Shown here: positions 1 through 64,000 of the stretch, one piece after another
Layout: every line of letters begins with the position of its first letter
How positions within the stretch are numbered: position 1 is the stretch's first letter
Assembly (NCBI GenBank): GCA_034521815.1
Contig: JAXHLW010000013.1
Location: 1,376,001 to 1,440,000 of the forward strand
Reading direction: 5' to 3'
Source of the DNA: Trueperaceae bacterium
Lineage (GTDB): Bacteria; Deinococcota; Deinococci; Deinococcales; Trueperaceae
Length of the DNA: 64,000 nt
The notes under the pieces: generated by a model
What the model saw: the letters and a program-made list of their open reading frames with translations, nothing else
Told to the model about the DNA's origin: nothing
Databases searched by the model: none
Program-made: the position numbers and the translations under genes

Positions 1-828
1 GCCCTGGGCGCGCTCCAGACCGCCATGACCAGCGGCGTGGCGCTGGGCCCGGTGCTGGGAGGCGTCCTGGCCGACTCGGTCGGCTACCGCGCGGCGTTCG
101 TCATCACCGCCGGGCTCCTGACCGCGGGCGGGATCCTGGTGCAGTTCGGCGTCCGCGAGTCGTTCACGCCTCCAGCGAACGCGCGCAAGCTGTCCGGCAT
201 GGCGCAGGACTGGCGTCACATCCTGCGTACCCCGGGCGTGGCCCGGACGTTCTGGGCCCGGTTCGCGGCCTGGCTGGGACGCGGCGTGCTGGTTCCGATC
301 CTGCCGCTGTTCATTCCGATCCTGCTGGCCAGCGAAGCCCGCACCGCCACGTTCACCGGCCTCGTGATCGGGATCGCGGCCGCCACCAGCACCGTTTCCG
401 CCATCGCCCTGGGGAACCTGGGCGACCGGATCGGCCACCGCACCGTTCTGATCGGCTCGGCCGCGGCCGCGGCCGCGTGCTACCTGCCGATGGCGTTCGT
501 CGAGACCGGCGCGCAGCTTCTTCTGCTGAACGGTCTCGCCGGCATCGCCGTCGGCGGCTTGATGCCGTCGCTCTCTGCCCTTCTGAACGTGGCGACGGTC
601 CAGACCGAGGTGGGCTCGGCGTTCGGGCTGGACAACGCGGTCGTGGCTGCGAGCCGCGCGGTCGCGCCGCTGGTCGGCGTGGGTCTGGCGACGCTGCTGG
701 GCGGCGGCGAGCTGGGCTACCGCGCCGTGTTCGTCTCGGCCGCCGCGTTGTTCGTCGTCACCATCGCGATCGCCGCCGGACTGCGTCCGACCGCCAGGGC
801 CACGACCCGCCTGGCGCACGGCGACTGA
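1..828 (+). CDS. MFS transporter (5'-truncated by window edge)
   Basis: Multiple hydrophobic helices and MFS loop motifs GxLADSVGYR and LGNLGDRIGHR; the frame is open to the window start. Confidence 0.85.
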   Translation, partial: ALGALQTAMTSGVALGPVLGGVLADSVGYRAAFVITAGLLTAGGILVQFGVRESFTPPANARKLSGMAQDWRHILRTPGVARTFWARFAAWLGRGVLVPILPLFIPILLASEARTATFTGLVIGIAAATSTVSAIALGNLGDRIGHRTVLIGSAAAAAACYLPMAFVETGAQLLLLNGLAGIAVGGLMPSLSALLNVATVQTEVGSAFGLDNAVVAASRAVAPLVGVGLATLLGGGELGYRAVFVSAAALFVVTIAIAAGLRPTARATTRLAHGD

Positions 829-872
829 CGCCGGGCGACGCCGCCCACGGGCCGGGGTGCGATAGGCTCGTG

Positions 873-958
873 GCACGTCGCCAGGGGTGCCCGCCACGTA
901 CGGGCTGAGAACACACCCTCGAACCTGAACCCGCTCGTACGGGCGTAGGAAGCGTGAC
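873..958 (+). ncRNA. TPP (thiamine pyrophosphate) riboswitch
   Basis: Canonical core GGGGTGC...CTGAGA-ACACCC-GAACCTGAA...GCGTAGGAAG, directly upstream of a thiamine-binding protein gene; -10-like TAGGCT at 863-868. Confidence 0.93.
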
Positions 959-997
959 CGACGAAAAGCCCCTTCCCTGGTGACGGAAGGGAACCCC

Positions 998-2104
998 ATG
1001 AGCCGAACCGTTCGACCATCATTCTCGTTCTTCTCCGGCCTGCGCGCCGCGAGACTCGTTCCGTGGGCGCTGGCGCTCCTGGCCACGCTCGCCACGGCGT
1101 CCGCTCAGAACGTCACGCTGTTGACGCACGACTCGTTCACCCTGCCCGAGGAGCTCGTCACGGCGTTCGAACGCGATCACGACCTCGAGCTCCGCGTCGT
1201 TTCCGGGGGCGACGCCGGCGAGGTCGTGAACCGCGCGCTGCTGACCGCGGGCCGCCCCGTCGCGGACGTGCTGTTCGGCATCGACGACGCGCTGATCGCT
1301 CGCGACGGCGCTCGCGAGCTGTTCGAGCCGTACCTCGCCGAGGGCGCGGACGCCGTGCCGGACGAGCTTCGCTTCGCGGACGAGCTGCTCACCCCCGTCA
1401 CCGTCGGCTACGTGGCGTTCAACTACGACGTCGCGGGCCTGGCCGAGCGTGGCCTTCCCGAGCCCACCGACCTGACCGACCTGACGGACCAGGCGTTCGC
1501 CGGCGCGACCGTGGTCGCCGACCCGGCGACCAGCAGCCCCGGTCTGGCGTTCCTGCTGGTCACCGTCGCCCGCTTCGGCGAGGGCGGACCGTACGACTGG
1601 CTGGACTACTGGGCGGATCTCCGCGACGCGGACCTGCGGGTGACCTCGGGCTGGTCGGACGCGTACTACACGGCGTTCAGCCGCTACGGCGGCGACCGGC
1701 CGATCGTGCTGTCGTACGCGACCAGCCCTGCGGCCGAGGTGATCTTCGCCGAAGAGGAGCTGGACGAGGCTCCGACGCGGAACCTGCTGTGCGAGGCGTG
1801 CACCTGGCGTCAGATCGAGGCGGCCGGCGTGCTCGCGGGTAGGCCCGATCCCGAGGCGGCAGGCGAGCTGGTGGACTTCCTGCTCTCGAGCGAGGTGCAG
1901 GCCGCCGTGCCCACCTCCATGTTCGTCTACCCTGCGCGCCAGGACGTGCCGCTTCCCGAGGCGTTCGAGCGCTTCGCTACCCGACCCACCGCGGCCCAGA
2001 CCGCGTCGCTGGACGCGGGGCGGATCGAGGCGGAGCAAGCCCGCTGGCTGCGGCAGTGGACGCAGGTCGTCCGTCAGGGACGGTCGCCGGACGACGTACG
2101 TTGA
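998..2104 (+). CDS. thiB: Thiamine ABC transporter substrate-binding protein
   Basis: Signal peptide; THDSF, DPATSSPGLAFL, WSDAYY and SYATSPAAE motifs of TbpA/ThiB; follows the TPP riboswitch. Confidence 0.9.
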   Translation: MSRTVRPSFSFFSGLRAARLVPWALALLATLATASAQNVTLLTHDSFTLPEELVTAFERDHDLELRVVSGGDAGEVVNRALLTAGRPVADVLFGIDDALIARDGARELFEPYLAEGADAVPDELRFADELLTPVTVGYVAFNYDVAGLAERGLPEPTDLTDLTDQAFAGATVVADPATSSPGLAFLLVTVARFGEGGPYDWLDYWADLRDADLRVTSGWSDAYYTAFSRYGGDRPIVLSYATSPAAEVIFAEEELDEAPTRNLLCEACTWRQIEAAGVLAGRPDPEAAGELVDFLLSSEVQAAVPTSMFVYPARQDVPLPEAFERFATRPTAAQTASLDAGRIEAEQARWLRQWTQVVRQGRSPDDVR

Positions 2105-2117
2105 CGAGGCGGTCGGC

Positions 2118-5100
2118 TCAATCGGCCGCCTCGCCCGTTTCGAGCAGGGAGGCGAACGCCGATCGCACCGCCTCCCGCGTGGCGTCCGGCGGAAGGTCGT
2201 AGAAGGCGGCCCAGGCGGCCGCTTTATCGCGCTCGTACGTCTCCGCGTCGTGCCCGGCGGCGAGCCAGGCCCGCCGCACCGCGTGACCGACGACGACGTC
2301 CATCACCAGCGATCCGTGCACGCGCAGGTCGGGCGCCGCGGCGAACAGGCGCGACAGCTCCAAGATCGCCTCGACGGTCACCTGGCGGTACTCGGGACTC
2401 GGGATCTTGTGCAGCATGTGCTCGACGCGCAACGCGAAGTTGAGCTCGCCCGCGGTGCTCTCGCCCGTGATCCGGCGGCTGTCCAACCGGTTCCGGCGCT
2501 CGAGCTTGTCGCCGATGACCAGGCCGTCGCAGCGGCGCAGCAGGTCCCACGCACGGCGCGCGAAACCGTCCGGGAGGCGCGCCAGCGCGCCCTCGCGCTG
2601 CCGCCAGCGCCACCATCCCGCCGCCGGCGTCGTACGCGGGCCGTCGTCCACGTCGTCGTCCACGCCGTCGTCCACGCCGTCGTCCACGCCGTCGCCCGGT
2701 CCCGTCCCCTCGGCGTCGGCGACGAGCGGCCGTCACGATCCCGTCCGTCACGATCCCGTCCGTCGCAATGCTGTCCGCGTCGTGCGGGCCGCGCGCCTCC
2801 AAACGCTCCTGCCGCTCCAGCAAGCGGTGGAGCCGCCGCTCGTCGCCGTGCAACACGCGCCGCAACCGCCGACGCACCTCGCTGGGCGGCAGCGACGCCA
2901 GCCGTTCGTAGCCCTCGTCCGGCGCGACGCCCTCCTCGTGCGCCAGCTCGGAGGCCAGCAGCAGCGTCAGGTGACCCAAGCGCAGCGTCCGGATCCCCTC
3001 GAACCGCTCGGGGTCCTCCCGCAGCAGGCCGGCCAGCGCAACGATCAGCTCCTGGGTCAGCACCCGGTCGCGCACGTCCTCGCGGCAGAAGCGCCGGATC
3101 AGGGCGAGAAGCTCGGCCTGGGGAAGCGGCCGGTCGACGGTGGCCTCGTCCGAGTACGCCTTGCCGACCAGCAGGCGCTTCTGGGCGGCCAGCAGGTCCG
3201 CCGCCGCGTCGGCCAGGGTCGGCTCGACCATCTCGAGCAGGGCCGCCCCCAGACGTACGACGCCCCATAGCCGCAGGTCGCCGGCCCGGTCGTACAGCTC
3301 GGCCAGCGACGCCGCGACCGTGACCGGACCGTCGTCGTCGCGCCATAGGACCGCGTCCGTTCCGAGGCGTCCGTTCAGCTCGGTGAGCAGCTCGGCCTGC
3401 TCGTACGCGTTCGTGGAGCTCCTCAGACGCACGGTCAGCTCGTCGGTGTCGGCGGTGAGCTCGATCGCGAGCTCCTCTTCGGGCGAGAGCGGCCAGTTCC
3501 GGCCCGTCCGCGTGAGAGGTGCGCGCCCGTGACGCTCGGCACCGGCGAAGGGGCGCTCGCCGGGACGCCAGTCGCCCAGGCGGTCGATCCGCTCCTCGTT
3601 CGCGGACAGCGCCAGACGCGACAGCGGCCCGAGCACGACCGGCACCCCGTCCACGTCGCCCGCCGCCGCTTCGCGTACGAAGCGGAGCAGCTCGGCCTCG
3701 CCGTGCTGCAGCAGGTCGCGCGGAACCCACAGCACCAGCGTGGGACGGCCGGGCAGCGTCCAGTGCCGCGACAGGTAGCGCAGCTCGGCACGGAGGCGCT
3801 GCAGCAGGTCGTCCGGATCGAGCGCCAGGTAGAACTCGGCGCGGTCCAGGAAGGCGGGGACGACGGCCAGTCGCGCTCCGTTCAGGCGGTACAGCCGGGC
3901 GCTGGCCAGGCTCCCGAGCCGGGTGCGTGGCCGGCCGGTCAGCCCCAGCCGGTCGTGCCGTCCGACCCGCTCGTACGCCGACGCCACGTCGGCGGCGCGG
4001 ACCAGCCGGGCGTCGCCCAGAGCGTCCATCCGCTCGGCGGGCACGCCCAGCTCGTGCAGCTGCGCCCGCACCTCCTCGTCCTCGGCCACGACGACGACCT
4101 GCACGCTGGCGCCGCCGGGCGCGCGGCGTCGGTGGCGCCCCAGCGGGTCGAGCTCGTCCGTCCGCACGGCGCCGGAGATCAGCAGCTCCAGCAGCGTGCG
4201 CAGGCTCTCGGCCCACACCAGGGGAACGTTCTCGCCGGGGACGCGCACCGCGCTTCCCGGCGAGGCGCGCTCGGTCTCCACGTCCTCCGGCGTCACGCGG
4301 TACAGCTCGGGAAGGACCGCGTCGCCGTCCAGGACGACCGCCGCGCGCGTCAGCCTGTCGCGGTAGGCGCGTGCGGCGTCCCAGTCGCCGCGGAACGCGG
4401 CGCCCAGACCCGCGAAGGCGTGGAACAGCGGCCACTCGGACTCGATCCCCTCGAAGCGTGCCAGCTCCTCGGGCTCGTAGTGCAAGCGCCCCTCCTCCTC
4501 GAGCGCGGTCTGGTGGCCGTCCCGGAGGAAGCGCTTCATGCCGTAGCGACCGTCCAGGACGCGAACGATGGTCTCCCGGGTCCGCTGGGCGAGGTCCGGG
4601 TCGTCCACCGCGAAGGCGGGCCACCCCACCGCGCCCAGCAGCGCGGCGTCCGTCTCCTTCGAGGCGGACTCGCGCGGGAGGAGCGCCGCCAAGGTGACGC
4701 GGGCGCGTGCGACGTCGTCGGGAAGAACGTGGATCACCGACGCCTGCGATCCTTCTGCGCCGAACAGGTCCAGGCCGTCCAGCGCCTCGAGCGCGGCCTT
4801 GCACGCCGCCACCGAGCTGGCGTTGATCTCGGGTCGACCGTGGTTCGTCTTGTCGCCGCGCTCCCAGATGCCGTAGTCGGGCGTGCGGTGGGCCCGCGCG
4901 ACGTACCAGACGAGGTTCTGCACGAACGCCACCTCGTCCAGCGTGGCGACGACCGGCAGCCCCCCGGCGGTGAGCTGCGCCAGGCTGAGCAGGAACAGCC
5001 CCGTCGCGTCCAGCTGCAGGTGGCCCCAGGCGTCGTCGCCGACGACCGGCGCACCGGTCGCCGTGTCGATCTTGGCGTGAAGGGCGTCCAACGGGTCTCG

Positions 5101-5427
5101 GCTGTGCTTGAAGCGCTCGACCCGGTCGGCCTGCGCCATCATCGACCGCAGCAGGCCGCGCATGAGCGCCACCGTGCGCTGCTCGAGCTCGCGCACGCGG
5201 CCGCCCTCGAGCCCCGCCGAGCGGGCTGCGCGCGCCGCGCCCCACACCGCCAGGATCGAGTACACCCCGTCACGCACCCAGGCGTGGGTGTAGTCGCCGT
5301 GACGCGTCACCGCGGTCGACGCCGGCAACAGGCCGCTGACCGGATGTTGGCGGGCGGTGATGGTTCGCTCGACCCGAGCGAGCACGTCCAGAAGCGAAGC
5401 GCCTTCGGGACGCGACCGGTCGTTCAT
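2118..5427 (-). CDS. GH15-family, phosphorylase kinase alpha/beta-like protein (frame break at about 2700-2790)
   Basis: AWVRDGVY, WGHLQLDA, PDYGIWERGDKTNHG and ESEWPLF motifs. The C-terminal domain (ELNFALRVEHMLHKIPSPEYRQ) is in another frame (2118-2687). Leaderless TAGCGT lies 7 nt before ATG 5427. Confidence 0.85.
2642..2763. repeat. Short tandem repeats: 12-bp unit (GTCCACGCCGTC-like) about 3-4 times and 15-bp CGTCACGATCCCGTC twice
   Basis: Directly visible; they encode an acidic linker in the GH15 gene. Confidence 0.8.
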
Positions 5428-5437
5428 GGCGCGCACG

Positions 5438-6361
5438 CTACCCCGGTGCTGCGTCCACCGCCGTCGTGAGCACGCTCAACACGATCGGCAGCGTCACCAA
5501 CGCCACCGCAGTGCCGGCCACGACGGTATCGCCGACCTGCTCGGCGTCGCCGCCGAACTCGATCGCCAGCATCACCGCGTTCACCGCGGTCGGCATGGCG
5601 CCCATCAGCACCAGGACCGCCAGGTCCAAGCCTGTCAGTCCCAGCGCCAGCCCGGCGCCCGCCGCCAAGAGCGGCCCCGCCCCCAGCTTCAGGCCCACGC
5701 CCAGCCAGGCCCTGGCGCTGGGCAGGTGTCGGCCGCTCCGCGCCAGCTGCACGCCCAGCGTCAGCAGCACCATCGGAATGGCCGCATCGGCCAGGAGGTC
5801 CACCGCGCGCCCCGCGGCGAGAGGCAGGGTCAGGCCGGCCACGTTCACGAGCAGGCCCGCCAGCGTGGCCCACAGCACCGGGAAGGCCAGCACGGTGCGA
5901 AGCGCACGCGCCGGCGAGACGGACGCCCCGAGCAGCCCGGGGCCGATCGTGAACACCAGCAGCGCCGTCGCGAGGTAGAGGATCAGGGCGCGGTCCAGCC
6001 CCGCCGGCCCGAACGCGAACAGCGCGACGGGCAGGTTCAGGTTGGCGGCGTTGCCCAGCACGCTGGTGCCGATCAGCGCGCGCCTGGCCGAGCCGGACAG
6101 CCGAGCGCCGGCCAGCGCCGCCAAGCCCGCGGCGACGACCAGGTACGCGGCGTACGCGGCCAGCAGGCGCGCCGCGGGAATCTCGCCCAGCGCCAGCTCC
6201 GCCATGGCGCGGAACGCCAGCGCCGGCACCGCGGCGTAGAGCGCCAGGCGGTTGACGTGACGAACGTCCAGGCGGAACCAGCCCCCGACCAGGCCACCGA
6301 CCAGGATGACCGCGAACACCGGCAGGACGACGTCGACGAGCAGCTTCAGGGACGCTGGCAC
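5438..6361 (-). CDS. AEC (auxin efflux carrier/malate permease) family transporter
   Basis: About 10 TM helices; GNAANLNLP and MPTAVN motifs typical of Mem_trans. Confidence 0.85.
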   Translation of the reverse strand: MPASLKLLVDVVLPVFAVILVGGLVGGWFRLDVRHVNRLALYAAVPALAFRAMAELALGEIPAARLLAAYAAYLVVAAGLAALAGARLSGSARRALIGTSVLGNAANLNLPVALFAFGPAGLDRALILYLATALLVFTIGPGLLGASVSPARALRTVLAFPVLWATLAGLLVNVAGLTLPLAAGRAVDLLADAAIPMVLLTLGVQLARSGRHLPSARAWLGVGLKLGAGPLLAAGAGLALGLTGLDLAVLVLMGAMPTAVNAVMLAIEFGGDAEQVGDTVVAGTAVALVTLPIVLSVLTTAVDAAPG

Positions 6362-6393
6362 GGGGCATGCTACCTGGCGCTAGACTCGTGGGC

Positions 6394-7977
6394 GTGCGCC
6401 TCTCCCCCGGCCGGCTCGGCGGTCTCCTCGCGTCGCTCTTCCTGGCGCTTCTCCTGGTCGTGCCCCTCGTCGCCGTGGTGGCGCGGGGGCTCGGCGGCGA
6501 GCCGCTGGCCACCGTGCGCGAGCTGGCCGCCGACCCGTTCCTCCGCGAACGGCTGGGGGCGACGCTGCTGCAGGCGACGCTCTCGACGGTGCTGACGGTC
6601 GCGATCGGGCTTCCAGGAGCGTTGGCGTTCGCACGCTGGTCGTTTCCCGGCAAGCGGATCCTGCGCGCGCTGTTCACGGTGCCGTTCGTGATGCCGTCCG
6701 TCGTGGCGGGAGCGGGGTTCCTGGCGCTGCTGGGGCCCGGCGGGGCGCTGGGCGTCGACCTGGTCGATACGCTGACGCTGGTGCTCCTCGCCCACGTGTT
6801 CTACAACCACGCCGTGGTGGTGCGGATGGTGGGCGGGTTCCTGGAGTCGGCCGCGCCCCGGCTCCGCGACGCGGCGGCGACGCTGGGCGCCGGGCCGTTC
6901 CGGACCACGTTGCGCGTCACGCTTCCCTTGGCGGCGCCCGCGATCCTCGCGGCGGCGGCGCTGGTGTTCGTGTTCTGCTTCACCTCGTTCGGCGTGATCC
7001 TGATCCTGGCGCCGGGCGGCGCCTGGGACACCCTGGAGGTCGAGATCTACCGCAGCGTCGCCCGGCTGATGCGGCTCGATACCGCCGCGGCGCTGGCGCT
7101 GCTGCAGCTGCTCGTGGCGATGGCCGCAGGCGGCGTCTACACGGCGTTGCAGGCCCGCGCCGCGGTGCCGCTGAGCGGCGCGACGCCGCTTCCGCGACCG
7201 GGCCTGGGCGGGCGGTGGCTGCTGGCCCTGACGCTGGCGCCTCCGGCCGTGCTGACCGCGGCGCCGCTGGTGGCGCTCGCGATCCGGTCGGTGACGCCAC
7301 CGGGAACGGAGGGGATCTCGTGGATCGGCTGGAGCGCGGCGTTCGCGCCCAGCGGCCTGCTGGGGGTGGTGAGCGCCTGGCAGGCGACCTGGAACTCGCT
7401 CCGGTTCGCGGCCGCGTCGGGCCTGATCGCGACCGTGGTGGGGACGGCGCTGGCGTACGCGGTGGTGCGCGGCGGCTGGCGATTCCTGGACCGCGCCAGC
7501 CTGCTGCCGCTGGCCACCAGCGCCGTCACGCTGGGCCTCGGGCTGCTGCTGGCGTGGCCGGCGCTGACGGGAACGTTCTGGGGCTTGGCGCTGGCGCACG
7601 CGCTGATCGGAACGCCGTTCGTGACGCGGGCGGTGCTGCCGTCGCTGCGGGGGATTCCCGCCTCGCGCTCGGCAGCGGCGGCGACGCTGGGCGCGGGACC
7701 GTGGCGCAGGGCGCTGCGCGTCGATCTGCCGGCGCTGGTGCCGGGCCTGATCGGCGGGGCCGGGTTCGCGGTGGCGGTGTCGCTGGGCGAGTTCGGCGCC
7801 GCGCTGGTGCTGAGCCGGCCCGAGCTGGCGACGCTGCCGATCGCGATCTACCAGCGCCTGGGACGTCCCGGCGCCGAGAGCTACGCGGCCGCGCTGGTGC
7901 TGGCGCTGCTGCTGATGGCGCTGACGGCGGTGATCATGGCGCTGCTGGACCGGCTGGGCGGACCGGGCGAGATCTGA
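6394..7977 (+). CDS. thiP: Thiamine/iron-type ABC transporter permease (duplicated BPD domain)
   Basis: PFVMPSVV, LAHVFYN, two AAATLGA EAA loops and SLGEFGA. Start placed at GTG 7 nt after TAGACT. Confidence 0.85.
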   Translation: MRLSPGRLGGLLASLFLALLLVVPLVAVVARGLGGEPLATVRELAADPFLRERLGATLLQATLSTVLTVAIGLPGALAFARWSFPGKRILRALFTVPFVMPSVVAGAGFLALLGPGGALGVDLVDTLTLVLLAHVFYNHAVVVRMVGGFLESAAPRLRDAAATLGAGPFRTTLRVTLPLAAPAILAAAALVFVFCFTSFGVILILAPGGAWDTLEVEIYRSVARLMRLDTAAALALLQLLVAMAAGGVYTALQARAAVPLSGATPLPRPGLGGRWLLALTLAPPAVLTAAPLVALAIRSVTPPGTEGISWIGWSAAFAPSGLLGVVSAWQATWNSLRFAAASGLIATVVGTALAYAVVRGGWRFLDRASLLPLATSAVTLGLGLLLAWPALTGTFWGLALAHALIGTPFVTRAVLPSLRGIPASRSAAAATLGAGPWRRALRVDLPALVPGLIGGAGFAVAVSLGEFGAALVLSRPELATLPIAIYQRLGRPGAESYAAALVLALLLMALTAVIMALLDRLGGPGEI

Positions 7978-8030
7978 TCCGTGCCCGGCGCGGATCGGGC
8001 CGCGATCCGGCCGCGGGTATGATGCCGCGC

Positions 8031-9020
8031 GTGGCTCTCGAACTCTCGGGCGTGGTACGGCGCTACGGCGAGGTGCGCGCCGTCGACGGCGTCGATCTGA
8101 TCGTTCCGCCGGGTCGGACGCTGGCGCTGCTGGGACCCTCGGGGTGCGGCAAGTCGACGCTGCTTCGCGTGGTGGCGGGCCTCGAGCCGCCCGACGCGGG
8201 AACGTTGCGCATGGACGGACGCGACCTGGCCGGGGTGCCGCCGCAGCGACGCGGCATCGGCATGGTGTTCCAGGACTACGCGCTCTTCCCGCACCTGACC
8301 GTGAAGGACAACGTGGCGTTCGGCCTGGTCGAGCGCGGCTGGCCCGTGGCCGAGCGCGAGGCCAGGGTCACGGAGCTGCTGGACGCCGTCGACCTCACGG
8401 GGCTGGAGCGGCGTCGCCCGCACGAGCTCTCGGGCGGTCAGCAGCAGCGCGTCGCGCTGGCGCGGGCGCTCGCTCCGCGTCCCGCCTTGCTGCTCCTCGA
8501 CGAGCCGCTGAGCAACCTGGACCGGACCCTTCGCGACGAGCTCACCGACGAGCTCGCCGAGCTCCTGAGCGAGCTGGACGTCCAGGCGATCCACGTCACG
8601 CACGATCAGAACGAGGCGTTCGCGCTGGCCGACAGGGTCGCCGTGATGCACGCGGGCCGCATCGTGCAGGAGGGCACGCCGGACGAGCTGCTCGACGCGC
8701 CTCGGAACGCCTGGATGGCCCGCTTCCTGGGGCTGCGCGAGCTGATCCCGGCCGGCCAGGCGAAGGAGCTGGGGTTCGCGGGCACCACGTTGCTGCGGGT
8801 CGAGAAACTGCGTCCGGATCCTGACGGGCGGCCGTTCGAGGTTCGACGTGTGCATCGTGTCGGCACCGACCTGGAGCTGGCGCTGACCTCGCCGGAGTGG
8901 GGGCTGGCCCTCCGCTGGCAGGTCCGCCCGCGCGAGCTTGGCACGACGCCCGAGCCGGGCGACACGATCCGGCTGCGCGTTCCGGACGACGCCTGGACGG
9001 TGCTGGAGGTGGAGGGATGA
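8031..9020 (+). CDS. thiQ: ABC transporter ATP-binding protein (ThiQ/FbpC-like)
   Basis: Walker A GPSGCGKS, LSGGQQQR and LLLDEP. TATGAT lies 7 nt before GTG 8031. Confidence 0.85.
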   Translation: MALELSGVVRRYGEVRAVDGVDLIVPPGRTLALLGPSGCGKSTLLRVVAGLEPPDAGTLRMDGRDLAGVPPQRRGIGMVFQDYALFPHLTVKDNVAFGLVERGWPVAEREARVTELLDAVDLTGLERRRPHELSGGQQQRVALARALAPRPALLLLDEPLSNLDRTLRDELTDELAELLSELDVQAIHVTHDQNEAFALADRVAVMHAGRIVQEGTPDELLDAPRNAWMARFLGLRELIPAGQAKELGFAGTTLLRVEKLRPDPDGRPFEVRRVHRVGTDLELALTSPEWGLALRWQVRPRELGTTPEPGDTIRLRVPDDAWTVLEVEG

Positions 9021-9649
9021 TCGCGCTGATCTTGGCGGGCGGTCCGTTGCGTCCGAGCCCACGTCTGCTGCGCAAGGTCGCCGAGGCGGACGTCGTGATC
9101 GCGGCGGACGGCGGGCTCCGGCACGCGATCCCGCTGGGCGTGACGCCGGATCTGCTGGTCGGCGACCTGGACTCGGTCCGCGAGGAGGACCTGATGGTCT
9201 GGCCGGACGTGCCCACCGAGCGCCATCCGGCGGACAAGGACGCCCTCGACCTCGAGCTCGCGATCGAGGCGGCGCTGGCGCGCGGGGCCGAGTGCATCCG
9301 GGTCATCGGGGCGTTCGGGGGGCGGTTCGACCAGACGCTGGCGACCGCCTGGATCGCCGCCCGCTACGCCGAGCAGGGCGTGGACATGTCGCTGCTGGAC
9401 GGGATCCACGATGCGTATCCGCTGCCGGCGGGGGCTCGGTTCGACGACGAGGTTCCCAGCGGCACGGTGTTCAGCCTGCTGTCGGTGAGCGAGCGGTCGC
9501 GCGTGGACGTCGACGGCGCGGACTACCCGCTCAGGGACGCGGAGCTGCCGCGCGGCGTGGGGCTGGGTCTCTCCAACGTCGCGCACGACCGGTTGGTGGT
9601 CGACGTTCGCGAGGGCTTGGTGCTGCTGATCCTCGAGTGGGACGCCTGA
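9017..9649 (+). CDS. thiN: Thiamine diphosphokinase
   Basis: IAADGGL, LVGDLDS, KDALDLELA, GGRFDQ and GLSN motifs; ATGA overlap with the ATPase gene. Confidence 0.9.
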   Translation: MIALILAGGPLRPSPRLLRKVAEADVVIAADGGLRHAIPLGVTPDLLVGDLDSVREEDLMVWPDVPTERHPADKDALDLELAIEAALARGAECIRVIGAFGGRFDQTLATAWIAARYAEQGVDMSLLDGIHDAYPLPAGARFDDEVPSGTVFSLLSVSERSRVDVDGADYPLRDAELPRGVGLGLSNVAHDRLVVDVREGLVLLILEWDA

Positions 9650-9661
9650 GCTAGCCGCGGG

Positions 9662-9718
9662 TTGCACTGGGGCGCCTCCGCGCGCCATACTGCGGATACG
9701 GAAATGTAAACGTTTTCA
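9662..9718 (+). promoter_or_regulatory. sigma70 promoter (TTGCAC-N18-CATACT) and LacI-family operator TGTAAACGTTTTCA (9705-9718)
   Basis: AT-rich near-palindrome with a central CG, typical of LacI/GalR operators, just upstream of a LacI gene. Confidence 0.8.
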
Positions 9719-9752
9719 TCCGGGCCGGGGCCCGGCGACGCGACGGAGGAAC

Positions 9753-10827
9753 GTGACGGAGCGAGCGCGCGTACCCACCATGCACGACGTGGCCCGCGAG
9801 GCCGGCGTCTCGACGGCGACGGTGTCGCGCGTCGTGAACGGCGCCCGCGTCCGGCCCGCCACCGCGCGCACCGTGCGCGAGGCGATGCATCGCCTGGGGT
9901 ACGTCCCGAACCAGGTCGCGCGCGGCCTGGTGACCGGCCGTAGCGACGTCGTCGGGGTGCTGGTGCCCGACCTGGTCGGACCGCTCAACGCCGCCGTGGC
10001 CCGGGGGGTCGAAGATGCGCTGGAGGCGCGCGGCATGCACGCCGTCGTCGTGACCGACCACCGCGAGCCCGAGCGCGAGCGGGCCCGGCTGCGGATGCTG
10101 GTCGCGCGGCGCGTGGACGGACTGGTGCTGATCGGCAGTCAGCTGCCGGATGCCGAGATCCGCGACGCGGTCGGCGACACCCCGGTCGTGCTGGTCGGCG
10201 CCGAACACGAGCGCACCGAGCTGCCCGAGGTCCGTGTCGACAACCGCGCCGGGATCGACGCGGCGCTCCGGATCGTGGCTCGGCCACGGCCACCGCGACG
10301 TCGCGCACCTCGCCGGCCCGCGCCGCGACGGGCGTGAGCGGCTCGACGCGGTCCGTGAGCTCGCTCCTCGGCACGGCGTCCGCCTGATCGCCGTCGCCGA
10401 GGCCGACTTCAGCGAGTCGGGCGGCCTGACCGCGGGCCGCGAGCTGCTGGACCGCGGCGGGTTCAGCGCGGTGCTGTGCTCCAACGACCGGACCGCCGTC
10501 GGTCTGTACGCCGCCGCGCGCGAGCGCGGGCTCCGCTTTCCCCGTGATCTGTCCATCGTCGGCTTCGACGATCTTCCCTGGAGCGCGTACCTCGATCCGG
10601 CCCTCACCACCGTGCGGCAGCCCAGTCGCGAGATGGGCCGCGTCGCGGCCGAGCGGATCCTGGACCCCGACGCGAGCACGGCCTGGCAGGGCGAGCGCAC
10701 GCTCGTTCCCGAGCCGGTCGAGCGCGCCTCCGTCGCTCCCCCCACCCTGGCCGACCGTCGCGCCGCCCGGCACGACTCGGACGACCGCCCGCAACCCGTC
10801 GCTCTCGTCAAGGAGGAACCCGCATGA
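9753..10827 (+). CDS. LacI-family transcriptional regulator (1-nt frameshift at about 10277)
   Basis: HTH TMHDVAREAGVSTATVSRV. The C-terminal part (GHRDVAHLAG, SIVGFDD, LTTVRQP) is in the next frame, and removing one G in ATCGTGGCTC restores the frame. Confidence 0.88.
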
Positions 10828-12152
10828 AACGCATCCTCGTCACCCTCGTCGTCCTGTCCTGCAGCCTGGCCTTCGCCCAGCTGCAGGTGTGGACCACCCA
10901 GGTCCAACCCGAGCGCATGGCGGTTCAGGAAGCGCTCGCTGCCGACTTCCTGGCCGAGACCGACATCTCGGTCGACTTCATTCCGGTCGAGGAGTCCGAT
11001 CTCTCGACCCGGATCACCGCCGCCTTCTCGGCCGGCGACCTGCCCGACCTCATCTACCACCCGGTCAGCCAGACCATCGGCTGGGCCGAGGCCGGCATCC
11101 TCGACGTCGACGCCGCTAGCGCCACGATCGACGCGCTGGGCGCGGGCACCTTCGCTCAAGGCCTGCTGAACCTGACGCAGACGCCGAACGGCTACGCGGC
11201 GGTTCCCAGCGACGGTTGGACGCAGCTGCTGATCTACCGCTCCGATCTGTTCGAGGAGGCCGGCCTGGAAGCGCCGACCACCTTCGCCGCGATCGAGGCC
11301 GCCGCCGAGGCGCTCCATTCGCCTCCCGAGATGTACGGCTTCGTGGCCGCGACCGACGTGAATAACGACTACACCATGCAGGTGCTCGAGCACTTCTTCC
11401 TCGCCAACGGCGTGCACCTGGTCGCCGACGACGGCAGCATCGGCCTCGAGACCGAGCCCACCATCGCCACGCTCGAGTTCTACAAGACGCTGGCCGACGT
11501 CAGCCCCCCAGGGAACCTGTACTGGCAGCAGTCGCGCGAGCTCTACTTCGACGGTCGCGCCGCGATGATCGTCTGGTCGCCGTTCATTCTGGACGAGATG
11601 GCGGGCCTGCGCGACGCCGCCCCCGTCACGATCAGCGACGATCCCACCACCCGCGATCTGGCGTCGATCACCGGCATCGTGACGAACCTCGCCGGCCCCG
11701 ACAACCCTGAAGGCGCCGGCTGGGCCGCGTCCAGCAACTGGGGCATCACCGTCGACGCCGACACCGAGGCGGCGCAGAGCTTCGTCGAGTTCGTGCTCAG
11801 CGGCGACGGCTACCTGTCGTGGCTGTCGATGGCGCCCGAAGGCCTGTTCCCCGCCCGCTCCGGCACGACCGAGAACCCCACCGCGTTCGTCGACGGCTGG
11901 TCGCAGCTCGACGTCGGCGTCGATCGCCGCGCGCCCCTCGCCGAGCTGTACGGCGAAGAGGTCGTGAACGACATCGTCGCCGGCCTCCAGGTCGCCAACC
12001 GCTGGGCGTACGCCCAGGGCGAGGGCGCGCTGCTCTCGCGCCTGTACGGCACGCGCGTGATGGCCGAGCTGGTCCGCTCCTACCTCGACGGCGAAGCGAC
12101 CGTCGAAGAGACCGCCGAGCGCCTGCAAGCACGCATCTCCGCGCTGCGCTGA
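10824..12152 (+). CDS. Sugar (CUT1) ABC transporter substrate-binding protein
   Basis: Signal peptide, AAGGAGG RBS, GDLPDL and YRSDLFEEAGL motifs. Confidence 0.88.
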   Translation: MKRILVTLVVLSCSLAFAQLQVWTTQVQPERMAVQEALAADFLAETDISVDFIPVEESDLSTRITAAFSAGDLPDLIYHPVSQTIGWAEAGILDVDAASATIDALGAGTFAQGLLNLTQTPNGYAAVPSDGWTQLLIYRSDLFEEAGLEAPTTFAAIEAAAEALHSPPEMYGFVAATDVNNDYTMQVLEHFFLANGVHLVADDGSIGLETEPTIATLEFYKTLADVSPPGNLYWQQSRELYFDGRAAMIVWSPFILDEMAGLRDAAPVTISDDPTTRDLASITGIVTNLAGPDNPEGAGWAASSNWGITVDADTEAAQSFVEFVLSGDGYLSWLSMAPEGLFPARSGTTENPTAFVDGWSQLDVGVDRRAPLAELYGEEVVNDIVAGLQVANRWAYAQGEGALLSRLYGTRVMAELVRSYLDGEATVEETAERLQARISALR

Positions 12153-12160
12153 GCCGCGCC

Positions 12161-12193
12161 CCCGGCGGAACGGGCAGCGCCCGTTCCGCCGGG
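12161..12193 (+). terminator. Strong intergenic stem-loop after the SBP gene (mRNA-stabilising or partial terminator)
   Basis: Perfect 15-bp stem CCCGGCGGAACGGGC-AGC-GCCCGTTCCGCCGGG with no U-tract. Confidence 0.6.
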
Positions 12194-12218
12194 ACCTCCG
12201 TTCCGGAAGGAGACGACC

Positions 12219-13478
12219 GTGCGCGGACGATCCCTCGCCGCACGCGAAGCACGCCTCGCCTATCTGATGTTGGCCCCGACGTTCGTGATCGTCTTCGCGA
12301 TCGTCCTCTTCCCCGTGCTCGCCAATCTATGGATCAGCTTCAAGCCGGTCGAGCTGGCCGATCTTCGGGCTCCTCAGCCGCTCGTCCGGGAACGGATCCG
12401 CGAGACCCCGACCGCGCCGGGCGAGGTGCTCGAGATCCGCTATCAGATGCGCAACAGCTCGATCGACGTCACCATCCGCGACACCGCCCTGTTCGACGAT
12501 CTCCCCCCAGGCCTGACGCTCCGAACGGACGAGCCGCGCTGCGAGCTGGGCGACGGCGCCCTCGCCTGCTCGCTGGGGACGTGGGAGGGCGGCTACCGCG
12601 AGAACCTCGACCTGGAGTTCGAGGCCGGCCCCGCCTACTTCGACGCGGGCGCGCCGACGCCGCTGGACACCACGCCGCAGATGCGCGGCCGCGCGCCCAA
12701 CGTGCTCACCAACGCGACGTTCACGCTGGACAACTTCGTGCGCGTGATGAACGCGCCCGACTTCTGGCCTACCCTGCGCGCCACCCTCTGGTACACGATC
12801 TTCGGAACGATGGGCTCGATCCTGCTGGGCCTGTTCGCCGCCCAGCTGCTGGACGCCGACTTTCGCGGCAAAGGCGCGCTTCGGGGCTTGTTCCTGTTTC
12901 CCTACGTCGCGCCGGTGATCGCCGCGGCGTTCACCTGGGCGTTCCTGCTCGATCCGCTGTCGGGGAACGTGAACGCGGTCCTGCTCGAGTACGGTCTGGT
13001 GGGTGAGGCGATCAACTTCCTGAGCCGCCGGACCACCGAGATCGGCTTCTTCGGACTCACGCTCCAGTGGCCGCTGGCGCTCTCGATGGTGATCCTGTTC
13101 GAAGCCTGGCGCTACTTCCCGTTCGCGTTCCTGTTCATCCTCGCCCGCTTCCAGGCGATCCCGAACGACATGTACGAAGCGGCCGACGTCGACGGCGCCA
13201 GTCCGCTTCAGCGCTTCTGGTTCATCACCCTGCCGCAGCTCGTCGGGATCCTCTCGACGCTGTTCCTGCTGCGCTTCATCTGGACGTTCAACAAGTTCGA
13301 CGACATCTTCCTGCTCACAGGCGGCGCCGCCGGTACGAAGACGCTGACGGTGCAGGTGTACGACCAGGCGTTCGCTCTGGCCGACCTGGGAGCGGGCGCA
13401 GCGGTGGCCGTGATCCTGTTCCTGATTCTGGCGGCGTTCATGACGATCTACTTCCGCTACGCGCCGGAGGGCGACTGA
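12219..13478 (+). CDS. Sugar ABC permease (MalF-like) with an inserted extracytoplasmic Ig/DUF11-like domain
   Basis: EAA loop YEAADVDGASPLQRF; about 110-aa insert after TM1. Confidence 0.87.
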   Translation: MRGRSLAAREARLAYLMLAPTFVIVFAIVLFPVLANLWISFKPVELADLRAPQPLVRERIRETPTAPGEVLEIRYQMRNSSIDVTIRDTALFDDLPPGLTLRTDEPRCELGDGALACSLGTWEGGYRENLDLEFEAGPAYFDAGAPTPLDTTPQMRGRAPNVLTNATFTLDNFVRVMNAPDFWPTLRATLWYTIFGTMGSILLGLFAAQLLDADFRGKGALRGLFLFPYVAPVIAAAFTWAFLLDPLSGNVNAVLLEYGLVGEAINFLSRRTTEIGFFGLTLQWPLALSMVILFEAWRYFPFAFLFILARFQAIPNDMYEAADVDGASPLQRFWFITLPQLVGILSTLFLLRFIWTFNKFDDIFLLTGGAAGTKTLTVQVYDQAFALADLGAGAAVAVILFLILAAFMTIYFRYAPEGD

Positions 13479-14728
13479 TGCTCAGCTCCAGCTCCCCGCA
13501 CACCGTCCGCAGCGCCGCGGGCGTGGCCGTCGGCGTCGTCGTCGGCGCCCTGACCGCCGCGCTCCTCGTCACCGTCTGGAGCCTGCTCGCGACCCTCACC
13601 ACCTCCGGCGTGTCGAGCGCGCCGCTGGGCTGGGCCACGCTGTCGGGCGCGGTCCTGGGCGCGGTGATCATCGCGTTGCGGCGCGGCAAGGACACCCCCG
13701 CTCCGGCCGCCTGGGCCGCTGGCGCCGCGGTGGGCGCCGCCTGGGCCGTCATCTCGTCCGGCACGCCGCTGGGCTTCGCCCATCCGTTCTGGGGCGCGCC
13801 CGCCGCGGTCTTGGTGTTCACCGCGATCGGCCAGACGACCCGCTACGGACTTCGCGACCTGGATCTCGGCCGCATCGACCGGTCCCGCTTCGAGATCCTG
13901 CTGCTGCGCGGCCTGCGCGCACTGGGGTTCACCTTCTTCCTGGCGATCGTGATCCTGCCGTTCTGGTTCATGCTGTCCTCCTCGTTCAAGCCGCGCGCCG
14001 AGCTGCTGCGCGATCCGACGAACCTGGCGATCGACCTGTCGCGCGGGCTGTCCGAGCTGTTCGTCGGCTACCGCGAGGTGCTGGTCACATTCGACTTCGC
14101 CCGCTTCATCCTGAACAGCACCTTCGTCGCGAGCGTCACCGTCATCGTCACGCTGGCGCTGGCGGTGATGGGCGCGTACGCCGTGACGCGGCTGCGCTTC
14201 CCTGGACGCGAATGGCTGTCGCGCTCGATCCTGCTGATCTACATGTTCCCGGCCATCGTCATGGTCATCCCGCTCTACACGATCTTCAGTCAGCTGGGGC
14301 TGCGCGACACGCTGCCGGGCCTGCTGATCGTCTACCCCGCGACCACGCTGCCGGTAGCGCTGTACATGCTGAGAAGCTACTTCCAGACCTTGCCGAAGGA
14401 CCTCGAGGAGGCCGGCCTGATCGACGGGGCCACGCGCTTCGGGGTGATCATGCGGATCACGCTGCCGCTGTCGCTGCCGGCGCTGGCGTCCGTCGGCCTC
14501 TACGTCTTCATGATCGCGTGGAACGAGTTCCTGTTCGCGTTCATGTTCCTGGACACGCCCGCCATCTTCACGCTGTCGCGGGGGATGGTCGCGCTGAACT
14601 CGCAGGAGGTGCCGCGCCAGTTCCTGATGGCGGGCGCGGTGATCGTGACCGTCCCGATCATGGTGCTGTTCTTCTGGTTCGAGAAGTACCTCGTCGGCGG
14701 CCTCACCGCGGGAGGGGTGAAGGGATGA
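13478..14728 (+). CDS. Sugar ABC permease (MalG-like) with extra N-terminal TM helices
   Basis: LEEAGLIDGAT, AWNEFLFA and C-terminal GLTAGGVKG; TGATG coupling to the upstream gene. Confidence 0.87.
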   Translation: MLSSSSPHTVRSAAGVAVGVVVGALTAALLVTVWSLLATLTTSGVSSAPLGWATLSGAVLGAVIIALRRGKDTPAPAAWAAGAAVGAAWAVISSGTPLGFAHPFWGAPAAVLVFTAIGQTTRYGLRDLDLGRIDRSRFEILLLRGLRALGFTFFLAIVILPFWFMLSSSFKPRAELLRDPTNLAIDLSRGLSELFVGYREVLVTFDFARFILNSTFVASVTVIVTLALAVMGAYAVTRLRFPGREWLSRSILLIYMFPAIVMVIPLYTIFSQLGLRDTLPGLLIVYPATTLPVALYMLRSYFQTLPKDLEEAGLIDGATRFGVIMRITLPLSLPALASVGLYVFMIAWNEFLFAFMFLDTPAIFTLSRGMVALNSQEVPRQFLMAGAVIVTVPIMVLFFWFEKYLVGGLTAGGVKG

Positions 14729-16074
14729 CCTCGGACGTCGACGACGACCAGCTCGTCCGCGACGACGAGCTGGTGCGAGCCGCGCTGGCGCAGCTTCGCG
14801 CCAACGACGTCGGGACGTTCGTGAAGCCGGCCGAGCGGCAGTACCCGCACCAGTGGAACTGGGACGCGGCGCTGGTCGCGCTGGGCCTCGGCCTGCACGA
14901 CCCCGAGCGGGCACGCCTGGAGGTGCGCTCGCTGCTGCGGGGCGCGTGGCGCGACGGCATGGTGCCGCACATCCTGTACCACCTCGGCGCCAGCGACTAC
15001 CGCCCGGCCCCCGACTTCTGGCGCACCGAGCAGCGCCACCCGGCCGGCCTGCCCACCTCCGGCCTGAGCCAACCGCCGATCCTGGCCAGCTGCCTGCACC
15101 GCCTGCACGCCCTGTCGCCCGACGGCCAGGAGACCGCCTGGCGGGAGTTCCTGGCCGAGACCTACCCCGCGCTGCTGGCCTGGCACCGCTGGTGGCACCG
15201 CGAGCGTGATCCGGAGGGCCGCGGCCTGGTCGCGATCGTGCATCCGTGGGAGTCCGGCACGGACGACGCGCCCCGCTTCGTCCCGGCGCTGACCCGGTTG
15301 CGACCGACGACGGTTCCCGAGTTCGTCCGCGGCGACCGCACCCACGTCCCGGCCACCGAGCGCCCCAGCGACGACGACTACGCGCGGTTCGTGCACCTCA
15401 TCGACGTGTACCGGACGCTCGGCTGGGATCCCGCCGCCGTCTGGCGCGAGGCGCCGTTCCGCGTCGTCGACCCGTTCGTGAACGCGGTCCTGCACCGTGC
15501 CGACGGCGACCTGGCGTCGATCGCGCGCCTGCTGGGCGAGCCGACCGACGAGATCGAGGCGTGGCTCGACGCGACCCGCCAGGCGTACCAGGGGCTGTGG
15601 AGCGACGACGCGGGCACCTTCCTGGCGTGGGACGACCGGGCCGAGACCTCGCTCCCCAGCTCCGGCATCGCCGGCTTCGCGGCGTTGTGGGGCCGGCTCG
15701 CGACCCCGCTGCAGGTCGAAGCGCTGCGCGCCGCGTTCGACGACCCCGCCGGGTACGCGCCCGTGGGTCCGGACGGCGTCAGACTGGCGACCGTGCGCCA
15801 CGACGATCCGCTGTTCACGCCCAGACGCTACTGGCGTGGACCGGTGTGGATCGTCACGAACTGGATGGTGGCGGACGGCTTCGACGCCGCCGGCATGCAC
15901 GACGCGTCCGCCACGCTACGCGCCGACGCGCTGTCCCTGACCCGCAGGCACGGTTTCCACGAACACTACGATCCGACGGACGGCACGCCGGGAGGCGCGC
16001 GCGGGTTCTCGTGGAGCGCGGCGCTGACGCTGGTGCTGGAGCGCGAGGCACGCCCCGCGCAGCTGGAGTCCTGA
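14725..16074 (+). CDS. GH63-like mannosylglycerate/glucosylglycerate hydrolase
   Basis: YPHQWNWDA, SQPP, HPWESGTDD, YWRGPVW and FSWSAAL motifs. Confidence 0.85.
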   Translation: MTSDVDDDQLVRDDELVRAALAQLRANDVGTFVKPAERQYPHQWNWDAALVALGLGLHDPERARLEVRSLLRGAWRDGMVPHILYHLGASDYRPAPDFWRTEQRHPAGLPTSGLSQPPILASCLHRLHALSPDGQETAWREFLAETYPALLAWHRWWHRERDPEGRGLVAIVHPWESGTDDAPRFVPALTRLRPTTVPEFVRGDRTHVPATERPSDDDYARFVHLIDVYRTLGWDPAAVWREAPFRVVDPFVNAVLHRADGDLASIARLLGEPTDEIEAWLDATRQAYQGLWSDDAGTFLAWDDRAETSLPSSGIAGFAALWGRLATPLQVEALRAAFDDPAGYAPVGPDGVRLATVRHDDPLFTPRRYWRGPVWIVTNWMVADGFDAAGMHDASATLRADALSLTRRHGFHEHYDPTDGTPGGARGFSWSAALTLVLEREARPAQLES

Positions 16075-17338
16075 GTGCGCGCGCTCCACCTCGCGACCCG
16101 CCTGGCCGGAACCGACGGCGTCTCGCTCGAGGCGACCAAGGTGGCCCGCGTCCTGGCCGAGCACGGCTTCGAGCGGCTGGACTGCGCCGGCGAGGTCGAG
16201 ACGCCGGGCGCGATCGAGGTGCCCGAGATGCACTTCCGCGATCCGCTCGCGCTGCGCCTGGGCGCCCGCGCGTTCGCGGACGACACGCCCGATTCCGCTC
16301 CCGACCCCGCCCGACCCCGCGCTGGACCGCGAGCTGGACGAGGCGGCCGACCGGCTCGGGGCGCGGCTCTTGGGCGTCGTTCGCGACGTCTCGCCCGACC
16401 TCCTGGTCGTTCAGAACGCCTGGGCCATCCCGATGCAGCTGCCGCTGGCAGGCGCCCTTGCGCAGGTGGCCGAGGCCACCGGCCTCCCGACGCTGTCGCA
16501 CGAGCACGACTACGTTTGGGAGCGCGAGCGCTTCGCGCGAACGCGCATACGTCCCTGGCTGGATCGCTTCTTCCCCTACGACGGACCGAGGATCCGGCAC
16601 CTGGCGATCAACTCGCCGGCGCGGGACGAGCTGCGCGAGCGCCGCGGCATCGACGCCACGGTCGTCCCCAACGTGATGGACTTCGGCGCGCCCACGCCCT
16701 CGCCGGAGCGCGAGGCCGAGGTCCGTGCCGAGGTCCGGGCCGCGCTGGACCTGCGCGCCGGGCAGCGGCTGATCCTCCAGCCCACCCGCGTCGTGCCTCG
16801 CAAGGGGATCGAGCTCGCGATCGAGCTGCTGGCCCGGCTGGACGACCCGCGCAACGTGCTGGTGATCAGCCACGCCGCGGGGGACGAGGGGACCGAGACG
16901 CTGCAGCGGCTCCAGGCGCAAGCCCGGCGTACGGGCGTGGACCTGCGCTACGCCGCCGAGCTCTTCGCTCCGGAGCGAAGCGCCGGCCGCTTCGCGCTGG
17001 ACGACGCCTACCTGGCCGCCGACGTCGTGACCTACCCGAGCCTGGTCGAAGGGTTCGGGAACGCCCTGCTCGAAACCATCGCGTACCGCAGGCCCGCGGT
17101 CGTGAACCGGTACCCCGTGTACGTGCGCGACATCGCGCCGACCGGCGTCCGCTTCGTGGAGCTGAACGGCCGCGTGGACGACGCATCGGTGGACGCGATG
17201 CGCCGGCTCCTGAACGATCCCGCAGCGAGGGAGGCGATGGTGGAGCACAACCATGCTGTCGCGAGCCGCGCCTTCGGCCTGCCGGCGCTGCGCGAGCGGC
17301 TGGCCGGACCGTTGCGTTCGCTGGGGCTGGCGGCATGA
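16075..17338 (+). CDS. GT4 glycosyltransferase, mannosylglucosylglycerate-synthase-like (frameshift at 16301-16320)
   Basis: N-terminal RLAGTDGVSLE; HEHDYVWERERF, QPTRVVPRKGIE and EGFGNALLE are in the downstream frame. Confidence 0.8.
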
Positions 17339-19086
17339 CCCGTCGCTCGACCGACCGCACGCCCGGGGACGCGACCGGCGACGCGACCGGCCGCGCCGAC
17401 GACGCGATCGGGCGCGAGGCGCGCGCGGTGTACGGCGACCGCGGCGACGCCGTCGCGGACGCGCTGCGAGCGCTCGCGGCCCGGTTTCGAGCCTCGGCCG
17501 ACCACGAGCCGGTCCCGCCCGCGCGACGGATGACCGAGGACGATTCGATCCTGATCACGTACCCGGGTGCGATCCGCCGGCCGGACGAGGCGCCGCTGCG
17601 GACGCTGGGCAGCTGGCTGCGCGGCCCGCTGGCGAACACCGTGTCGACCGTGCACCTGTTGCCGTTCTACCCCTGGTCGTCGGACGACGGCTTCGCGGTG
17701 AAGGACTACCGCGCCGTCGCGCCTCAGTACGGCTCGTGGGACGATGTGCACGCTCTTCGCAACGATCATCGGCTGATGGTCGACGCGGTCGTGAACCACG
17801 CCTCCGCCCAGGGCGACTGGTTCGACCGGTTCCTTCGTGACGAGGCCCCGTACCGCGACTGGTTCCGAACCGAGGCCCCCGACGCCGACGTCGCCGCGAC
17901 CGTGCGGCCTCGAACCACGCCGCTGCTCACGCCGTTCGAGACCGCCGCCGGTCGCCGCTGGGCCTGGACGACGTTCGGCCCCGACCAGGTGGACCTGGAC
18001 TACCGCGAGCCCAGCCTGCTGCTCGAGATCGCCGGCGTCCTGCTGGCATACGTGGGCCACGGCGCCGAGGTGCTGCGCATGGACGCGGTGACGTACCTCT
18101 GGAAGGAGCTGGGCACGCCCAGCGTGCACCACCCGAAGACGCACGGGCTGCTGCGCCTGATGCGAGCGGTGCTGGAGGAGGCCGCGCCCTGGGTCGTGCT
18201 GTTGACCGAGACGAACGTGCCGCACGCAGAAAACGTCTCGTACTTCGGCGATGGCCGCGACGAGGCGCAGATGGTGTACAACTTCGCGCTGCCACCGCTG
18301 ATGCTGCACACGGTCGCATCGGGCGACGCCACGGTCCTCCGCGACTGGGCGGGCACGCTGGGCACCCCGAGCGACCAGACCTGGTTCCTGAACTTCCTGG
18401 CCAGCCACGACGGGATCGGCGTCCGACCGGTCGAGGCGCTGCTTCCCCGCTCGGCGGTGGACGCCCTGGTGGACCGCACGCGCAAGCAGGGCGGCGGGCT
18501 GGGCCGAAAGCGGAACGCCGACGGGACCGAGAGCACCTACGAGCTGAACGTGAACTACTTCGACGCGCTGTGCGATCCGGACCACGAGGAGCGTCTGGAC
18601 CGTCAGGTGGACCGCTTTGCGGCGGCCCACGCCGTGATGGCCGCGCTTCCGGGCGTGCCCTCGGTGTACCTGCACAGCCTGCTGGGCTCGCGTGGCTCCC
18701 CCGAGCTGGCCGCACGCCACGGCGTCCCGCGGGCGGTGAACCGAGCGCAATTGGACTCGGAGACCTTGAGCCGCGAGCTGGCCGATCCGCGAGGTCGACG
18801 CGCTCGCGTCCTCGCCGCGATCCGAGCGCTACTCCGGGCGCGCCGGGGTCGGCCCGCGTTCCACCCGAGCGCTCCGTCGACGGTGCTGGACGCGCCACCG
18901 GGGGTGTTCGCCGTTCGGCGTGGCGTCGAGGAGCGGACCGTCACGTGCATCCAGGAGCTGGCCGGGCGGGACGCGACGGTCCGCGTCCAGCGAGGCGGAC
19001 GCGAGCTGCTCAGCGGACGCCAGATCGAGCCCGGTACCGTTCCGGTACGCCCGTACCAGGTGCTCTGGATCGACGACACCGGCTGA
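17335..19086 (+). CDS. GH13_18 sugar phosphorylase, glucosylglycerate phosphorylase (YcjM)-like
   Basis: HLLPFYPWSSDDGF, WTTFGPDQVDL, RMDAV, TETNVPH, FLASHDGIG and YELNVNY motifs. Confidence 0.85.
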   Translation: MTRRSTDRTPGDATGDATGRADDAIGREARAVYGDRGDAVADALRALAARFRASADHEPVPPARRMTEDDSILITYPGAIRRPDEAPLRTLGSWLRGPLANTVSTVHLLPFYPWSSDDGFAVKDYRAVAPQYGSWDDVHALRNDHRLMVDAVVNHASAQGDWFDRFLRDEAPYRDWFRTEAPDADVAATVRPRTTPLLTPFETAAGRRWAWTTFGPDQVDLDYREPSLLLEIAGVLLAYVGHGAEVLRMDAVTYLWKELGTPSVHHPKTHGLLRLMRAVLEEAAPWVVLLTETNVPHAENVSYFGDGRDEAQMVYNFALPPLMLHTVASGDATVLRDWAGTLGTPSDQTWFLNFLASHDGIGVRPVEALLPRSAVDALVDRTRKQGGGLGRKRNADGTESTYELNVNYFDALCDPDHEERLDRQVDRFAAAHAVMAALPGVPSVYLHSLLGSRGSPELAARHGVPRAVNRAQLDSETLSRELADPRGRRARVLAAIRALLRARRGRPAFHPSAPSTVLDAPPGVFAVRRGVEERTVTCIQELAGRDATVRVQRGGRELLSGRQIEPGTVPVRPYQVLWIDDTG

Positions 19087-19197
19087 CCGCCGGTCCGACG
19101 TCCGCTTCCGTCCGCCCGTGCGACTCCGCTCTCGCGGGTGTACCGATTCGCGGGTACCCACCGCGCCTCAGGCCTCGTCGGCGTGGTCCCCTCGGGC

Positions 19198-20364
19198 ATG
19201 GACGACAAGCGGATCGGCACCCGCGCGGTGCACGCCGGGGCCGGCCTGGACCCCACCACCGGCGCGCACGCGACCCCCATCGTGCAGACCTCGACGTTCG
19301 GCTACCGCTCGTTCGCGCGGGGCGAGCGCCTGTTCGCCGGCGACGAGGAGGGGTACCTGTACAGCCGCGTCGGCAACCCCACCGTCGCCGCGTTCGAGCG
19401 CTCCCTCGCGGACCTCGAGGGCGCCGAGGCCGCCGTGGCCTTCTCGAGCGGCATGGCCGCCATCGCGGCGCTGGCGTTCACGGTGCTCGCGCCGGGGCAG
19501 CGGATCGCCTACCTCGGTCCGCTCTACGGCGGCTCGGAGGGGCTGTTCCTGGACGTCCTGCAGCGCTTCGGCGTTCCCGTGCGGGCGGTCGGCGCGGACG
19601 ACCTGTCCCACGGCCTCGAGGCCGACACCGGCATGGTCCATCTCGAGACGCCGACCAACCCCACCCTGCGCCTGCACGACCTCCGCGCTGCGGCCGACGC
19701 CGCGCACGCCGTGGGCGCGCTGTGCGTCGCGGACAACACCTTCTCGACACCGATCCTGACGCGGCCGCTGGAGCACGGCGTCGACGTCGTGGTGCACTCG
19801 GCCACGAAGTACCTGGGCGGGCACGGCGACGCCCTGGGCGGCGTGCTGGCCGGCCCGGCCGAGCTCATGGGCGAGATCCGCATGGAGGGGCTCCGGCACC
19901 TCGGCGGCGCGCTGGGTCCGCTCGAGGCGTTCCTGTTCATCCGCGGGCTCAAGACCTTGCCGCTCCGCATGGAGCGCCACTGCGCCAACGCTCGGCGCGT
20001 CGCCGAGGCGTTGCACGGCCACCCCGCGCTCGCGGAGGTGCACTGGCCCGGCTTCGAGGACCACCCCGAGCACGCCCTGGCCCGCCGCCAGATGGCCGAC
20101 TTCGGCGGCATGGTGGCGCTGGAGCTGAAGGGCGGCAAGCCCGCCGCCGCGCGCTTCCTGGACCGCCTGACGCTGTTCACGCAGGCGGTCTCGCTGGGCG
20201 ACGTCGAGTCGCTGGCCACGCACCCGGCCAGCACCACCCACCAGCTGCTGGACGAGACGCTGCGGCTGGAGCAGGGCGTCACCGACGGGCTGGTACGACT
20301 CTCGGTCGGGATCGAGGATGCGGAGGACCTGGTGGAGGACGTGCTGCAGGCGCTGTCGGGCTAG
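19198..20364 (+). CDS. PLP-dependent methionine gamma-lyase / cystathionine gamma-synthase family enzyme
   Basis: YSRVGNPT, SGMAAI, ETPTNP, HSATKYLGGHGD and AVSLGDVESL motifs. Confidence 0.9.
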   Translation: MDDKRIGTRAVHAGAGLDPTTGAHATPIVQTSTFGYRSFARGERLFAGDEEGYLYSRVGNPTVAAFERSLADLEGAEAAVAFSSGMAAIAALAFTVLAPGQRIAYLGPLYGGSEGLFLDVLQRFGVPVRAVGADDLSHGLEADTGMVHLETPTNPTLRLHDLRAAADAAHAVGALCVADNTFSTPILTRPLEHGVDVVVHSATKYLGGHGDALGGVLAGPAELMGEIRMEGLRHLGGALGPLEAFLFIRGLKTLPLRMERHCANARRVAEALHGHPALAEVHWPGFEDHPEHALARRQMADFGGMVALELKGGKPAAARFLDRLTLFTQAVSLGDVESLATHPASTTHQLLDETLRLEQGVTDGLVRLSVGIEDAEDLVEDVLQALSG

Positions 20365-20483
20365 CGCGCGCCGAGGCGTGGCGGCTACCACGCGATCACG
20401 ATCGGCCGAGAACGCCCGATCGGTGAACACGCCTTCACGCCCCTCGGACATCGATCGTCCTGCAGCGATGCTAGGTTTTCACC

Positions 20484-21764
20484 ATGCGCGATGCCACCGA
20501 ATATCGACGTCTTGCCGCGACGCTGCGTTGGTCTGGCCTCTTCGCCGCGGCCATCTTCGTCGTGGGCCTCACCGCCTGCAGCTCGCCGTTCGAGGGGTTC
20601 ACGCCCGACACCCAAGCGCCGACCCTGTACCTGTCTGGCGTGAGCGACGGCGACGTCATCACCACCAGCGAGGTGACGCTCACGGCCGTCGCGACCGACG
20701 ACCGCGGTGTCGCCTCCGTTCGTTACAGCGTTAATGGAAGCACGACGACCGCCTGCGACGCCTTCGGCGGCGACACCTGGTCGTGCGCCTCGATTCCGCT
20801 GACCATCGGAGCCAACACCATCGAAGTCACGGTCCGCGACGACGCCGGGAACGCTACGTCGCGCTCGCTCACCGTCTACTACCAGCCGCCCACGGACGCG
20901 TCCGGGTTCAACATCGAGGTCGTGTACTTCGACCAGTCCTACAGCGCCAGCCAGCTCGAAGCGTTCCAGCTCGCTGCCGACCGTTGGGAGAGCATCGTCG
21001 TCGGGGACCTCGAAGGCTTCCCCCTGAACCAGCCCGAGGGCGGCAGCTGCAATGTCGGTGAACCCGCCTACGACGACACCGTCGACGACCTGCTGATCTT
21101 CGTCACCAGCTTCACCGACGAAGCGGGCGGGCTACTCGGCGAGGCCGGCCCCTGCCTCAGTCGAACCAACGGCGACGACGCCGGCACCAACGCCGTGGGC
21201 TACATGCGGTTCGACACCGAAGACCTCGACGTCCTCGAAGCGGACGGCAACCTCGTCGAGACGATCGTGCACGAGATGGGCCACGTCCTCGGCATCGGAA
21301 CGAACTGGGAGTGGTCCTACCACGACCTTCTCGACTACCAGGCGAGCGGCAGCTCGCCGGACTGCGCGAACGCCGGTGGCTTCGTCACACCGCCCAGCTA
21401 TACCGGAACGAGCGGCAGAGACGCCTGGCTGGATCTGGGCGGATGGGGTCGGCTCCCTGTCGAAGAGTCGGGCGGGCTCGGCACGCAGTGCGGGCATTGG
21501 GACGATGCGACGTTCGGGAACGAGCTCATGACCGGCTTCCTCGATGGCGGCATGGTCAATCCGCTCAGCCAGCTGACCGTCCGCTCCCTCCGAGACATCG
21601 GCCTCACTGTCGACGTCTCCGCGGCCGATCCGTACACCCTCCCTTCCGGCGCTTTCCTGAGAACCCAAGGCGGCTTCGACATCGCCGCCGCCGAGATTCT
21701 GGTCCCGGCACGAGGCACCATCGACCCCGCCACCGGCGAGATCGTCATCTTCCCCGACCGCTAG
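20484..21764 (+). CDS. Lipoprotein with Ig-like domain and leishmanolysin-like (M8) zinc metallopeptidase
   Basis: Lipobox LTAC, Ig-like segment ([15 protein letters not shown]), HEMGHVLG, downstream HW and NELMT Met-turn. Confidence 0.82.
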
Positions 21765-21842
21765 CGAAGACCGCAGCCCAGCCCGCTTCCACCGCGTCCC
21801 CTGTCATTCGAGTGGGTCGCGGTGGTGTGGTAGGAACGGGCC

Positions 21843-22256
21843 ATGCACGCCCACCACGTCGCCGCCGTCGCCGTCCTCGTCATCCGGGACGGTCGCGTCC
21901 TGGCACTGCGGCGCTCACGAAACAAGGACGCCGCGCCCGGCGTGTGGGAGGCCCTCTCGGGCCGGCTGGAGCCGGGCGAGGATCCGCACCCCGCCGCGGT
22001 TCGCGAGGCGCTCGAGGAGACCGGGCTGACCGTGGACGTCGAGCGCAGGCCGTGGACCGCGTACGCCGCCGACCGCGCGGGCGAGCCGATGCTGGTGGTC
22101 GTGTACCGAGGGACCCCCGTCGCCGGCGAGCTGACGCTCAGCGACGAGCACGACGACCACGCCTGGCTGGACGCCGACGCGTTCGCGGCCAGGAGTCCGC
22201 TGACGGCGCTGGTCGAGGCGGTCAGGACGGCGCTTGCGGCGCCCGCGCCACGGTAG
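21843..22256 (+). CDS. NUDIX hydrolase
   Basis: Nudix box [22 protein letters not shown]. Confidence 0.9.
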
Positions 22257-22363
22257 TCGTCCGCACCGCCTGCCCGCCATCGCGAACGTCGATCGGTCAC
22301 CCGCACGCGATCTCCGTCCGACGACGGAGGACGGAGTCGACGGCGCGTCGTACGCTCGCCGGC

Positions 22364-22690
22364 ATGATCATCACGACCACCTCCACCCTGCAGGACCGAT
22401 CCATCGCCGACTATCTGGGCCTCGTCTCCGGCGAGGCGATCCTGGGCGCCAACGTGTTCCGCGACTTCTTCGCCGGCATTCGCGACATCGTCGGTGGGCG
22501 CAGCGGCGGCTACGAGCGCTCGCTGCGCGAGGCGAAGGAGATCGCGATCCGCGAGATGGAGGTCGCCGCCCGCGAGCTGGGGGCGGACGCGGTGATCGGC
22601 ATCGACCTCGACTACGAGAGCATCCAGTCGGGCTCCGGCGGCAGCATGCTGATGGTGTCGGCGTCCGGCACGGCGATCCGGCTCGGCTGA
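22364..22690 (+). CDS. YbjQ/UPF0145 family protein
   Basis: [24 protein letters not shown]...SASGTAI; leaderless TACGCT 7 nt upstream. Confidence 0.92.
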
Positions 22691-22721
22691 CCTGAACTCG
22701 GCTGACCTGAACGACGACGCT

Positions 22722-22750
22722 TTGACACCGCGCCCTGCACGGGCTAGGCT
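22722..22750 (+). promoter_or_regulatory. sigma70 promoter TTGACA-N17-TAGGCT for the aspS leader
   Basis: Consensus -35, 17-bp spacer and TANNNT -10, with an ATG 7 nt downstream. Confidence 0.8.
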
Positions 22751-22757
22751 CCGTGGC

Positions 22758-22844
22758 ATGCTCGCCCTGGGCCCCCACCTCGCGTACCGCACCGTCCCGA
22801 ACCTTCGGGACGACAATTCGCGTGTGGGGGGCCTCGGGGCGTAG
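22758..22844 (+). CDS. Putative leaderless Asn/Asp leader peptide, 28 aa (MLALGPHLAYRTVPNLRDDNSRVGGLGA)
   Basis: Short ORF at the predicted TSS; its only Asn/Asp codons are clustered (AAC CTT CGG GAC GAC AAT); a terminator and aspS follow. Confidence 0.7.
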   Translation: MLALGPHLAYRTVPNLRDDNSRVGGLGA

Positions 22845-22866
22845 GGCGCCGTCGATCGACGCGTTG

Positions 22867-22900
22867 GACCCCCGGGGCTCGGCTCCGGGGGTCTTTTCGT
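22867..22900 (+). terminator. Intrinsic terminator (attenuator) upstream of aspS
   Basis: GACCCCCGGGGC-TCG-GCTCCGGGGGTC followed by TTTTCGTT. Confidence 0.82.
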
Positions 22901-22935
22901 TGGATCGGTCCGCGAGCCCAGGAAGGTAGGTCGGC

Positions 22936-24225
22936 ATGAACGAGGACGGAAGCGAACGAACGCTGACGCGCGAGCTCCCCGCGCACGACGGGGCTCGCGT
23001 CACGCTGCGCGGCTGGGTGCACGCCCGCCGCGACCTGGGCGGCGTGCAGTTCCTGGTGCTTCGGGACAGGACCGGCGCGGCGCAGTGCGTGTTCCACGGC
23101 ACCGAGATCCCTTTGCAGGAGTCGTGCGTCGAGGTCGGCGGCACGGTCGCCGCCTCGCCCAAGGCGCCCGGCGGGTTCGAGGTCCAGGCCGACCACCTGC
23201 GCATCCTGAGCCAGGCGACCGAGCCGACGCCGGTCGAGATCTCGAAGGAGAGCTGGAACGCCAATCCCGACACCCTCCTCGCCTACCGGCACGTGACGGT
23301 TCGCGGGCTCGAGGCGCAGGCGATGCTGAAGGTGCAGGCCGAGCTGGTCGGGGCGTTCCGGGCGTACCTGGACGCCGAGGCGTTCACCGAGATCTTCACG
23401 CCGAAGCTGGTCGCGGCCGGCGCGGAGGGCGGCGCCGACATGTTCGAGGTGGACTACTACGGCAAGCGGGCGTACCTGGCGCAGTCGCCGCAGCTGTACA
23501 AGCAGATCATGATCGCGGTGCACGAGCGGGTGTACGAGACCGCGCCGGTCTGGAGGGCGGAGGCGTCGCACACCACGCGGCACCTGGCCGAGTACCTCAG
23601 CCTGGACGTCGAGCTGGGCTTCATCGACGACGACGGCGACGTGATGGACCTGCAGGAGGCGCTGCTGGGCTCGATGATGCGCCGCGTCGGCGAACGCTGC
23701 GCCGCGGAGCTCGCGCTGCTTGGCGCCGAGGTGCCCGACGTGACCGACCGGTTCCCCCGCATCGAGCTGCTCGAGGCCCGGAAGCTGGTCGAGGAGCGCT
23801 ACGGCCACGCGCCTGGCGGCAAGGACCTGGACCCCGAGGCCGAGCGGCTGCTGGGCCGCTGGGCCAAGGAGGAGCACGGCAGCGACTTCGTGTTCGTGAC
23901 CCGCTACCCGCAGGCGGCGCGCCCGTTCTACACCTACCCGACCGGCGACGGCCTGACGCGCGGCGTGGACCTGCTGTTCCGCGGGGTCGAGATCACCTCC
24001 GGCGGCCAGCGCGTGCACGAGCACGACGTGCTGGTACGCGAGCTCGAGAAGCGCGGCATGGATCCGCGCCGCTTCGAGGGCTACCTCGAGGTGTTCAAGC
24101 ACGGCATGCCGCCGCACGGCGGGTTCGCGATCGGAGCGGAGCGGCTCACCGCCCTGCTGCTGGGGATCCCCAACGTCCGCTTCGCCCGGGCGTTCCCGCG
24201 CGACGGGAGTCGGCTGCAGCCGTAG
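22936..24225 (+). CDS. aspS: Non-discriminating aspartyl-tRNA(Asp/Asn) synthetase (AspRS2, archaeal type)
   Basis: OB fold WVHARRDLGG and KAPGG (the His and Pro associated with non-discrimination), LAQSPQLYKQ, EITSGGQR and GMPPHGGFAIGAERL; short 429-aa form. Confidence 0.93.
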   Translation: MNEDGSERTLTRELPAHDGARVTLRGWVHARRDLGGVQFLVLRDRTGAAQCVFHGTEIPLQESCVEVGGTVAASPKAPGGFEVQADHLRILSQATEPTPVEISKESWNANPDTLLAYRHVTVRGLEAQAMLKVQAELVGAFRAYLDAEAFTEIFTPKLVAAGAEGGADMFEVDYYGKRAYLAQSPQLYKQIMIAVHERVYETAPVWRAEASHTTRHLAEYLSLDVELGFIDDDGDVMDLQEALLGSMMRRVGERCAAELALLGAEVPDVTDRFPRIELLEARKLVEERYGHAPGGKDLDPEAERLLGRWAKEEHGSDFVFVTRYPQAARPFYTYPTGDGLTRGVDLLFRGVEITSGGQRVHEHDVLVRELEKRGMDPRRFEGYLEVFKHGMPPHGGFAIGAERLTALLLGIPNVRFARAFPRDGSRLQP

Positions 24226-24343
24226 CGGCGCATGAAGCCGACCGGGCGACCGGCCGCCTGCGCACGTGGCCACGCCGGTCGGGTTCGCGACGTAGACTAG
24301 ATCGTCCGTCCGTCCCGTCGTCCACCTTCGCTAGGGAGGAACC

Positions 24344-24988
24344 ATGCTTCGAGCCCTCGCCGTCGCTACCGCCGGCCTCGCCCTTCTTCTGGCCGCCTGC
24401 GCGCCCACGACCGCAACGTCGGGCGCCGACCTGTCGGCTCTCGACGCCGCCTGCGCCACCGAGCCAGCGCCCGTCGTCGCGGTGGTCCAGTTCGAGAACA
24501 CCACCGGCCGCTTCGGCACCACCGTCACGGGCGTCGAGGAGGCCGCGACCGCGCGCCTGATCACGCTGCTCAAGGAGAGCGGCTGCTACGACATCGTGGA
24601 GCAGAGCGAGCTGCAGAACGTGATGATGCAGCAGGGCCTCGAGTCGATGGAGCCCGAGGCGCTGGCCCGCGCCGCCGGCGCCGGCTACGTGATCACCGGT
24701 ACCGTCACGCGCGCCACGATCGCCGAGCCGGGCGTGTCGGTGTTCGGCGTCAGCCTGGGCGAGACCCGTGCGGACGTCGAGGTGGACGTGAGAGCCACCG
24801 ACATCATCACCGGCTCGATCGTCGTCTCCGAGACCGGTACGGGGACCGCCACGAGCCCGAACATCGCCGTCGACCGCATCCCGGCCGGCCGGATCGCGTA
24901 CGACGACCCGACCGTCGGACCGATCCTGGCCGACGCGTCGGCCGCGGCCGTGCGCGAAGTGGTGGCCTTCATCCGCGCCGAGTTCTGA
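24344..24988 (+). CDS. CsgG/HfaB-family lipoprotein
   Basis: Lipobox LAAC; VAVVQFEN...YVITGTVT...VDVRATDIITG pattern of the CsgG/TolB_N-like fold. Confidence 0.72.
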   Translation: MLRALAVATAGLALLLAACAPTTATSGADLSALDAACATEPAPVVAVVQFENTTGRFGTTVTGVEEAATARLITLLKESGCYDIVEQSELQNVMMQQGLESMEPEALARAAGAGYVITGTVTRATIAEPGVSVFGVSLGETRADVEVDVRATDIITGSIVVSETGTGTATSPNIAVDRIPAGRIAYDDPTVGPILADASAAAVREVVAFIRAEF

Positions 24989-25086
24989 TCGAGCCGGCGC
25001 CGACCAAGCCGGCCCTAACGTGCGCGGCGCCTGCCTCCCGGCGGGCGCCGCGCACGCTTGGATCCGCCGCCGAAACCTGAGGCGGC

Positions 25087-27432
25087 TCAGCCGCCGGCGC
25101 CGAACGCCTCGCAGGAGAGACCCATCCCGCCAGCGAAGTCGGTGCCCGCCACGCCGGTCGTCATCGTGAACAGCAGGCCGGCCCCGGCACCGCCGAGCTT
25201 GCCGATGACCCCGCCGAGCCCCAGGCCGGTGACGTTGTTGATGTGCGCCTTCAGGAGGCAGCAGGCCTCGGCGGTGCCGCCCATGCCCTGGCAGTCCTTC
25301 AGCCCCTTGACGGCGAACATGAGCGTCATGGCGTTGTCCACGAGCTGGATCTCGTACTCGACCATCGTCTGACCGCGGCCGTCGGCCGTCACGCCCAGCG
25401 CGGCGCCCGACGTCGGGTCCAGCCGCCACCACGCCGCCTGCCGGTCCTGCGCCGCTCGCGGAATCAGCACCAGCGAGCCGCGTGCGAGGTCGTCCGCGAG
25501 CCGCGAGGCGGCCTCCGCGCCGACACCGAGGTCGCTGGCGTCCACCGCGTCGCCGGGACGCAGCAGCCGGTACGGGGGCGCTGCGTCGGCCGCCGCGACG
25601 CGCTGGGCGTCCTCGCTGTCCTCGCTCAGCATCTCGCGCTCCACGAGCGTCTCCCACACCCCGCGCCGTAGCGCGGCGCCGGCGTCCAGCGCCGCCCCTT
25701 CGGGCCCGGCCAGGACGCGGCGGGGGTTGGCGGCGATATCGATGCTGCGCACGAAGGCGACGTCGCCGCGCGGCGCCACCCGCTCGGAAAGCACCAGGAC
25801 GGCGGGAGCGGGTCGGTAGCCGGGTCCGGCCGCGACGCCGGCCACGGCACGGTCGAAGGTGTCGAACGCCGCCAAGTGGTCGAGCCCGGTCGGGCCGCCC
25901 AGCATGGCCTGGTCCAGGTCGGCGTCGGAATCGGGCTCGGCCATCTGGCCGACCACGTAGGAGAAGAACTCGCGCGTCTCCAGGAGCCGTGACAGGGTCC
26001 GGTCCAAGAGGTACCCGGCCGGCAGGGCGCCGGTCGACACCATCAGTCGGTGCCGTCCGAGCACGGCCCGCGCCGGGTCGGGCGCGTCGGGATCGATGCG
26101 GACGCGCCCGGCAGCGCGATTCTCGGCGCCGATCCGATCCAGGATCCAGCGGCGGTGCAGCGTTTCCCGGCCGTCCGGGGCGATCAGCGTCACGTCGATC
26201 CCGTGTCCCGCCAGGGCCAGCGGGTCGCCGTCGGCTCCATCGCCTCCTCCCCCGAGCGCTCCCAGCGCGCCCACGGCCTGCTCTCCGGCGCCGGCCACGG
26301 AGCGGAACACCCCCGCCGCGACGTTGTTGGCGACGTCCGGCGAGATCGCGCGGCCGTCGAGATCGAAGATCTGTGCGCCGGGAGCGAGCGCGCCGTCGAA
26401 GTACGGCGCGAACACCTCGGTCTCTTGGGCCACCCGCGCGAGGTCGAACGCACCGACGTCGCCGCCGGGCGCCGAGTTCGGGTAGTTGGCGTACTCGAGC
26501 ACGACGCCGGCAGCGTTCGCGGCCGGTCGCTCCCACGCCTCCATCACCGGCACCCGCGTGAGCTCGTCGCCGCGCTTCTGCTCGATCCACGCCTGGATGC
26601 GCACCCGGTGCTGCAGCTCGGCGGGAATCGCGCCCTCGAGGACCCGTTCCGGCTCGAGCGACGCGTCCGGCTCCAGGCCGGTCGGGTGGGCCGACCTCCA
26701 GGGATCGTCGGGGCCCAGCCGGTACTGCGTCCAGGCGTAGCCGCGCGCCTCGGAGCGCAGCACGCCGGCGGCGTCCTCGGCGAGGGACACGCCGGCGTCG
26801 GCAAGGGCGGCCTCGATGCCGGCGGCGATCGTCTGCAGCTCCTCGCGCAGCGGCTCGTCCTCCACCGGGGGCGGCGCGATCGTCGCCTCCAGCGAGGCCA
26901 GCAGCTCCTCCTCGGGCGTGGCGACGATCTCGGCCAGGCGCGAGAGCGCGTCCCTCAGCACCCCTACGTCGCCGATCGGCGGCGCTGGAGGAGCCGCGAG
27001 GGAGGCGCGTGCGAGCAGGCGCTCGGCCGCCGCCTCGTCCAGCGTGGCCAGGGCGATCCGCGTCTCGAAGCCTGCGTCGCCCAACAGCCGAGCGAGCAGC
27101 GTGGCCTGGTCGAGGGCGTTGCCGGCCCGGGCGCGCAAGGTGCCGTCCGGCCCGCGGAGGAGCCCGGCGTACGGCTCGTAGGTCACGTTCTCGGTCACCC
27201 AGGCAGCGATCGTGTCGGCGTCCTCGAAGGCGAGCTCGAACGCCAGCTCACCGGCGTCGAACGCGCTTCGATCGATCGCGCCGCGCATCTCCTCGAGGAT
27301 CGACATGAGCTCGTCCAGACGCCCCAGCGCGGCAGCCCGATCGTCGTAGCGCACCGTCCCCTGGGCGATGGCGCTGCCGGCCACGCTCGCCATGAGCGCC
27401 ATCAGCAGCGCGAAGATCGTCCGTCTCATCAT
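25087..27432 (-). CDS. Secreted protein with a degenerate transglutaminase-like domain and a Cys/Gly-rich hydrophobic C-terminal tail (paralog A)
   Basis: Signal peptide; YEPYAGLLRG...GNALDQATLL and YAWTQY; clear paralogy to 40507-42999. Confidence 0.7.
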   Translation of the reverse strand: MMRRTIFALLMALMASVAGSAIAQGTVRYDDRAAALGRLDELMSILEEMRGAIDRSAFDAGELAFELAFEDADTIAAWVTENVTYEPYAGLLRGPDGTLRARAGNALDQATLLARLLGDAGFETRIALATLDEAAAERLLARASLAAPPAPPIGDVGVLRDALSRLAEIVATPEEELLASLEATIAPPPVEDEPLREELQTIAAGIEAALADAGVSLAEDAAGVLRSEARGYAWTQYRLGPDDPWRSAHPTGLEPDASLEPERVLEGAIPAELQHRVRIQAWIEQKRGDELTRVPVMEAWERPAANAAGVVLEYANYPNSAPGGDVGAFDLARVAQETEVFAPYFDGALAPGAQIFDLDGRAISPDVANNVAAGVFRSVAGAGEQAVGALGALGGGGDGADGDPLALAGHGIDVTLIAPDGRETLHRRWILDRIGAENRAAGRVRIDPDAPDPARAVLGRHRLMVSTGALPAGYLLDRTLSRLLETREFFSYVVGQMAEPDSDADLDQAMLGGPTGLDHLAAFDTFDRAVAGVAAGPGYRPAPAVLVLSERVAPRGDVAFVRSIDIAANPRRVLAGPEGAALDAGAALRRGVWETLVEREMLSEDSEDAQRVAAADAAPPYRLLRPGDAVDASDLGVGAEAASRLADDLARGSLVLIPRAAQDRQAAWWRLDPTSGAALGVTADGRGQTMVEYEIQLVDNAMTLMFAVKGLKDCQGMGGTAEACCLLKAHINNVTGLGLGGVIGKLGGAGAGLLFTMTTGVAGTDFAGGMGLSCEAFGAGG

Positions 27433-27501
27433 CCCTCCTCCTCCCCACGGCGACGCTCGGCGCCCCCGGAACCTGCTCGCCTGCCCACGGTCCGCACGCG
27501 T

Positions 27502-30500
27502 CTACGGCGCCGTCACGCTCACGCTCCCGTCCCCCGGCACGCGCACGTCGCGGATCAGCGCCGGCGGCGCGCCGGGTACGCGCACCGTGTACACGCCCAT
27601 CGGCAGCTCGACCGAGCCGCTCCCGACGCGACCGCGCGCGACCACCTCGCCGCCGGGGCCCAGCACCTCGAACGGCGGGTAGAGCGCCTGCTCGATCTCG
27701 GTGCGCAGGGCGGCCGTGTCGTCGGCCGCGGCGTAGCTGCCCGACGCCCGCTGGGCCAGCGCCTCGAAGCCGGCACGGACCTCGTCCGACTCGACGCCCA
27801 GCGTGACGATCGACAGGTTCACGTCGACGCCCTGCTCGCGTAGCGCGTCCAGCGCCGCGGCCGGATCCCCTCCGCACGACTCCTCGCCGTCGGTGATCAG
27901 CACCACCGTGCTGCCTTCCGCCTGACCCAGGTCGCTCGCGACCTGCGACAGCGCGTCGGCGATCGGCGTCTGCGACAGCAGCTTCGGCTGGATCTCGCGG
28001 ATCGCCGCGAAGGCGGCGTCACGGCTCAGCGGCTCCATCGGGATCTCCAGCCGCGACTCGCACGACTGCGGCGTGATGTGCCCGAAGGCGCGCAGCGCGA
28101 ACGGCGTGCCCTCCGGCAGGATCTCGCCGACCAGCTCCGACAGCACCTGCCGTGCCGCGTCGATGCGCGACGTCCCGTCGGGCAACAGCGCGCCCATCGA
28201 TCCGCTGGCGTCGAAGATCACCTCGACGCCGGGAAGCTCGGCGTCGGCGCCGCGCTCGACCGACAGCGTGCCGGGGCCGGGCGGCTCCTGGTAGCGGACG
28301 GCGACGTGGAGGGTGTACGGCTTGGGCCGGCGAAGGTGGCACGAGGCGCGCCGGAAGCCGGCCTCGAAGTCGCCGACGTTGCGGGCGTAGTCGTACACGC
28401 CGCGGTTCGCGGCGGCGTAGGCCTGCATGCGGTCCTGCGTGATGCCGGACCCGCCACTGGACACCTCGAAGGTGAACACGCGCGGACGGACCTCCTCGAT
28501 CGCGCGCCACAGGTCGCCCGAGAGGCTGTACCCGCCCGACTCGTGGTCGGTGATCAGCAGGATCGCGCGGGTGCCCTCGCGGTCGCCCAACGACCGGACC
28601 GCGCTCAGCATCGCCAGCTCGGCGTTGCTGGAGCCCACGGACGCGGGACTGAACGCGGCGCGGTGCCGCCCGACGTAGGCGGGGTCGCCGCTCCACCAGG
28701 GCAGCAGCCACAGCGGCTCGGGGTCGTCGAACGCCAGCAGCTGCGCCGCCTCCCGCTCCGGGTTCAAGTCGCGGGCGAACGCCGCGACCGACGCGTTGGT
28801 GATCGGCAGGAACGGTCCCATGCTGCCGCTCGAGTCCCAGGCGAACACGACGCTGCGCTTGGGCTCGTCGAGGTGGAGGTAGTAGCTGCCGGGGTCGACG
28901 AAGGCGGTGAGGCGCAGGCCGTCCTCCTGCTCGGCCGCGTCGTGCACGACCGGCTCGCCGCCTGCGTCCAGCAGCTCGTAGCGGACCACGCCGGGATCGG
29001 CGTCGAGGCGGAGCTCGATCACGTTCGATCCGTCGGGAACGTCGATCCGCCACCAGTCCTCGTCCTCGGCGACCAGCACGGCGCCGCTGGCGACGTCGCC
29101 GTCGCCGATTCCACGGGCACCGTCCCGCACGTCGTCGCTGCCGTCGTCGTCCACGCGGACCCGGGCCGAACCGTCCAGGTCCGCCGCGGCCGCCTCGTAC
29201 GGTCCGTACGGCCGGTTGTGGCCCCAGACGCCCAACGCGCTGCGGTAGTCTTCGCCGCTCTGGACCTCGTAGGCGTGCACGGACGCTGGGAGGTAGACCG
29301 AGTTGTCCTCCGGGTCGTGGCCACTGGCGGTGAAGCGAAGGTAGCGGGTCCAGATCGGCGCGTCCAGCTCCATCTCGCGCCGTTCACCGTGCGCCAGGTC
29401 CAGCGACCAGGTTCCGACCTCCGTCCACGGCCCGATCGGCCCCTCGAGGCTGGCCTGCACGGTCACCTCGCGGAAGCCGGCCTCGGCCCGGCCCCGATCC
29501 GAAGCGACCCACGCCAGGCGCTCGATCCGCGCGGCACGGCCGTGGTGGAACCCGACGGTGAACACCGCCTCGGTGACCGCGGCCGTCGATGCTGGCAGTC
29601 CGATCGACGTCCGGAAGCACGGCGTTCTCGCCGACCAGCGGATCCGACGACACCACGACGCCGCCCAAACGCTGCGCGGCGAGGTCGATCGGCTCGCTGG
29701 GGCTCCAGCTGCCCGACAGCAGCTTCCACTCGCCCAGCCAGACCGACCTCCGAGCGCGTCCGTCGTGGTCGTCGATCGCGACCAGCCGGGCGTAGCGCGC
29801 GCGGACCGGCCGGTCGAACACGAACGCCTGCTCGACCCGTGCGGCGTCGAGGCTGTCCTCCAGGACCGTCTCCCAGCTCTCGCCGTCGAGGGACGTCTCG
29901 ATCCGGAAGCGCCGCAGCTGCGAGAGGACGGCGCGCGACTGGGGATGCAGCAGCGTGCCGCTCAGCTCGATCGGCTCGTCGCCGGGAAGGTCCAGCACGA
30001 ACGCGTCGCCGGCGTCGCGGCTCGCGCCGCGGCCCGGCGAGGTCCAGCCGTCGTTCAGGTAGACGTCGTTGCCGGCGTCGCTGTCGATCACCGTCGCACC
30101 GAACGGCGCCCAGGCGACGTTGTGGTGACCGGCCAGCGCTGCGGGAACGCGCGACCGCGCGACCGGCGCGACCGGCGCCGCCTCGCAGATCGGTGCCAGC
30201 GCGACGGTGGTGGTCGCGACGCCGTCGTCGCTGCGTGCGCCCAACGTGATCCGTAGCGGCTGATCGTCGCGCACGTCGTCCGGCAAGCGGATCTGGAACG
30301 GCACGGTCGTGCTGGCGCCCGCCTCGACCTGAACACGGTCGGGCAGGGTGACCTCGACCGGCTGGAGGGAGGCGACCGCCTCGAGGCGGACCTCGCGCGT
30401 GCCCCCGGCGTCGCTGCCGATGCGCAGCTCGCCATGCACCACCTGGTGCGCCCCCCAGTACGCGGCGACGTCGCTGGCGTCGACGGTGGCAGACACGTCC

Positions 30501-32893
30501 AGGCCCGAGGCGCCCGCGGGCGCCCGGAGCTGGCGGGGATCGGGCTCTCGGTCGAACGAGAGCTGCAAGTCGTAGCTGCCGCGCCCGGTGAGGCGGAGGT
30601 GCGACTGCCCGCCGGCGGCGAGGGTGGCGCGCAGCACCACGTCGTCCGCGCGGTCGGCATCGGCGTCACCGAGCACGGAGACGCGCGCCCCGCCCACCTC
30701 GCCACGGACCTCCAGCACGGTCGGCGCGTCGAACGTCGGCAAGGCGTACACGTCGGCGTCCCCCATCGTTCCGGAGGTACCGACCAGGCGCAGGTCGGCG
30801 GGCAGCGCAGCGGCTCGGCGAGCGTCGTGGTTCGGCTCGACGTCGACGGGCAGCGCGATCGGATCCAGCATCGTCCCGCGCAGCTGGTACCAGCCGTCGC
30901 TGCTCTCTTCGGGCCAGGCGACCACGTCGTAGTCGCCGGCCAGCAGCCAGCCCTCGAACACGGCAGGACGGCCCGGGCCCTCGGCGACGGCGCGATCGGC
31001 ATCGCTGACGTCGATGGTGACCTGCCCATCCTCCGGCGGCACCGCCTCGATGCGGACGTAGGCGTCGTTCAGGAGGGTGAAGCGATAGACGTCCCGGTCC
31101 CCGTCGGTCAGCGTGCCCACGCGCGTCGTCCCGAACGGCAACAGCTGCGAGCGCTCGCTTCCGTCGTTCGGCTCGCTCTCGATCCAGCCGGACGGGGCGG
31201 GCGGGCCGGGGTCGGCCAGCGCCTCGACATCGCTCGCGTCGCTCGGATCCGCTGGCCCGCTCGGGGCCGCCTCGGCCGGCTCGAGCGGCGCCTCCGCGGA
31301 CGCACCGGGATCGGCGTCGGCCGCGGCGGCCGCGGCGGGCTCGGGAGGCGACGGCGGGTCGCCGGTGCGTAGCCCCCGCACCGCCCAGTCGCCCTCGCCG
31401 CCGACCTCGACGTAGACCGAGCCCGGCTCCAGGACCAGGTTGTCCAGCCGCAGGCGACCGCTGCCGCCGACGGCGCCGAGCCTCCGGCCGCCGCTGTCGT
31501 ACACGGCGAGGTCGGCCAGGCCGTCGCCGATCGCCTGCACGCGCCACAGGCCGGCGTCGTCGCCGATCTCGAAGCGCATCACGTCGGTGTCCTGCGTCTG
31601 AAGGGTTCCGCGCAGCGTCGCGCCCTCCCCCATCGGGGATGCTGCTGGGCGAACGTCGTTCGGCTCGGCCTCGTAGCCGTCGCGTGGCGTCGTTCCGGGC
31701 TCCAGCGCGACGCGATAGCTCGCCGCGTCGCTGCCCGCGACGGTCAGGTAGTGGATCCCGGCGCCGAGCACCAGGCCGGCGACGCTGCCGCTGCTCCCGC
31801 GCCGGGAAAGAAGCTCCTCGCCGTTCTCGTCGCGGAGGACGACGGTGACCTCGCCGTCCGCCTCCAGCGTCAGGTCGAACGCCTCCTCCGCCCGCTCTTC
31901 GGGCACGTCGACGACGATCCAGTCGGTCCGCTCGGCGACGCCGTCGAACGGCTCGCCCAGCCGCATCGGGTTCGCGTTCGCGCGGTCGTCGTTCGGCTCG
32001 ACCTCCGAGCCGTCGGCGGGCCGGCCCTGCACCACGGTACGGACGGCGCTGGTGCCCGCCTCGCCGGCGATGCGCAGCGTGTAGGTGCCCTGGGCGAGGC
32101 CGAGGAACCCCATCGCCGTGCCCTGTCCGGGGCCCAGCGTGCCCTGCGCGACCTCGCTTCCGTCCGGTCCGATCAGCTCGACGGTGACGTCGCCGTCCAC
32201 CGACGTCTGTCCTTCGACGCCCCACAGCAGGCCGGCGTCCTCCTCGCTCAGCTCCCAGGTCAGCTCGCGGGGCGTCCCGGCTTCGACCGGGCCGTAGGCG
32301 CCGAACGCTCCCTGGGCCGTGTCGATGCGGTCGAACGGCCGATGGTCGCGGTCGAGGGTCCGGTCCTGCCGCACGAACGACAGCACGTACCGGCCCTCGC
32401 CACCGCTCTTGGAGAGGCCCAGGTAGAGCGGCCCGGGCGGAAGCAGGATCGGGCCCGAGCGGTTCAGGCGCCCGGTCGTGGTGCCGAAGGTCCACATCTT
32501 GTCGGCGGCGGTGACCCCGACGCCGTCGTCGGCGAAGGTGGCGTGGACCAGGTCCAGCTGCGTGAGCTGGTCCTCGATCCCCTCGATCTCGACCACCCAC
32601 GGCACGGCCGCGTCCTCTGCGGAGACGTCCCAGACGAACACGTCCTGGGCGTCGTCCAGCGCCCCCACCATGCAGCGCTCGTCGCCGACCGGGGTGGCCC
32701 GGTGCAGCTCGTCGTTCGGCTCGAGCTCCTCGGCGCAGCTGCGGGCGTGGCCGAACCCGGTCAGCACGGCCAGAACGGCCGCGAGCAGCACGGTCGCGCC
32801 GACGCGACGGGGAAGGTGGCGCGTCAGGCGACTCAGGAGGAACGTGCGCCGCCTGGCGACGGCGGTACGGACGGGGTCGAGGTCGCGGGGCAC
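27502..32893 (-). CDS. Giant secreted protein (about 1790 aa): EPND/PPC-like repeats, discoidin-like domains and two VWA domains (frameshift at about 29575-29590)
   Basis: AAGGAG RBS; five E-x-E-P-N-D/H repeats; FRIETSLDGESW...ARYARL; MIDAS motifs DSSGS and DASGS. Two track ORFs join across one indel. Confidence 0.78.
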
Positions 32894-32988
32894 AAGGTCT
32901 CCTTTTCGTGTCGAGCTCTACCGAAGCTGCGGGGCGGGCGCGGCGGACGGGGCGGACGCGGCCGCGCCGGCTCGGTCCGGGGCGTTCG

Positions 32989-33588
32989 TCAGGGCATCTC
33001 GATGTCCAGCTCGGGGAGCCGCTCGACGACGAAGCTTCCTTCGATCGTCGCGACCTGCGACATGTCCGGCTCGGCGTTCATCTGGGGAAGCAGCGGCATC
33101 TCGGCCGAGAAGGTGCCCTCCAGCCGGTACACGCCTTCGGAGATCTCCTCGAACGTGGTGATGGTCCCCTCGGCGCTGCCGCCTGCGTCGCTCACGTGCA
33201 CGTTCTGAAGCATCGAGCTTTCGGGCCAGTACATCGCCGAGACCTGCTCGGAGCCGTAGCTGCACGGGCAGTCGGACGGCGGGGAGTACAGGGAGAACTC
33301 GAGCGACAGCGTCTTCTCGAGCGCGTAGCGCCGCTGGGGGTGGGACTGCAGCGACAGGTTCAGCATCACGCCCATGATCGACGACCAGCTCGCGGTGGCT
33401 TGGGGTCCTTCGGCGGTCGCGAACTCGAGGACGTACCAGGTGCCGGCTTCGCCGTTCAGGGTGGCCTCGATGGTACCGATCACGGTGCCTTCCTGGGACC
33501 GGGCGTCCTGGGCTTGGGCGACGCCCAGCCCGACGAAGAGCGCCATGATCATGGCGAGGAAACGGAGTCGTGAGGCGACGATAGGCAT
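32989..33588 (-). CDS. Secreted hypothetical protein (beta-rich, CPC motif)
   Basis: GGAGG RBS, signal peptide ending AQA, co-oriented in the operon. Confidence 0.7.
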   Translation of the reverse strand: MPIVASRLRFLAMIMALFVGLGVAQAQDARSQEGTVIGTIEATLNGEAGTWYVLEFATAEGPQATASWSSIMGVMLNLSLQSHPQRRYALEKTLSLEFSLYSPPSDCPCSYGSEQVSAMYWPESSMLQNVHVSDAGGSAEGTITTFEEISEGVYRLEGTFSAEMPLLPQMNAEPDMSQVATIEGSFVVERLPELDIEMP

Positions 33589-33653
33589 GGGTCCTCCAGG
33601 GAAGGGCCACGCGCCATGATGGCGGACGCGGCTGGGCAGAAGCACGGGGGCGG

Positions 33654-34322
33654 TCACAGGCCGAACCAGGCGAAGACCAGGTTCTCCTCGATCCGCTCGC
33701 GATGGGGCGCGACGCGGTCGACGTTGGCCTGCGGCACGGTCGCGGTCGGCGACGCGCGGGTCGACGACGCCGGGTCGCCACCGGTGAGCTGGGTCACGTC
33801 GTAGCCGACGACGGCGTAGCCGGCCGCCTGGAGCACGCGATCACGGACCCAGCGGTACTCCTCCAACGAGAAGTCCTGAGCGTTGAGGGCGTCCACCTGC
33901 GCGCGCGTCGCCTCGACCAGGAGGCCCGTCACGTCGACGGCGGCCTGCGCCAGCTCGCGCGGGGTGGGGTCGCCGCCCCGCTGCTCGATACGCTCGTAGC
34001 GCTCGCTCAGCTCGTCGACACGCCCCTCGAGGCGCGCCCGCATCGCGTCCTGCACCGCCAGGAAGCGGTCGACCTGTCCGTCCTCGAGGACGTCGTCGGC
34101 GGGCGCGTCGTAGGGACCCTGGTCGCGGACGTCGTCGCGAATCTGCTCGATCTGCTGGACGTCGCGGACCGAGCCCAGCAGCTCGCCGGCCGGACGACCG
34201 ATGAACCACCAGGCCACACCGGCACCGGCCAGGAACAGCACGAGGAACACGACGCCGCAGCCGATGGCGATCTTGCGCCCCGCGCCGCCTCCCCGCTTCT
34301 CGGGCGTGACCGGGTCAGCCAT
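33654..34322 (-). CDS. Membrane-anchored hypothetical protein
   Basis: IAIGCGVV single TM helix, helical soluble domain, ends FGL. Confidence 0.7.
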   Translation of the reverse strand: MADPVTPEKRGGGAGRKIAIGCGVVFLVLFLAGAGVAWWFIGRPAGELLGSVRDVQQIEQIRDDVRDQGPYDAPADDVLEDGQVDRFLAVQDAMRARLEGRVDELSERYERIEQRGGDPTPRELAQAAVDVTGLLVEATRAQVDALNAQDFSLEEYRWVRDRVLQAAGYAVVGYDVTQLTGGDPASSTRASPTATVPQANVDRVAPHRERIEENLVFAWFGL

Positions 34323-35556
34323 GCCGGTCGGTGCGGTCGGCGGGTTCGTCGTCCGTATCGGACGCGGATGTCGGGCCGGCCGCGTCGTGACGGTGGGCTT
34401 CGTCGCCTAGCGTCGCCTTCGGCGTCCTCTCCTGGCGTCGGTGGTCCCTGGCGTCGGCGCTCGGTGGAGCCGAATCGCCGGCCACCGCGTCGACCGCGGC
34501 CGCTCCGGCGGCCATGGTGGCCGCAGCAGCCTCGCTCGGTGCTGCATCGTTGGCGGCGTCTCGCGGAGGCCGATCCGCGGCCGTTGCCGCGGGCGCGGCC
34601 GTGCCTGCCGTGTGGCCGGAGCCTCCGGTCGACGCGACGGCCTCCTGGGCCTTGCGACCAAGCTCCTTGAACTTGTCGCTCATGCCCTCGAGCTTGGCGA
34701 CCCAGGCCGGGTCGGGCGTCATGTCCAGCGTCGTGCGGTGGTACGCCAGCAGGGTCGCGGCCAGCGACCAGGCGTCGGCGACGGCGAGCTTGAGCATCCA
34801 GGCGCCGACCACGACCATCACGCCGAGGAACGGGCCCGCCGCGGGCAGCACCGCCGCGATGGCCAGGGCGGGCAGGCCGAGGATCACGAGCAGCAGGAAG
34901 AACTCGACGTAGCCGATCAGGGTCAGCACCACGGCGTTGGCGACGATCGGCTTCCACGCCTGGGCGTAGAGGACGACGCCCTCGTGCGCGACGCCCCAGA
35001 CGTTCTGCTCGCGCTTGGCGTAGGCGCGCGACAGGATCGACTCGTCGACGTAGGTCGAGGACATCAGCGCGACCCGCTCGAGCAGCTTGCCCAGCGAGTC
35101 GATGCCGGGGATCGGCAGGATGTCGACGATTCGGACGACGGTCCGCACGATCCGTCGCACGATCCCGTCCACCAGCTGATCGACGGCGAACATGATGCTG
35201 GTGTCCTTGAACCGCTCCGTCACCTGCTTGCGGCCGTAGGCGACCTGTCCCTCGTCGGGCCCCCGGCCGTGCACGATGAACTCGGTCATCACGGCGGTGT
35301 GCGCCGCCTTGAGCAGGTAGAAGTAGTACCGCGTCACCCAGCGCACGATTCCGAACGCCCCACCGATCCCGGCCAGGAACAAGATGAAGCCGAGCGGCGC
35401 CCAGAGCTGGCCCAGCAGCCAGGCGACCCCGCCGATGACGCCGAAGTAGACCCCCAGCCCCAGGCCGAGCAGCAGGTAGCTTCCGAGACGGATCCAGATG
35501 AACGGCAACGTCTTTCCTAGCAGACCGAGCGCTTCGCCGAGATAGAGCTTGGGCAC
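34315..35556 (-). CDS. Multi-pass membrane hypothetical protein (first gene of the operon)
   Basis: AAAGGA RBS before GTG, four or more TM helices, low-complexity C-terminal tail. Confidence 0.72.
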   Translation of the reverse strand: MPKLYLGEALGLLGKTLPFIWIRLGSYLLLGLGLGVYFGVIGGVAWLLGQLWAPLGFILFLAGIGGAFGIVRWVTRYYFYLLKAAHTAVMTEFIVHGRGPDEGQVAYGRKQVTERFKDTSIMFAVDQLVDGIVRRIVRTVVRIVDILPIPGIDSLGKLLERVALMSSTYVDESILSRAYAKREQNVWGVAHEGVVLYAQAWKPIVANAVVLTLIGYVEFFLLLVILGLPALAIAAVLPAAGPFLGVMVVVGAWMLKLAVADAWSLAATLLAYHRTTLDMTPDPAWVAKLEGMSDKFKELGRKAQEAVASTGGSGHTAGTAAPAATAADRPPRDAANDAAPSEAAAATMAAGAAAVDAVAGDSAPPSADARDHRRQERTPKATLGDEAHRHDAAGPTSASDTDDEPADRTDRHG

Positions 35557-35713
35557 GGGAGGTTCCTTTCGTCAGTGAACGGGATACGAAACGACGACCC
35601 TCGCCCCCTTCCGGGTCGAGGGAACTGCGCGACGGACGGACTCTCTCCACGCCAAGCGTACACGACGCGCGAAGCCCAGGCGCAGGGCGGCCGCGCCCGA
35701 CCGTTCGAGAGCG

Positions 35714-36325
35714 CTAGCCGACCGACGCGAACAGCGGCGTGACCCTCTCGGCACGGGGTACGCGGTGGCACGAGCGGCAGCGCGGCTCGTAGCTCTCCTG
35801 CGCGCCGACCAGGATCACCGGATCGCCGTAGTGCGCTGGATGCCCGCCGATCAGGCGTTGCGTGCGGGTGGCGGCCCGGCCGCAGCGACAGATGGCGGTC
35901 AGCTTCTCGACGTGCTCGGCGCGGGCCAGGAGGATGGGAAGCGGCCCGAACGGCTCGGCCCGGAAGTCGAGGTCGAGGCCCGCCACGATGATGCGCTTGC
36001 CGTCGTCCGCGAGGTCCTGCACGAGCTCGGGGAGCCGGTCGTCGAAGAACTGCGCCTCGTCGACCGCGACCACCTCGGTCGCGTCGCGAAGGCGCTCTCG
36101 AAGCCCGTCGGTATCGTCCACCGGCTGGGCCTCGAGGGTGCGGCCGGCGTGGCTGGCGACCGCGACCTTGTCGTAACGGTCGTCGATCGCGGGCTTGAAC
36201 ACCTGAACGGCTTGACGAGCGATCAGCGCGCGGGTCACGCGCCGGATCAGCTCCTCGGACTTGCCGCTGAACATCGGCCCGACGATCACCTCGAGCCAGC
36301 CTCCGCCGTAGGGATGGGCCTGCAT
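35714..36325 (-). CDS. tdk: Thymidine kinase
   Basis: [24 protein letters not shown] and Zn-binding CRC/CRSC; leaderless TACGCT. Confidence 0.95.
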
Positions 36326-36452
36326 ACCTGCGAGCGTACCGCAGCGCAGAGTGCCGGCAGGCAGGGGTGTCGGGCGTCCCGGCGTCCTGAGCGCGTTGGT
36401 GTCAAGCATTCGGATCACCGTCCGCTCACCCCACCGTGCTACCCTCCGCCCC

Positions 36453-37007
36453 ATGTCACGCATGCACGGCACCACCATCGTCGCGGTGCACAAAGACGGC
36501 GTCAGCGCCATCGCCGGGGACGGGCAGGTCACCCTGGGCGACCAGATCGTCAAACGCGGCGCGATCAAGGTCCGAACCCTCGAGCAAGGCGGCGTTCTCG
36601 CCGGCTTCGCCGGCGCGGTCAGCGACGCCTTCACGCTGATGGACAAGTTCGAGGGCTACCTCTCCTCGTCGAAGGGGAACCTGCTCAAGGCGGCCGTCGA
36701 GACCGTCAAGGAGTGGCGCACCGACCGGGCGCTCCGCAACCTCGAGGCGATGCTGATCATCGCCGATCACGAACAGATCCTGACCCTGTCCGGTGCCGGC
36801 GACGTGGTCGCTCCGGACGTGCCGGTGGCGTCGGTCGGAAGCGGCGGCGCCTACGCCCTGGCCGCGGCCGTGGCGCTGCTGGAGCACAGCGAGCTGAGCG
36901 CCCCCGAGATCGCCCGCGAGGCGATCCGCATCGCGGGCACCATCGACATCTACACCAGTGGCGAGGCGACCGTCCTCACCGTTCCGAGCAGCGAGGCGTC
37001 CGAATGA
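36453..37007 (+). CDS. hslV: ATP-dependent protease peptidase subunit
   Basis: [29 protein letters not shown] and GSGG; leaderless TACCCT. Confidence 0.95.
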
Positions 37008-38332
37008 CCCAGTCCAACGCCCCCGTCCTCCGTCGCGACCTTCCCGATCTCGACGACCTGACGCCCATCCAGATCGTCGAGGCGCTGGACGCCGACATCA
37101 TCGGACAGCACAAGGCCAAGCGCAGCGTGGCGGTCGCCCTGAGGAACCACGTCCGCCGGCGCCGGCTGCCGCTCGAGACGCAAGCCGAGGTGACGCCGAA
37201 GAACATCCTGATGATCGGCCCCACCGGGGTCGGCAAGACCGAGATCGCGCGTCGCCTGGCGAAGCTGGCCAGGGCGCCGTTCCTGAAGGTCGAGGCCACG
37301 AAGTTCACCGAGGTGGGCTACGTGGGCCGCGACGTGGACAGCATCGTCCGCGACCTGGCGCAGGCGTCGTACGCCCTGGTCGAGGAGGAGAAGAAGGCCG
37401 AGGTGGCCGAGGCGGCCGCGGTCGCTGCCGAGCGGAAGCTGCTCGAGGCGCTGCTGCCCGGCGGCACCGAGGAGGGTCTCGAGCGGATGCGGGCGCTGCT
37501 GCGCGCCGGTCAGCTCGAAGACCGCACCGTCGAGATCGAGGTGGCCGAGGAGCCGCCCCAGCTGGGCATGGGCATGCCGGGCATGGAAGAGATGGGCCGC
37601 AACCTGCAGGACATGCTGTCGCGCTTCGCGCCGCAACGGTCGCAGACCCGCAAGACGACCGTGCGCGAGGCCAGGCGCATCCTCCAGGACCAGGAGGCCA
37701 CCTCGCTGCTGGACGAGGACGAGGTGAACCGCGAGGCGATCGACCGGGCCGAGAACCGCGGCATCGTGTTCCTGGACGAGATCGACAAGATCACGGGCGA
37801 GGACGGCGTCGGCGGCGCCGACGTGTCGGGCGAGGGCGTTCAGCGCGACCTGCTGCCGATCGTCGAGGGCACCCAGGTCCAGACCCGCTACGGCTCGGTG
37901 CGCACCGACCATGTGCTGTTCATCGCGGCGGGGGCGTTCAGCGTGTCGAAGCCTTCGGATCTGATCCCGGAGATGCAGGGACGCTTCCCGATCCGGGTGG
38001 AGCTCGACGAGCTCAGCGCCGGCGATCTGCAGCGCATCCTGACGCAGCCCCGCTACGCCCTGACCCGCCAGTACGCCGACCTGCTCCGTGTCGACGGCAC
38101 CGACCTCGTCTGGGACGAGACCGGCATCGTCGCGATCGCCGAGGTCGCCGAGCAGGTCAACCGCGACGTCGAGGACATCGGTGCGCGCCGGCTGCACACG
38201 ATCCTGGAGCGCGTGCTCGAGGACGTGGCGTTCGGCACCGATCTCGGGCGCGTCGTGATCGACGGGGACTACGTGCGCCGCAAGGTCGAGGACATCGCTG
38301 GAGACGAGGACCTGAGCCGCTACGTGCTCTGA
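37004..38332 (+). CDS. hslU: ATP-dependent protease ATPase subunit
   Basis: [34 protein letters not shown] and C-terminal DLSRYVL. Confidence 0.96.
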
Positions 38333-40478
38333 CGAGGCTAGGCACGCCCTCGAACACCACGATCGCGTCCTGCAGCGGCTCCAGGATCGAGCCCGGCTCG
38401 AGCACCGTGCCGGGCTCGACGTGGTCGGTGCCGAACGCGACGCGCCAGCCGGCGGCGTCGGCAGCCTTCGGCAGCGTGAACCGCTCGGGTCTGCGGCCCA
38501 GGAACACGACCAGCGCCGAGGTGTCGTGGCCGGTCCGGCCGTCACGCTGCACCTCGTGGAACGCGCTGCCGCACAGCAGCATCCCCAGCGTCGTGCGCTT
38601 CCGGTCGTGCCAGTCCCGCGACGTCATCTCGCGTCCTTCGGGTCCGTACCAGGTGACGTCCTTGCAGCCCGACGGGTCGGTCCGGCCGGTGAGGAACCGG
38701 CTGCGCCGGAAGATCGGATGCTTCCGCCGGAACGCCATCACCTCTCGGACGAACGTCAGGAACGCCTGATCCCGCTCGTCCAGATCCCAGCCGTACCAGG
38801 ACACGTCGTTGTCCTGGCAGTAGCTGTTGTTGTTCCCGCCCTTGCTCCTGGACAGCTCGTCGCCCCCCAGCAGCATGGGCACGCCCTGCGACAGGAACAA
38901 CGTGGCGATCAGGCCCCGCTTGACGCGCTCGCGCGCGTCCTGGATCTCGGGATCGTCGCTGGGCCCCTCCACCCCGAAGTTCTGCGACAGGTTGTGGTCG
39001 TGCCCGTCACGGTTGTTTTCGCCGTTCGCCTCGTTGTGCTTGCGCTGGTACGAGACCATGTCCTGGAGCGTGTAGCCGTCGTGGGCGGTGATGAAGTTGA
39101 CCGAGGCGTACGGCCGTCGGCTGTCGCGATCGTAGAGGTCCGCCGAACCCGACACGCGCGTGGCCAGCTCGCCCACGCCGCCACGGTGCCCCGCCCAGTA
39201 CCCGCGCACGGCGTCGCGGTAGCGGCCGTTCCACTCCGCCCAGTGCCACGGGAAGTTGCCGACCTGGTAGCCGCCCGGACCGACGTCCCACGGCTCGGCG
39301 ATCAGCTTGACCCGGCTCAGGACCGGATCTTGCTGCATCACGGTGAAGAACGGCGACAGCATGTCCACGTCGTACAGCTCGCGCGCCAGCACCGAGGCCA
39401 GGTCGAAGCGGAACCCGTCGACGTGCATCTCCTGCACCCAGTAGCGGAGGCTGTCGGTGATGAGCTGCAGCACGTACGGGTTGCCGGCGTCCAAGGTGTT
39501 GCCGGTTCCGGTGTAGTCCACGTTTCGGCTCGGATCGTCGGAGCGAAGCTTGTAGTAGCCCTCGTTGTCGATCCCGCGCCACGACAGGGTGGGGCCCTGC
39601 CGGTCGCCCTCGGCGGTGTGGTTGTACACGACGTCCAGCAGCACCTCGAAGCCGGCGTCGTGAAGCTGCCGGACCATCATCTTGAACTCGCGGACCGCGC
39701 CCTCGATGCCGAACGCCGCGAAGCGCGGCTCGGGCGCGAAGTAGGCCAGCGGGTTGTAGCCCCAGTAGTTCCTCAGGCCCTTCTCGCGCAGGTGCTGCTC
39801 GCTGATGAACGCGTGCACGGGAAGCAGCGAGATCGAGGTCACCCCCAGCGACCTCAGGTGGTCCACGATCGGCTCGCTGGCCACGCCCAGGTACGTCCCA
39901 CGCAGCCGCGGGGGAACGTCGGGATGACGCATGGTGAGGCCACGTACGTGGGTCTCGTAGATCACCGTGTCGGGCCACGGCACGTCGGGACGCCGGTCGC
40001 CGCCCCACTCGAACGCATGCTCGACGACCATGCCCAGCGGCGCCCAGGCATCGCTGGGGCGGGGATCGGGCCGGGCGGGGTCCGAGGGGTCGTGACCGTA
40101 GAGGCTGTCGTGCCACACCAGCGGGCGCCCCAGCGCCGTGGCGTACGGGTCCAGCACGACCTTCGCCGGGTTGAACCGCTGTCCGCGCTCCGGATTCCAC
40201 GGCCCGTGAACCCGGTAGCCGTACAGCTGACCCGGCCTGCGCTGAGGCAGGTAGGCGTGCCACACCGGGCCGGTCTTCTCGTCCAGAGGGATCACGTGCG
40301 CCGGCTCGGTGTCGTCCGCACGATCGAACAGCAGCAGGTCCACGGCCTTCGCACGCTCGGAGTACAGCGCGAAGTTGACGCCCGCTCCGTCCCAGCTGGC
40401 GCCCAGGGGGTACGGCCTGCCGGGACGGACGACGGGCGGGCGGGCGGCGAAGCGTTGGGAGAGGGGAGCGTCGCTCAT
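38157..40478 (-). CDS. glgX: Glycogen debranching enzyme (true 3' end probably near 38338)
   Basis: [31 protein letters not shown] and NFITAHDG. The called end overlaps hslU by about 176 bp, probably because a stop was lost. Confidence 0.93.
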
Positions 40479-40506
40479 CGGGCGTCCGCCTGGGCCGATA
40501 CGATCG

Positions 40507-42999
40507 TCACCCGGTCGACACCGGCGCCCGAACGGTCAGCAGCGACGGCACGTCGACGCTTCGTTCGCCCAGCGCCGCGACCGTGATCGGAAGCCGGCAG
40601 CTCGGAGCGGACGCCTGTCGCGATGCCGAGATCGCGTCCGGTCCGTCCCGCTGGCCCTCCAGGAGGCACCAGCTGAGGCCCGCCATGCCGATCGGCAGCG
40701 CGAGCGAATCGAACACGAGTCCCGCCCCGACGGCCGCGATCGCGCTGGCGAACATCGAGGTGATCACGAAGCCGGCCATGAAGCCCGTCACCCCGTCCAC
40801 CATGCAGCAGCCGACGTTGCCGCCGCTGGCCATGCACGTCCCGAAGCCCACCATGCCCGTGAACATGGAGAACGACAGTGCGACGAGGTTCGCGTACTCC
40901 ATGGCGTTGCCGCGCCCGTCGGCGCCCCGTCCCAGCGTCTCGCCCAGGACCGGATCGACGCGCCACCAGGCGGCGATCTCGGTCTCGTTCGGCATCGCCT
41001 CCGGCACGACCACCGCGTACCCCTGCTCGAGGTCGTCCGCGATCGCCCGGACCGACGCCTCGGGCAGCGGGAGGTCGGCCGCAGCGGCCTGCGAGCCCGG
41101 CGTGAGCGTGCGGACGGCGACGCCCTGCGAGCGAGCGGCGGCGAAGAACGACAGCGTGTCCTGCACCTCCTCGCCGCCTCCGAGGACCAGGCCCTCGACC
41201 GCCGACTCCCACACGCCGGCCCGCAGCGCGGTGTCGAACGACGGGACGAGCTCGCCACCGCCGCCGATCTCGAACGTCCGTCGGGCGTTGTGCACGATGT
41301 CGGTCTGTGCGGTCGACCTGTCGTACGCCGCGGTCGTGACGACCAGCGACGGCGTCGCACGGTACGAGACGACGTCCTCGTCGGCGATGAACGACGCGTC
41401 GTCGAACGCTTGGAACAGCTGAAGGAGCGGCGCGGCCAGCATCTCCTCGCTCAGCTCGTCGGACGGCTGGTCCACCGGCGCCCCGACGTCGGCCGCCTGG
41501 ACGTACAGCGTCTCCAGGTAGTCCAAGCCGTCACGAAGCGCGCTCAGCGAGCGCTGACTCAGGTAGGCGGCCGAGTAGCGGCCGGGCGCCAGCATGAAGG
41601 TGTGCTGCGCTTGGAGATCGAGAAGGATCTCCTCGTCGGTCATCGGCGTCAACGGGCCCGAGGCGTCGCCGTCGGCTCGGCGCTCGTCGCCGAGGCGGTC
41701 CACGATCATGCGGCGATAGGTGGTCTCCTGGCCTCCCGGCTCGATCAGCGTGAACTCGAGCCAGTGCGCGGTCATGGCGACGGCGTCCTCCTCGCCGCTG
41801 ACCTCGGACGTGGCGTCGGCCAGACCGCCCGCGAGGTTCCCGAACAGCCCGCCCGCCGCGGACGAGCCCGCGTCGGGCGGCACCACGCTGCCGAGCAGAT
41901 CGAAGAACTGGCCGCCCGGGGCCAGCGAGTCGTTGAACAGCGGGACGATGAAGACCGTGTCGTCGTACGCCTCCTGCCGGGGCGTCGAGAGGCCGTCGTC
42001 CAGGTACCCGTCAGGCAGGGCGAGGTAGCGGAGGGGCACGCCGTTCAGGTTCGCGACCGGCCGTTCCCACGCCTCCATGACCGGGTTCGTCTCGAGCTCG
42101 CCGCCCAGCCGACGCTCGACGACCGCCTGGAAGCGGAAGCGGTGCTGCAGCTCGGTCGGGATGTCGCCGTCGATGGTGGTGTCGGGCTCCAGCCCCGACG
42201 TCCATTCCGCGTCGGCCGGCGCGGCGGGGTGGACCGACGTCCACGGCTGGTCCGGGCCCAGGCGGTACTGCACCCAGGCGTAGTCGCGTGCGTCGTCGAT
42301 CACGGCGCTCATGTCCGCCCCGCCCAGCGACACGCCGGCGTCCTCCAGCGTGCCTCGGAGCCAGGCCGAGAGGTCCAGCGCTTCGCTCTCGAGCTCCGCT
42401 TTCAGCGCTTCGCTGCGCGCGTCCACCTGCTCGAGGTCCGCGCGGCTACCCGGCCCGGCCGCTGCGTACGCCTCCAGGGCGGCCGCCTGATCGACGGCGA
42501 GCGGTGCCGGCGAGCGCACGGTGTTCACCAGCGCCGTCGCGGCGTCGTCGGGCAGCGAGGCGCGAGCGATCCGCGCGGTGAACCCGGCGTCGTACAGCAG
42601 GCTGGCCAGCAGCAGCGACTGGTCCCAGGCGTTGGCGGCCCCGGCCTGAAGCGCACCGTCGGCGCCCCTGAGAACGCCCGCGTACGCCTGGTACGCGATC
42701 TCGTCTCGCACCCAGCTCGCGATCGTGTCGGGCTCCTCGAACGCGAGGTCGAACGCCAGGTCGTCCTTGGTCCAGTACGCGTCGGGCTGGGCGGCCTCGA
42801 GACCGTCCACCGTCCGTTCGATCTCGGCGAGCTTGGACACCGCGTCCTGGACGGAAGGATCCGTGGCCTGCGCCAGGGCCGCCGTCGTCCCGGGCCCCAT
42901 GAACATCAGTCCCACGACGAGGAGGTGGGTCAGCGCCGTCCGCAGCCTGGGCGCGACGTGGGCTCGAAACGTGGACGGGACGCGGTTCGTTGGGCTCAT
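40507..42999 (-). CDS. Secreted protein with a degenerate transglutaminase-like domain and a Cys/Gly-rich hydrophobic C-terminal tail (paralog B)
   Basis: [48 protein letters not shown] and WWRVDP are shared with paralog A. Confidence 0.72.
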
Positions 43000-43099
43000 T
43001 CGACACCTCTCGAAGATCGTTCGGGCGGGACGCTCGCAGCGCCGTGGGCCGGGCACGCACGCCGGCCTAAGCCGTCACGGCGCGCCTCCGTTCGGCGCG

Positions 43100-43975
43100 T
43101 CAGACGTCCCAGAAGCGCAGCTCGTCCTCGCGGAAGCCCGGGACGACCCAGTTCCCGAACGCCGTCAGGCCGTCACGGTCGGGTCGCTCGAGATGGTACC
43201 GGAAATTGGCCAGGTAACGCAGCATCACGTCGGGCGTCACGCCCACGCGGCCGGCCGCCTCCGACGCGACGTCGGCCAGCCGCCCCAGGCCGTGCTGCCG
43301 GGCGGCGCGAAGCTTGGCGACCAGCCGATCGGACGGCGGCCGGTCGCGCAGCGAGGCCCATACGGCGAAGGTGAACGGCAGCCGCGTACGGTCGTACCAG
43401 GCCTCGCCGAGGTCGGTCATGATCGGGGTCCGCCCGTCGATCGGGCGCCGGGCGACGCCCTCGACCAGCGCCGCGTCGCCGATCAGCAGCGCCGCGTCGT
43501 ACTCGCGCAGCATCACGTCCAGCAGGGGCGCGGTGGGCACCAGCTCGGCCTCGATCCCGTCGCGACGAAGCAGGCTCCTGAGCAGCTCGACGCTGGTCGC
43601 CGAGTCGGTGGACACCGCGATCCGGGCACCGCTCAGCTCGGACCAGGGCCGCCAGTGGAACAGGCTCACGCTGTACACCGGTCCGAGCGTCGCGATCGAG
43701 AAATCCGGCAAGGCCCGCAGCACGTCGCGGTGCCGCAGGAACTCGACCGACGAGATCAGCGTCAGGTCGATCGTGCCCTCGAGCAGGGCGCGGTTGAGCT
43801 CGCTGGGGACGCCGTGCACGAAGGTGGCGCGGTGACCGTCCTCGTCCCACGGCGTCAGCCGCCAGTGGAGCGGCGCGACGTTCGTGTAGGCGACGATGCC
43901 CAGGCGCTCGATCGCGCGCAATGATGCGTCCTCGGCGAGCCGGTCGGACCGAAAGTCGCTGCGCAGACCGCTCAT
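43100..43975 (-). CDS. mqnA: Chorismate dehydratase (futalosine pathway)
   Basis: YTNVAPL, GPVYSV, SATSV, LLIGDAAL and DLGEAWY...LPFTFAVW; coupled to mqnE. Confidence 0.9.
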   Translation of the reverse strand: MSGLRSDFRSDRLAEDASLRAIERLGIVAYTNVAPLHWRLTPWDEDGHRATFVHGVPSELNRALLEGTIDLTLISSVEFLRHRDVLRALPDFSIATLGPVYSVSLFHWRPWSELSGARIAVSTDSATSVELLRSLLRRDGIEAELVPTAPLLDVMLREYDAALLIGDAALVEGVARRPIDGRTPIMTDLGEAWYDRTRLPFTFAVWASLRDRPPSDRLVAKLRAARQHGLGRLADVASEAAGRVGVTPDVMLRYLANFRYHLERPDRDGLTAFGNWVVPGFREDELRFWDV

Positions 43976-45120
43976 GCCGCTTCGTGCACCTCGAGCTCGT
44001 TGTAGAGGGCGTCGCGCTTCACGGGCACGCGGCCCGCGTCGCGGATCAGCCGCAACAGCTCGGCTTCGGTGATCCCGGTCTCGGTCGAGGCGCCCGAGGC
44101 GTGGGCGATGCGCTCGTCCTTGATGGTGCCGTCGACGTCGCTGACGCCGGCCGACAGGGTGACCTGCACCAGCTCGGGCGTGATCATGATCCAGTAGCCC
44201 TTGACGTGCGGAACGTTGTCCAGCACGATGCGCGCGACCGCCAGGTTGCGCAGGTCGTCGACGCCGGTGGTGAACTCGGTCTTGCCCAGCTCGCGCGCCA
44301 GCTGGTTGTTGTCCGGCTGGAACGCCAGCGGCACGAAGCTCATGAAGCCGGGCGCCTCGTCCTCGAGGGCGCGGATGCGCATCATGTGGTCCAGCCGCTC
44401 CTCCAGCGTCTCGATGTGGCCGTAGAGCATCGTGGCGTTGGTGGGGATGCCCAGCTCGTGCGCGGTGCGGTGCACGTCCAGCCAGCCGTCCGCGTCGACC
44501 TTGGCGCGGGCGATGCGCTGTCGGACGCGCTCGGCGAAGATCTCGGCGCCACCGCCCGGCATGGCCACCAGCCCGGCGTCCTTGAGCTCCTGGAGCACCT
44601 CGCGGTAGGAGACCGGCTGGCGTTGGCCTTCGGGCCTGGCGATGCGGGTGAAGTGGTGGATCTCGGCCGCCGTCCACGCCTTGACCTGGTAGCCCCGCTC
44701 GGTCAGGCCGCGGGTCAGGTCGAGGTAGTAGTCCCAGCCGCGCTTCGGGTGGTGGCCGGAGCTGATGTGGATCTCGGTCAGGTCGGGGTGGGCGTGCTTC
44801 TCGACGTACGCCCAGACGTCGGACAGGTCCATGTCCCAGACGCCCTCTTCGCCCAGCTTGCGCTGGAACCCGCAGAACGTGCATCCGACGTAGCACACGT
44901 TCGTCTGGGAGAGTCGCAGGCTGTGGACGTAGTACGCCTTGTCGCCCACCTTCTCGCGACGGACGTGATCGGCCAGCGCCGCCAAGGCGGGAAGGTCGTG
45001 CGTGCGGAAGAGGGTCATGCCTTCCTCGAACGTCACGCGGCCTCCGGAGAGCACCTTGTCGACGATCGGCTCGAGGGCGGCGTCGCGGATCGGGAAGGCG
45101 TACGGCGCTGCGACGGTCAT
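43972..45120 (-). CDS. mqnE: Aminofutalosine synthase (radical SAM)
   Basis: CYVGCTFC, MPGGGAEIF, TNATMLYGHIE and HVKGYW; leaderless TACCCT. Confidence 0.88.
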   Translation of the reverse strand: MTVAAPYAFPIRDAALEPIVDKVLSGGRVTFEEGMTLFRTHDLPALAALADHVRREKVGDKAYYVHSLRLSQTNVCYVGCTFCGFQRKLGEEGVWDMDLSDVWAYVEKHAHPDLTEIHISSGHHPKRGWDYYLDLTRGLTERGYQVKAWTAAEIHHFTRIARPEGQRQPVSYREVLQELKDAGLVAMPGGGAEIFAERVRQRIARAKVDADGWLDVHRTAHELGIPTNATMLYGHIETLEERLDHMMRIRALEDEAPGFMSFVPLAFQPDNNQLARELGKTEFTTGVDDLRNLAVARIVLDNVPHVKGYWIMITPELVQVTLSAGVSDVDGTIKDERIAHASGASTETGITEAELLRLIRDAGRVPVKRDALYNELEVHEAA

Positions 45121-45181
45121 CCGATAAGGGTAGCAGCGGGGCGCGGCGCGCACGGTCGTGCGCGCCGCGTTTCCGGGCGGT

Positions 45182-45691
45182 TCAGTCCGAGCCGGCCTCC
45201 GCGTGGCTGAGGAGCCCGTCCTCCTGCGCCAGGATCGCGTCCACGCTGGGCAGGCGCTGCGCAGCGGCGTCGAACGACAGCTCCGCGGGGTCCTTGGCGG
45301 GATAGGCGGCCGGATCGCCGACGACGATGCGTCCCACCATGCCCAGCGACTCGTGCGGCAGGCAGTAGAAGTCGTACACGCCTTCGGCGGTCAGGGTGAT
45401 CTCGAAATCCTCGCCGATGTTCGACGACCACGCCTGGGCGTCCTCGGGGATCCGCTGCGGCTTGCCGTTCTCCTCGGCGTAGGCGACGGTGTTGTGGCTG
45501 CCGTTCTCGATCACGAATCGGACGGTGGTACCCGGCTCGATCGCGACCCCGACGGGATCGAAGTAGAACTGGCCGTCCTGGGTGTTCATCGTGATGGTGA
45601 CGGTCTCGCCCTCCTGGGCGAAGGCGCTGCCGAGAACCAGCATCGCGGCGACGGACAGGGTGGTGACGAGGGTCGTGACGAGGGTGCGCAT
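45182..45691 (-). CDS. Plastocyanin/halocyanin-type blue copper protein
   Basis: Signal peptide; HN...YCLPHESLGM type-1 copper ligands. Confidence 0.88.
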   Translation of the reverse strand: MRTLVTTLVTTLSVAAMLVLGSAFAQEGETVTITMNTQDGQFYFDPVGVAIEPGTTVRFVIENGSHNTVAYAEENGKPQRIPEDAQAWSSNIGEDFEITLTAEGVYDFYCLPHESLGMVGRIVVGDPAAYPAKDPAELSFDAAAQRLPSVDAILAQEDGLLSHAEAGSD

Positions 45692-45854
45692 GCGCACCTC
45701 CTTTCGCACAGGCACTCTGTCACCTCGGCGCGTCCGCTCCCGCTAAATTCGAGACGGAGCGGGGAGGCGGACGGGGTGGTGTGACGGCGGCCGCGGCCGC
45801 GGGGAGTGCGGCGGAGGGGAGTCCGGCGGAGGCGACCTGATGTCGACGGTCCGC

Positions 45855-47264
45855 TCAGATGTGCAGCGAGGCTCCACCGGCGGCCAGCGCCGCCTCCTTG
45901 ACGATCTCGGACAGCGTGGGGTGGGCGTGCACCGTGCGGGCCACGTCTTCGGCGCTGGCGCCGAACGTCATCGCCGTCACCGCCTCGGCGATCAGGTCGC
46001 CGGCATGCGCGCCGATGATGTGCACGCCCAGGAGCCGATCGGTGTCCGCGTGGGCGAGGATCTTGACCTTGCCGCCGGTGCGGTCCATGGCGCGGGCACG
46101 GCCGTTGGCCTGGTAGGGGAACACCCCCTTGACGTAGGGGACGCCCTCCTCCTTCAGCGCCTCCTCGGTCTTGCCGACGGTCGCGATCTCGGGCTCGGTG
46201 TAGACGATCCCCGGAACCAGCCCGTAGTCGACGTGACCGGCGCCGGTGACGATCCTCTCGACCGCGGCGACGCCGTCCTCCTCGGCCTTGTGGGCCAGCA
46301 TCGGACCGGCGATCACGTCGCCGATGGCGTAGAACCCTTTCGCGGTGGTCCGGAACGCCTCGTCGACCTTGATTCTCCCCCGCTCGTCGAGCTCGACGCC
46401 GACGTCGTCCAGACCCAGGTCGGCCGTGTTGGGCGTGCGCCCGACGGCCAGCAGCACACGGTCGGCCTCGACCGGCTCCTCGCCTTCGACTTGGATCACG
46501 GCGCGCTTCTTCTTGCCGCGACCTTTCACCTGGACGCCGGTGACCTTCGAACCGAGCCTGAAGGTCATGCCTTGCTTGGCGAAGGTCTTCTGCGCCTCCT
46601 TGGCGATCTCGGCGTCCATCCCGGGCAGCACCCGGTCCAGGTACTCGAGCACCGTCACCTCGGCGCCCAGACGCTGCCAGACCGAGCCGAGCTCGAGGCC
46701 GATGTAGCCGGCACCGATCACGACCAGATGGCCGGGGACCTGGTCGAACGCCAGCGCTCCAGTGGAGTCGACGACGACCTCGCCGTCGATCTCGACGCCG
46801 GGCAGCGTCGCGACCTTCGACCCCGTCGCGATCAGCACGTGCTCGGCCGCGAGCTCCTGGGCGTCGTCGTCACCGCCCTCCTGACCGTGCACGACCACCG
46901 TGCCGGGGCCGGTGATCCGGGCCGTACCGGCATAGCGGGTCACGCCGTTCTTCTTCATCAGGAACGCCACGCCGTCGGTGTTGGCCTTCACGACCGCGTC
47001 CTTGCGTTCCATCATCGCGGCCAGGTCGAGACCCACCTCGCCCAGCTGGATGCCGTGCACGTCCAGCCCGTGCTTCGCTTCGGCATAGCGCTCGCTGGAC
47101 TCCAGCAGCGCCTTGCTGGGGATGCAGCCCACCCGGACGCAGGTACCGCCCAGCGCCGCTTCCTTCTCGACGATGCCGACGTTCAGCCCCAGCTGCGCGG
47201 CGCGAATCGCGGCCACGTAGCCGCCGGGTCCGGCACCGATGACGATCAGATCGTGTTCGGGCAT
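45855..47264 (-). CDS. lpdA: Dihydrolipoyl dehydrogenase (E3)
   Basis: GAGPGGYVAA, GGTCVRVGCIPSK and HAHPTLSE. Confidence 0.96.
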   Translation of the reverse strand: MPEHDLIVIGAGPGGYVAAIRAAQLGLNVGIVEKEAALGGTCVRVGCIPSKALLESSERYAEAKHGLDVHGIQLGEVGLDLAAMMERKDAVVKANTDGVAFLMKKNGVTRYAGTARITGPGTVVVHGQEGGDDDAQELAAEHVLIATGSKVATLPGVEIDGEVVVDSTGALAFDQVPGHLVVIGAGYIGLELGSVWQRLGAEVTVLEYLDRVLPGMDAEIAKEAQKTFAKQGMTFRLGSKVTGVQVKGRGKKKRAVIQVEGEEPVEADRVLLAVGRTPNTADLGLDDVGVELDERGRIKVDEAFRTTAKGFYAIGDVIAGPMLAHKAEEDGVAAVERIVTGAGHVDYGLVPGIVYTEPEIATVGKTEEALKEEGVPYVKGVFPYQANGRARAMDRTGGKVKILAHADTDRLLGVHIIGAHAGDLIAEAVTAMTFGASAEDVARTVHAHPTLSEIVKEAALAAGGASLHI

Positions 47265-47429
47265 GAAATCCCTCCGCGAAGAAGCATACCGTCGCGGTCC
47301 AGCGAGCCGCCGCTGCCGACGCCGTCCCGCGCCATGGAGGATCGTCGACGACCTGGCGGGCCCCATCCACGTCGCTCCCTCGACGCAGTGTGCGCTCTCG
47401 TGCCATTATCGATATGGAGGTGTACCGTG

Positions 47430-48494
47430 ATGGATCCTCATAAAGCTTCGGCTAGAGCCATAGTATTCGGCCTACTCATCGCCCTTGTGGCCTGCTCGGG
47501 TCCGGGCGACACGTCTCAGCCGATCACGTCGGACGAGGCGGTACGCACCATGGACGCGTTGGTCACCGACGTCGAGAGCGCGCTCACCGGGCTCGAGAGC
47601 GATCCGGACCTGGCCGCCGTGGCCGGCTTCTTCGAGGGGACCACCACCGTCACCCCGGCCGGCGGCTTGTCGCCCGCCCAGCTCGCAGAGCCGTTCGAGC
47701 TTCCGCGTGGCGTTCTGGCGTGGTCGCCCGACACCGGGTACGCGCCGGACGAGGGAGCCACGCCGCCGGCGCCGTACGACTACCAAGTGATCGGGAACCC
47801 GAGCGACGCCGAGGCCGAGCTACGCATCGACTGGGACGCGGGCGACCCGCCCGCGACTCTCGCCTTCGCAGGCAGCACGATCGAGCTGCCGACCGACGCG
47901 TCGGCCGTCGCCGTGGTGGGAGGCGAGACGGTCGTCGAGGCGACCCTCACCGCCAGCTGGGAGCTGGTCGAGGAGACCCGTTGCGGCGCCACCGCCTCGT
48001 CGCTGACGGCGACCAGCCTCGTGCTCGAGGTGATGGCCGGATCGCGCACGTTCACGGCGACCCTGACGACGACGCCGGACTCGACCTCGCTGTCGCTGGA
48101 TCTCGCGCTCGGCGGTGTCGGAGCCGATCTCGGGTTCACGTTCGACGAGCAGATCCGCATTCTTGCCGAGCCGTGCGCGACCGGGCTTCCCCTGGGCGGC
48201 GCGATCGGCACGCCTTCGAGCGCCGGGCTGGACCTCGGCGTGACCTCGCCCGACCACAGCGCGGCGGTCTCCGCGGCGTTCGCCGACATCGTCTGGAACA
48301 CGGCGGTCGATCCGGTCACCCTCGCTGCGTTCGACGTGTCCGGCAGCCTCACGATCGACGGCTCGGAAGCCGGCACGCTGGAGGGCAGCTTCGACGACGC
48401 TGCGAGCCCACCCTTCGATGGAAGCGTGACCTTCGACGACGAGACGAGGACGTTCGACGAGATCGTCGACGAGCTTTCCGGCACCCAACCCTGA
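47430..48494 (+). CDS. Hypothetical acidic lipoprotein
   Basis: GGAGG RBS, lipobox LVAC, Thr/Asp-rich beta-strand-like sequence. Confidence 0.72.
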   Translation: MDPHKASARAIVFGLLIALVACSGPGDTSQPITSDEAVRTMDALVTDVESALTGLESDPDLAAVAGFFEGTTTVTPAGGLSPAQLAEPFELPRGVLAWSPDTGYAPDEGATPPAPYDYQVIGNPSDAEAELRIDWDAGDPPATLAFAGSTIELPTDASAVAVVGGETVVEATLTASWELVEETRCGATASSLTATSLVLEVMAGSRTFTATLTTTPDSTSLSLDLALGGVGADLGFTFDEQIRILAEPCATGLPLGGAIGTPSSAGLDLGVTSPDHSAAVSAAFADIVWNTAVDPVTLAAFDVSGSLTIDGSEAGTLEGSFDDAASPPFDGSVTFDDETRTFDEIVDELSGTQP

Positions 48495-48515
48495 CGCTTC
48501 GGCCGTCCCGATGAA

Positions 48516-48548
48516 ACGAGCCCCGGACCGCGCGGTCCGGGGGCTCGT
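48516..48548. terminator. Hairpin between convergent genes (likely bidirectional terminator)
   Basis: ACGAGCCCCGGACCG-CG-CGGTCCGGGGGCTCGT. Confidence 0.65.
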
Positions 48549-48582
48549 GCGACGAGGCGTCGACGCGGCGTCGGCGAGTTGG

Positions 48583-49890
48583 CTACACCTCGATCAGCAT
48601 GCGCGCAGGCCGCTCGACGGCGTCCTTGATGCGCTTCAGGAAGGTGACCGCCTCGCGGCCGTCGACGATGCGGTGGTCGTAGGTGAGGGCGAGGTACATC
48701 ATCGGCCGGATCACGACCTGGCCGTCGATCGCCACGGGTCGCTGCTGGATGGTGTGCATCCCCAGCACGCCCGACTGCGGCGGGTTCACGATCGGGGTCG
48801 AGAGCAGGCTGCCGAACACGCCGCCGTTGCTGATGGTGAAGGTGCCGCCCTGCAGCTCGTCGGGCGTCAGCTTGTTCTGCTGGGCGCGCGCGCCGAAGTC
48901 GGCGATGGCCGCCTCGAGCTCGGCGAAGCTCATGGTCTCGGCGTCGCGCACGACCGGCGTGACCAGGCCCTTCTTCGTCGACACCGCGACCGCGACGTCG
49001 TAGTAGTCCTTGTACACGATGCGGTCGTCACGAATCTCGGCGTTGAGCTGCGGGATCGTCTTGAGCGCGTCGATGGCGGCCTTGACGAAGAAGCTCATGA
49101 ACCCCAGGCGGACGCCGTAACGCTTCTCGAACGCGTCCTTGTACTCCGAGCGCAGCGCCATGACCTCGCTCATGTCGACCTCGTTGAAGGTGGTCAGCAG
49201 CGCGGCGGTCTGCTGCGCCTCGACCAGGCGCCGCGCGATCGTGCGCCGCAGCGGGCTCATCGCGACCGATTCCTCGCGACGGTCCGCGGCGGTCCCCGCC
49301 TGCGCCTGCGCCTGCGTGGAGGACCCGGCCTCGGCGCCGCCCTCCTTGCCCGCCGTGCCTCCAGCGTCCAGGTGACGCTGAACGTCCTCCTTGAGGAGGC
49401 GCCCGCCGGGGCCCGTGGCGCGCACCGCGGCGGCGGACAAGCCGTGCTCGTCCAGCAGCCTGCGGGCGGCCGGCATGACGGCACTGGGCTCGTCGCCGGA
49501 GGGCTCGTCGCCGGAGGGCGCCTCGGCAGCGGGCTCTCCACCGGCGGGCTTCGCCGGCTTCGGAGCGTCCCCGGGCTTCGCGTCTTCCGCGGGCTCGTCC
49601 GCGTCGGACGGCGCGTCGGCCCCTTCGGTCGCCTCGGCATCGTCGCCCGACGCAGCGCCCGCCTCGATGCGGGCGATGACCTCGCCCACCTCGGCGCTGT
49701 CGCCCTCGGACTTGAGGACCTCCTTCAGCACCCCGGCCTCGGACGCGGGAACCTCGAGCGTGGCCTTGTCGGTCTCGACCTCGACCAGCGGCTCGTCCTT
49801 CTCGACCCGGTCGCCGGGCTGCTTGAGCCAGGCTCCGATGAACACCTCGTTGATCGACTCGCCCACGGAGGGCACCTTGACGTCCGTCAT
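48583..49890 (-). CDS. sucB: 2-oxoglutarate dehydrogenase E2
   Basis: Lipoyl motif [14 protein letters not shown] and YDHRIVDG. Confidence 0.96.
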
Positions 49891-49939
49891 CGAATCTCCT
49901 CGTTTCGGGCGAGCGTCGGCGCGCCGCCGGATCGCGTCG

Positions 49940-52723
49940 TCACGACGCGCCTTCGAACGCGTCCTGCAGGAGCTCTTCCTGCTCGAGCTTGTGGGCGCTG
50001 CCCGAGCCGGTGGCCGGACTGGCCGACGCTGGGCGGGTCACGCCGTGGAAGCGGCGACCGAACGCCTCGCTTCCCCAGGGGGCGCGCAGGAAGCGCCAGG
50101 CGCCCATGTTCTCCGGCTCCTCCTGGACCCAGATCAGCGGCGCCTCCGCCGGGTAGAGCGCCAACGCCTCCTGGAGCTGCGCCTCGGGAAGCGGGTAGAG
50201 CTGCTCCATGCGCACGATGGCGACGTCGTCGCGCTCGCGTTTCTCGCGCTCTGCGACCAGGTCGTAGTACACCTTGCCGCTGCACGCCAGGATGCGGGTC
50301 ACGCCGTCGGGCGCCACGTCGGCGTCCGGCAGCACGCGCCGGAAGCGACCGCCGGTGAACTGGTCCAGCGGAGAGACCGCCCGCGGCGCGCGAAGCAGGC
50401 TCTTCGGGGTCATCACGATCAGCGGCTTGCGCCAGGGACGCAGGACCTGACGCCTGAGCAGGTGGAACATCTGTGCGGGGGTCGTCGGGTAGGCCACCTG
50501 CATGTTGTCCTCGGCGCACAGCTGCAGGAACCGCTCCAGTCTCGCGGAGGAGTGCTCGGGGCCTTGGCCCTCGAACCCGTGGGGAAGAAGCATCGTGAGG
50601 CCGGAGAGCCTGCGCCACTTGTCCTCGGCGCTGGCGATGAACTGGTCGATGATCACCTGCGCCGCGTTCACGAAGTCGCCGAACTGCGCCTCCCACGCCA
50701 CCAGACCCTCGGGCATGTCCATGCTGTAGCCGTACTCGAACCCCAGCACGCCGGCCTCGGACAGCGGACTGTTGTGGATCTCGACCGGCGCCTGCCCCTC
50801 GGACAGGTGGGCCAGGGGCATCCAGGCCGCATCGCTGGTCGGATCGTGCAGCACCGCGTGGCGATGCGAGAAGGTGCCGCGCTCGCTGTCCTGACCGGTC
50901 AGCCGGACGCGCGCTCCCCCGTCGGCCAGCGACGCCAGGGCCAGCGCCTCGCCCGCGGCCCAATCCAGCGGCTTCTCGCCCGCCGCCATCTCGTGGCGCG
51001 CGCTCAGCCCGCGCGCGATCTTCGAGTTCACCGTGAACCCGTCCGGCACCGCGGTGGTGCGCTCGAGCAGCCGCGCGACGTCCGCCGCGGCCAGGCCGGT
51101 GTCGACATCGTCGACGTCCGCGTCCGGACCGCCCGCGAACGGAGCCCAGATCCCTTCGCCCGCCGAGTAGTGCGGCTTGAACTCGTCGCTCCTTGCGGCC
51201 GAGAGCTCCTGCTCCAGCTGCTCGCGGCGCGCCTCGACGATCTCGGACGCCTCGTCGCGGCTCACCTCTCCCAGGGTCAGCAGCCGCTCCATGTAGCTTT
51301 CGCGCACGGTCGGGCGCTTGCGGATCACGTCGTACATGCGGGGCTGCGTGAACCCCGGCTCGTCGCCCTCGTTGTGGCCGTGACGGCGGTAGCAGTACAT
51401 GTCGATCACCACGTCGCGCTGGAAACGCTCGCGGAAGTCCATCGCCAGCTCGATCACCTGCGCGACCGCTTCGGGATCCTCGCCGTTCACGTGGAGGATC
51501 GGGGCCTGCAGCATCTTCGCGATGTCGCTGGCGTAGGTGGTGCTGCGGCTCTGCTCCGGACCGGTCGTGAAGCCGAGCTGGTTGTTCACGATCACGTGCA
51601 GCGCGCCGCCGACCTCGTAGCCCGGCAGCTCGGACAGGTTCAGCGTCTCCTGCACGACCCCCTCGCCGATGAACGCGGCGTCGCCGTGGATGAGGATCGG
51701 CATGACGCGCACCCGCCGGGCGTCACCGGCGCGGTCCTGCTTGGCACGGACGCGGCCCAGCACCACCGGATTGACGTACTCGAGGTGACTGGGGTTGAAC
51801 GCCAGACTCAGGTGGACGCTAGCGCCGTCCTGGGTCGTCCAGTCGCTGGAGTAGCCGAGGTGGTACTTCACGTCGCCGCGGCCGCGGTTCATCTCGGGGT
51901 CGACGTCGTCGAACTCGCGGAAGATCGTGCGCGGGCTCTTGCCCAGGATGTTCGCCAGCACGTTCAGGCGACCCCGGTGCGCCATGCCCAGCACGATCTC
52001 CCGGACGCCTTGCCGGCCGGCCTTCTCGATGGCGAGGTCGAGGAGCGGGATGAGGCTCTCGCCGCCCTCCAGGCTGAAGCTCTTCGCCCCGATGTACTTC
52101 TTCTGGATGAAGTCCTCGAAGATCACCGCGTCGGTCAGCTTGGTGAGGATCCGGAGCTGCGTGTCGCGGGACAGGACCCGCCGGTTCCGCGCGCGCTCCA
52201 TGCGCTCCTGCAGCCACACCCGCACGCCCAGGTCGTCGATGTGCATGAACTGCGCGCCGATGGCGCGGGTGTACGTCTCGCGCAGGCCCTCGATCAGCTC
52301 GCCCAGCGTCTCTGCCCCCTCGACGCTGGTGGCCAGCACCGGGGAGGCCATGTCGCTCTCGTCGAACCCGTAGTGGGCGGGGTCCAGCTCGGGGATCTCG
52401 GCACCGTCGCGCCCCAGCGGGTTCACGTCCGCGACCCGGTGGCCGCGCACCCGGTAGTTGCGCGTCAGCTTGTCGGCACGGTGCTGCACCCCACCGTCCT
52501 GAACGGTCCCGTGAGACGACCCGCCACGGAACACGCTGCGCGGCAGGAACGAGGGACCCATCGACTCTCGGCCCGACATCTCCGTGGCCGGGACGTCGTC
52601 GAAGTACCGCCGCCAGGCGTCGGGCACGGCGCCGGGGTCGCGAAGGTAGACGAGGTACATCTCCTCGGCGAACGCCAGACTGGAGCTGTTCAAGAGGGTA
52701 TCGGACTCTTCGGGTGGTCGCAT
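49940..52723 (-). CDS. sucA: 2-oxoglutarate dehydrogenase E1
   Basis: [23 protein letters not shown] and [13 protein letters not shown]. Confidence 0.96.
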
Positions 52724-52994
52724 CGGTACCGCCTACCTCGGGGATCGCGTCGCGCCGGACGGTGGGCTCGCGTCGGGGACTCGCGTCGGCTCGCGTGATC
52801 GTAGCAACCGGGTCGCCATCGACCAGGGTCTGCATCACCGTGTCGACCGCGCCTCACGGCGCGCACGCCGTCGGACGTTGTACCACGGCCGATGCCAGCC
52901 GCCTGGCGGCTGGGTGACCAGGCGTACGGAGCGCTCCATATCGTGGGGGACGCGATCGTGACGCGCACGCGAGGCGCTGCGGTACGGTGCGTGC

Positions 52995-53945
52995 ATGGCC
53001 GACGTACTGACCCTGGGCGAGCTCCTCATCGATTTCGTGCCCGACCGGACCGGCGTGACGCTGGGTCAGGCGGAGCGGTTCCTGAAGGCGGCGGGCGGCG
53101 CACCGGCCAACGTGGCGGTCGGCGTGCGCCGGCTGGGGCTGGACGTCGGCTTCATCGGCAAGGTCGGCGACGATCCGTTCGGGCACTGGCTGGCGTCGGT
53201 CCTGGACGACGCCGGCGTGGACGTGTCGCAGCTCCGTTTCGACGACGCCGCGCGAACGGCGTTGGCGTTCGTGTCGCTCACCGAGGAGGGCGACCGGGAT
53301 TTCATGTTCTACCGCCACCCCTCGGCCGATCAGCTGCACCGACCGGACGAGATCGACCTGCAGGCGGTCGCGGAGGCGGCGATCCTGCACTTCGGCAGCA
53401 TCAGCCTGATCCAGGAGCCGTCGAAGAGCGCGACCTTGGCGGCGGTCGACGCGGCGCGCGGGGCGGGCCGCCTGGTCAGCTACGACCCGAACCTGCGGCT
53501 TCCGTTGTGGGAGAGCGCGGACGCGGCCCGCGAAGGGATGCTGGCTCCTTGGGAGCTGGCGCACGTGATCAAGATCAGCGAGGAGGAGCTGTCGTTCCTG
53601 ACCGGCTCCAGCGATCTGGACGCCGCCTGGTCGCTGATGCACGACGAGCTTCGGCTGCTGACCGTGACGCAGGGCCGGGCCGGCGTGGCGTGGTTCGCCG
53701 GCGATCGCTCGGGACGTGTCGACGGCTTCTCGGTCAAGCCCGTCGACACCACCGGGGCGGGCGACGCGTTCGTCGCCTCGCTCCTGACGTCGCTGACGCG
53801 CGAGCCCGACCTGACGTCGGACGAAGGGGCGCTGGCGACCGCGCTGCGGCGAGCCAACGCCTACGCGGCGCTCACCACGACGCGGCCGGGCGCGATCCCG
53901 GCGCTGCCCAGCGCGGCCGAGCTGGATCGGTTCCTCGAGGGGTGA
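52995..53945 (+). CDS. PfkB-family carbohydrate kinase (fructokinase-like)
   Basis: GGAPANVA, YDPNLR and DTTGAGDAF. Confidence 0.92.
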   Translation: MADVLTLGELLIDFVPDRTGVTLGQAERFLKAAGGAPANVAVGVRRLGLDVGFIGKVGDDPFGHWLASVLDDAGVDVSQLRFDDAARTALAFVSLTEEGDRDFMFYRHPSADQLHRPDEIDLQAVAEAAILHFGSISLIQEPSKSATLAAVDAARGAGRLVSYDPNLRLPLWESADAAREGMLAPWELAHVIKISEEELSFLTGSSDLDAAWSLMHDELRLLTVTQGRAGVAWFAGDRSGRVDGFSVKPVDTTGAGDAFVASLLTSLTREPDLTSDEGALATALRRANAYAALTTTRPGAIPALPSAAELDRFLEG

Positions 53946-54014
53946 GGCCGTCGAGCCGGGCGGCCGACACGAGCGGCGGTTTGCTCGACGCGCCCCGCGA
54001 CGTCGACCTCGCGC

Positions 54015-54064
54015 GCCAAGACGGTGCGAGCCAAGCCGGTGCCAGCCAAGCCGGTGCCAGCCAA
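54015..54064. repeat. 15-bp tandem repeat GCCAAGCCGGTGCCA, about 3.3 copies
   Basis: Directly visible; the first copy is degenerate. Confidence 0.8.
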
Positions 54065-54110
54065 AAAAGATCGCTCGCCGTGGCGAGCGCGACCGCTTTT
54101 GCTTTGATAC
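54063..54110 (-). ncRNA. Putative small RNA (about 47 nt) with its own promoter and terminator
   Basis: On the minus strand, TTGACG (54144-54139)-N17-TATCCT (54121-54116), then an A-rich tract, hairpin CGCTCGC-CACG-GCGAGCG and T6. Confidence 0.6.
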
Positions 54111-54265
54111 TTCATAGGATACGACGATATGCGGGATTCGTCAACCCCTTGCACGCGACCGCCCGTCCGAGGGGCCCAACCAGGGAGCTCGCGCCGTTCG
54201 AACGGGCTGTTCGGGGCGTTCGAGCGACCGTTTTCGGGGGCTCTCGTCAGGGGCGCTGGTAGGAC

Positions 54266-54895
54266 GTGGGCGACGTGACCTGGATCGAGGCCCTGGCGTG
54301 GGCGGGCACGCTGACGTTCGCCGCGGCCGGCGCGCTGACCGCGATCGAGAAGCGGTTCGACCTCGTCGGCGTGCTGGTGCTGGCGTCGGTCACGGCGGTC
54401 GGCGGGGGCGCGATCCGCGACGTGCTGGTCGGGCGCCTCCCGCCCGACACGTTCCGGAACGAGCCGCTGCTCTGGGCGGTCGCCGTCACCGCCCTCGCGA
54501 CGTTCGCGCTGCACGGCCGGGTGCGCTCGCGCCCGCGCCTGCTGTACCTGCTGGACGCCGTGGGCCTGGCGATCTTCGCCGCCCTCGGCGCGTCGACCGG
54601 GCTGAACGCGGGGCTGGGCCCGTGGGGCACCGTGTTCGCGGGCGCCGTCTCGGGCGTCGGGGGCGGCGTGCTTCGCGACGTGCTCAGCGGGCGCGTGCCC
54701 GGGATCCTCGACCGCAGCGGCGACTTCTACGCCTCGGCGGCGGCGGTGGGCGCCGCAGCGGTGTGGTTCGCGGCGTCGTTCACCCCGATGGCGCCGTCCG
54801 GCACGGTGACCGTCGGCGCACTGGTCACGCTGGCGGTGCGCTTCGGCAGCCGGGTGCTGGGGCTTTCGCTTCCGGTTCCCCGTGAGCCGACCTGA
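54266..54895 (+). CDS. UPF0126/TRIC-family membrane protein (YadS-like)
   Basis: Two repeats, TAVGGGAIRDVL and SGVGGGVLRDVL. Confidence 0.9.
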   Translation: MGDVTWIEALAWAGTLTFAAAGALTAIEKRFDLVGVLVLASVTAVGGGAIRDVLVGRLPPDTFRNEPLLWAVAVTALATFALHGRVRSRPRLLYLLDAVGLAIFAALGASTGLNAGLGPWGTVFAGAVSGVGGGVLRDVLSGRVPGILDRSGDFYASAAAVGAAAVWFAASFTPMAPSGTVTVGALVTLAVRFGSRVLGLSLPVPREPT

Positions 54896-54927
54896 CCGCC
54901 ATCGAGCCGGCGCACGGCCGCCATCCG

Positions 54928-56001
54928 GTGGCCGGCCCAGTGGCATCATGCGGTCCACTGGATCCGACCTTCGCGGACGTGCGCGCCGCTGCCGACCGAA
55001 TCTCGGGGCTGGTGCGGCGCACGCCGCTGTTGCCCCTCCCTGGGCGTGGACCGGGCGCGCTCCCCGTCGAGGTGCAGGGGGAGGACGCCTCGGCCGTGGA
55101 CGCCTCGGCCTCGGGCCTGTGGGCCAAGCCCGAGAACCTCCAGCTCACCGGCTCGTTCAAGCTGCGCGGCGCCATGAACTTTCTGGCGTCGCTGGACCCC
55201 GGGGTCCGGGCTCGCGGTGTGGTGACGCATTCGAGCGGCAACCACGGCCAGGCCGTCGCCTGCGCGGCCGCCACCTTCGGCGTACCGGCAACGGTGGTGA
55301 TTCCCGAGGGAGCGCCGGCGGTGAAGCTCGAAAGGACCCGCGGCTGGGGTGCGACGGTGCTGCGCTGCGAGAACGATGGCGAGGCCCGTGCCCGCGCCGC
55401 GGACGAAGCGGTCCAGGCCAGCGGCGGGACGCTGGTGCCTCCTTACGACCACGCCTGGATCGTGGCGGGCCAGGGAACGGCCGGTCTGGAGATCGTCCAG
55501 GACCTACCGAACGTGGCGAACGTCCTGGTCTGCGTGGGCGGCGGCGGCCTGTCCGCCGGCACGGTCCTCGCCCTCTCCGAGCTCGCGCCCCATGCCCAGG
55601 TGATCGGCGTGGAGCCCGAGCTGGCCGCCGACGCACGCGATTCTCTGGCCTCGGGCGAGCGCGTCGCCTGGACCCCGGCGCAGACGAACCGAACGATCGC
55701 CGACGGCGTCCGCACCCAGGTGCTGGGCGAGGTGCCGTTCCGCATCCTGAAGGACCGCCTGCACGGCATCGTCACCGTGTCCGAGCACGAGATTCGAGCG
55801 GCGGCCGCCTGGTGGCCGCGGTTCGGCCGGATGGTGGTCGAGCCCACCGGAGCGCTCACGCTGGCCGCGTGGCGGCGTCTGGCGCGCGGCGACGCAGGCG
55901 GTCTTCGTCTCGCAGCGGGCCCGACGGTGCTCGTGATCAGTGGAGGGAACGTCGACGACGACGTTCTCGCCGCGCTTCTGCAAGATCCCGTCCTGCGGTA
56001 G
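54928..56001 (+). CDS. PLP-dependent threonine/serine dehydratase (start uncertain)
   Basis: ENLQLTGSFKLRGA, SSGNHGQ, VGGGGL and SGGNVD. Confidence 0.9.
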   Translation: MAGPVASCGPLDPTFADVRAAADRISGLVRRTPLLPLPGRGPGALPVEVQGEDASAVDASASGLWAKPENLQLTGSFKLRGAMNFLASLDPGVRARGVVTHSSGNHGQAVACAAATFGVPATVVIPEGAPAVKLERTRGWGATVLRCENDGEARARAADEAVQASGGTLVPPYDHAWIVAGQGTAGLEIVQDLPNVANVLVCVGGGGLSAGTVLALSELAPHAQVIGVEPELAADARDSLASGERVAWTPAQTNRTIADGVRTQVLGEVPFRILKDRLHGIVTVSEHEIRAAAAWWPRFGRMVVEPTGALTLAAWRRLARGDAGGLRLAAGPTVLVISGGNVDDDVLAALLQDPVLR

Positions 56002-56011
56002 CATGACGTCG

Positions 56012-56356
56012 ATGTCTTCCCTGACGGCGCTGATCGCGCTTTCGTTCGCCACGCTCATCGCGACGCTTCTCGCCGTCTGGCTGACGCTCACGGCGGGCGA
56101 GCGGACGGTCCGCGCCGCCCAGGTCGCCCAAGAGCGCCCCGAGCGGAAACGGTTTGGAGCGGGCCGACGCAGCCGCCGCGCCGAGCTGGACAACGACGCC
56201 GTTCGCGGCGCCCGCGCCCCGCGCAAGAACGCGCCGGTCGACGCCGCCCCACTGCCCAAGGCCGACGGCGACGTACGCGTCGTACCCCGGAAACGTAGCG
56301 GCGAGGACGCCTTCGACCGGTTCCTGGACCCTTCGGTGCGCCGGGACGACTTCTGA
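56012..56356 (+). CDS. Small membrane-anchored hypothetical protein
   Basis: N-terminal TM helix, basic linker and DAFDRFL tail; TAGCAT 7 nt before ATG. Confidence 0.65.
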   Translation: MSSLTALIALSFATLIATLLAVWLTLTAGERTVRAAQVAQERPERKRFGAGRRSRRAELDNDAVRGARAPRKNAPVDAAPLPKADGDVRVVPRKRSGEDAFDRFLDPSVRRDDF

Positions 56357-56363
56357 TCGTTCG

Positions 56364-57524
56364 GTGAACGCTGCCCCCGTGTCGCTGAACGCGCGTCTGA
56401 GCGCCCTGGTCGCGTTGGGCGACCGTCTGGACGCGGCCGACACGGCGACGGCTCCAGGCGAAGCCCTTCGCGCGGTCGTGCCGGAGCTGGGCCTTCAGGC
56501 CGGATGGGTCTTCCTGACCGACACGGTTCTAGGCGATGTGCGCAGCGGCACGCTGTCCCTGGCGGACGGCTTCGGGCTACCCTCGGCACTGGCCCACGAC
56601 GACGCCAGCGCGCTTCGGTGCGGCGGCTGCGAATGCCAGCGGCGGTTTCGTGATGGCGCGTTGGCGCACGGCGTGAACATGGTGAGGTGCAGCCGACTGG
56701 CCGCGGCCGCCGGCCGAACGGACGGGCTCGAGCTTCACGCCAGCGTCCCGGTGCGCGGACGAGCGGGCCCCTTCGGCATCCTCAACCTCGCGGCGCCCGG
56801 CGAGCGTCGGTTCACGGAGGACGAGCTCGCCTTCCTCGACGTCGTCGGGCGTCAGCTGGGCGCAGCCCTGGAACGGGGTCGTCTCGCGGAGGCCAGGACG
56901 GAGGCGACCCGTTTCGGCGCTGCGCTCGAAGAGCGCCATCGGCTCGCACGCGAGCTGCACGACGCCCTGTCGCAGCTCCTGTTCGCGAGCACCCTGCAGC
57001 TGCGCCTGGCGCGCGAGGAGGGCGGCGATGCCGAGCCGATCGCACGTGCCGAGAGCCTGCTGTCCGACGCACGGGGTGAGCTCCGCGCACTGGTCGAGAC
57101 CAGCCGCTCCCCCGATCTGTCGGCCGGGCTGGTCCCCGCGCTGGCCCGCCTGGCGGACAGAATGGCGCCCAGCGTGACGGTCCACCTCGACGCCGCGCCG
57201 GCCCGCCCTAGCGCCGAGGTCGCGGAGGCGCTGTACCGCGTGACCCAGGAAGCGGTCCACAACGCGGTCCGCCATGGCGACGCGCAGCACCTGCGGATCG
57301 CTCTGGAACGGTCGGTCGCGGACTCACTGCGCCTCTCGGTCCAGGACGATGGCCGAGGATGCGACCCGCAGGTGGCGACCCGAGGGCCCGGCCTACGAGG
57401 AGCGTCGGAGAGGATCGCCTCGCTGGGCGGCACGCTCCAGGTCGATCGGAGCGACGCGGGAGGCCTACGAATCGTGGTCGAGATCCCCTCCAGCGCGCGC
57501 TGGTCGGACGAGGACGCTTCATGA
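56364..57524 (+). CDS. GAF-domain sensor histidine kinase (HisKA_3), YhcY/AirS-like with a Cys cluster
   Basis: CGGCEC-x17-C in the GAF domain; ERHRLARELHD, EAVHNAVRH and DDGRG. Confidence 0.85.
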   Translation: MNAAPVSLNARLSALVALGDRLDAADTATAPGEALRAVVPELGLQAGWVFLTDTVLGDVRSGTLSLADGFGLPSALAHDDASALRCGGCECQRRFRDGALAHGVNMVRCSRLAAAAGRTDGLELHASVPVRGRAGPFGILNLAAPGERRFTEDELAFLDVVGRQLGAALERGRLAEARTEATRFGAALEERHRLARELHDALSQLLFASTLQLRLAREEGGDAEPIARAESLLSDARGELRALVETSRSPDLSAGLVPALARLADRMAPSVTVHLDAAPARPSAEVAEALYRVTQEAVHNAVRHGDAQHLRIALERSVADSLRLSVQDDGRGCDPQVATRGPGLRGASERIASLGGTLQVDRSDAGGLRIVVEIPSSARWSDEDAS

Positions 57525-58276
57525 GCCGTCCGGGCTCCCGTCGAAGCGGTCGACGCGGCCGTCGCGACGCTGCTGGTCGACGACCATCCCGTCGTCCGGG
57601 CCGGCTTGCGCGCGTACCTCGAGCGCCACGCGGGGCTGCGGATCGTGGGCGAGGTGGACGGCCTGGCGCAAGCCCGCGCGTGGCTCGAGCGGGCTGCGTC
57701 CGGCGAGCACGGCACGACACGTCCCGGTCTCGGCAACGCCGCGTCCGAGCACGCACCGTCCGAGCATGCACCGTCCGAGCCTCCAGAGCTGGTGATCTTG
57801 GACCTGAAGCTCCGCGACGGGGCCGGAACGGAGCTGATCCCCGACGTGCACCGGTTGGCGCCCGGAGCCCGGATCCTGATCCTGTCCAGCTTTCCCGAGG
57901 AGGACGCCGTCCGTGCTGCCATGCGAGCGGGCGCGCACGGTTGGCTGGACAAACAGCAGGACCCGTCGGCTCTGGCCGACGCGGTTCGGGCGTCGCTGCG
58001 CGGCGAGCTGCCGATGGCGGCCGAGGCGGTCCGCGCACTGAGCGCACCACCGCGGAGCGATCCGTTCGACGCGCTCACCCCGCGCGAGCGCCAAGTGCTG
58101 GACGGCATCGCGGACGGCCTGTCCAACCGCGAGATCGCAGGGCGCCTGGGCGTGCGCGAGAAGACCGTCAAGACGCACGCCGGCAGCATCTACACCAAGC
58201 TGGGCGTCGACCGGCGCACGCAGGCCGCCCTGCTGGCACGCGAGCACGGTGCTGCCGGGCCGCACGGGCCCGGTGA
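57521..58276 (+). CDS. NarL/LuxR-family response regulator (apparent frame breaks near both ends)
   Basis: LLVDDHPVVRAGL, LDLKL and LTPRERQVL...GLSNREIA...KTVKTH. The ATGA-coupled start is out of frame with the receiver domain, and the 3' end is inferred. Confidence 0.8.
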   Translation: MSRPGSRRSGRRGRRDAAGRRPSRRPGRLARVPRAPRGAADRGRGGRPGASPRVARAGCVRRARHDTSRSRQRRVRARTVRACTVRASRAGDLGPEAPRRGRNGADPRRAPVGARSPDPDPVQLSRGGRRPCCHASGRARLAGQTAGPVGSGRRGSGVAARRAADGGRGGPRTERTTAERSVRRAHPARAPSAGRHRGRPVQPRDRRAPGRAREDRQDARRQHLHQAGRRPAHAGRPAGTRARCCRAARAR

Positions 58277-58328
58277 GGACGGTCCCAGCGACGACGGGTT
58301 CGGTGGACGACCCAGGCGCTTGAATGCC

Positions 58329-58374
58329 GTCCGCCTGCGACCTTGGTCGCAGGCGGACGCGCGACCAAGGCCCG
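58329..58374. promoter_or_regulatory. Perfect 14-bp inverted repeat GTCCGCCTGCGACC-TT-GGTCGCAGGCGGAC plus a partial second site; candidate response-regulator operator
   Basis: Directly visible between the regulator gene and a small ORF with a strong RBS. Confidence 0.6.
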
Positions 58375-58425
58375 ATGCCCGGCAGGGGCGGGACGACGCA
58401 TCCTTCGAGGCGAAGGAGGCACGCC

Positions 58426-58630
58426 ATGTTCTCGCACCCCGACGTTCTTCTCAGAATCGCCCGATCCACCGTCACCGAGCGCGCCGGCCGTGCCGCGTCG
58501 CGTGCTCGCGCTCGCTCCGCAAGCCCCGAACGCGATCACCCGAGGCCACGAGTCCAGCCACGAGTCCAGCGCCTGGAGCCCGCTCTTCGTCCTTCTTCGT
58601 CAGCTCTCCACGCTGCGAGGAGGCCGGTGA
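58426..58630 (+). CDS. Small basic hypothetical protein (probable internal frameshift)
   Basis: AAGGAGG RBS then MFSHPDVLLRIAR; a plausible C-terminus is in the adjacent frame ending at 58630. Confidence 0.4.
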
Positions 58631-58783
58631 CCGGCTCGACCTGCTGCCGAGCGAGGCGGCCCCCGACCGTCGCCTCGCGCCATCCGGAGCCACGGGAACG
58701 GCGGGCGTCCGAAGACGCCCGCCGAAGCCGCGATCCCGCGAGCACGTGCTGCTCGTACGTGCTGCCCTACGTGCCCGCGCCCG

Positions 58784-59437
58784 TCAGGCGGTCGCGGTCG
58801 TGAGCTCCTGCAGGCGCCGGTAGGCGAGGTCGGCACGCTCGCGCAGCTTCTCGTCCTGGCTGCGGCCCGCCATCATCAGGTGCATGTTCATGTGCTGGTC
58901 GACGTCGCCGAAGATCGAGTTGAGGATCTCGACCTCCTGATTGCTGCGGAGGCTGGCGTCCTCGCGGAACAGCGTGGTGTAGCTGAACTCGAACTGGCGG
59001 TCGTCGATCGCGCCGGACAGGTACTGCTGAAGCACCGTCATGTACGGCGCGAGGTCGCTCTGGTCGCCGGAGCCGGCCGAGACCGCAGCGCCGCCCACCG
59101 GGAGCTGCGCGAACCCTTCGTCCAGCGTGTCGGGCGTGATGTTCCAGTTGTCCACGGCGAACACGGCCTGGCCGTCACGGAACAGGATGACCTGCGGGCT
59201 CTCGTGACGAACCCCCGTCTTCTCGCTCACCAGGTTGCTGGCGGACCGAGCCTCGACCACGCGGATCACGCCGACCATCAGGTCCTCGCGCGGGTCGACC
59301 TTCTCCTGCACGAACCCGAAGCCCTGCATGGTCTTGTGGCACGTGCCGGCCTTGAACACGACGCTGGTCGGGTGGTCGGTCAGGAACGTCTCGACCTCGT
59401 CGGGGCTCGTCAGATTGACGATTCGATCTCTCAGCAT
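58784..59437 (-). CDS. abxC: Monothiol bacilliredoxin BrxC/YtxJ-like with C-terminal helical domain (AbxC-type)
   Basis: TCHKT active-site motif, VRHESPQV, helical C-terminal extension, GGAGG RBS. Confidence 0.8.
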   Translation of the reverse strand: MLRDRIVNLTSPDEVETFLTDHPTSVVFKAGTCHKTMQGFGFVQEKVDPREDLMVGVIRVVEARSASNLVSEKTGVRHESPQVILFRDGQAVFAVDNWNITPDTLDEGFAQLPVGGAAVSAGSGDQSDLAPYMTVLQQYLSGAIDDRQFEFSYTTLFREDASLRSNQEVEILNSIFGDVDQHMNMHLMMAGRSQDEKLRERADLAYRRLQELTTATA

Positions 59438-59609
59438 AGGTCCTCCCTCTCGTGGGCATCGTACAGATAGGGACGCGCGTAACGATGTCGCCGAAACGGC
59501 AATTCCGAGCGGAGCGCTCGGAACCGCACGGCGTCGTAGCCGGCTCGCGGCCCGCGCGGCACCCGACTCGCAGGCGACGCCAGCGCCCGATGGAGGCTCG
59601 CTGTCCGTA

Positions 59610-59782
59610 TCTCCGAGGGCGCGGCCTCCTCCGCGCCACCTCCTGACCGGCGGCCCACGCCCGCCGGCGCCGCGGAGGCAAAGGGGACGCACGTCCTCGG
59701 GAGACGCACGTCCAGCACCGACTTCGAGCCCATCGCCGGGCTCGCGAGCGTGGGTCGCGACCCGAAGCGACGAGGACTCGAC
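59610..59782 (+). ncRNA. Candidate structured cis-regulatory RNA leader with a kissing loop or pseudoknot
   Basis: Nested stems; hairpin loop CCCACGC (59654-59660) is complementary to hairpin loop GCGTGGG (59748-59754); the structure ends at the RBS. Confidence 0.6.
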
Positions 59783-61044
59783 ATGACCAAGCAGAAGACG
59801 TTCAAGAAGCGCGTGCGCGCACGGATGGACAAGACCGGCGAGCGGTACGCCGCCGCGCGCCGCCGCCTCCTGCCCGAGGTAAGCGACGGGGACGGCACGG
59901 ACCGCTCGACCAGCGGCGGTGTCCATCCCGCCACGACGGCCTTCCGGCTACTGCTCGACCACGCGGGACACGACCTCTCGGAGGCGTCGCTGCTCGTCGC
60001 AGGTGGAGGCGTCGGCATCGGCGTGTTCGCGTTCCACTACCCGGAGTTCTCGACGCTGTTCCTCGCCGGGCGGCATCTGTGGCACGACGACCTGGCGTTC
60101 TTGCAGGGCTTGGCCGAACGACTGGGCGCGACGCTCGACGTGCGCCGAGACCGGCGGCGCGAAGAAGGCCCGCACCGACCTCCTCGAGATGGTCGAGCGG
60201 GGACCGGTCGTGGCGTTCGTCGACCTCGGCACGCTGGGGCACCGCGGCGGGGTCGAGGCGTACTACGTCGTCGTCGTGCTGGACGTGGACGTCGAGACGG
60301 GCACCGCCCGGATCGCCGACCTGGCCGCGCAGCCGATCGACGTTCCGCTGGACACGCTGATGGCGGCACGCGCCCAAGCACCGCGGATTCGAGGACCCGG
60401 CTGCTGCGCCTCGACACCGCACCCGACGCGATCGACGTCGCGGCTGCCGCCCGCGCGGGCATCCGCGCTTGCATCGACGGCTTCGACGATCCACCCATGC
60501 GTGGCAGCAACTTCCGCGTGGACGGGCTCGACGCCCTCGCCAAACGCATGCGCGGTGGCGGCGAGGACGCGTGGAGCGAGGTGTTCCCCCTGGACCGCGT
60601 CTCTGGGCCGCCCTCGGGTCGTTCTACGAGTACGTCCAGCACTACGGCAGCGGAGGCGGACTGATGCGGACGTTCTATGCCGAGGCGCTGCGGGAGAACG
60701 GCGCGACCATCGACCTGGACGTCGGGGCTGCCGCCGACGCCTACGCGGCGCTCGGGGCGGCCTGGTCGGACGCCGCTCGCGCCTGCCTCCCTGACGACGT
60801 GCCCGAGCTCGCTGCGCTCGCTGCGACGATCGACGAGATCTACGACGTGTACCTGGCGCGCGGGACCGACGCGAACGAGGAGCTGGAAGCGCTGCGGGCG
60901 CGGCGGTCCGAGATCGACCAGGGCCCGTTCCCGCTGTCCGTGGCCGCGACGAGCGAGCTGGTGCACGAGCTCGCCGATCGGGTGGACGCCCTGGCGAGCC
61001 TCGAGCGGGAGGCGGTCGAGACGCTCCGGGATATCGGCGCCTGA
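59783..61044 (+). CDS. Basic N-terminal KTGERY module fused to a BtrH_N/DUF4872-like domain (at least three frameshifts)
   Basis: MTKQKTFKKRVRARMDKTGERYAAARRRLL; HPATTAF...LSEASLLVAGGG; GSGGGLMRTFYAEAL. The pieces lie in three frames with breaks at about 60145, 60380 and 60590. Confidence 0.7.
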
Positions 61045-61080
61045 CGCTGCGGAACATGCAGAGAGCCGGCTCGGGAGCCT

Positions 61081-61874
61081 TCACGTTGGCGACGTAGGTC
61101 GGCGATGGGCGTGACCACCGGCGCCGGTGGTCACGCCAGACGTGGCAGCGATCAGGCTCTCCTTGCCGCGGATCGTCGCGCCCCGGATCAGCGCGCTGTA
61201 GGCCAGGGTGACGACGGCGATCACCACCACGGCCAGCGCCGCCCGGGTGGTCGGCGCAATCCACGCGCCCCGTTCGCCGAACAGGTAGATCACGGCGACG
61301 GCAGGCGCCCCCACCGTCATGAGCGAAACGAGGGAGCCCCACCACGGCCCGCCTCGGTAGTAGGCGATCGCGGCGAGCACGCCGAGCGAGGCCATCGCGA
61401 AGAAGCGCAGGAACGCCTCGAACATCAAGGAGCCTATCGAGGCGGTGCGAGGGGCCAGCGTCCCCTCCGCGTCGTGCGTCCAGCCGTACGCGTCCAAGAC
61501 CAACTGACTCGACGACGAGCCCGACCGGCACCAAGAGCGCCAGCAGGGCGGCAGCAGCCATCATCGTCCAGCCGAGCGCGGCCGCGAGGCTCCGCCTCGT
61601 CATGCCGTGCGCCACGTGGACGGGCAGGTGCTGCTTGGTGAGCGCGGCGCCCATGACGAACAGGAACCAGGCAGGCGCGTTGACGGCGACGCCCATCGCC
61701 ACGTCGCTGCCGTCGGCTTCCCGCCAGAACGCGAACGATCGCGTAGAGAAGGACCGGGGCCGTGATCACGATCGGGGCGAACCAGACCAGCACCTTGCCG
61801 AGCGACCTCGTCAGGACAGCGACGGCGACGGGTAGCGGGGTCGGACGGGGCTCGCGCGACGGTGTGGAGGTCAT
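61081..61874 (-). CDS. ABC-2-type permease-like membrane protein (two frameshifts at about 61500 and 61710)
   Basis: Hydrophobic fragments in three frames, coupled to the ABC ATPase gene. Confidence 0.6.
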
Positions 61875-62752
61875 GCGGCATCCCTTCCGGGCTCCGTGAG
61901 GTGGACGAACAGGTCCTGCAGCGAGACCGAGCCGAGCGTGAGGCCGAGCTCGCCGGCGCGGCGTCGGCCGGCGTCGTCGAGGTGGCCGTGCAGCGTCACC
62001 GCCGCCGTGCGACCGAGAACCTGTCTGCGCAGCACTGTGGTACCCGCCACGAAGGCGTCCACTCGGTCCGCCGGTCCCGTCACGGTCACGCCCTGGGCGG
62101 CGAGCGCGTCGGCCGCGTCGGCGACGAGGAGCCTGCCGCGGTCGAGGATCACCACGTGCTCGAACAGCCGCTCGATCTCCTCGATCAGATGGCTCGACAG
62201 GACGACGGTGCGCGGGTGGGCCATGTAGTCGGCGAGGAGCTCGTCGTAGAACGCGTAGCGTGTCGGAGCGTCCATCCCCAGGTAGACCTCGTCGAACAGG
62301 GTCAGCGGCGCGCGAGACGCCAATCCGATCGCGGCGCCGAGCGCCGAGCGTTGACCGCGCGACAGCGCGCTCACCGAAGCCTTGCGCGGCAGCTCGAAGA
62401 GGTCCACGAGCCGACGCGCGAACGCTTCGTCCCAGCCCGCACGTGTGCGCGAGGCGTAGCGCAGCGCGGCGTCGACCCGGTCGTCGAGCACGTCGCCCCC
62501 TTCGCGCACGAGGCAGATGCCCGCCATCACACGGGCGTTCTCGAACGGCGGCTCGCCGTCGACGAGCACGCGACCGGACGTGGGACGCCGGAACGCCGCG
62601 ACGGTGGACAGCAACGTGGTCTTGCCCGATCCGTTGCGGCCGAGAAGGCCACAGATCGTGCCGGGCTCGACGCGGAAGCCGACCCCGTCGAGCGCGCGGG
62701 TGGCGCCGAAGCGCACGCCCAGGTCCTGGACCTCGAACCCGAAGGGCCTCAC
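61871..62752 (-). CDS. ABC transporter ATP-binding protein (YtrB-like)
   Basis: GRNGSGKT, LSRGQ, FDEVYLGMD and SSHLIEE. Confidence 0.9.
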   Translation of the reverse strand: MRPFGFEVQDLGVRFGATRALDGVGFRVEPGTICGLLGRNGSGKTTLLSTVAAFRRPTSGRVLVDGEPPFENARVMAGICLVREGGDVLDDRVDAALRYASRTRAGWDEAFARRLVDLFELPRKASVSALSRGQRSALGAAIGLASRAPLTLFDEVYLGMDAPTRYAFYDELLADYMAHPRTVVLSSHLIEEIERLFEHVVILDRGRLLVADAADALAAQGVTVTGPADRVDAFVAGTTVLRRQVLGRTAAVTLHGHLDDAGRRRAGELGLTLGSVSLQDLFVHLTEPGRDAA

Positions 62753-63123
62753 GCTACCTCGTCCTCCGGCCGCGCGCTGGCATCGAGATGGGAGCGCAGC
62801 TCGGCGATGGGGACGCCGATGCGGCGCGCCTCCTCGATCGCCGGGTCGAGCACCTCCTCGAAGAAGCGGGCGCGCCGAGCCTCCCTCAGACGCTCGCGGG
62901 CGCCTGGGGCCACGAACATGCCGACGCCGCGCCGCTTGTAGAGCACGCCTTCGGCGACGAGCTCCGCGAACGCCTTCGCCGCGGTGGCCGGATTGATCCT
63001 GAACTCGCTAGCGTACTGGTTCGTCGACATCACGGGCTCGTCCTCCAGGAGGGTGCCGGCGACCACGTCCTGCCGGATCTGGTCGGCGATTTGTCGGTAG
63101 ATGGGGTCACGACCGTCGAACAC
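62749..63123 (-). CDS. GntR-family regulator, YtrA subfamily
   Basis: PIYRQIA, INPATAAKA and KRRGVGMFV; 124 aa. Confidence 0.92.
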   Translation of the reverse strand: MFDGRDPIYRQIADQIRQDVVAGTLLEDEPVMSTNQYASEFRINPATAAKAFAELVAEGVLYKRRGVGMFVAPGARERLREARRARFFEEVLDPAIEEARRIGVPIAELRSHLDASARPEDEVA

Positions 63124-63168
63124 GGTCGGCCCGTCGGCGGGGATGGGTGGGTCGTCGCTTGGCGCATG

Positions 63169-63213
63169 GGTTCATTACTTCACTAATTAACCATGGAAGG
63201 CCCGCGACGTCAA
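63169..63213 (-). promoter_or_regulatory. YtrA-type operator GGTTCATTA-N6-TAATTAACC (63169-63192) overlapping the promoter (-35 TTGACG at 63213-63208)
   Basis: AT-rich inverted repeat with one mismatch upstream of the GntR gene. Confidence 0.75.
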
Positions 63214-63395
63214 GTCCTAGGCATCGAGCCCCTGGCGGATCGGCGCCCAGCACCCAACCCACTCGGTCGCCTGCGGTACGGAGGCGAGCAGCGCCGCGCG
63301 CGACGCACCATCCCCAGCGGCTCCGGAACCCAGCGTGGCCGGCCGCGCTAGGCGGCCGGCCACGAAGTGTCGGCGACGTCGTCAGGGGTCGGTGC

Positions 63396-64000
63396 TCAGT
63401 ACGTCGCTTCGAGCGTGAACTCGCCGCGGATGTCGGAGCCGTCATCGATCACGACGCGAACGGTCTTCTCCGTACCGTCCAGCGTGCCGCGGTAGGTGAC
63501 GACCCAGCCGCCGGCGGAGGTAGCGATCGGCAGCTCCGTCAGATCGAACGCGCTGAATCCGTCCCAATCGAAGAAGGTGCCGCCGGTGCCTTCCGCGCCC
63601 GTGAACACCTTCATGTTCTCGCCGCAGGTGACGCTCCCCGGGGCCCGACCACGTGGACCGTCGAGTTCCCGCTCAGGTCGCTCAGCAGGTCGTCGGTCGC
63701 GGGCGGAGCCCAGCCTTCCCAGCCTGCGTAGCTCGAGAACTCGGACTCGAACGTGGTGTCGGTGTGCGAACAGACGTCGGTGACGACGATCAGGGTCTTC
63801 TGCGCGCCCGCGCGCCAGTCCAGGTCGGTGGCCGCGAAGTCCAGCGCCCCGATCGCGTTCTCCGGATTGTCGCCACCGCCGCGCGGGGAGTCGTCGGTGA
63901 CGAAGGTCTGGAACGCATCGTAGTCGTCGGTCAACGGGAGCGTCGGCCGGACGTTGCCGTCGAAGGTGGGCGGGGTCCGATCTTCCAGCGAGGTGCCGCG
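63396..64000 (-). CDS. VWA-domain protein, C-terminal part (5' end beyond window; frameshift at about 63640)
   Basis: GGGDNPENAIGAL...LDWRAGAQKTLIVVTD; continues into ORF 63396-63614 if one base is removed from CCCCGGGG. Confidence 0.65.
   Translation of the reverse strand, partial: RHLAGRSDPAHLRRQRPADAPVDRRLRCVPDLRHRRLPARRWRQSGERDRGAGLRGHRPGLARGRAEDPDRRHRRLFAHRHHVRVRVLELRRLGRLGSARDRRPAERPERELDGPRGRAPGSVTCGENMKVFTGAEGTGGTFFDWDGFSAFDLTELPIATSAGGWVVTYRGTLDGTEKTVRVVIDDGSDIRGEFTLEATY

Follow-up and report, generated by a model that had tools for sequence, protein, structure and literature searches.

Leader-peptide attenuators are classically known from E. coli trpL, hisL and thrL and from pheM, which precedes pheST, and synthetase genes in Bacillota are usually controlled by the T-box riboswitch (RF00230). 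The mechanism of leader-peptide attenuation is summarised by de Groot et al. (2014; PMC4007540), who mapped the transcription start sites (TSS) of D. deserti and predicted 14 leaderless leader peptides for attenuation. Table S9 of that paper lists Deide_10019, a putative leader and proposed transcription attenuator in front of the gene annotated as the non-discriminating kind of aspartyl-tRNA synthetase. This leader is 14 aa long, including four Asn and two Asp, and its TSS is the A of its ATG, with TEX enrichment from 32 to 556 and from 137 to 466 reads (PMC4007540). The reads given there amount to 117-724 on the 45 nt of the leader and 28-118 on the 1290 nt of the gene, a ratio that cannot be used as a measure of termination because the library piles reads at 5′ ends.

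The original prediction for the DNA analysed here named no earlier description known to it of such an element for a Deinococcota aspS2, which has to be corrected, since the D. deserti counterpart was predicted in 2014 and its start mapped (PMC4007540, Table S9). As far as the accessible text of that paper goes, the element occupies one table row, without structure, survey or test. In our literature search, with attenuation surveys in subscription journals lying outside it, the structure of the switch, its order-wide conservation and a functional test were not found in print; no paper on the regulation of aspS2 was found, only PMC4007540 treats the element, and the accessible text of PMC4833913 mentions neither Asn nor Asp.

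The leader region of aspS2 and its helices

The features found at the aspS2 locus of the window (the whole stretch of 64,000 nt that was analysed) are the following:

22722..22727, + strand: -35 hexamer TTGACA; a TTG-led hexamer with the same spacing is present in 135 of 148 loci
22745..22750, + strand: -10 hexamer TAGGCT (TANNNT type), after a 17-nt spacer
22758..22844, + strand: leaderless leader-peptide ORF (uORF) of 28 codons, with the TAG stop at 22842-22844
22763..22778, + strand: segment 1, pairing with segment 2 in ribosome-free RNA; its position is not conserved in the window's family
22809..22817, + strand: control codons Asp-Asp-Asn (GAC GAC AAT), whose ends lie 20, 17 and 14 nt upstream of the segment 2 core
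22829..22839, + strand: segment 2, 5′ strand of the antiterminator (core 22832-22839), within the last uORF codons
22845..22865, + strand: small hairpin that, at this locus, closes the 2:3 helix loop; its sequence varies in relatives
22866..22897, + strand: terminator hairpin 3:4 with a short U tract; segment 3 at about 22867-22878, segment 4 at about 22882-22894
22920..22926, + strand: Shine-Dalgarno-like AGGAAGG of aspS2, read from the sequence, outside the hairpin
22936..24225, + strand: aspS2, archaeal-type non-discriminating AspRS, 429 aa, matched by NF003483 and TIGR00458

The uORF opens with the ATG at 22758, 7 nt past TAGGCT; every element of the promoter originally proposed is in place, and the start site is predicted at or adjoining the A of this ATG. 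A generic promoter scan of the window region called no site at this promoter, because TAGGCT matches only three of the six positions of TATAAT. The 28-aa ORF was also as described, its only Asn and Asp codons being the clustered N15, D18, D19 and N20 (22800-22817), with AAT at N20. The proposed cluster N-L-R-D-D-N is present, but N15 is not conserved (the two nearest loci, L001 and L002, have Ile there), and the conserved control core is D-D-N at 22809-22817, with N15 outside it. When the same promoter and ORF rule was applied to the whole genome, 144 promoter-like sites yielded 12 short leaderless ORFs, three of them followed by a terminator, and three D/N codons in a row were found in only one of the 12. 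The arrangement exceeds chance, as judged by this genome-wide rarity together with its recurrence in relatives.

One of the three terminator-bearing ORFs lies at G000:C13:567704 (+), where a promoter is followed by a 12-codon leaderless ORF with two Phe codons, a terminator and a 328-aa ORF that presumably begins like pheS. It is probably the pheST leader that is also listed for D. deserti (PMC4007540). Upstream of the aspS2 promoter, a 108-aa gene (22364-22690), with NF002776 as best match just under its cut-off, looks leaderless as well (TACGCT, 7 nt, ATG; 22351-22366), and an exact 15-nt tandem duplication at 22682-22711 straddles the stop codon of this gene, directly before the promoter.

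The product of aspS2 is, by its sequence, a non-discriminating AspRS (ND-AspRS), as had been proposed: it scores 550.7 bits with NF003483 (cut-off 353) and 385.1 bits with TIGR00458 (cut-off 368.4) and stays under the cut-offs of the asnS and bacterial aspS models. A proline in the anticodon loop, which we take to be a determinant of the non-discriminating enzyme, is present in the AspRS of 134 of 148 loci. In D. radiodurans and T. thermophilus, a second AspRS makes Asn on the tRNA together with GatCAB (PMC4206432, PMC2330236). The window genome matches their enzyme set, with gatB, asnS and a bacterial-type aspS each over the profile cut-off (GatCAB being judged from gatB) and a tRNA-Asn carrying U1-A72, which is given as a criterion for the partner pathway in PMC4206432. 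An AsnB-like gene at G000:C13:418726-420006 (+) is closest to the asparagine synthase B model, with 469.6 bits against a cut-off of 499, and AsnB-like genes over the TIGR01536 cut-off were found in 23 of 41 genomes, including the window genome, with a patchy distribution in relatives; one was also noted at L173:6586-8214. The neighbours of the AsnB-like gene of the window genome gave no clue to its role, and the search with the asnA profile found none in 41 of 41 genomes. Because of the AsnB-like gene, aspS2 may not be the only Asn route of the window genome, and the candidate explanation that it is the only one was unsupported, even though asnA is missing.

Regarding the helices, the terminator-like hairpin at 22866-22894 consists of 13 pairs, 10 of them G-C, with a short U tail and about -26.7 kcal/mol, which agrees with the 3:4 pairing proposed at the outset. 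The proposed 2:3 antiterminator was recovered in full, 22829-22839 pairing with 22870-22880 over 11 bp, including two G-U pairs. The 1:2 pairing exists, but it is longer than had been claimed, since in the ribosome-free fold 22763-22778 pairs across 22824-22842. At this locus, the idea that stalling masks segment 1 is not supported: a ribosome modelled with D18-N20 in its A site has a footprint that begins at 22791-22797, downstream of segment 1 (22763-22778), which it would leave uncovered.

In the folding model, only the RNA ahead of the ribosome was folded, with a 9-nt downstream footprint. At the window locus, the terminator and antiterminator states are within 0.2 kcal/mol of each other when only the RNA from 22827 is free and 8.9 kcal/mol apart two codons later, when only the RNA from 22833 is free. 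Allowing segment 1 to pair across the stalled ribosome lowered the probability of the 2:3 helix at D18-N20, to 0.24-0.57 with the 9-nt footprint and 0.27-0.88 with a 12-nt footprint. Once segment 4 was exposed, the terminator won at every ribosome position in the model; therefore, the switch must be kinetic and decided during transcription.

We interpret the element as a translation-coupled transcription attenuator of the classical type, built on a leaderless uORF before aspS2, and give this reading a probability of roughly 85%. The dependence on ribosome position is modelled; that the uORF is translated, that transcription terminates and that the outcome responds to tRNA charging is what we infer. 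At the window locus, RNA polymerase would start at the AUG of the uORF and a ribosome would load on the 5′ end of the transcript. When charged tRNA-Asn and tRNA-Asp are plentiful, the ribosome would pass D-D-N, reach the stop codon and cover segment 2, so that in the model segment 3 would pair with segment 4 and transcription would end near 22897. If either tRNA were short, the ribosome would wait on D-D-N and leave segment 2, 14-20 nt ahead, bare; segment 2 would then capture segment 3 ahead of the synthesis of segment 4, and the polymerase would read into aspS2. More ND-AspRS would in turn mean more Asp-tRNA-Asn for GatCAB and more Asp-tRNA-Asp, the supply of both by this enzyme being established enzymology. 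RNA that is not translated would fold into 1:2 plus 3:4 and terminate.

Conservation of the uORF and of the proposed switch in relatives

For the comparison, 172 aspS2 loci were fetched, from which 14 duplicates, five loci with short upstream DNA and five without a gene start were dropped, leaving 148; these include the locus of the window itself and two from outside Deinococcota. The close relatives are mostly labelled Trueperaceae, and the other loci were grouped into families f2-f5 of the same order. The uORF was picked by promoter geometry alone, ignoring codons, and a short uORF was obtained in 129 of the 148 loci, with ATG or GTG 6-11 nt past the -10 (7 nt in 65). Among the 19 misses, 13 gave no promoter, three no start codon and three an ORF running into the gene; by eye, D/N-rich ORFs were also seen in five of them (L069, L097, L107, L111 and L116). 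The uORFs range from 7 to 63 codons, and throughout the D/N cluster keeps the frame of the ATG. Their residues comprise 13.2% N and 13.1% D, compared to 1.6% and 4.5% in the AspRS itself. In 123 of 129 uORFs, a pair of D/N residues falls within a span of three codons; when the frame is shifted, this is so in 1 and 5. In the window's family, the uORF core is D-D-N, with L-G-A-stop about six codons further on. The element is thus kept, on sequence grounds, in most relatives examined from the Deinococcus phylum.

We generated a set of 126 uORFs by setting aside L054, L060 and L100, which have no D/N cluster. A hairpin of -12 kcal/mol or lower follows the stop in 124 of these, and 108 have a U-rich tail (at least 4 T in 8 nt), the 18 without one belonging mostly to family f4. 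After the exclusion of L147 and L172, for which the script had picked the wrong hairpin, the best ungapped partner of the terminator 5′ arm starts between -15 and +6 nt from the end of the stop in 119 of 124 loci, a position matched by shuffled sequences in 6.5% of trials on average. In 116 of these 119 loci, at least one D or N codon has its end 9-24 nt upstream of segment 2. Segment 2 lies inside the last uORF codons in the window's family and, unlike there, mostly just past the stop in families f2-f5; the distance from the control codons to segment 2 is conserved, as is the predicted masking of segment 2 once the ribosome has reached the stop. In the folding model, the 2:3 helix formed in 118 of the 119 loci when the ribosome stood on one or another D/N codon but not when it stood at the stop, and the last permissive ribosome position falls on or shortly past the D/N cluster. 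These loci, like the aligned leaders below, had been chosen beforehand for having a helix close to the stop, and they include kin that are not independent.

The alignment comprised 49 of 55 candidate window-type leaders, one near-duplicate and five leaders of other families being left out. The 2:3 helix is paired in 91% of its cells, with two-sided changes in 5 of 8 pairs and none of 500 shuffles as high, and the 3:4 helix in 94.5%, with two-sided changes in 6 of 9 pairs; for cells paired and covariation score, both helices beat nearly all shuffles and all slid controls. Judged solely by gapped duplex energy, the advantage of the 2:3 helix over shuffles is only modest (median z -1.2; z below -1.5 in 52 of 126). 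The 1:2 pairing clearly exceeds that of shuffles in family f2 (0.92 versus 0.54), where segment 1 overlaps the last control codon, but hardly does so in the window's family (0.70 versus 0.58) or in f4 (0.58 versus 0.52). The comparison of upstream regions therefore bore out the proposed D/N-rich uORF and its covarying 2:3 and 3:4 stems, and conservation, covariation and the folding model together support ribosome-coupled attenuation with D/N control codons.

The leader has been lost at L014, L031 and L060, with the promoter kept; the first ATG at L014 and L031 is the aspS2 start, and L060 has an 8-codon ORF overlapping that start. At L020, L098, L101 and L135, the upstream gene extends up to aspS2. 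A link between loss of the leader and absence of asnS was discarded, given that asnS is over the cut-off in nine of ten genomes with absent or degenerate leaders and the tenth has a partial match; the genomes of L014, L031 and L060 still have asnS. The uORF of L027, at 63 codons, apparently underwent an in-frame insertion; N-N-D is still in frame and the end of the uORF is unchanged. RNA contigs for L142 (23 runs, four of them examined) show flat depth, in one of the four with a gap over the hairpin, and are uninformative on starts, ends and levels.

At six loci (L064, L066, L067, L068, L070 and L071), a Shine-Dalgarno-led uORF of 20-24 codons ending in Asp-stop lies between the first terminator and aspS2, with a second hairpin at most 2 nt past the Asp-stop; its energy is about -20 to -31 kcal/mol, and at most of these loci it has a U tail. 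This second stage is a possible tandem attenuator, in which a ribosome on the last Asp codon or on the stop would cover the 5′ arm of the second hairpin. L073 has the second hairpin and no SD-led ORF. Family f4 loci such as L141-L143, L148, L149, L151, L158, L161 and L164 have leaders of 7-10 codons and a strong hairpin with no U tract, and these leaders may end transcription otherwise or act on translation.

The tRNAs proposed to be sensed and rival readings

Both amino acids are represented among the codons in working position, 9-24 nt before segment 2. In the 119 loci, N is found there in 94, D in 100 and both in 78, with N only in 16 and D only in 22. AAT makes up 140 of 265 Asn codons in the uORFs versus 118 of 781 in the gene, and GAT 116 of 267 Asp codons versus 402 of 2265, other U/C codon pairs shifting far less; the U-ending codons would be favoured for their slower wobble decoding. 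We lean, by a little, towards dual sensing of Asp and Asn. The separate gene for a discriminating AspRS makes Asn the more probable principal signal, and a second, Asp input is plausible since Asp codons stand in working position as often. The same switch could also sense Asn-tRNA alone, the Asp codons serving as slow codons, as part of a D-D-N or D-D-P pausing peptide or in RNA pairing, and this we hold to be a substantial, though less probable, alternative. It is favoured by the discriminating AspRS, which is over the cut-off in the window genome and present in all five checked genomes with only D in working position (a link of Asp-only leaders to loss of that enzyme was thereby rejected), by seven minimal f4 leaders that have N codons and no D, by AAT being the last Asn codon in 101 of 124 leaders, and by the indirect tRNA route being the only Asn source in D. 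radiodurans and T. thermophilus (PMC2330236). Against it stand the frequency of D in working position, the enrichment of GAT and two leaders, L030 and L044, that keep the switch with no N codon at all.

A terminator that constitutively dampens aspS2, with the GAY-AAT dicodon kept as a -10-like hexamer for an internal start bypassing the uORF, would account for a second gTSS of D. deserti, located 93 nt before aspS2 and 7 nt past an Asp-Asn-coded GATAAT and TEX-enriched from 48 to 139 and from 40 to 121 reads in the mapped data, and for AAT following D in 69 of 81 cases. GATAAT is, however, found in only 39 of 126 uORFs and is absent from that of the window, the excess of AAT extends to positions that follow other residues (53 of 132 versus 118 of 781 in the gene), and a fixed element would not hold D/N in the ATG frame over 7-63 codons; we regard this reading as improbable. 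Still less probable is a T-box-like or protein-binding leader, in which uncharged tRNA or AspRS would bind the RNA and the GAC/AAT triplets would be read with no ribosome. For other synthetases, autoregulation through binding of the enzyme is known, and T-box matches occur elsewhere in 34 of 41 related genomes, but none of them sits at aspS2, the D/N triplets stay in frame with the start codon, and an Rfam covariance search of 21000-25000 up to E 10 gave no T-box or other relevant match, its five matches being unrelated and far below gathering scores. That the hairpin merely terminates upstream genes and the ORF arose by chance is the least credible reading. On the + strand, nothing terminator-like lies between the upstream 108-aa gene and the hairpin, so the hairpin probably stops upstream read-through as well; yet the element accompanies aspS2 at loci that differ in their upstream DNA, a conserved promoter precedes it, and the chance reading is contradicted by the frame-specific D/N enrichment, the near-stop position of the 2:3 partner and the 2:3 covariation. 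The transcript from the second D. deserti start would lack segment 1 and could give basal read-through.

Returning to the attenuator with two inputs, we give even odds to a wider proposal, namely that one ancestral switch, present in all five sampled families, would be a gauge reading both enzyme-charged tRNAs, with U-ending codons sharpening the response, that exerts feedback control on tRNA-dependent Asn synthesis and has been retuned by lineages to Asn-only, Asp-only, U-less and two-stage forms.

Comparison with described attenuators

The mechanism is a textbook one and a counterpart was predicted in 2014, which limits the surprise. The element would nevertheless provide a concrete feedback loop for aspS2 with predicted helices, its natural variants (Asn-only, Asp-only, leader deleted) are ready controls, and it would serve as a worked example of attenuation that acts on a leaderless mRNA and through Asn/Asp codons.

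The Deide_10019 peptide closely resembles those of family f2, with near-identical peptides at L117 and L133, and is therefore taken as the likely counterpart of the window element. According to its table entry, it shares with the window uORF the same gene, leaderless initiation at the TSS, richness in N/D and a proposed role as attenuator; the window uORF is twice as long, has the D-D-N core and carries segment 2 inside its last codons. Like the element described here, the T-box senses tRNA charging and switches a terminator before a synthetase gene, whereas at the window locus there is no match to RF00230 and the signal would be read by the ribosome. With the classical attenuators, the window element has in common the short uORF, the cognate control codons, the 3:4 terminator, the competing 2:3 helix and the predicted masking of segment 2 by a ribosome that has reached the stop. 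It differs from them in its leaderless initiation, in control codons for both Asn and Asp, in a segment 1 that lies outside the modelled stalled ribosome and in a regulated synthetase that serves tRNA-dependent amino-acid synthesis.

Follow-up and report, generated by a model that had tools for sequence, protein, structure and literature searches.

A leader RNA with a covarying kissing loop, inherited together with a short basic N-terminal peptide under many bacterial phylum labels

Described leader RNAs and the locus under study

In the cobalamin riboswitch (RF00174) loop-loop pairing joins the sensing domain to a downstream hairpin in which the ribosome-binding site lies, and translation is controlled by the formation of this tertiary structure. 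The guanidine-II (mini-ykkC) RNA (RF01068) has two small hairpins with ACGR tetraloops, and these loops interact. The downstream-peptide (glutamine-II) RNA of cyanobacteria (RF01704) is a pseudoknotted leader that was first noticed by the conserved short peptide encoded right after it; the peptide in that case is an entire small protein, and the RNA responds to glutamine as its ligand. Autogenous control is exemplified by ribosomal-protein leaders, threonyl-tRNA synthetase and phage lambda N with boxB, and in these systems the RNA-binding activity is part of the protein's main function. Finally, Rop (Rom) is a small helical-hairpin protein, an acidic-to-neutral dimeric four-helix bundle, which recognizes by shape and stabilizes the 7-base-pair loop-loop helix between two separate RNAs, RNA I and RNA II, in copy control of plasmid ColE1.

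The leader analyzed here lies in a 64,000-nucleotide stretch of contig JAXHLW010000013.1 from a Trueperaceae bacterium ("the window"; positions are counted from its first letter), in which nucleotides 59618-59782 are the structured 5' untranslated leader of a gene with its ATG at 59783. Like the cobalamin riboswitch it has a loop-loop contact with a downstream ribosome-binding-site hairpin, but its core is different, it has no Rfam match and no cobalamin-linked genes, and it is tied to an N-terminal peptide. As in guanidine-II RNA, two hairpins of one leader interact through their loops; however, there are no ACGR tetraloops or paired similar small hairpins, but instead complementary 7-nt loops in a five-helix fold that does not match RF01068. 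The likeness to RF01704 is that of a pseudoknotted leader followed directly by a conserved short peptide, whereas the peptide here is a 30-residue tag on unrelated proteins of 210-470 residues under many phylum labels, and again there is no match. Under the explanation favored below, the protein would bind its own leader at a folded element close to the ribosome-binding site, as in autogenous control, with a short basic helical peptide as the putative RNA-binding part (compare arginine-rich motifs); unlike the known autogenous systems, the tag and its RNA target would move as a cassette from one unrelated gene to another. Rop resembles the present case in combining a helical-hairpin protein with a 7-bp kissing helix, a comparison by description that claims no homology, and differs from it in that the module here is strongly basic and fused to a larger protein, with both loops in one mRNA.

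A preliminary description of the locus had called for comparison with known RNA families, and cmscan with the 4227 models of Rfam 15 gave no match. Window positions 58500-61000, searched at E values up to 10, returned chance-level matches only, none of them near its gathering score; the sole match within the leader was HOTTIP_1 (59738-59784; 16.2 bits, gathering score 50). Nineteen related loci (E up to 0.1) yielded one unrelated match elsewhere, and 17 further loci from all body classes (E up to 1) only a tRNA elsewhere. Our literature search found no report of a leader RNA co-inherited with a short N-terminal peptide across unrelated families, although the supplements of RNA-motif surveys might list the motif. 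The leader is a member of a large, widespread RNA family that carries no annotation and is apparently undescribed; some 150 genes, spread over many phylum labels, were found to have it upstream.

Architecture of the leader and its comparative support

The conserved elements, all of them on the + strand of the window, begin with a -10 box and P1, followed by P2 around P3, AAA and P4; a linker of variable sequence length then leads to P5, a long hairpin with the ribosome-binding site in its 3' arm. The -10-like hexamer of the window, recognized by its placement relative to P1, is TATCTC (59608-59613), which ends in C and so lacks the usual final T. Of 119 non-redundant leaders, 102 have a TANNNT hexamer at -16 to -5 relative to the base where P1 begins (it starts at -13 in 61 and at -12 in 20), and since it lies at a fixed distance before P1, transcription is predicted to start just 5' of P1. 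The P1 hairpin (59618-59637) consists of the arms GGCGCGG (59618-59624) and CCGCGCC (59631-59637) around the loop CCUCCU. Its core of four pairs is GGCG/CGCC in nearly all leaders; three of these pairs are unchanged in 113-114 of 114 leaders, and the outer pair is GC in 107 and CG in 4, the CG variant occurring in the window and its genus. P2 (59639-59678) pairs CCUCC (59639-59643) with GGAGG (59674-59678) and encloses P3, a hairpin of CCGGCGG and CCGCCGG (59647-59667) with the 7-nt loop L3, CCCACGC (59654-59660). Both helices covary in the 114 leaders: two-sided changes occur at all five P2 pairs (for example UA in 63 and CG in 40) and at all six modelled P3 pairs, with 98.1% and 94.4% of cells paired, respectively.

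The C-AAA junction, P4 (GGGGA at 59683-59687, loop CGCACG, UCCUC at 59694-59698) and a GGG follow at 59679-59701, and the most conserved stretch of the leader, AAAGGGGA, falls in this region. P4 also covaries (GC 68, AU 25 and GU 15 at one pair; AU 56 and GC 41 at another), and one of its pairs is G-U in 109 of 114 leaders, which fits an RNA of the + strand only. The invariant unpaired bases of the leader, AAAGG and GAC, are also to be expected from a small-molecule pocket or from a tertiary contact within the RNA. A direct repeat reported earlier at this place is present, and its length, given as 11 nt, was understated: the repeat units are 14 nt long (59683-59696 and 59700-59713) and 93% identical, and the second unit, GGAGACGCACGUCC, is a second P4 copy made by local duplication. 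Among the leaders aligned, this repeat is confined to the window and the same-genus orthologue, and two other-genus leaders aligned alongside do not have it. As the preliminary description had noted in part, GTCCTCG (59693-59699) is the reverse complement of CGAGGAC (59771-59777), a segment that includes the Shine-Dalgarno sequence GAGGA.

P5 (59724-59781) is a long imperfect hairpin with the terminal loop L5, GCGUGGG (59748-59754), and it carries the Shine-Dalgarno GAGGA (59772-59776) in its 3' arm. In the leaders that were folded under constraint L5 caps a long hairpin, and L5 starts 34-52 nt upstream of the start codon. Positions -15 to -5 are predicted to be paired with a mean of 0.72, against 0.57 in controls, a moderate contrast, and the prediction of a closed ribosome-binding site rests on these energy folds.

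Single-sequence folding is not significant on either strand and was set aside as evidence. The minimum free energy of the window leader is -88.1 kcal/mol, compared with -82.6 ± 4.15 for 200 dinucleotide shuffles (z -1.32), and 17 of the 200 fold as well; the opposite strand gives a z of -0.66. The earlier statement that the region folds densely is thus not upheld by its own folding energy. Nor is there comparative support for the outer stem (59610-59621 with 59692-59704) and inner stem (59628-59635 with 59671-59678) that had been drawn: in 59 related leaders 52.5% of their cells pair, against 51.8% in shuffles (85 of 500 as high), and the covariation score is 0.123 against 0.124. The comparison puts the bases of these stems into P1, P2 and P4 instead.

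The case for a real leader is settled by comparison, not by single-sequence folding. RNAalifold found 18 pairs in 57 leaders, 11 of them with compensatory changes. In 68 metagenome leaders that lay outside model building, 95.7% of cells pair (80.0 ± 0.7 in shuffles) and 164 cells carry double changes (46.6 in shuffles; 0 of 500 as high), while the slid controls for these leaders pair in 33-51% of cells. When 114 full leaders were aligned with MAFFT, which is blind to structure, and the kissing helix was included, 94.9% of cells pair compared with 79.8% in shuffles, and there are 454 double-change cells compared with 135 (0 of 500 in both cases). The conserved upstream structure that the preliminary description had asked for among homologues is therefore found, and it covaries.

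The same is true of the loop-loop pairing. The two hairpins first described, CCGGCGG-[CCCACGC]-CCGCCGG at 59647-59667 and TCGCGA-[GCGTGGG]-TCGCGA at 59742-59760, read as given, and their 7-nt loops are exact reverse complements. The conserved, covarying CCCACGC/GCGTGGG loop pair that was expected in relatives is seen there: the L3-L5 helix covaries through 13 L3 classes, with CCTGCGC/GCGCAGG, CCTACGC/GCGTAGG and CCCCAGC/GCTGGGG as further examples, and it includes U-G pairs. An exact Watson-Crick complement of the leader's own L3 is present downstream at 48 of 57 genome loci, against 24 of 684 for L3 of other classes and 389 of 11400 for shuffles; at metagenome loci the counts are 56 of 65 against 16 of 520 controls. 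These alignments indicate that the P3 and P5 loops form a covarying 7-bp kissing helix. We also considered whether each copy in a genome has its own kissing sequence, which is true only in part, since in one genome the two BtrH-type leaders share (C/U)CCACGC and the DUF1835 and DUF4287 copies differ.

The N-terminal peptide and its coupling to the leader

The ATG at 59783 opens a basic two-helix module of 30 codons (59783-59872, + strand), MTKQKTFKKRVRARMDKTGERYAAARRRLL in the window, which is followed by a disordered linker to about 59920. The module consensus is MTxxKxxKxxVRxRMxKTGExYxxAR, and M1, T2, K8, R12, R14, M15, G19, E20, Y22, A25 and R26 are invariant in all 39 sequences compared. 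The protein has 22 invariant columns over its full length, and ten of them fall within residues 1-26. The invariant module residues use several synonymous codons, and the pattern points to selection on the peptide at the protein level. The idea of a discrete helical module and linker gains support from an AlphaFold2 model of the same-genus orthologue, which has helices at residues 4-18 and 22-29 at moderate confidence (block mean pLDDT 63, 78 and 65 for residues 1-10, 11-20 and 21-30), a pLDDT below 50 at residues 31-44 and about 95 in the body. Similar N-termini do occur on diverse proteins, as had been suggested, but "actinobacterial" was too narrow a label for them, as many phylum labels are represented. 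The peptide is very common: a search of 1.84 billion representative proteins gave 3883 clusters at 50% identity. In most matches the module starts at residue 1, and the offset cases fit start codons called too early. Pfam, run on the module alone, detected no RNA-binding family and only TetR_C_30 (E 0.12), and the best ESM Atlas hit for residues 1-36 of a DUF4287-type carrier was a "hypothetical protein" (score 0.78). A short stretch of the module is reminiscent of ribosomal protein L34 (RARMxxKxG...ARRR), and an origin from L34 (PF00468) was tried and rejected when hhalign of the module profile against the genome's own L34 gave a probability of 2.2% over 9 columns.

The body behind this module in the window is a BtrH_N/DUF4872-type gene (59783-61044, + strand), as judged from GC3 by frame, tblastn, DNA alignment and Pfam. 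The BtrH-like body named in the preliminary description is present, but it is split over four reading-frame pieces by three apparent frameshifts (near 60146, 60380-60391 and 60589); tblastn with the same-genus orthologue recovers residues 1-124, 97-201, 206-271 and 271-421 in different frames. The first piece scores 22.6 bits against Pfam BtrH_N (PF14399; E 1.4e-4, cut-off 29.7) and covers only positions 1-78 of the 134 in the profile because the reading frame breaks, whereas intact relatives score 38.0-58.1 bits. The last piece passes the cut-off of 28 for DUF4872 (PF16169) with 34.7 bits, relatives giving 47.6-62.3 bits. By Foldseek, the orthologue is similar in fold to AziU3/U2, CcbD and CtaG (E 1.7e-8 to 1e-5). 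Because its body is frameshifted and its -10 hexamer lacks the final T, the window copy may be inactive.

Comparison of loci indicates that the leader is tied to the N-terminal peptide and not to the BtrH-like body. Within the BtrH-like family, 70 of 80 genome loci carry the RNA, and two of the others have less than 51 nt of upstream DNA; none of eight BtrH-like genome loci whose match is missing the first 11-52 residues carries it. When 71 metagenome loci with at least 169 nt of upstream DNA were picked by the peptide alone, the RNA was found at 69; two loci (L141 and L158) keep the peptide behind a truncated or partial leader. Searches that began with the RNA gave the peptide after 21 of 21 significant matches, namely all 9 solid matches in 128 genomes of the same family and all 12 in five large genomes, where the peptide lies 64-95 nt downstream, four body types are represented and each genome has at most three leader copies. 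A tenth RNA match in the 128 genomes (G359, E 0.008) lies inside the coding region of a LuxR-type response regulator and was taken as a false positive. The RNA is also absent at two DUF4287/AHSA1-like genes whose module is degenerate (E 3e-6 and 8e-4). The proposal of a portable unit, made up of the RNA and the 30-residue module and not bound to any one body, is borne out in that the same pair precedes at least three unrelated bodies (BtrH_N/DUF4872, DUF4287/AHSA1 and DUF1835-like), and these distributions show that the RNA and the first 30 codons are passed on as a pair. The titles of carrier sequences name Acidobacteriota, Chloroflexota, Gemmatimonadota, Planctomycetota, Bacteroidota, Actinomycetota, Trueperaceae, Myxococcota and Dormibacterota. 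No conserved upstream partner gene emerged when 489 ORF pieces lying upstream at these loci were compared all-against-all with blastp: no cluster occurred in more than five loci, and those that did form were of close relatives. Coupling of this sort could stem from joint transfer of the 5' end, not from physical contact.

Possible mechanisms and biological meaning

We regard it as nearly certain that a real cis-acting structured leader is coupled to the peptide. The best explanation of the whole, to which we would give an even chance, is that the kissing loop locks the ribosome-binding site and that the encoded peptide binds its own leader. The kissing helix would clamp P5 to the 5' domain and in this way keep the ribosome-binding site closed. 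The ligand would be the N-terminal peptide of the encoded protein, acting either as finished protein or as a nascent chain on a ribosome that is translating the same mRNA, and it might recognize invariant parts of the leader such as the P1 GGCG/CGCC stem, the AAAGG or the kissing complex. Such recognition would set translation of the protein's own message, whether by repression or by activation. Taken separately, direct peptide-RNA binding as the mechanism has an even chance at best. Somewhat more tentatively, the promoter, the leader of about 165 nt and the 30-codon basic tag may travel among unrelated genes as a portable cassette with its own feedback loop, in which the tag, perhaps before it has left the ribosome on its mRNA, recognizes the leader or the 7-bp loop-loop helix and gates the ribosome-binding site.

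Alternatively, the leader could be a riboswitch that senses a small molecule or an ion, or it could be the target of some other trans-acting factor, with the 5' block exchanged whole and the peptide doing a separate job, for example tethering the protein to nucleic acid or to the ribosome. The architecture is that of a translational riboswitch (a multi-helix 5' domain, invariant junction bases, and a kissing loop to the ribosome-binding-site hairpin), the peptide belongs to no recognized RNA-binding family, and the presence of as many as three leaders in one genome, each on a different gene, would be in keeping with a one-signal regulon. However, the bodies have no common recognizable function, so that the peptide is the sole constant; all 21 significant RNA-first matches come with it, homologues without the peptide are without the RNA, and degenerate modules go with a lost RNA. 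Hitch-hiking would also not hold 11 residues invariant through synonymous change. We consider this alternative unlikely, though the most probable of the rivals.

It is less probable still that the mechanism is coupled to the ribosome in cis, with a nascent peptide that pauses the ribosome or recruits a factor and a leader that senses ribosome traffic, peptide and leader never touching. The usual position of the module at residue 1, the invariant M1-T2 and a disordered linker (residues 31-44) of about exit-tunnel length would all suit such an arrangement. Known arrest peptides, on the other hand, control the expression of a downstream gene whose product they are not part of, and the module is predicted to be a two-helix hairpin outside the body.

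Two further readings are very improbable. In the first, the basic module would be a helix-turn-helix autorepressor and the tandem 14-nt repeat its operator in DNA. The module is indeed basic with two helices, and the repeat has inner dyad symmetry (59683-59713) in a region just 3' of the promoter, but it is pairing that is conserved and not sequence, with hundreds of double changes; the frequent G-U pairs (the P4 pair, and U-G in the kissing helix) would be mismatches on the other DNA strand, and the tandem repeat is restricted to the window and the same-genus orthologue. This reading is close to refuted. In the second, a self-cleaving ribozyme or stable small RNA with its own function would be released from the 5' end. 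A compact pseudoknotted fold with invariant junction bases is typical of small ribozymes, and the promoter is placed for an RNA that starts at P1; nevertheless no Rfam ribozyme or small RNA family matches, the fold extends into the ribosome-binding site at a fixed distance to the start codon, and the coupling to the peptide would be left unexplained. Finally, chance folding of G+C-rich intergenic DNA without function, which the weak single-sequence z value would allow, is refuted by the covariation and by recurrence across many phylum labels.

The findings strongly support a new RNA family with five helices and a covarying 7-bp kissing loop, absent from Rfam 15, and its coupling to a peptide is unusual. 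If the cassette is real, any protein fused behind the tag would gain the same translational homeostasis; both the class of RNA-binding peptide and the logic of gene control, found under many bacterial phylum labels, would then be new. If the binding holds, the pair would be a compact natural device for engineering translation, its peptide would be a new means of recognizing RNA, and it would offer a way into thousands of functionally uncharacterized proteins (DUF4872, DUF4287 and DUF1835).

A conserved leader with a kissing loop

The leader lies in the 345-nt gap between two diverging genes, at 59618-59782 on the plus strand, directly ahead of the ATG at 59783. Its fold, derived from RNAalifold and pair counts, comprises helix P1 (59618-24 with 59631-37), P2 (59639-43 with 59674-78), which encloses P3 (59647-53 with 59661-67), a C-AAA junction between P2 and P4, helix P4 (59683-87 with 59694-98), a variable linker, and the long imperfect hairpin P5 (59724-47 with 59755-81). 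The preliminary description of this region had read two hairpins with exactly complementary 7-nt loops, and these are present as the loops of P3 (L3, CCCACGC, 59654-60) and P5 (L5, GCGTGGG, 59748-54), whose pairing we call the kissing helix. Also present in the sequence are the direct repeat that it listed at 11 nt, GACGCACGTCC (here 14 nt, 93% identity), and GTCCTCG, complementary to the Shine-Dalgarno region. In the tandem 14-nt repeat, 59683-59713, the P4 hairpin sequence is locally duplicated; the window and its same-genus orthologue both have this duplication, which the two leaders from other genera in the same alignment lack.

Two parts of that description did not survive. Folding of the window leader is not dense beyond chance (MFE -88.1 versus -82.6 +/- 4.15 kcal/mol in shuffles, z -1.32; 17 of 200 shuffles do no worse, and the opposite strand has z -0.66), and the outer and inner stems originally proposed are 52.5% paired versus 51.8% in shuffles in the same comparative test that we applied to the helices above. 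The RNA had been taken for an uncharacterised one and, in agreement, neither the window nor 36 related loci matched any Rfam 15 family. Since folding is at chance level and Rfam holds nothing relevant, the leader would have been dismissed on the window sequence by itself.

Homologues of the first 110 residues of the downstream protein occur in 4 of 60 related genomes, and their leaders, from three genera, have long blocks in common; in one, the first loop reads CCTACGC and the second GCGTAGG, both loops being altered yet still complementary. With an alignment of three orthologues as query, a search that took one genome per species gave 80 loci with titles from Acidobacteriota, Chloroflexota, Gemmatimonadota, Planctomycetota, Bacteroidota, Actinomycetota, Trueperaceae, Myxococcota, Dormibacterota and others, and in most of them the block AAAGGGGA stands about 100-135 nt ahead of the start codon. 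R1, a covariance model of the leader built from 57 sequences, has a single hit in the genome of the window and matches ahead of 70 of the 80 loci, 56 of which are seed members and match by construction. Two of the ten loci without a match (L012 and L034) have at most 50 nt of upstream DNA, and the other eight are those whose protein match misses the first 11-52 residues.

The leader covaries. In 68 metagenome leaders outside the model seed 95.7% of cells pair, versus 80.0 +/- 0.7 in shuffles, with 164 cells changed on both sides versus 46.6 (0 of 500 shuffles), and pairing falls to 33-51% once the partners are slid; covariation in the genome leaders is similar. Because both of these alignments were fitted to R1, we also aligned 114 non-redundant full leaders with MAFFT, blind to structure, and wrote the kissing helix as a pseudoknot; identical copies, hits that were truncated or on the minus strand, and leaders more than 100 nt from model end to start codon had been left out. 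Here 94.9% of cells pair versus 79.8% in shuffles, with 454 double-change cells versus 135 (0 of 500 shuffles). The kissing helix pairs in 89.3% of cells, a figure that includes 23 rows in which MAFFT misplaced L5 (20 DUF1835-like loci and L085, L086 and L094).

Loop complementarity is equally evident when no alignment is used. L3 falls into 13 sequence classes. In 48 of 57 genome leaders the part from P4 to the start codon contains an exact complement of the leader's own L3, versus 24 of 684 trials with the L3 of other classes and 389 of 11400 with shuffled downstream sequence; at the metagenome loci the counts are 56 of 65 versus 16 of 520. The conserved, covarying loop pair that had been predicted is thus borne out. 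Seven of twelve metagenome exceptions are a U-G wobble (CUCACGC with GCGUGGG), and the others are further wobble cases or alignment slips.

L5 begins 34-52 nt upstream of the start codon and is the terminal loop of P5 in constrained folds; the ribosome-binding site lies inside this hairpin, the one that kisses P3. Positions -15 to -5, where the Shine-Dalgarno sequence is located, have a predicted mean pairing of 0.72 versus 0.57 in controls, and a predicted pairing of 70% or more is reached by 66 of 109 leaders versus 170 of 545 controls; CCC in the 5' arm of P5 is the partner of GAGGA (59772-76) in the window. At the other end, 102 of 119 non-redundant leaders have a TANNNT hexamer at -16 to -5 from the first base of P1, mostly beginning at -13 or -12, from which we infer that transcripts start just ahead of P1.

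The leader and the N-terminal module

The leader is strictly co-inherited with a basic N-terminal peptide of about 30 residues, MTxxKxxKxxVRxRMxKTGExYxxAR (the module), that is under strong selection at the protein level. The first 33 residues of the protein are far better conserved than the remainder: mean column identity over them is 71% in 39 sequences with many phylum labels, M1, T2, K8, R12, R14, M15, G19, E20, Y22, A25 and R26 are invariant in these, and 10 of the 22 invariant columns in a whole-protein alignment of 28 rows fall within residues 1-26. Several synonymous codons are used for invariant residues (for R12, CGC 96, CGT 25, CGG 21, AGG 3, CGA 2 and AGA 1), so selection acts on the peptide rather than on its coding RNA. 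A Pfam search found no family for the module, and kinship with ribosomal protein L34, which a likeness had suggested, was rejected (profile comparison probability 2.2%).

An AlphaFold2 model of the same-genus orthologue (pLDDT 89.1) has the discrete helical segment and linker anticipated from the window sequence, with helices at 4-18 and 22-29 (moderate confidence) joined by a K-x-G-E turn, residues 31-44 as a disordered linker, and a confidently modelled body, the part of the protein behind the module. The fold of this body resembles the BtrH-like enzymes AziU3/U2, CcbD and CtaG. CcbD and CtaG, the nearest solved folds, were deposited with Cys/His/Asp variants; 28 BtrH-like proteins with the module (alignment A9) have no Cys or His among 22 invariant columns, and this subfamily may, judging from the alignment, do without that catalytic set.

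Sequence comparisons indicate that the leader goes with the module rather than with the body. In a set of 1.84 billion representative proteins the module profile matched 3883 clusters (E <=0.001), and most of the best 150 have it at residue 1. Among these 150, a Pfam scan of the 75 proteins of at least 140 residues found BtrH_N in 30, DUF4872 in 16, DUF4287 in 6, AHSA1 and WD40 in 3 each, and Peptidase_M1, FGE-sulfatase and PG_binding_1 in one each. In the sample of the window's phylum the module occurs in 19 of 364 genomes and the RNA at 13 of 17 new loci, including a DUF4287/AHSA1 protein (L094) with the kissing pair CCCCGGC/GCCGGGG; of the four without RNA, two have degenerate modules (L104 and L105), for one the upstream DNA is just 74 nt long, and the fourth match is weak and partial.

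When metagenomes were searched with the module only, 80 loci were obtained, which by blastp have 46 DUF4287/AHSA1-like and 4 BtrH-like bodies, 6 too short to place, and 24 whose starts match that of a family of about 373 residues (DUF1835 at 16.7-35.5 bits in the four scanned, two above the cut-off of 21.1). Of these loci, 71 have 169 nt or more of upstream DNA, and in 69 R1 finds the leader, 63-178 nt ahead of the start codon and within 90 nt in all but two. At L141 the module gene directly follows another ORF and a mere remnant of the leader is present, and at L158 only the AAAGGGGA core is kept; these are possible natural "RNA-less" variants.

Searching with the RNA only gives the same picture. 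Among 128 genomes from the same family as the window, ten matches were found, nine of them ahead of module genes; the tenth (E 0.008), inside a response-regulator gene, was rejected. In five large genomes all 12 matches are followed by the module 64-95 nt downstream, and the bodies behind it are two BtrH-like types, DUF4287 and DUF1835-like. Large actinomycete genomes carry up to three leader-plus-module genes (loci L199-L210) with differing bodies, two BtrH-like types together with either a DUF4287 or a DUF1835-like one, and the two BtrH-type leaders within one genome have a kissing sequence in common. The proposal that RNA and module form a unit independent of the fused body is upheld by these leaders ahead of BtrH-like, DUF4287/AHSA1 and DUF1835-like bodies alike. 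In one related genome (L004, 1380-1500) an insertion of about 114 nt follows the leader's ATG-ACC and creates an upstream ORF of 38 codons, its stop overlapping the module's GTG start (GTGA); this short ORF is now the first gene driven by the leader.

State of the window locus

Leader and module, the latter in the plus-strand ORF at ATG 59783, are intact in the window copy. The BtrH-like body had been recognized correctly as to fold, judging by the orthologue, which is unbroken at 431 aa; the window's own BtrH_N/DUF4872 gene (59783-61044) is in four reading-frame pieces, with frame shifts in the body near 60146, 60380-60391 and 60589, the last within a run of C. The -10-like hexamer at 59608-59613, TATCTC, is missing the usual final T. 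The window copy may be decaying, its body gene being a pseudogene, or else there are small insertion or deletion errors in the assembly. A LuxR-type response-regulator ORF at 57606-58823 (405 aa) has about 180 final residues that resemble out-of-frame or low-complexity translation, which could be a further sign of such errors. The diverging neighbour (58784-59437, minus strand, start near 59437) has an unusual combination of domains, BrxC monothiol bacilliredoxin (82.3 bits) and colicin-immunity-like (28 bits), and also stands beside the same-genus orthologous locus. No shared upstream neighbour gene was seen to be conserved among the loci.

Possible mechanism

This is a cis-acting structured leader, probably under autogenous control. 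The loop-loop contact would hold P5, the hairpin that bears the ribosome-binding site, as in translational switches such as the cobalamin riboswitches, in which a loop-loop contact likewise holds the hairpin carrying that site. Since the basic two-helix peptide is the only feature that all the regulated genes share, is degenerate where the RNA has been lost and is missing from genes that lack the RNA, we tentatively favor the module peptide as the most likely ligand, at close to even confidence; it could act in cis while emerging from the ribosome. Rop, which binds 7-bp kissing complexes, and arginine-rich peptides, which bind RNA hairpins, are precedents for such recognition.

A small-molecule riboswitch attached to an independently useful tag is a less probable alternative to the peptide ligand, and a ribosome-coupled nascent-chain mechanism is rather unlikely. 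In P4, 109 of the 114 MAFFT-aligned leaders have G-U at one pair, so the structure belongs to the coding-strand RNA; a DNA-level reading is improbable, and a ribozyme or sRNA equally so. Chance, with which the fold of the single window sequence would agree, is overturned by the comparison of leaders and has a negligible probability.

A search of the full-text literature, supplements being outside its scope, found nothing relevant. The novelty of the system is a portable RNA-plus-peptide unit that is common to unrelated genes.
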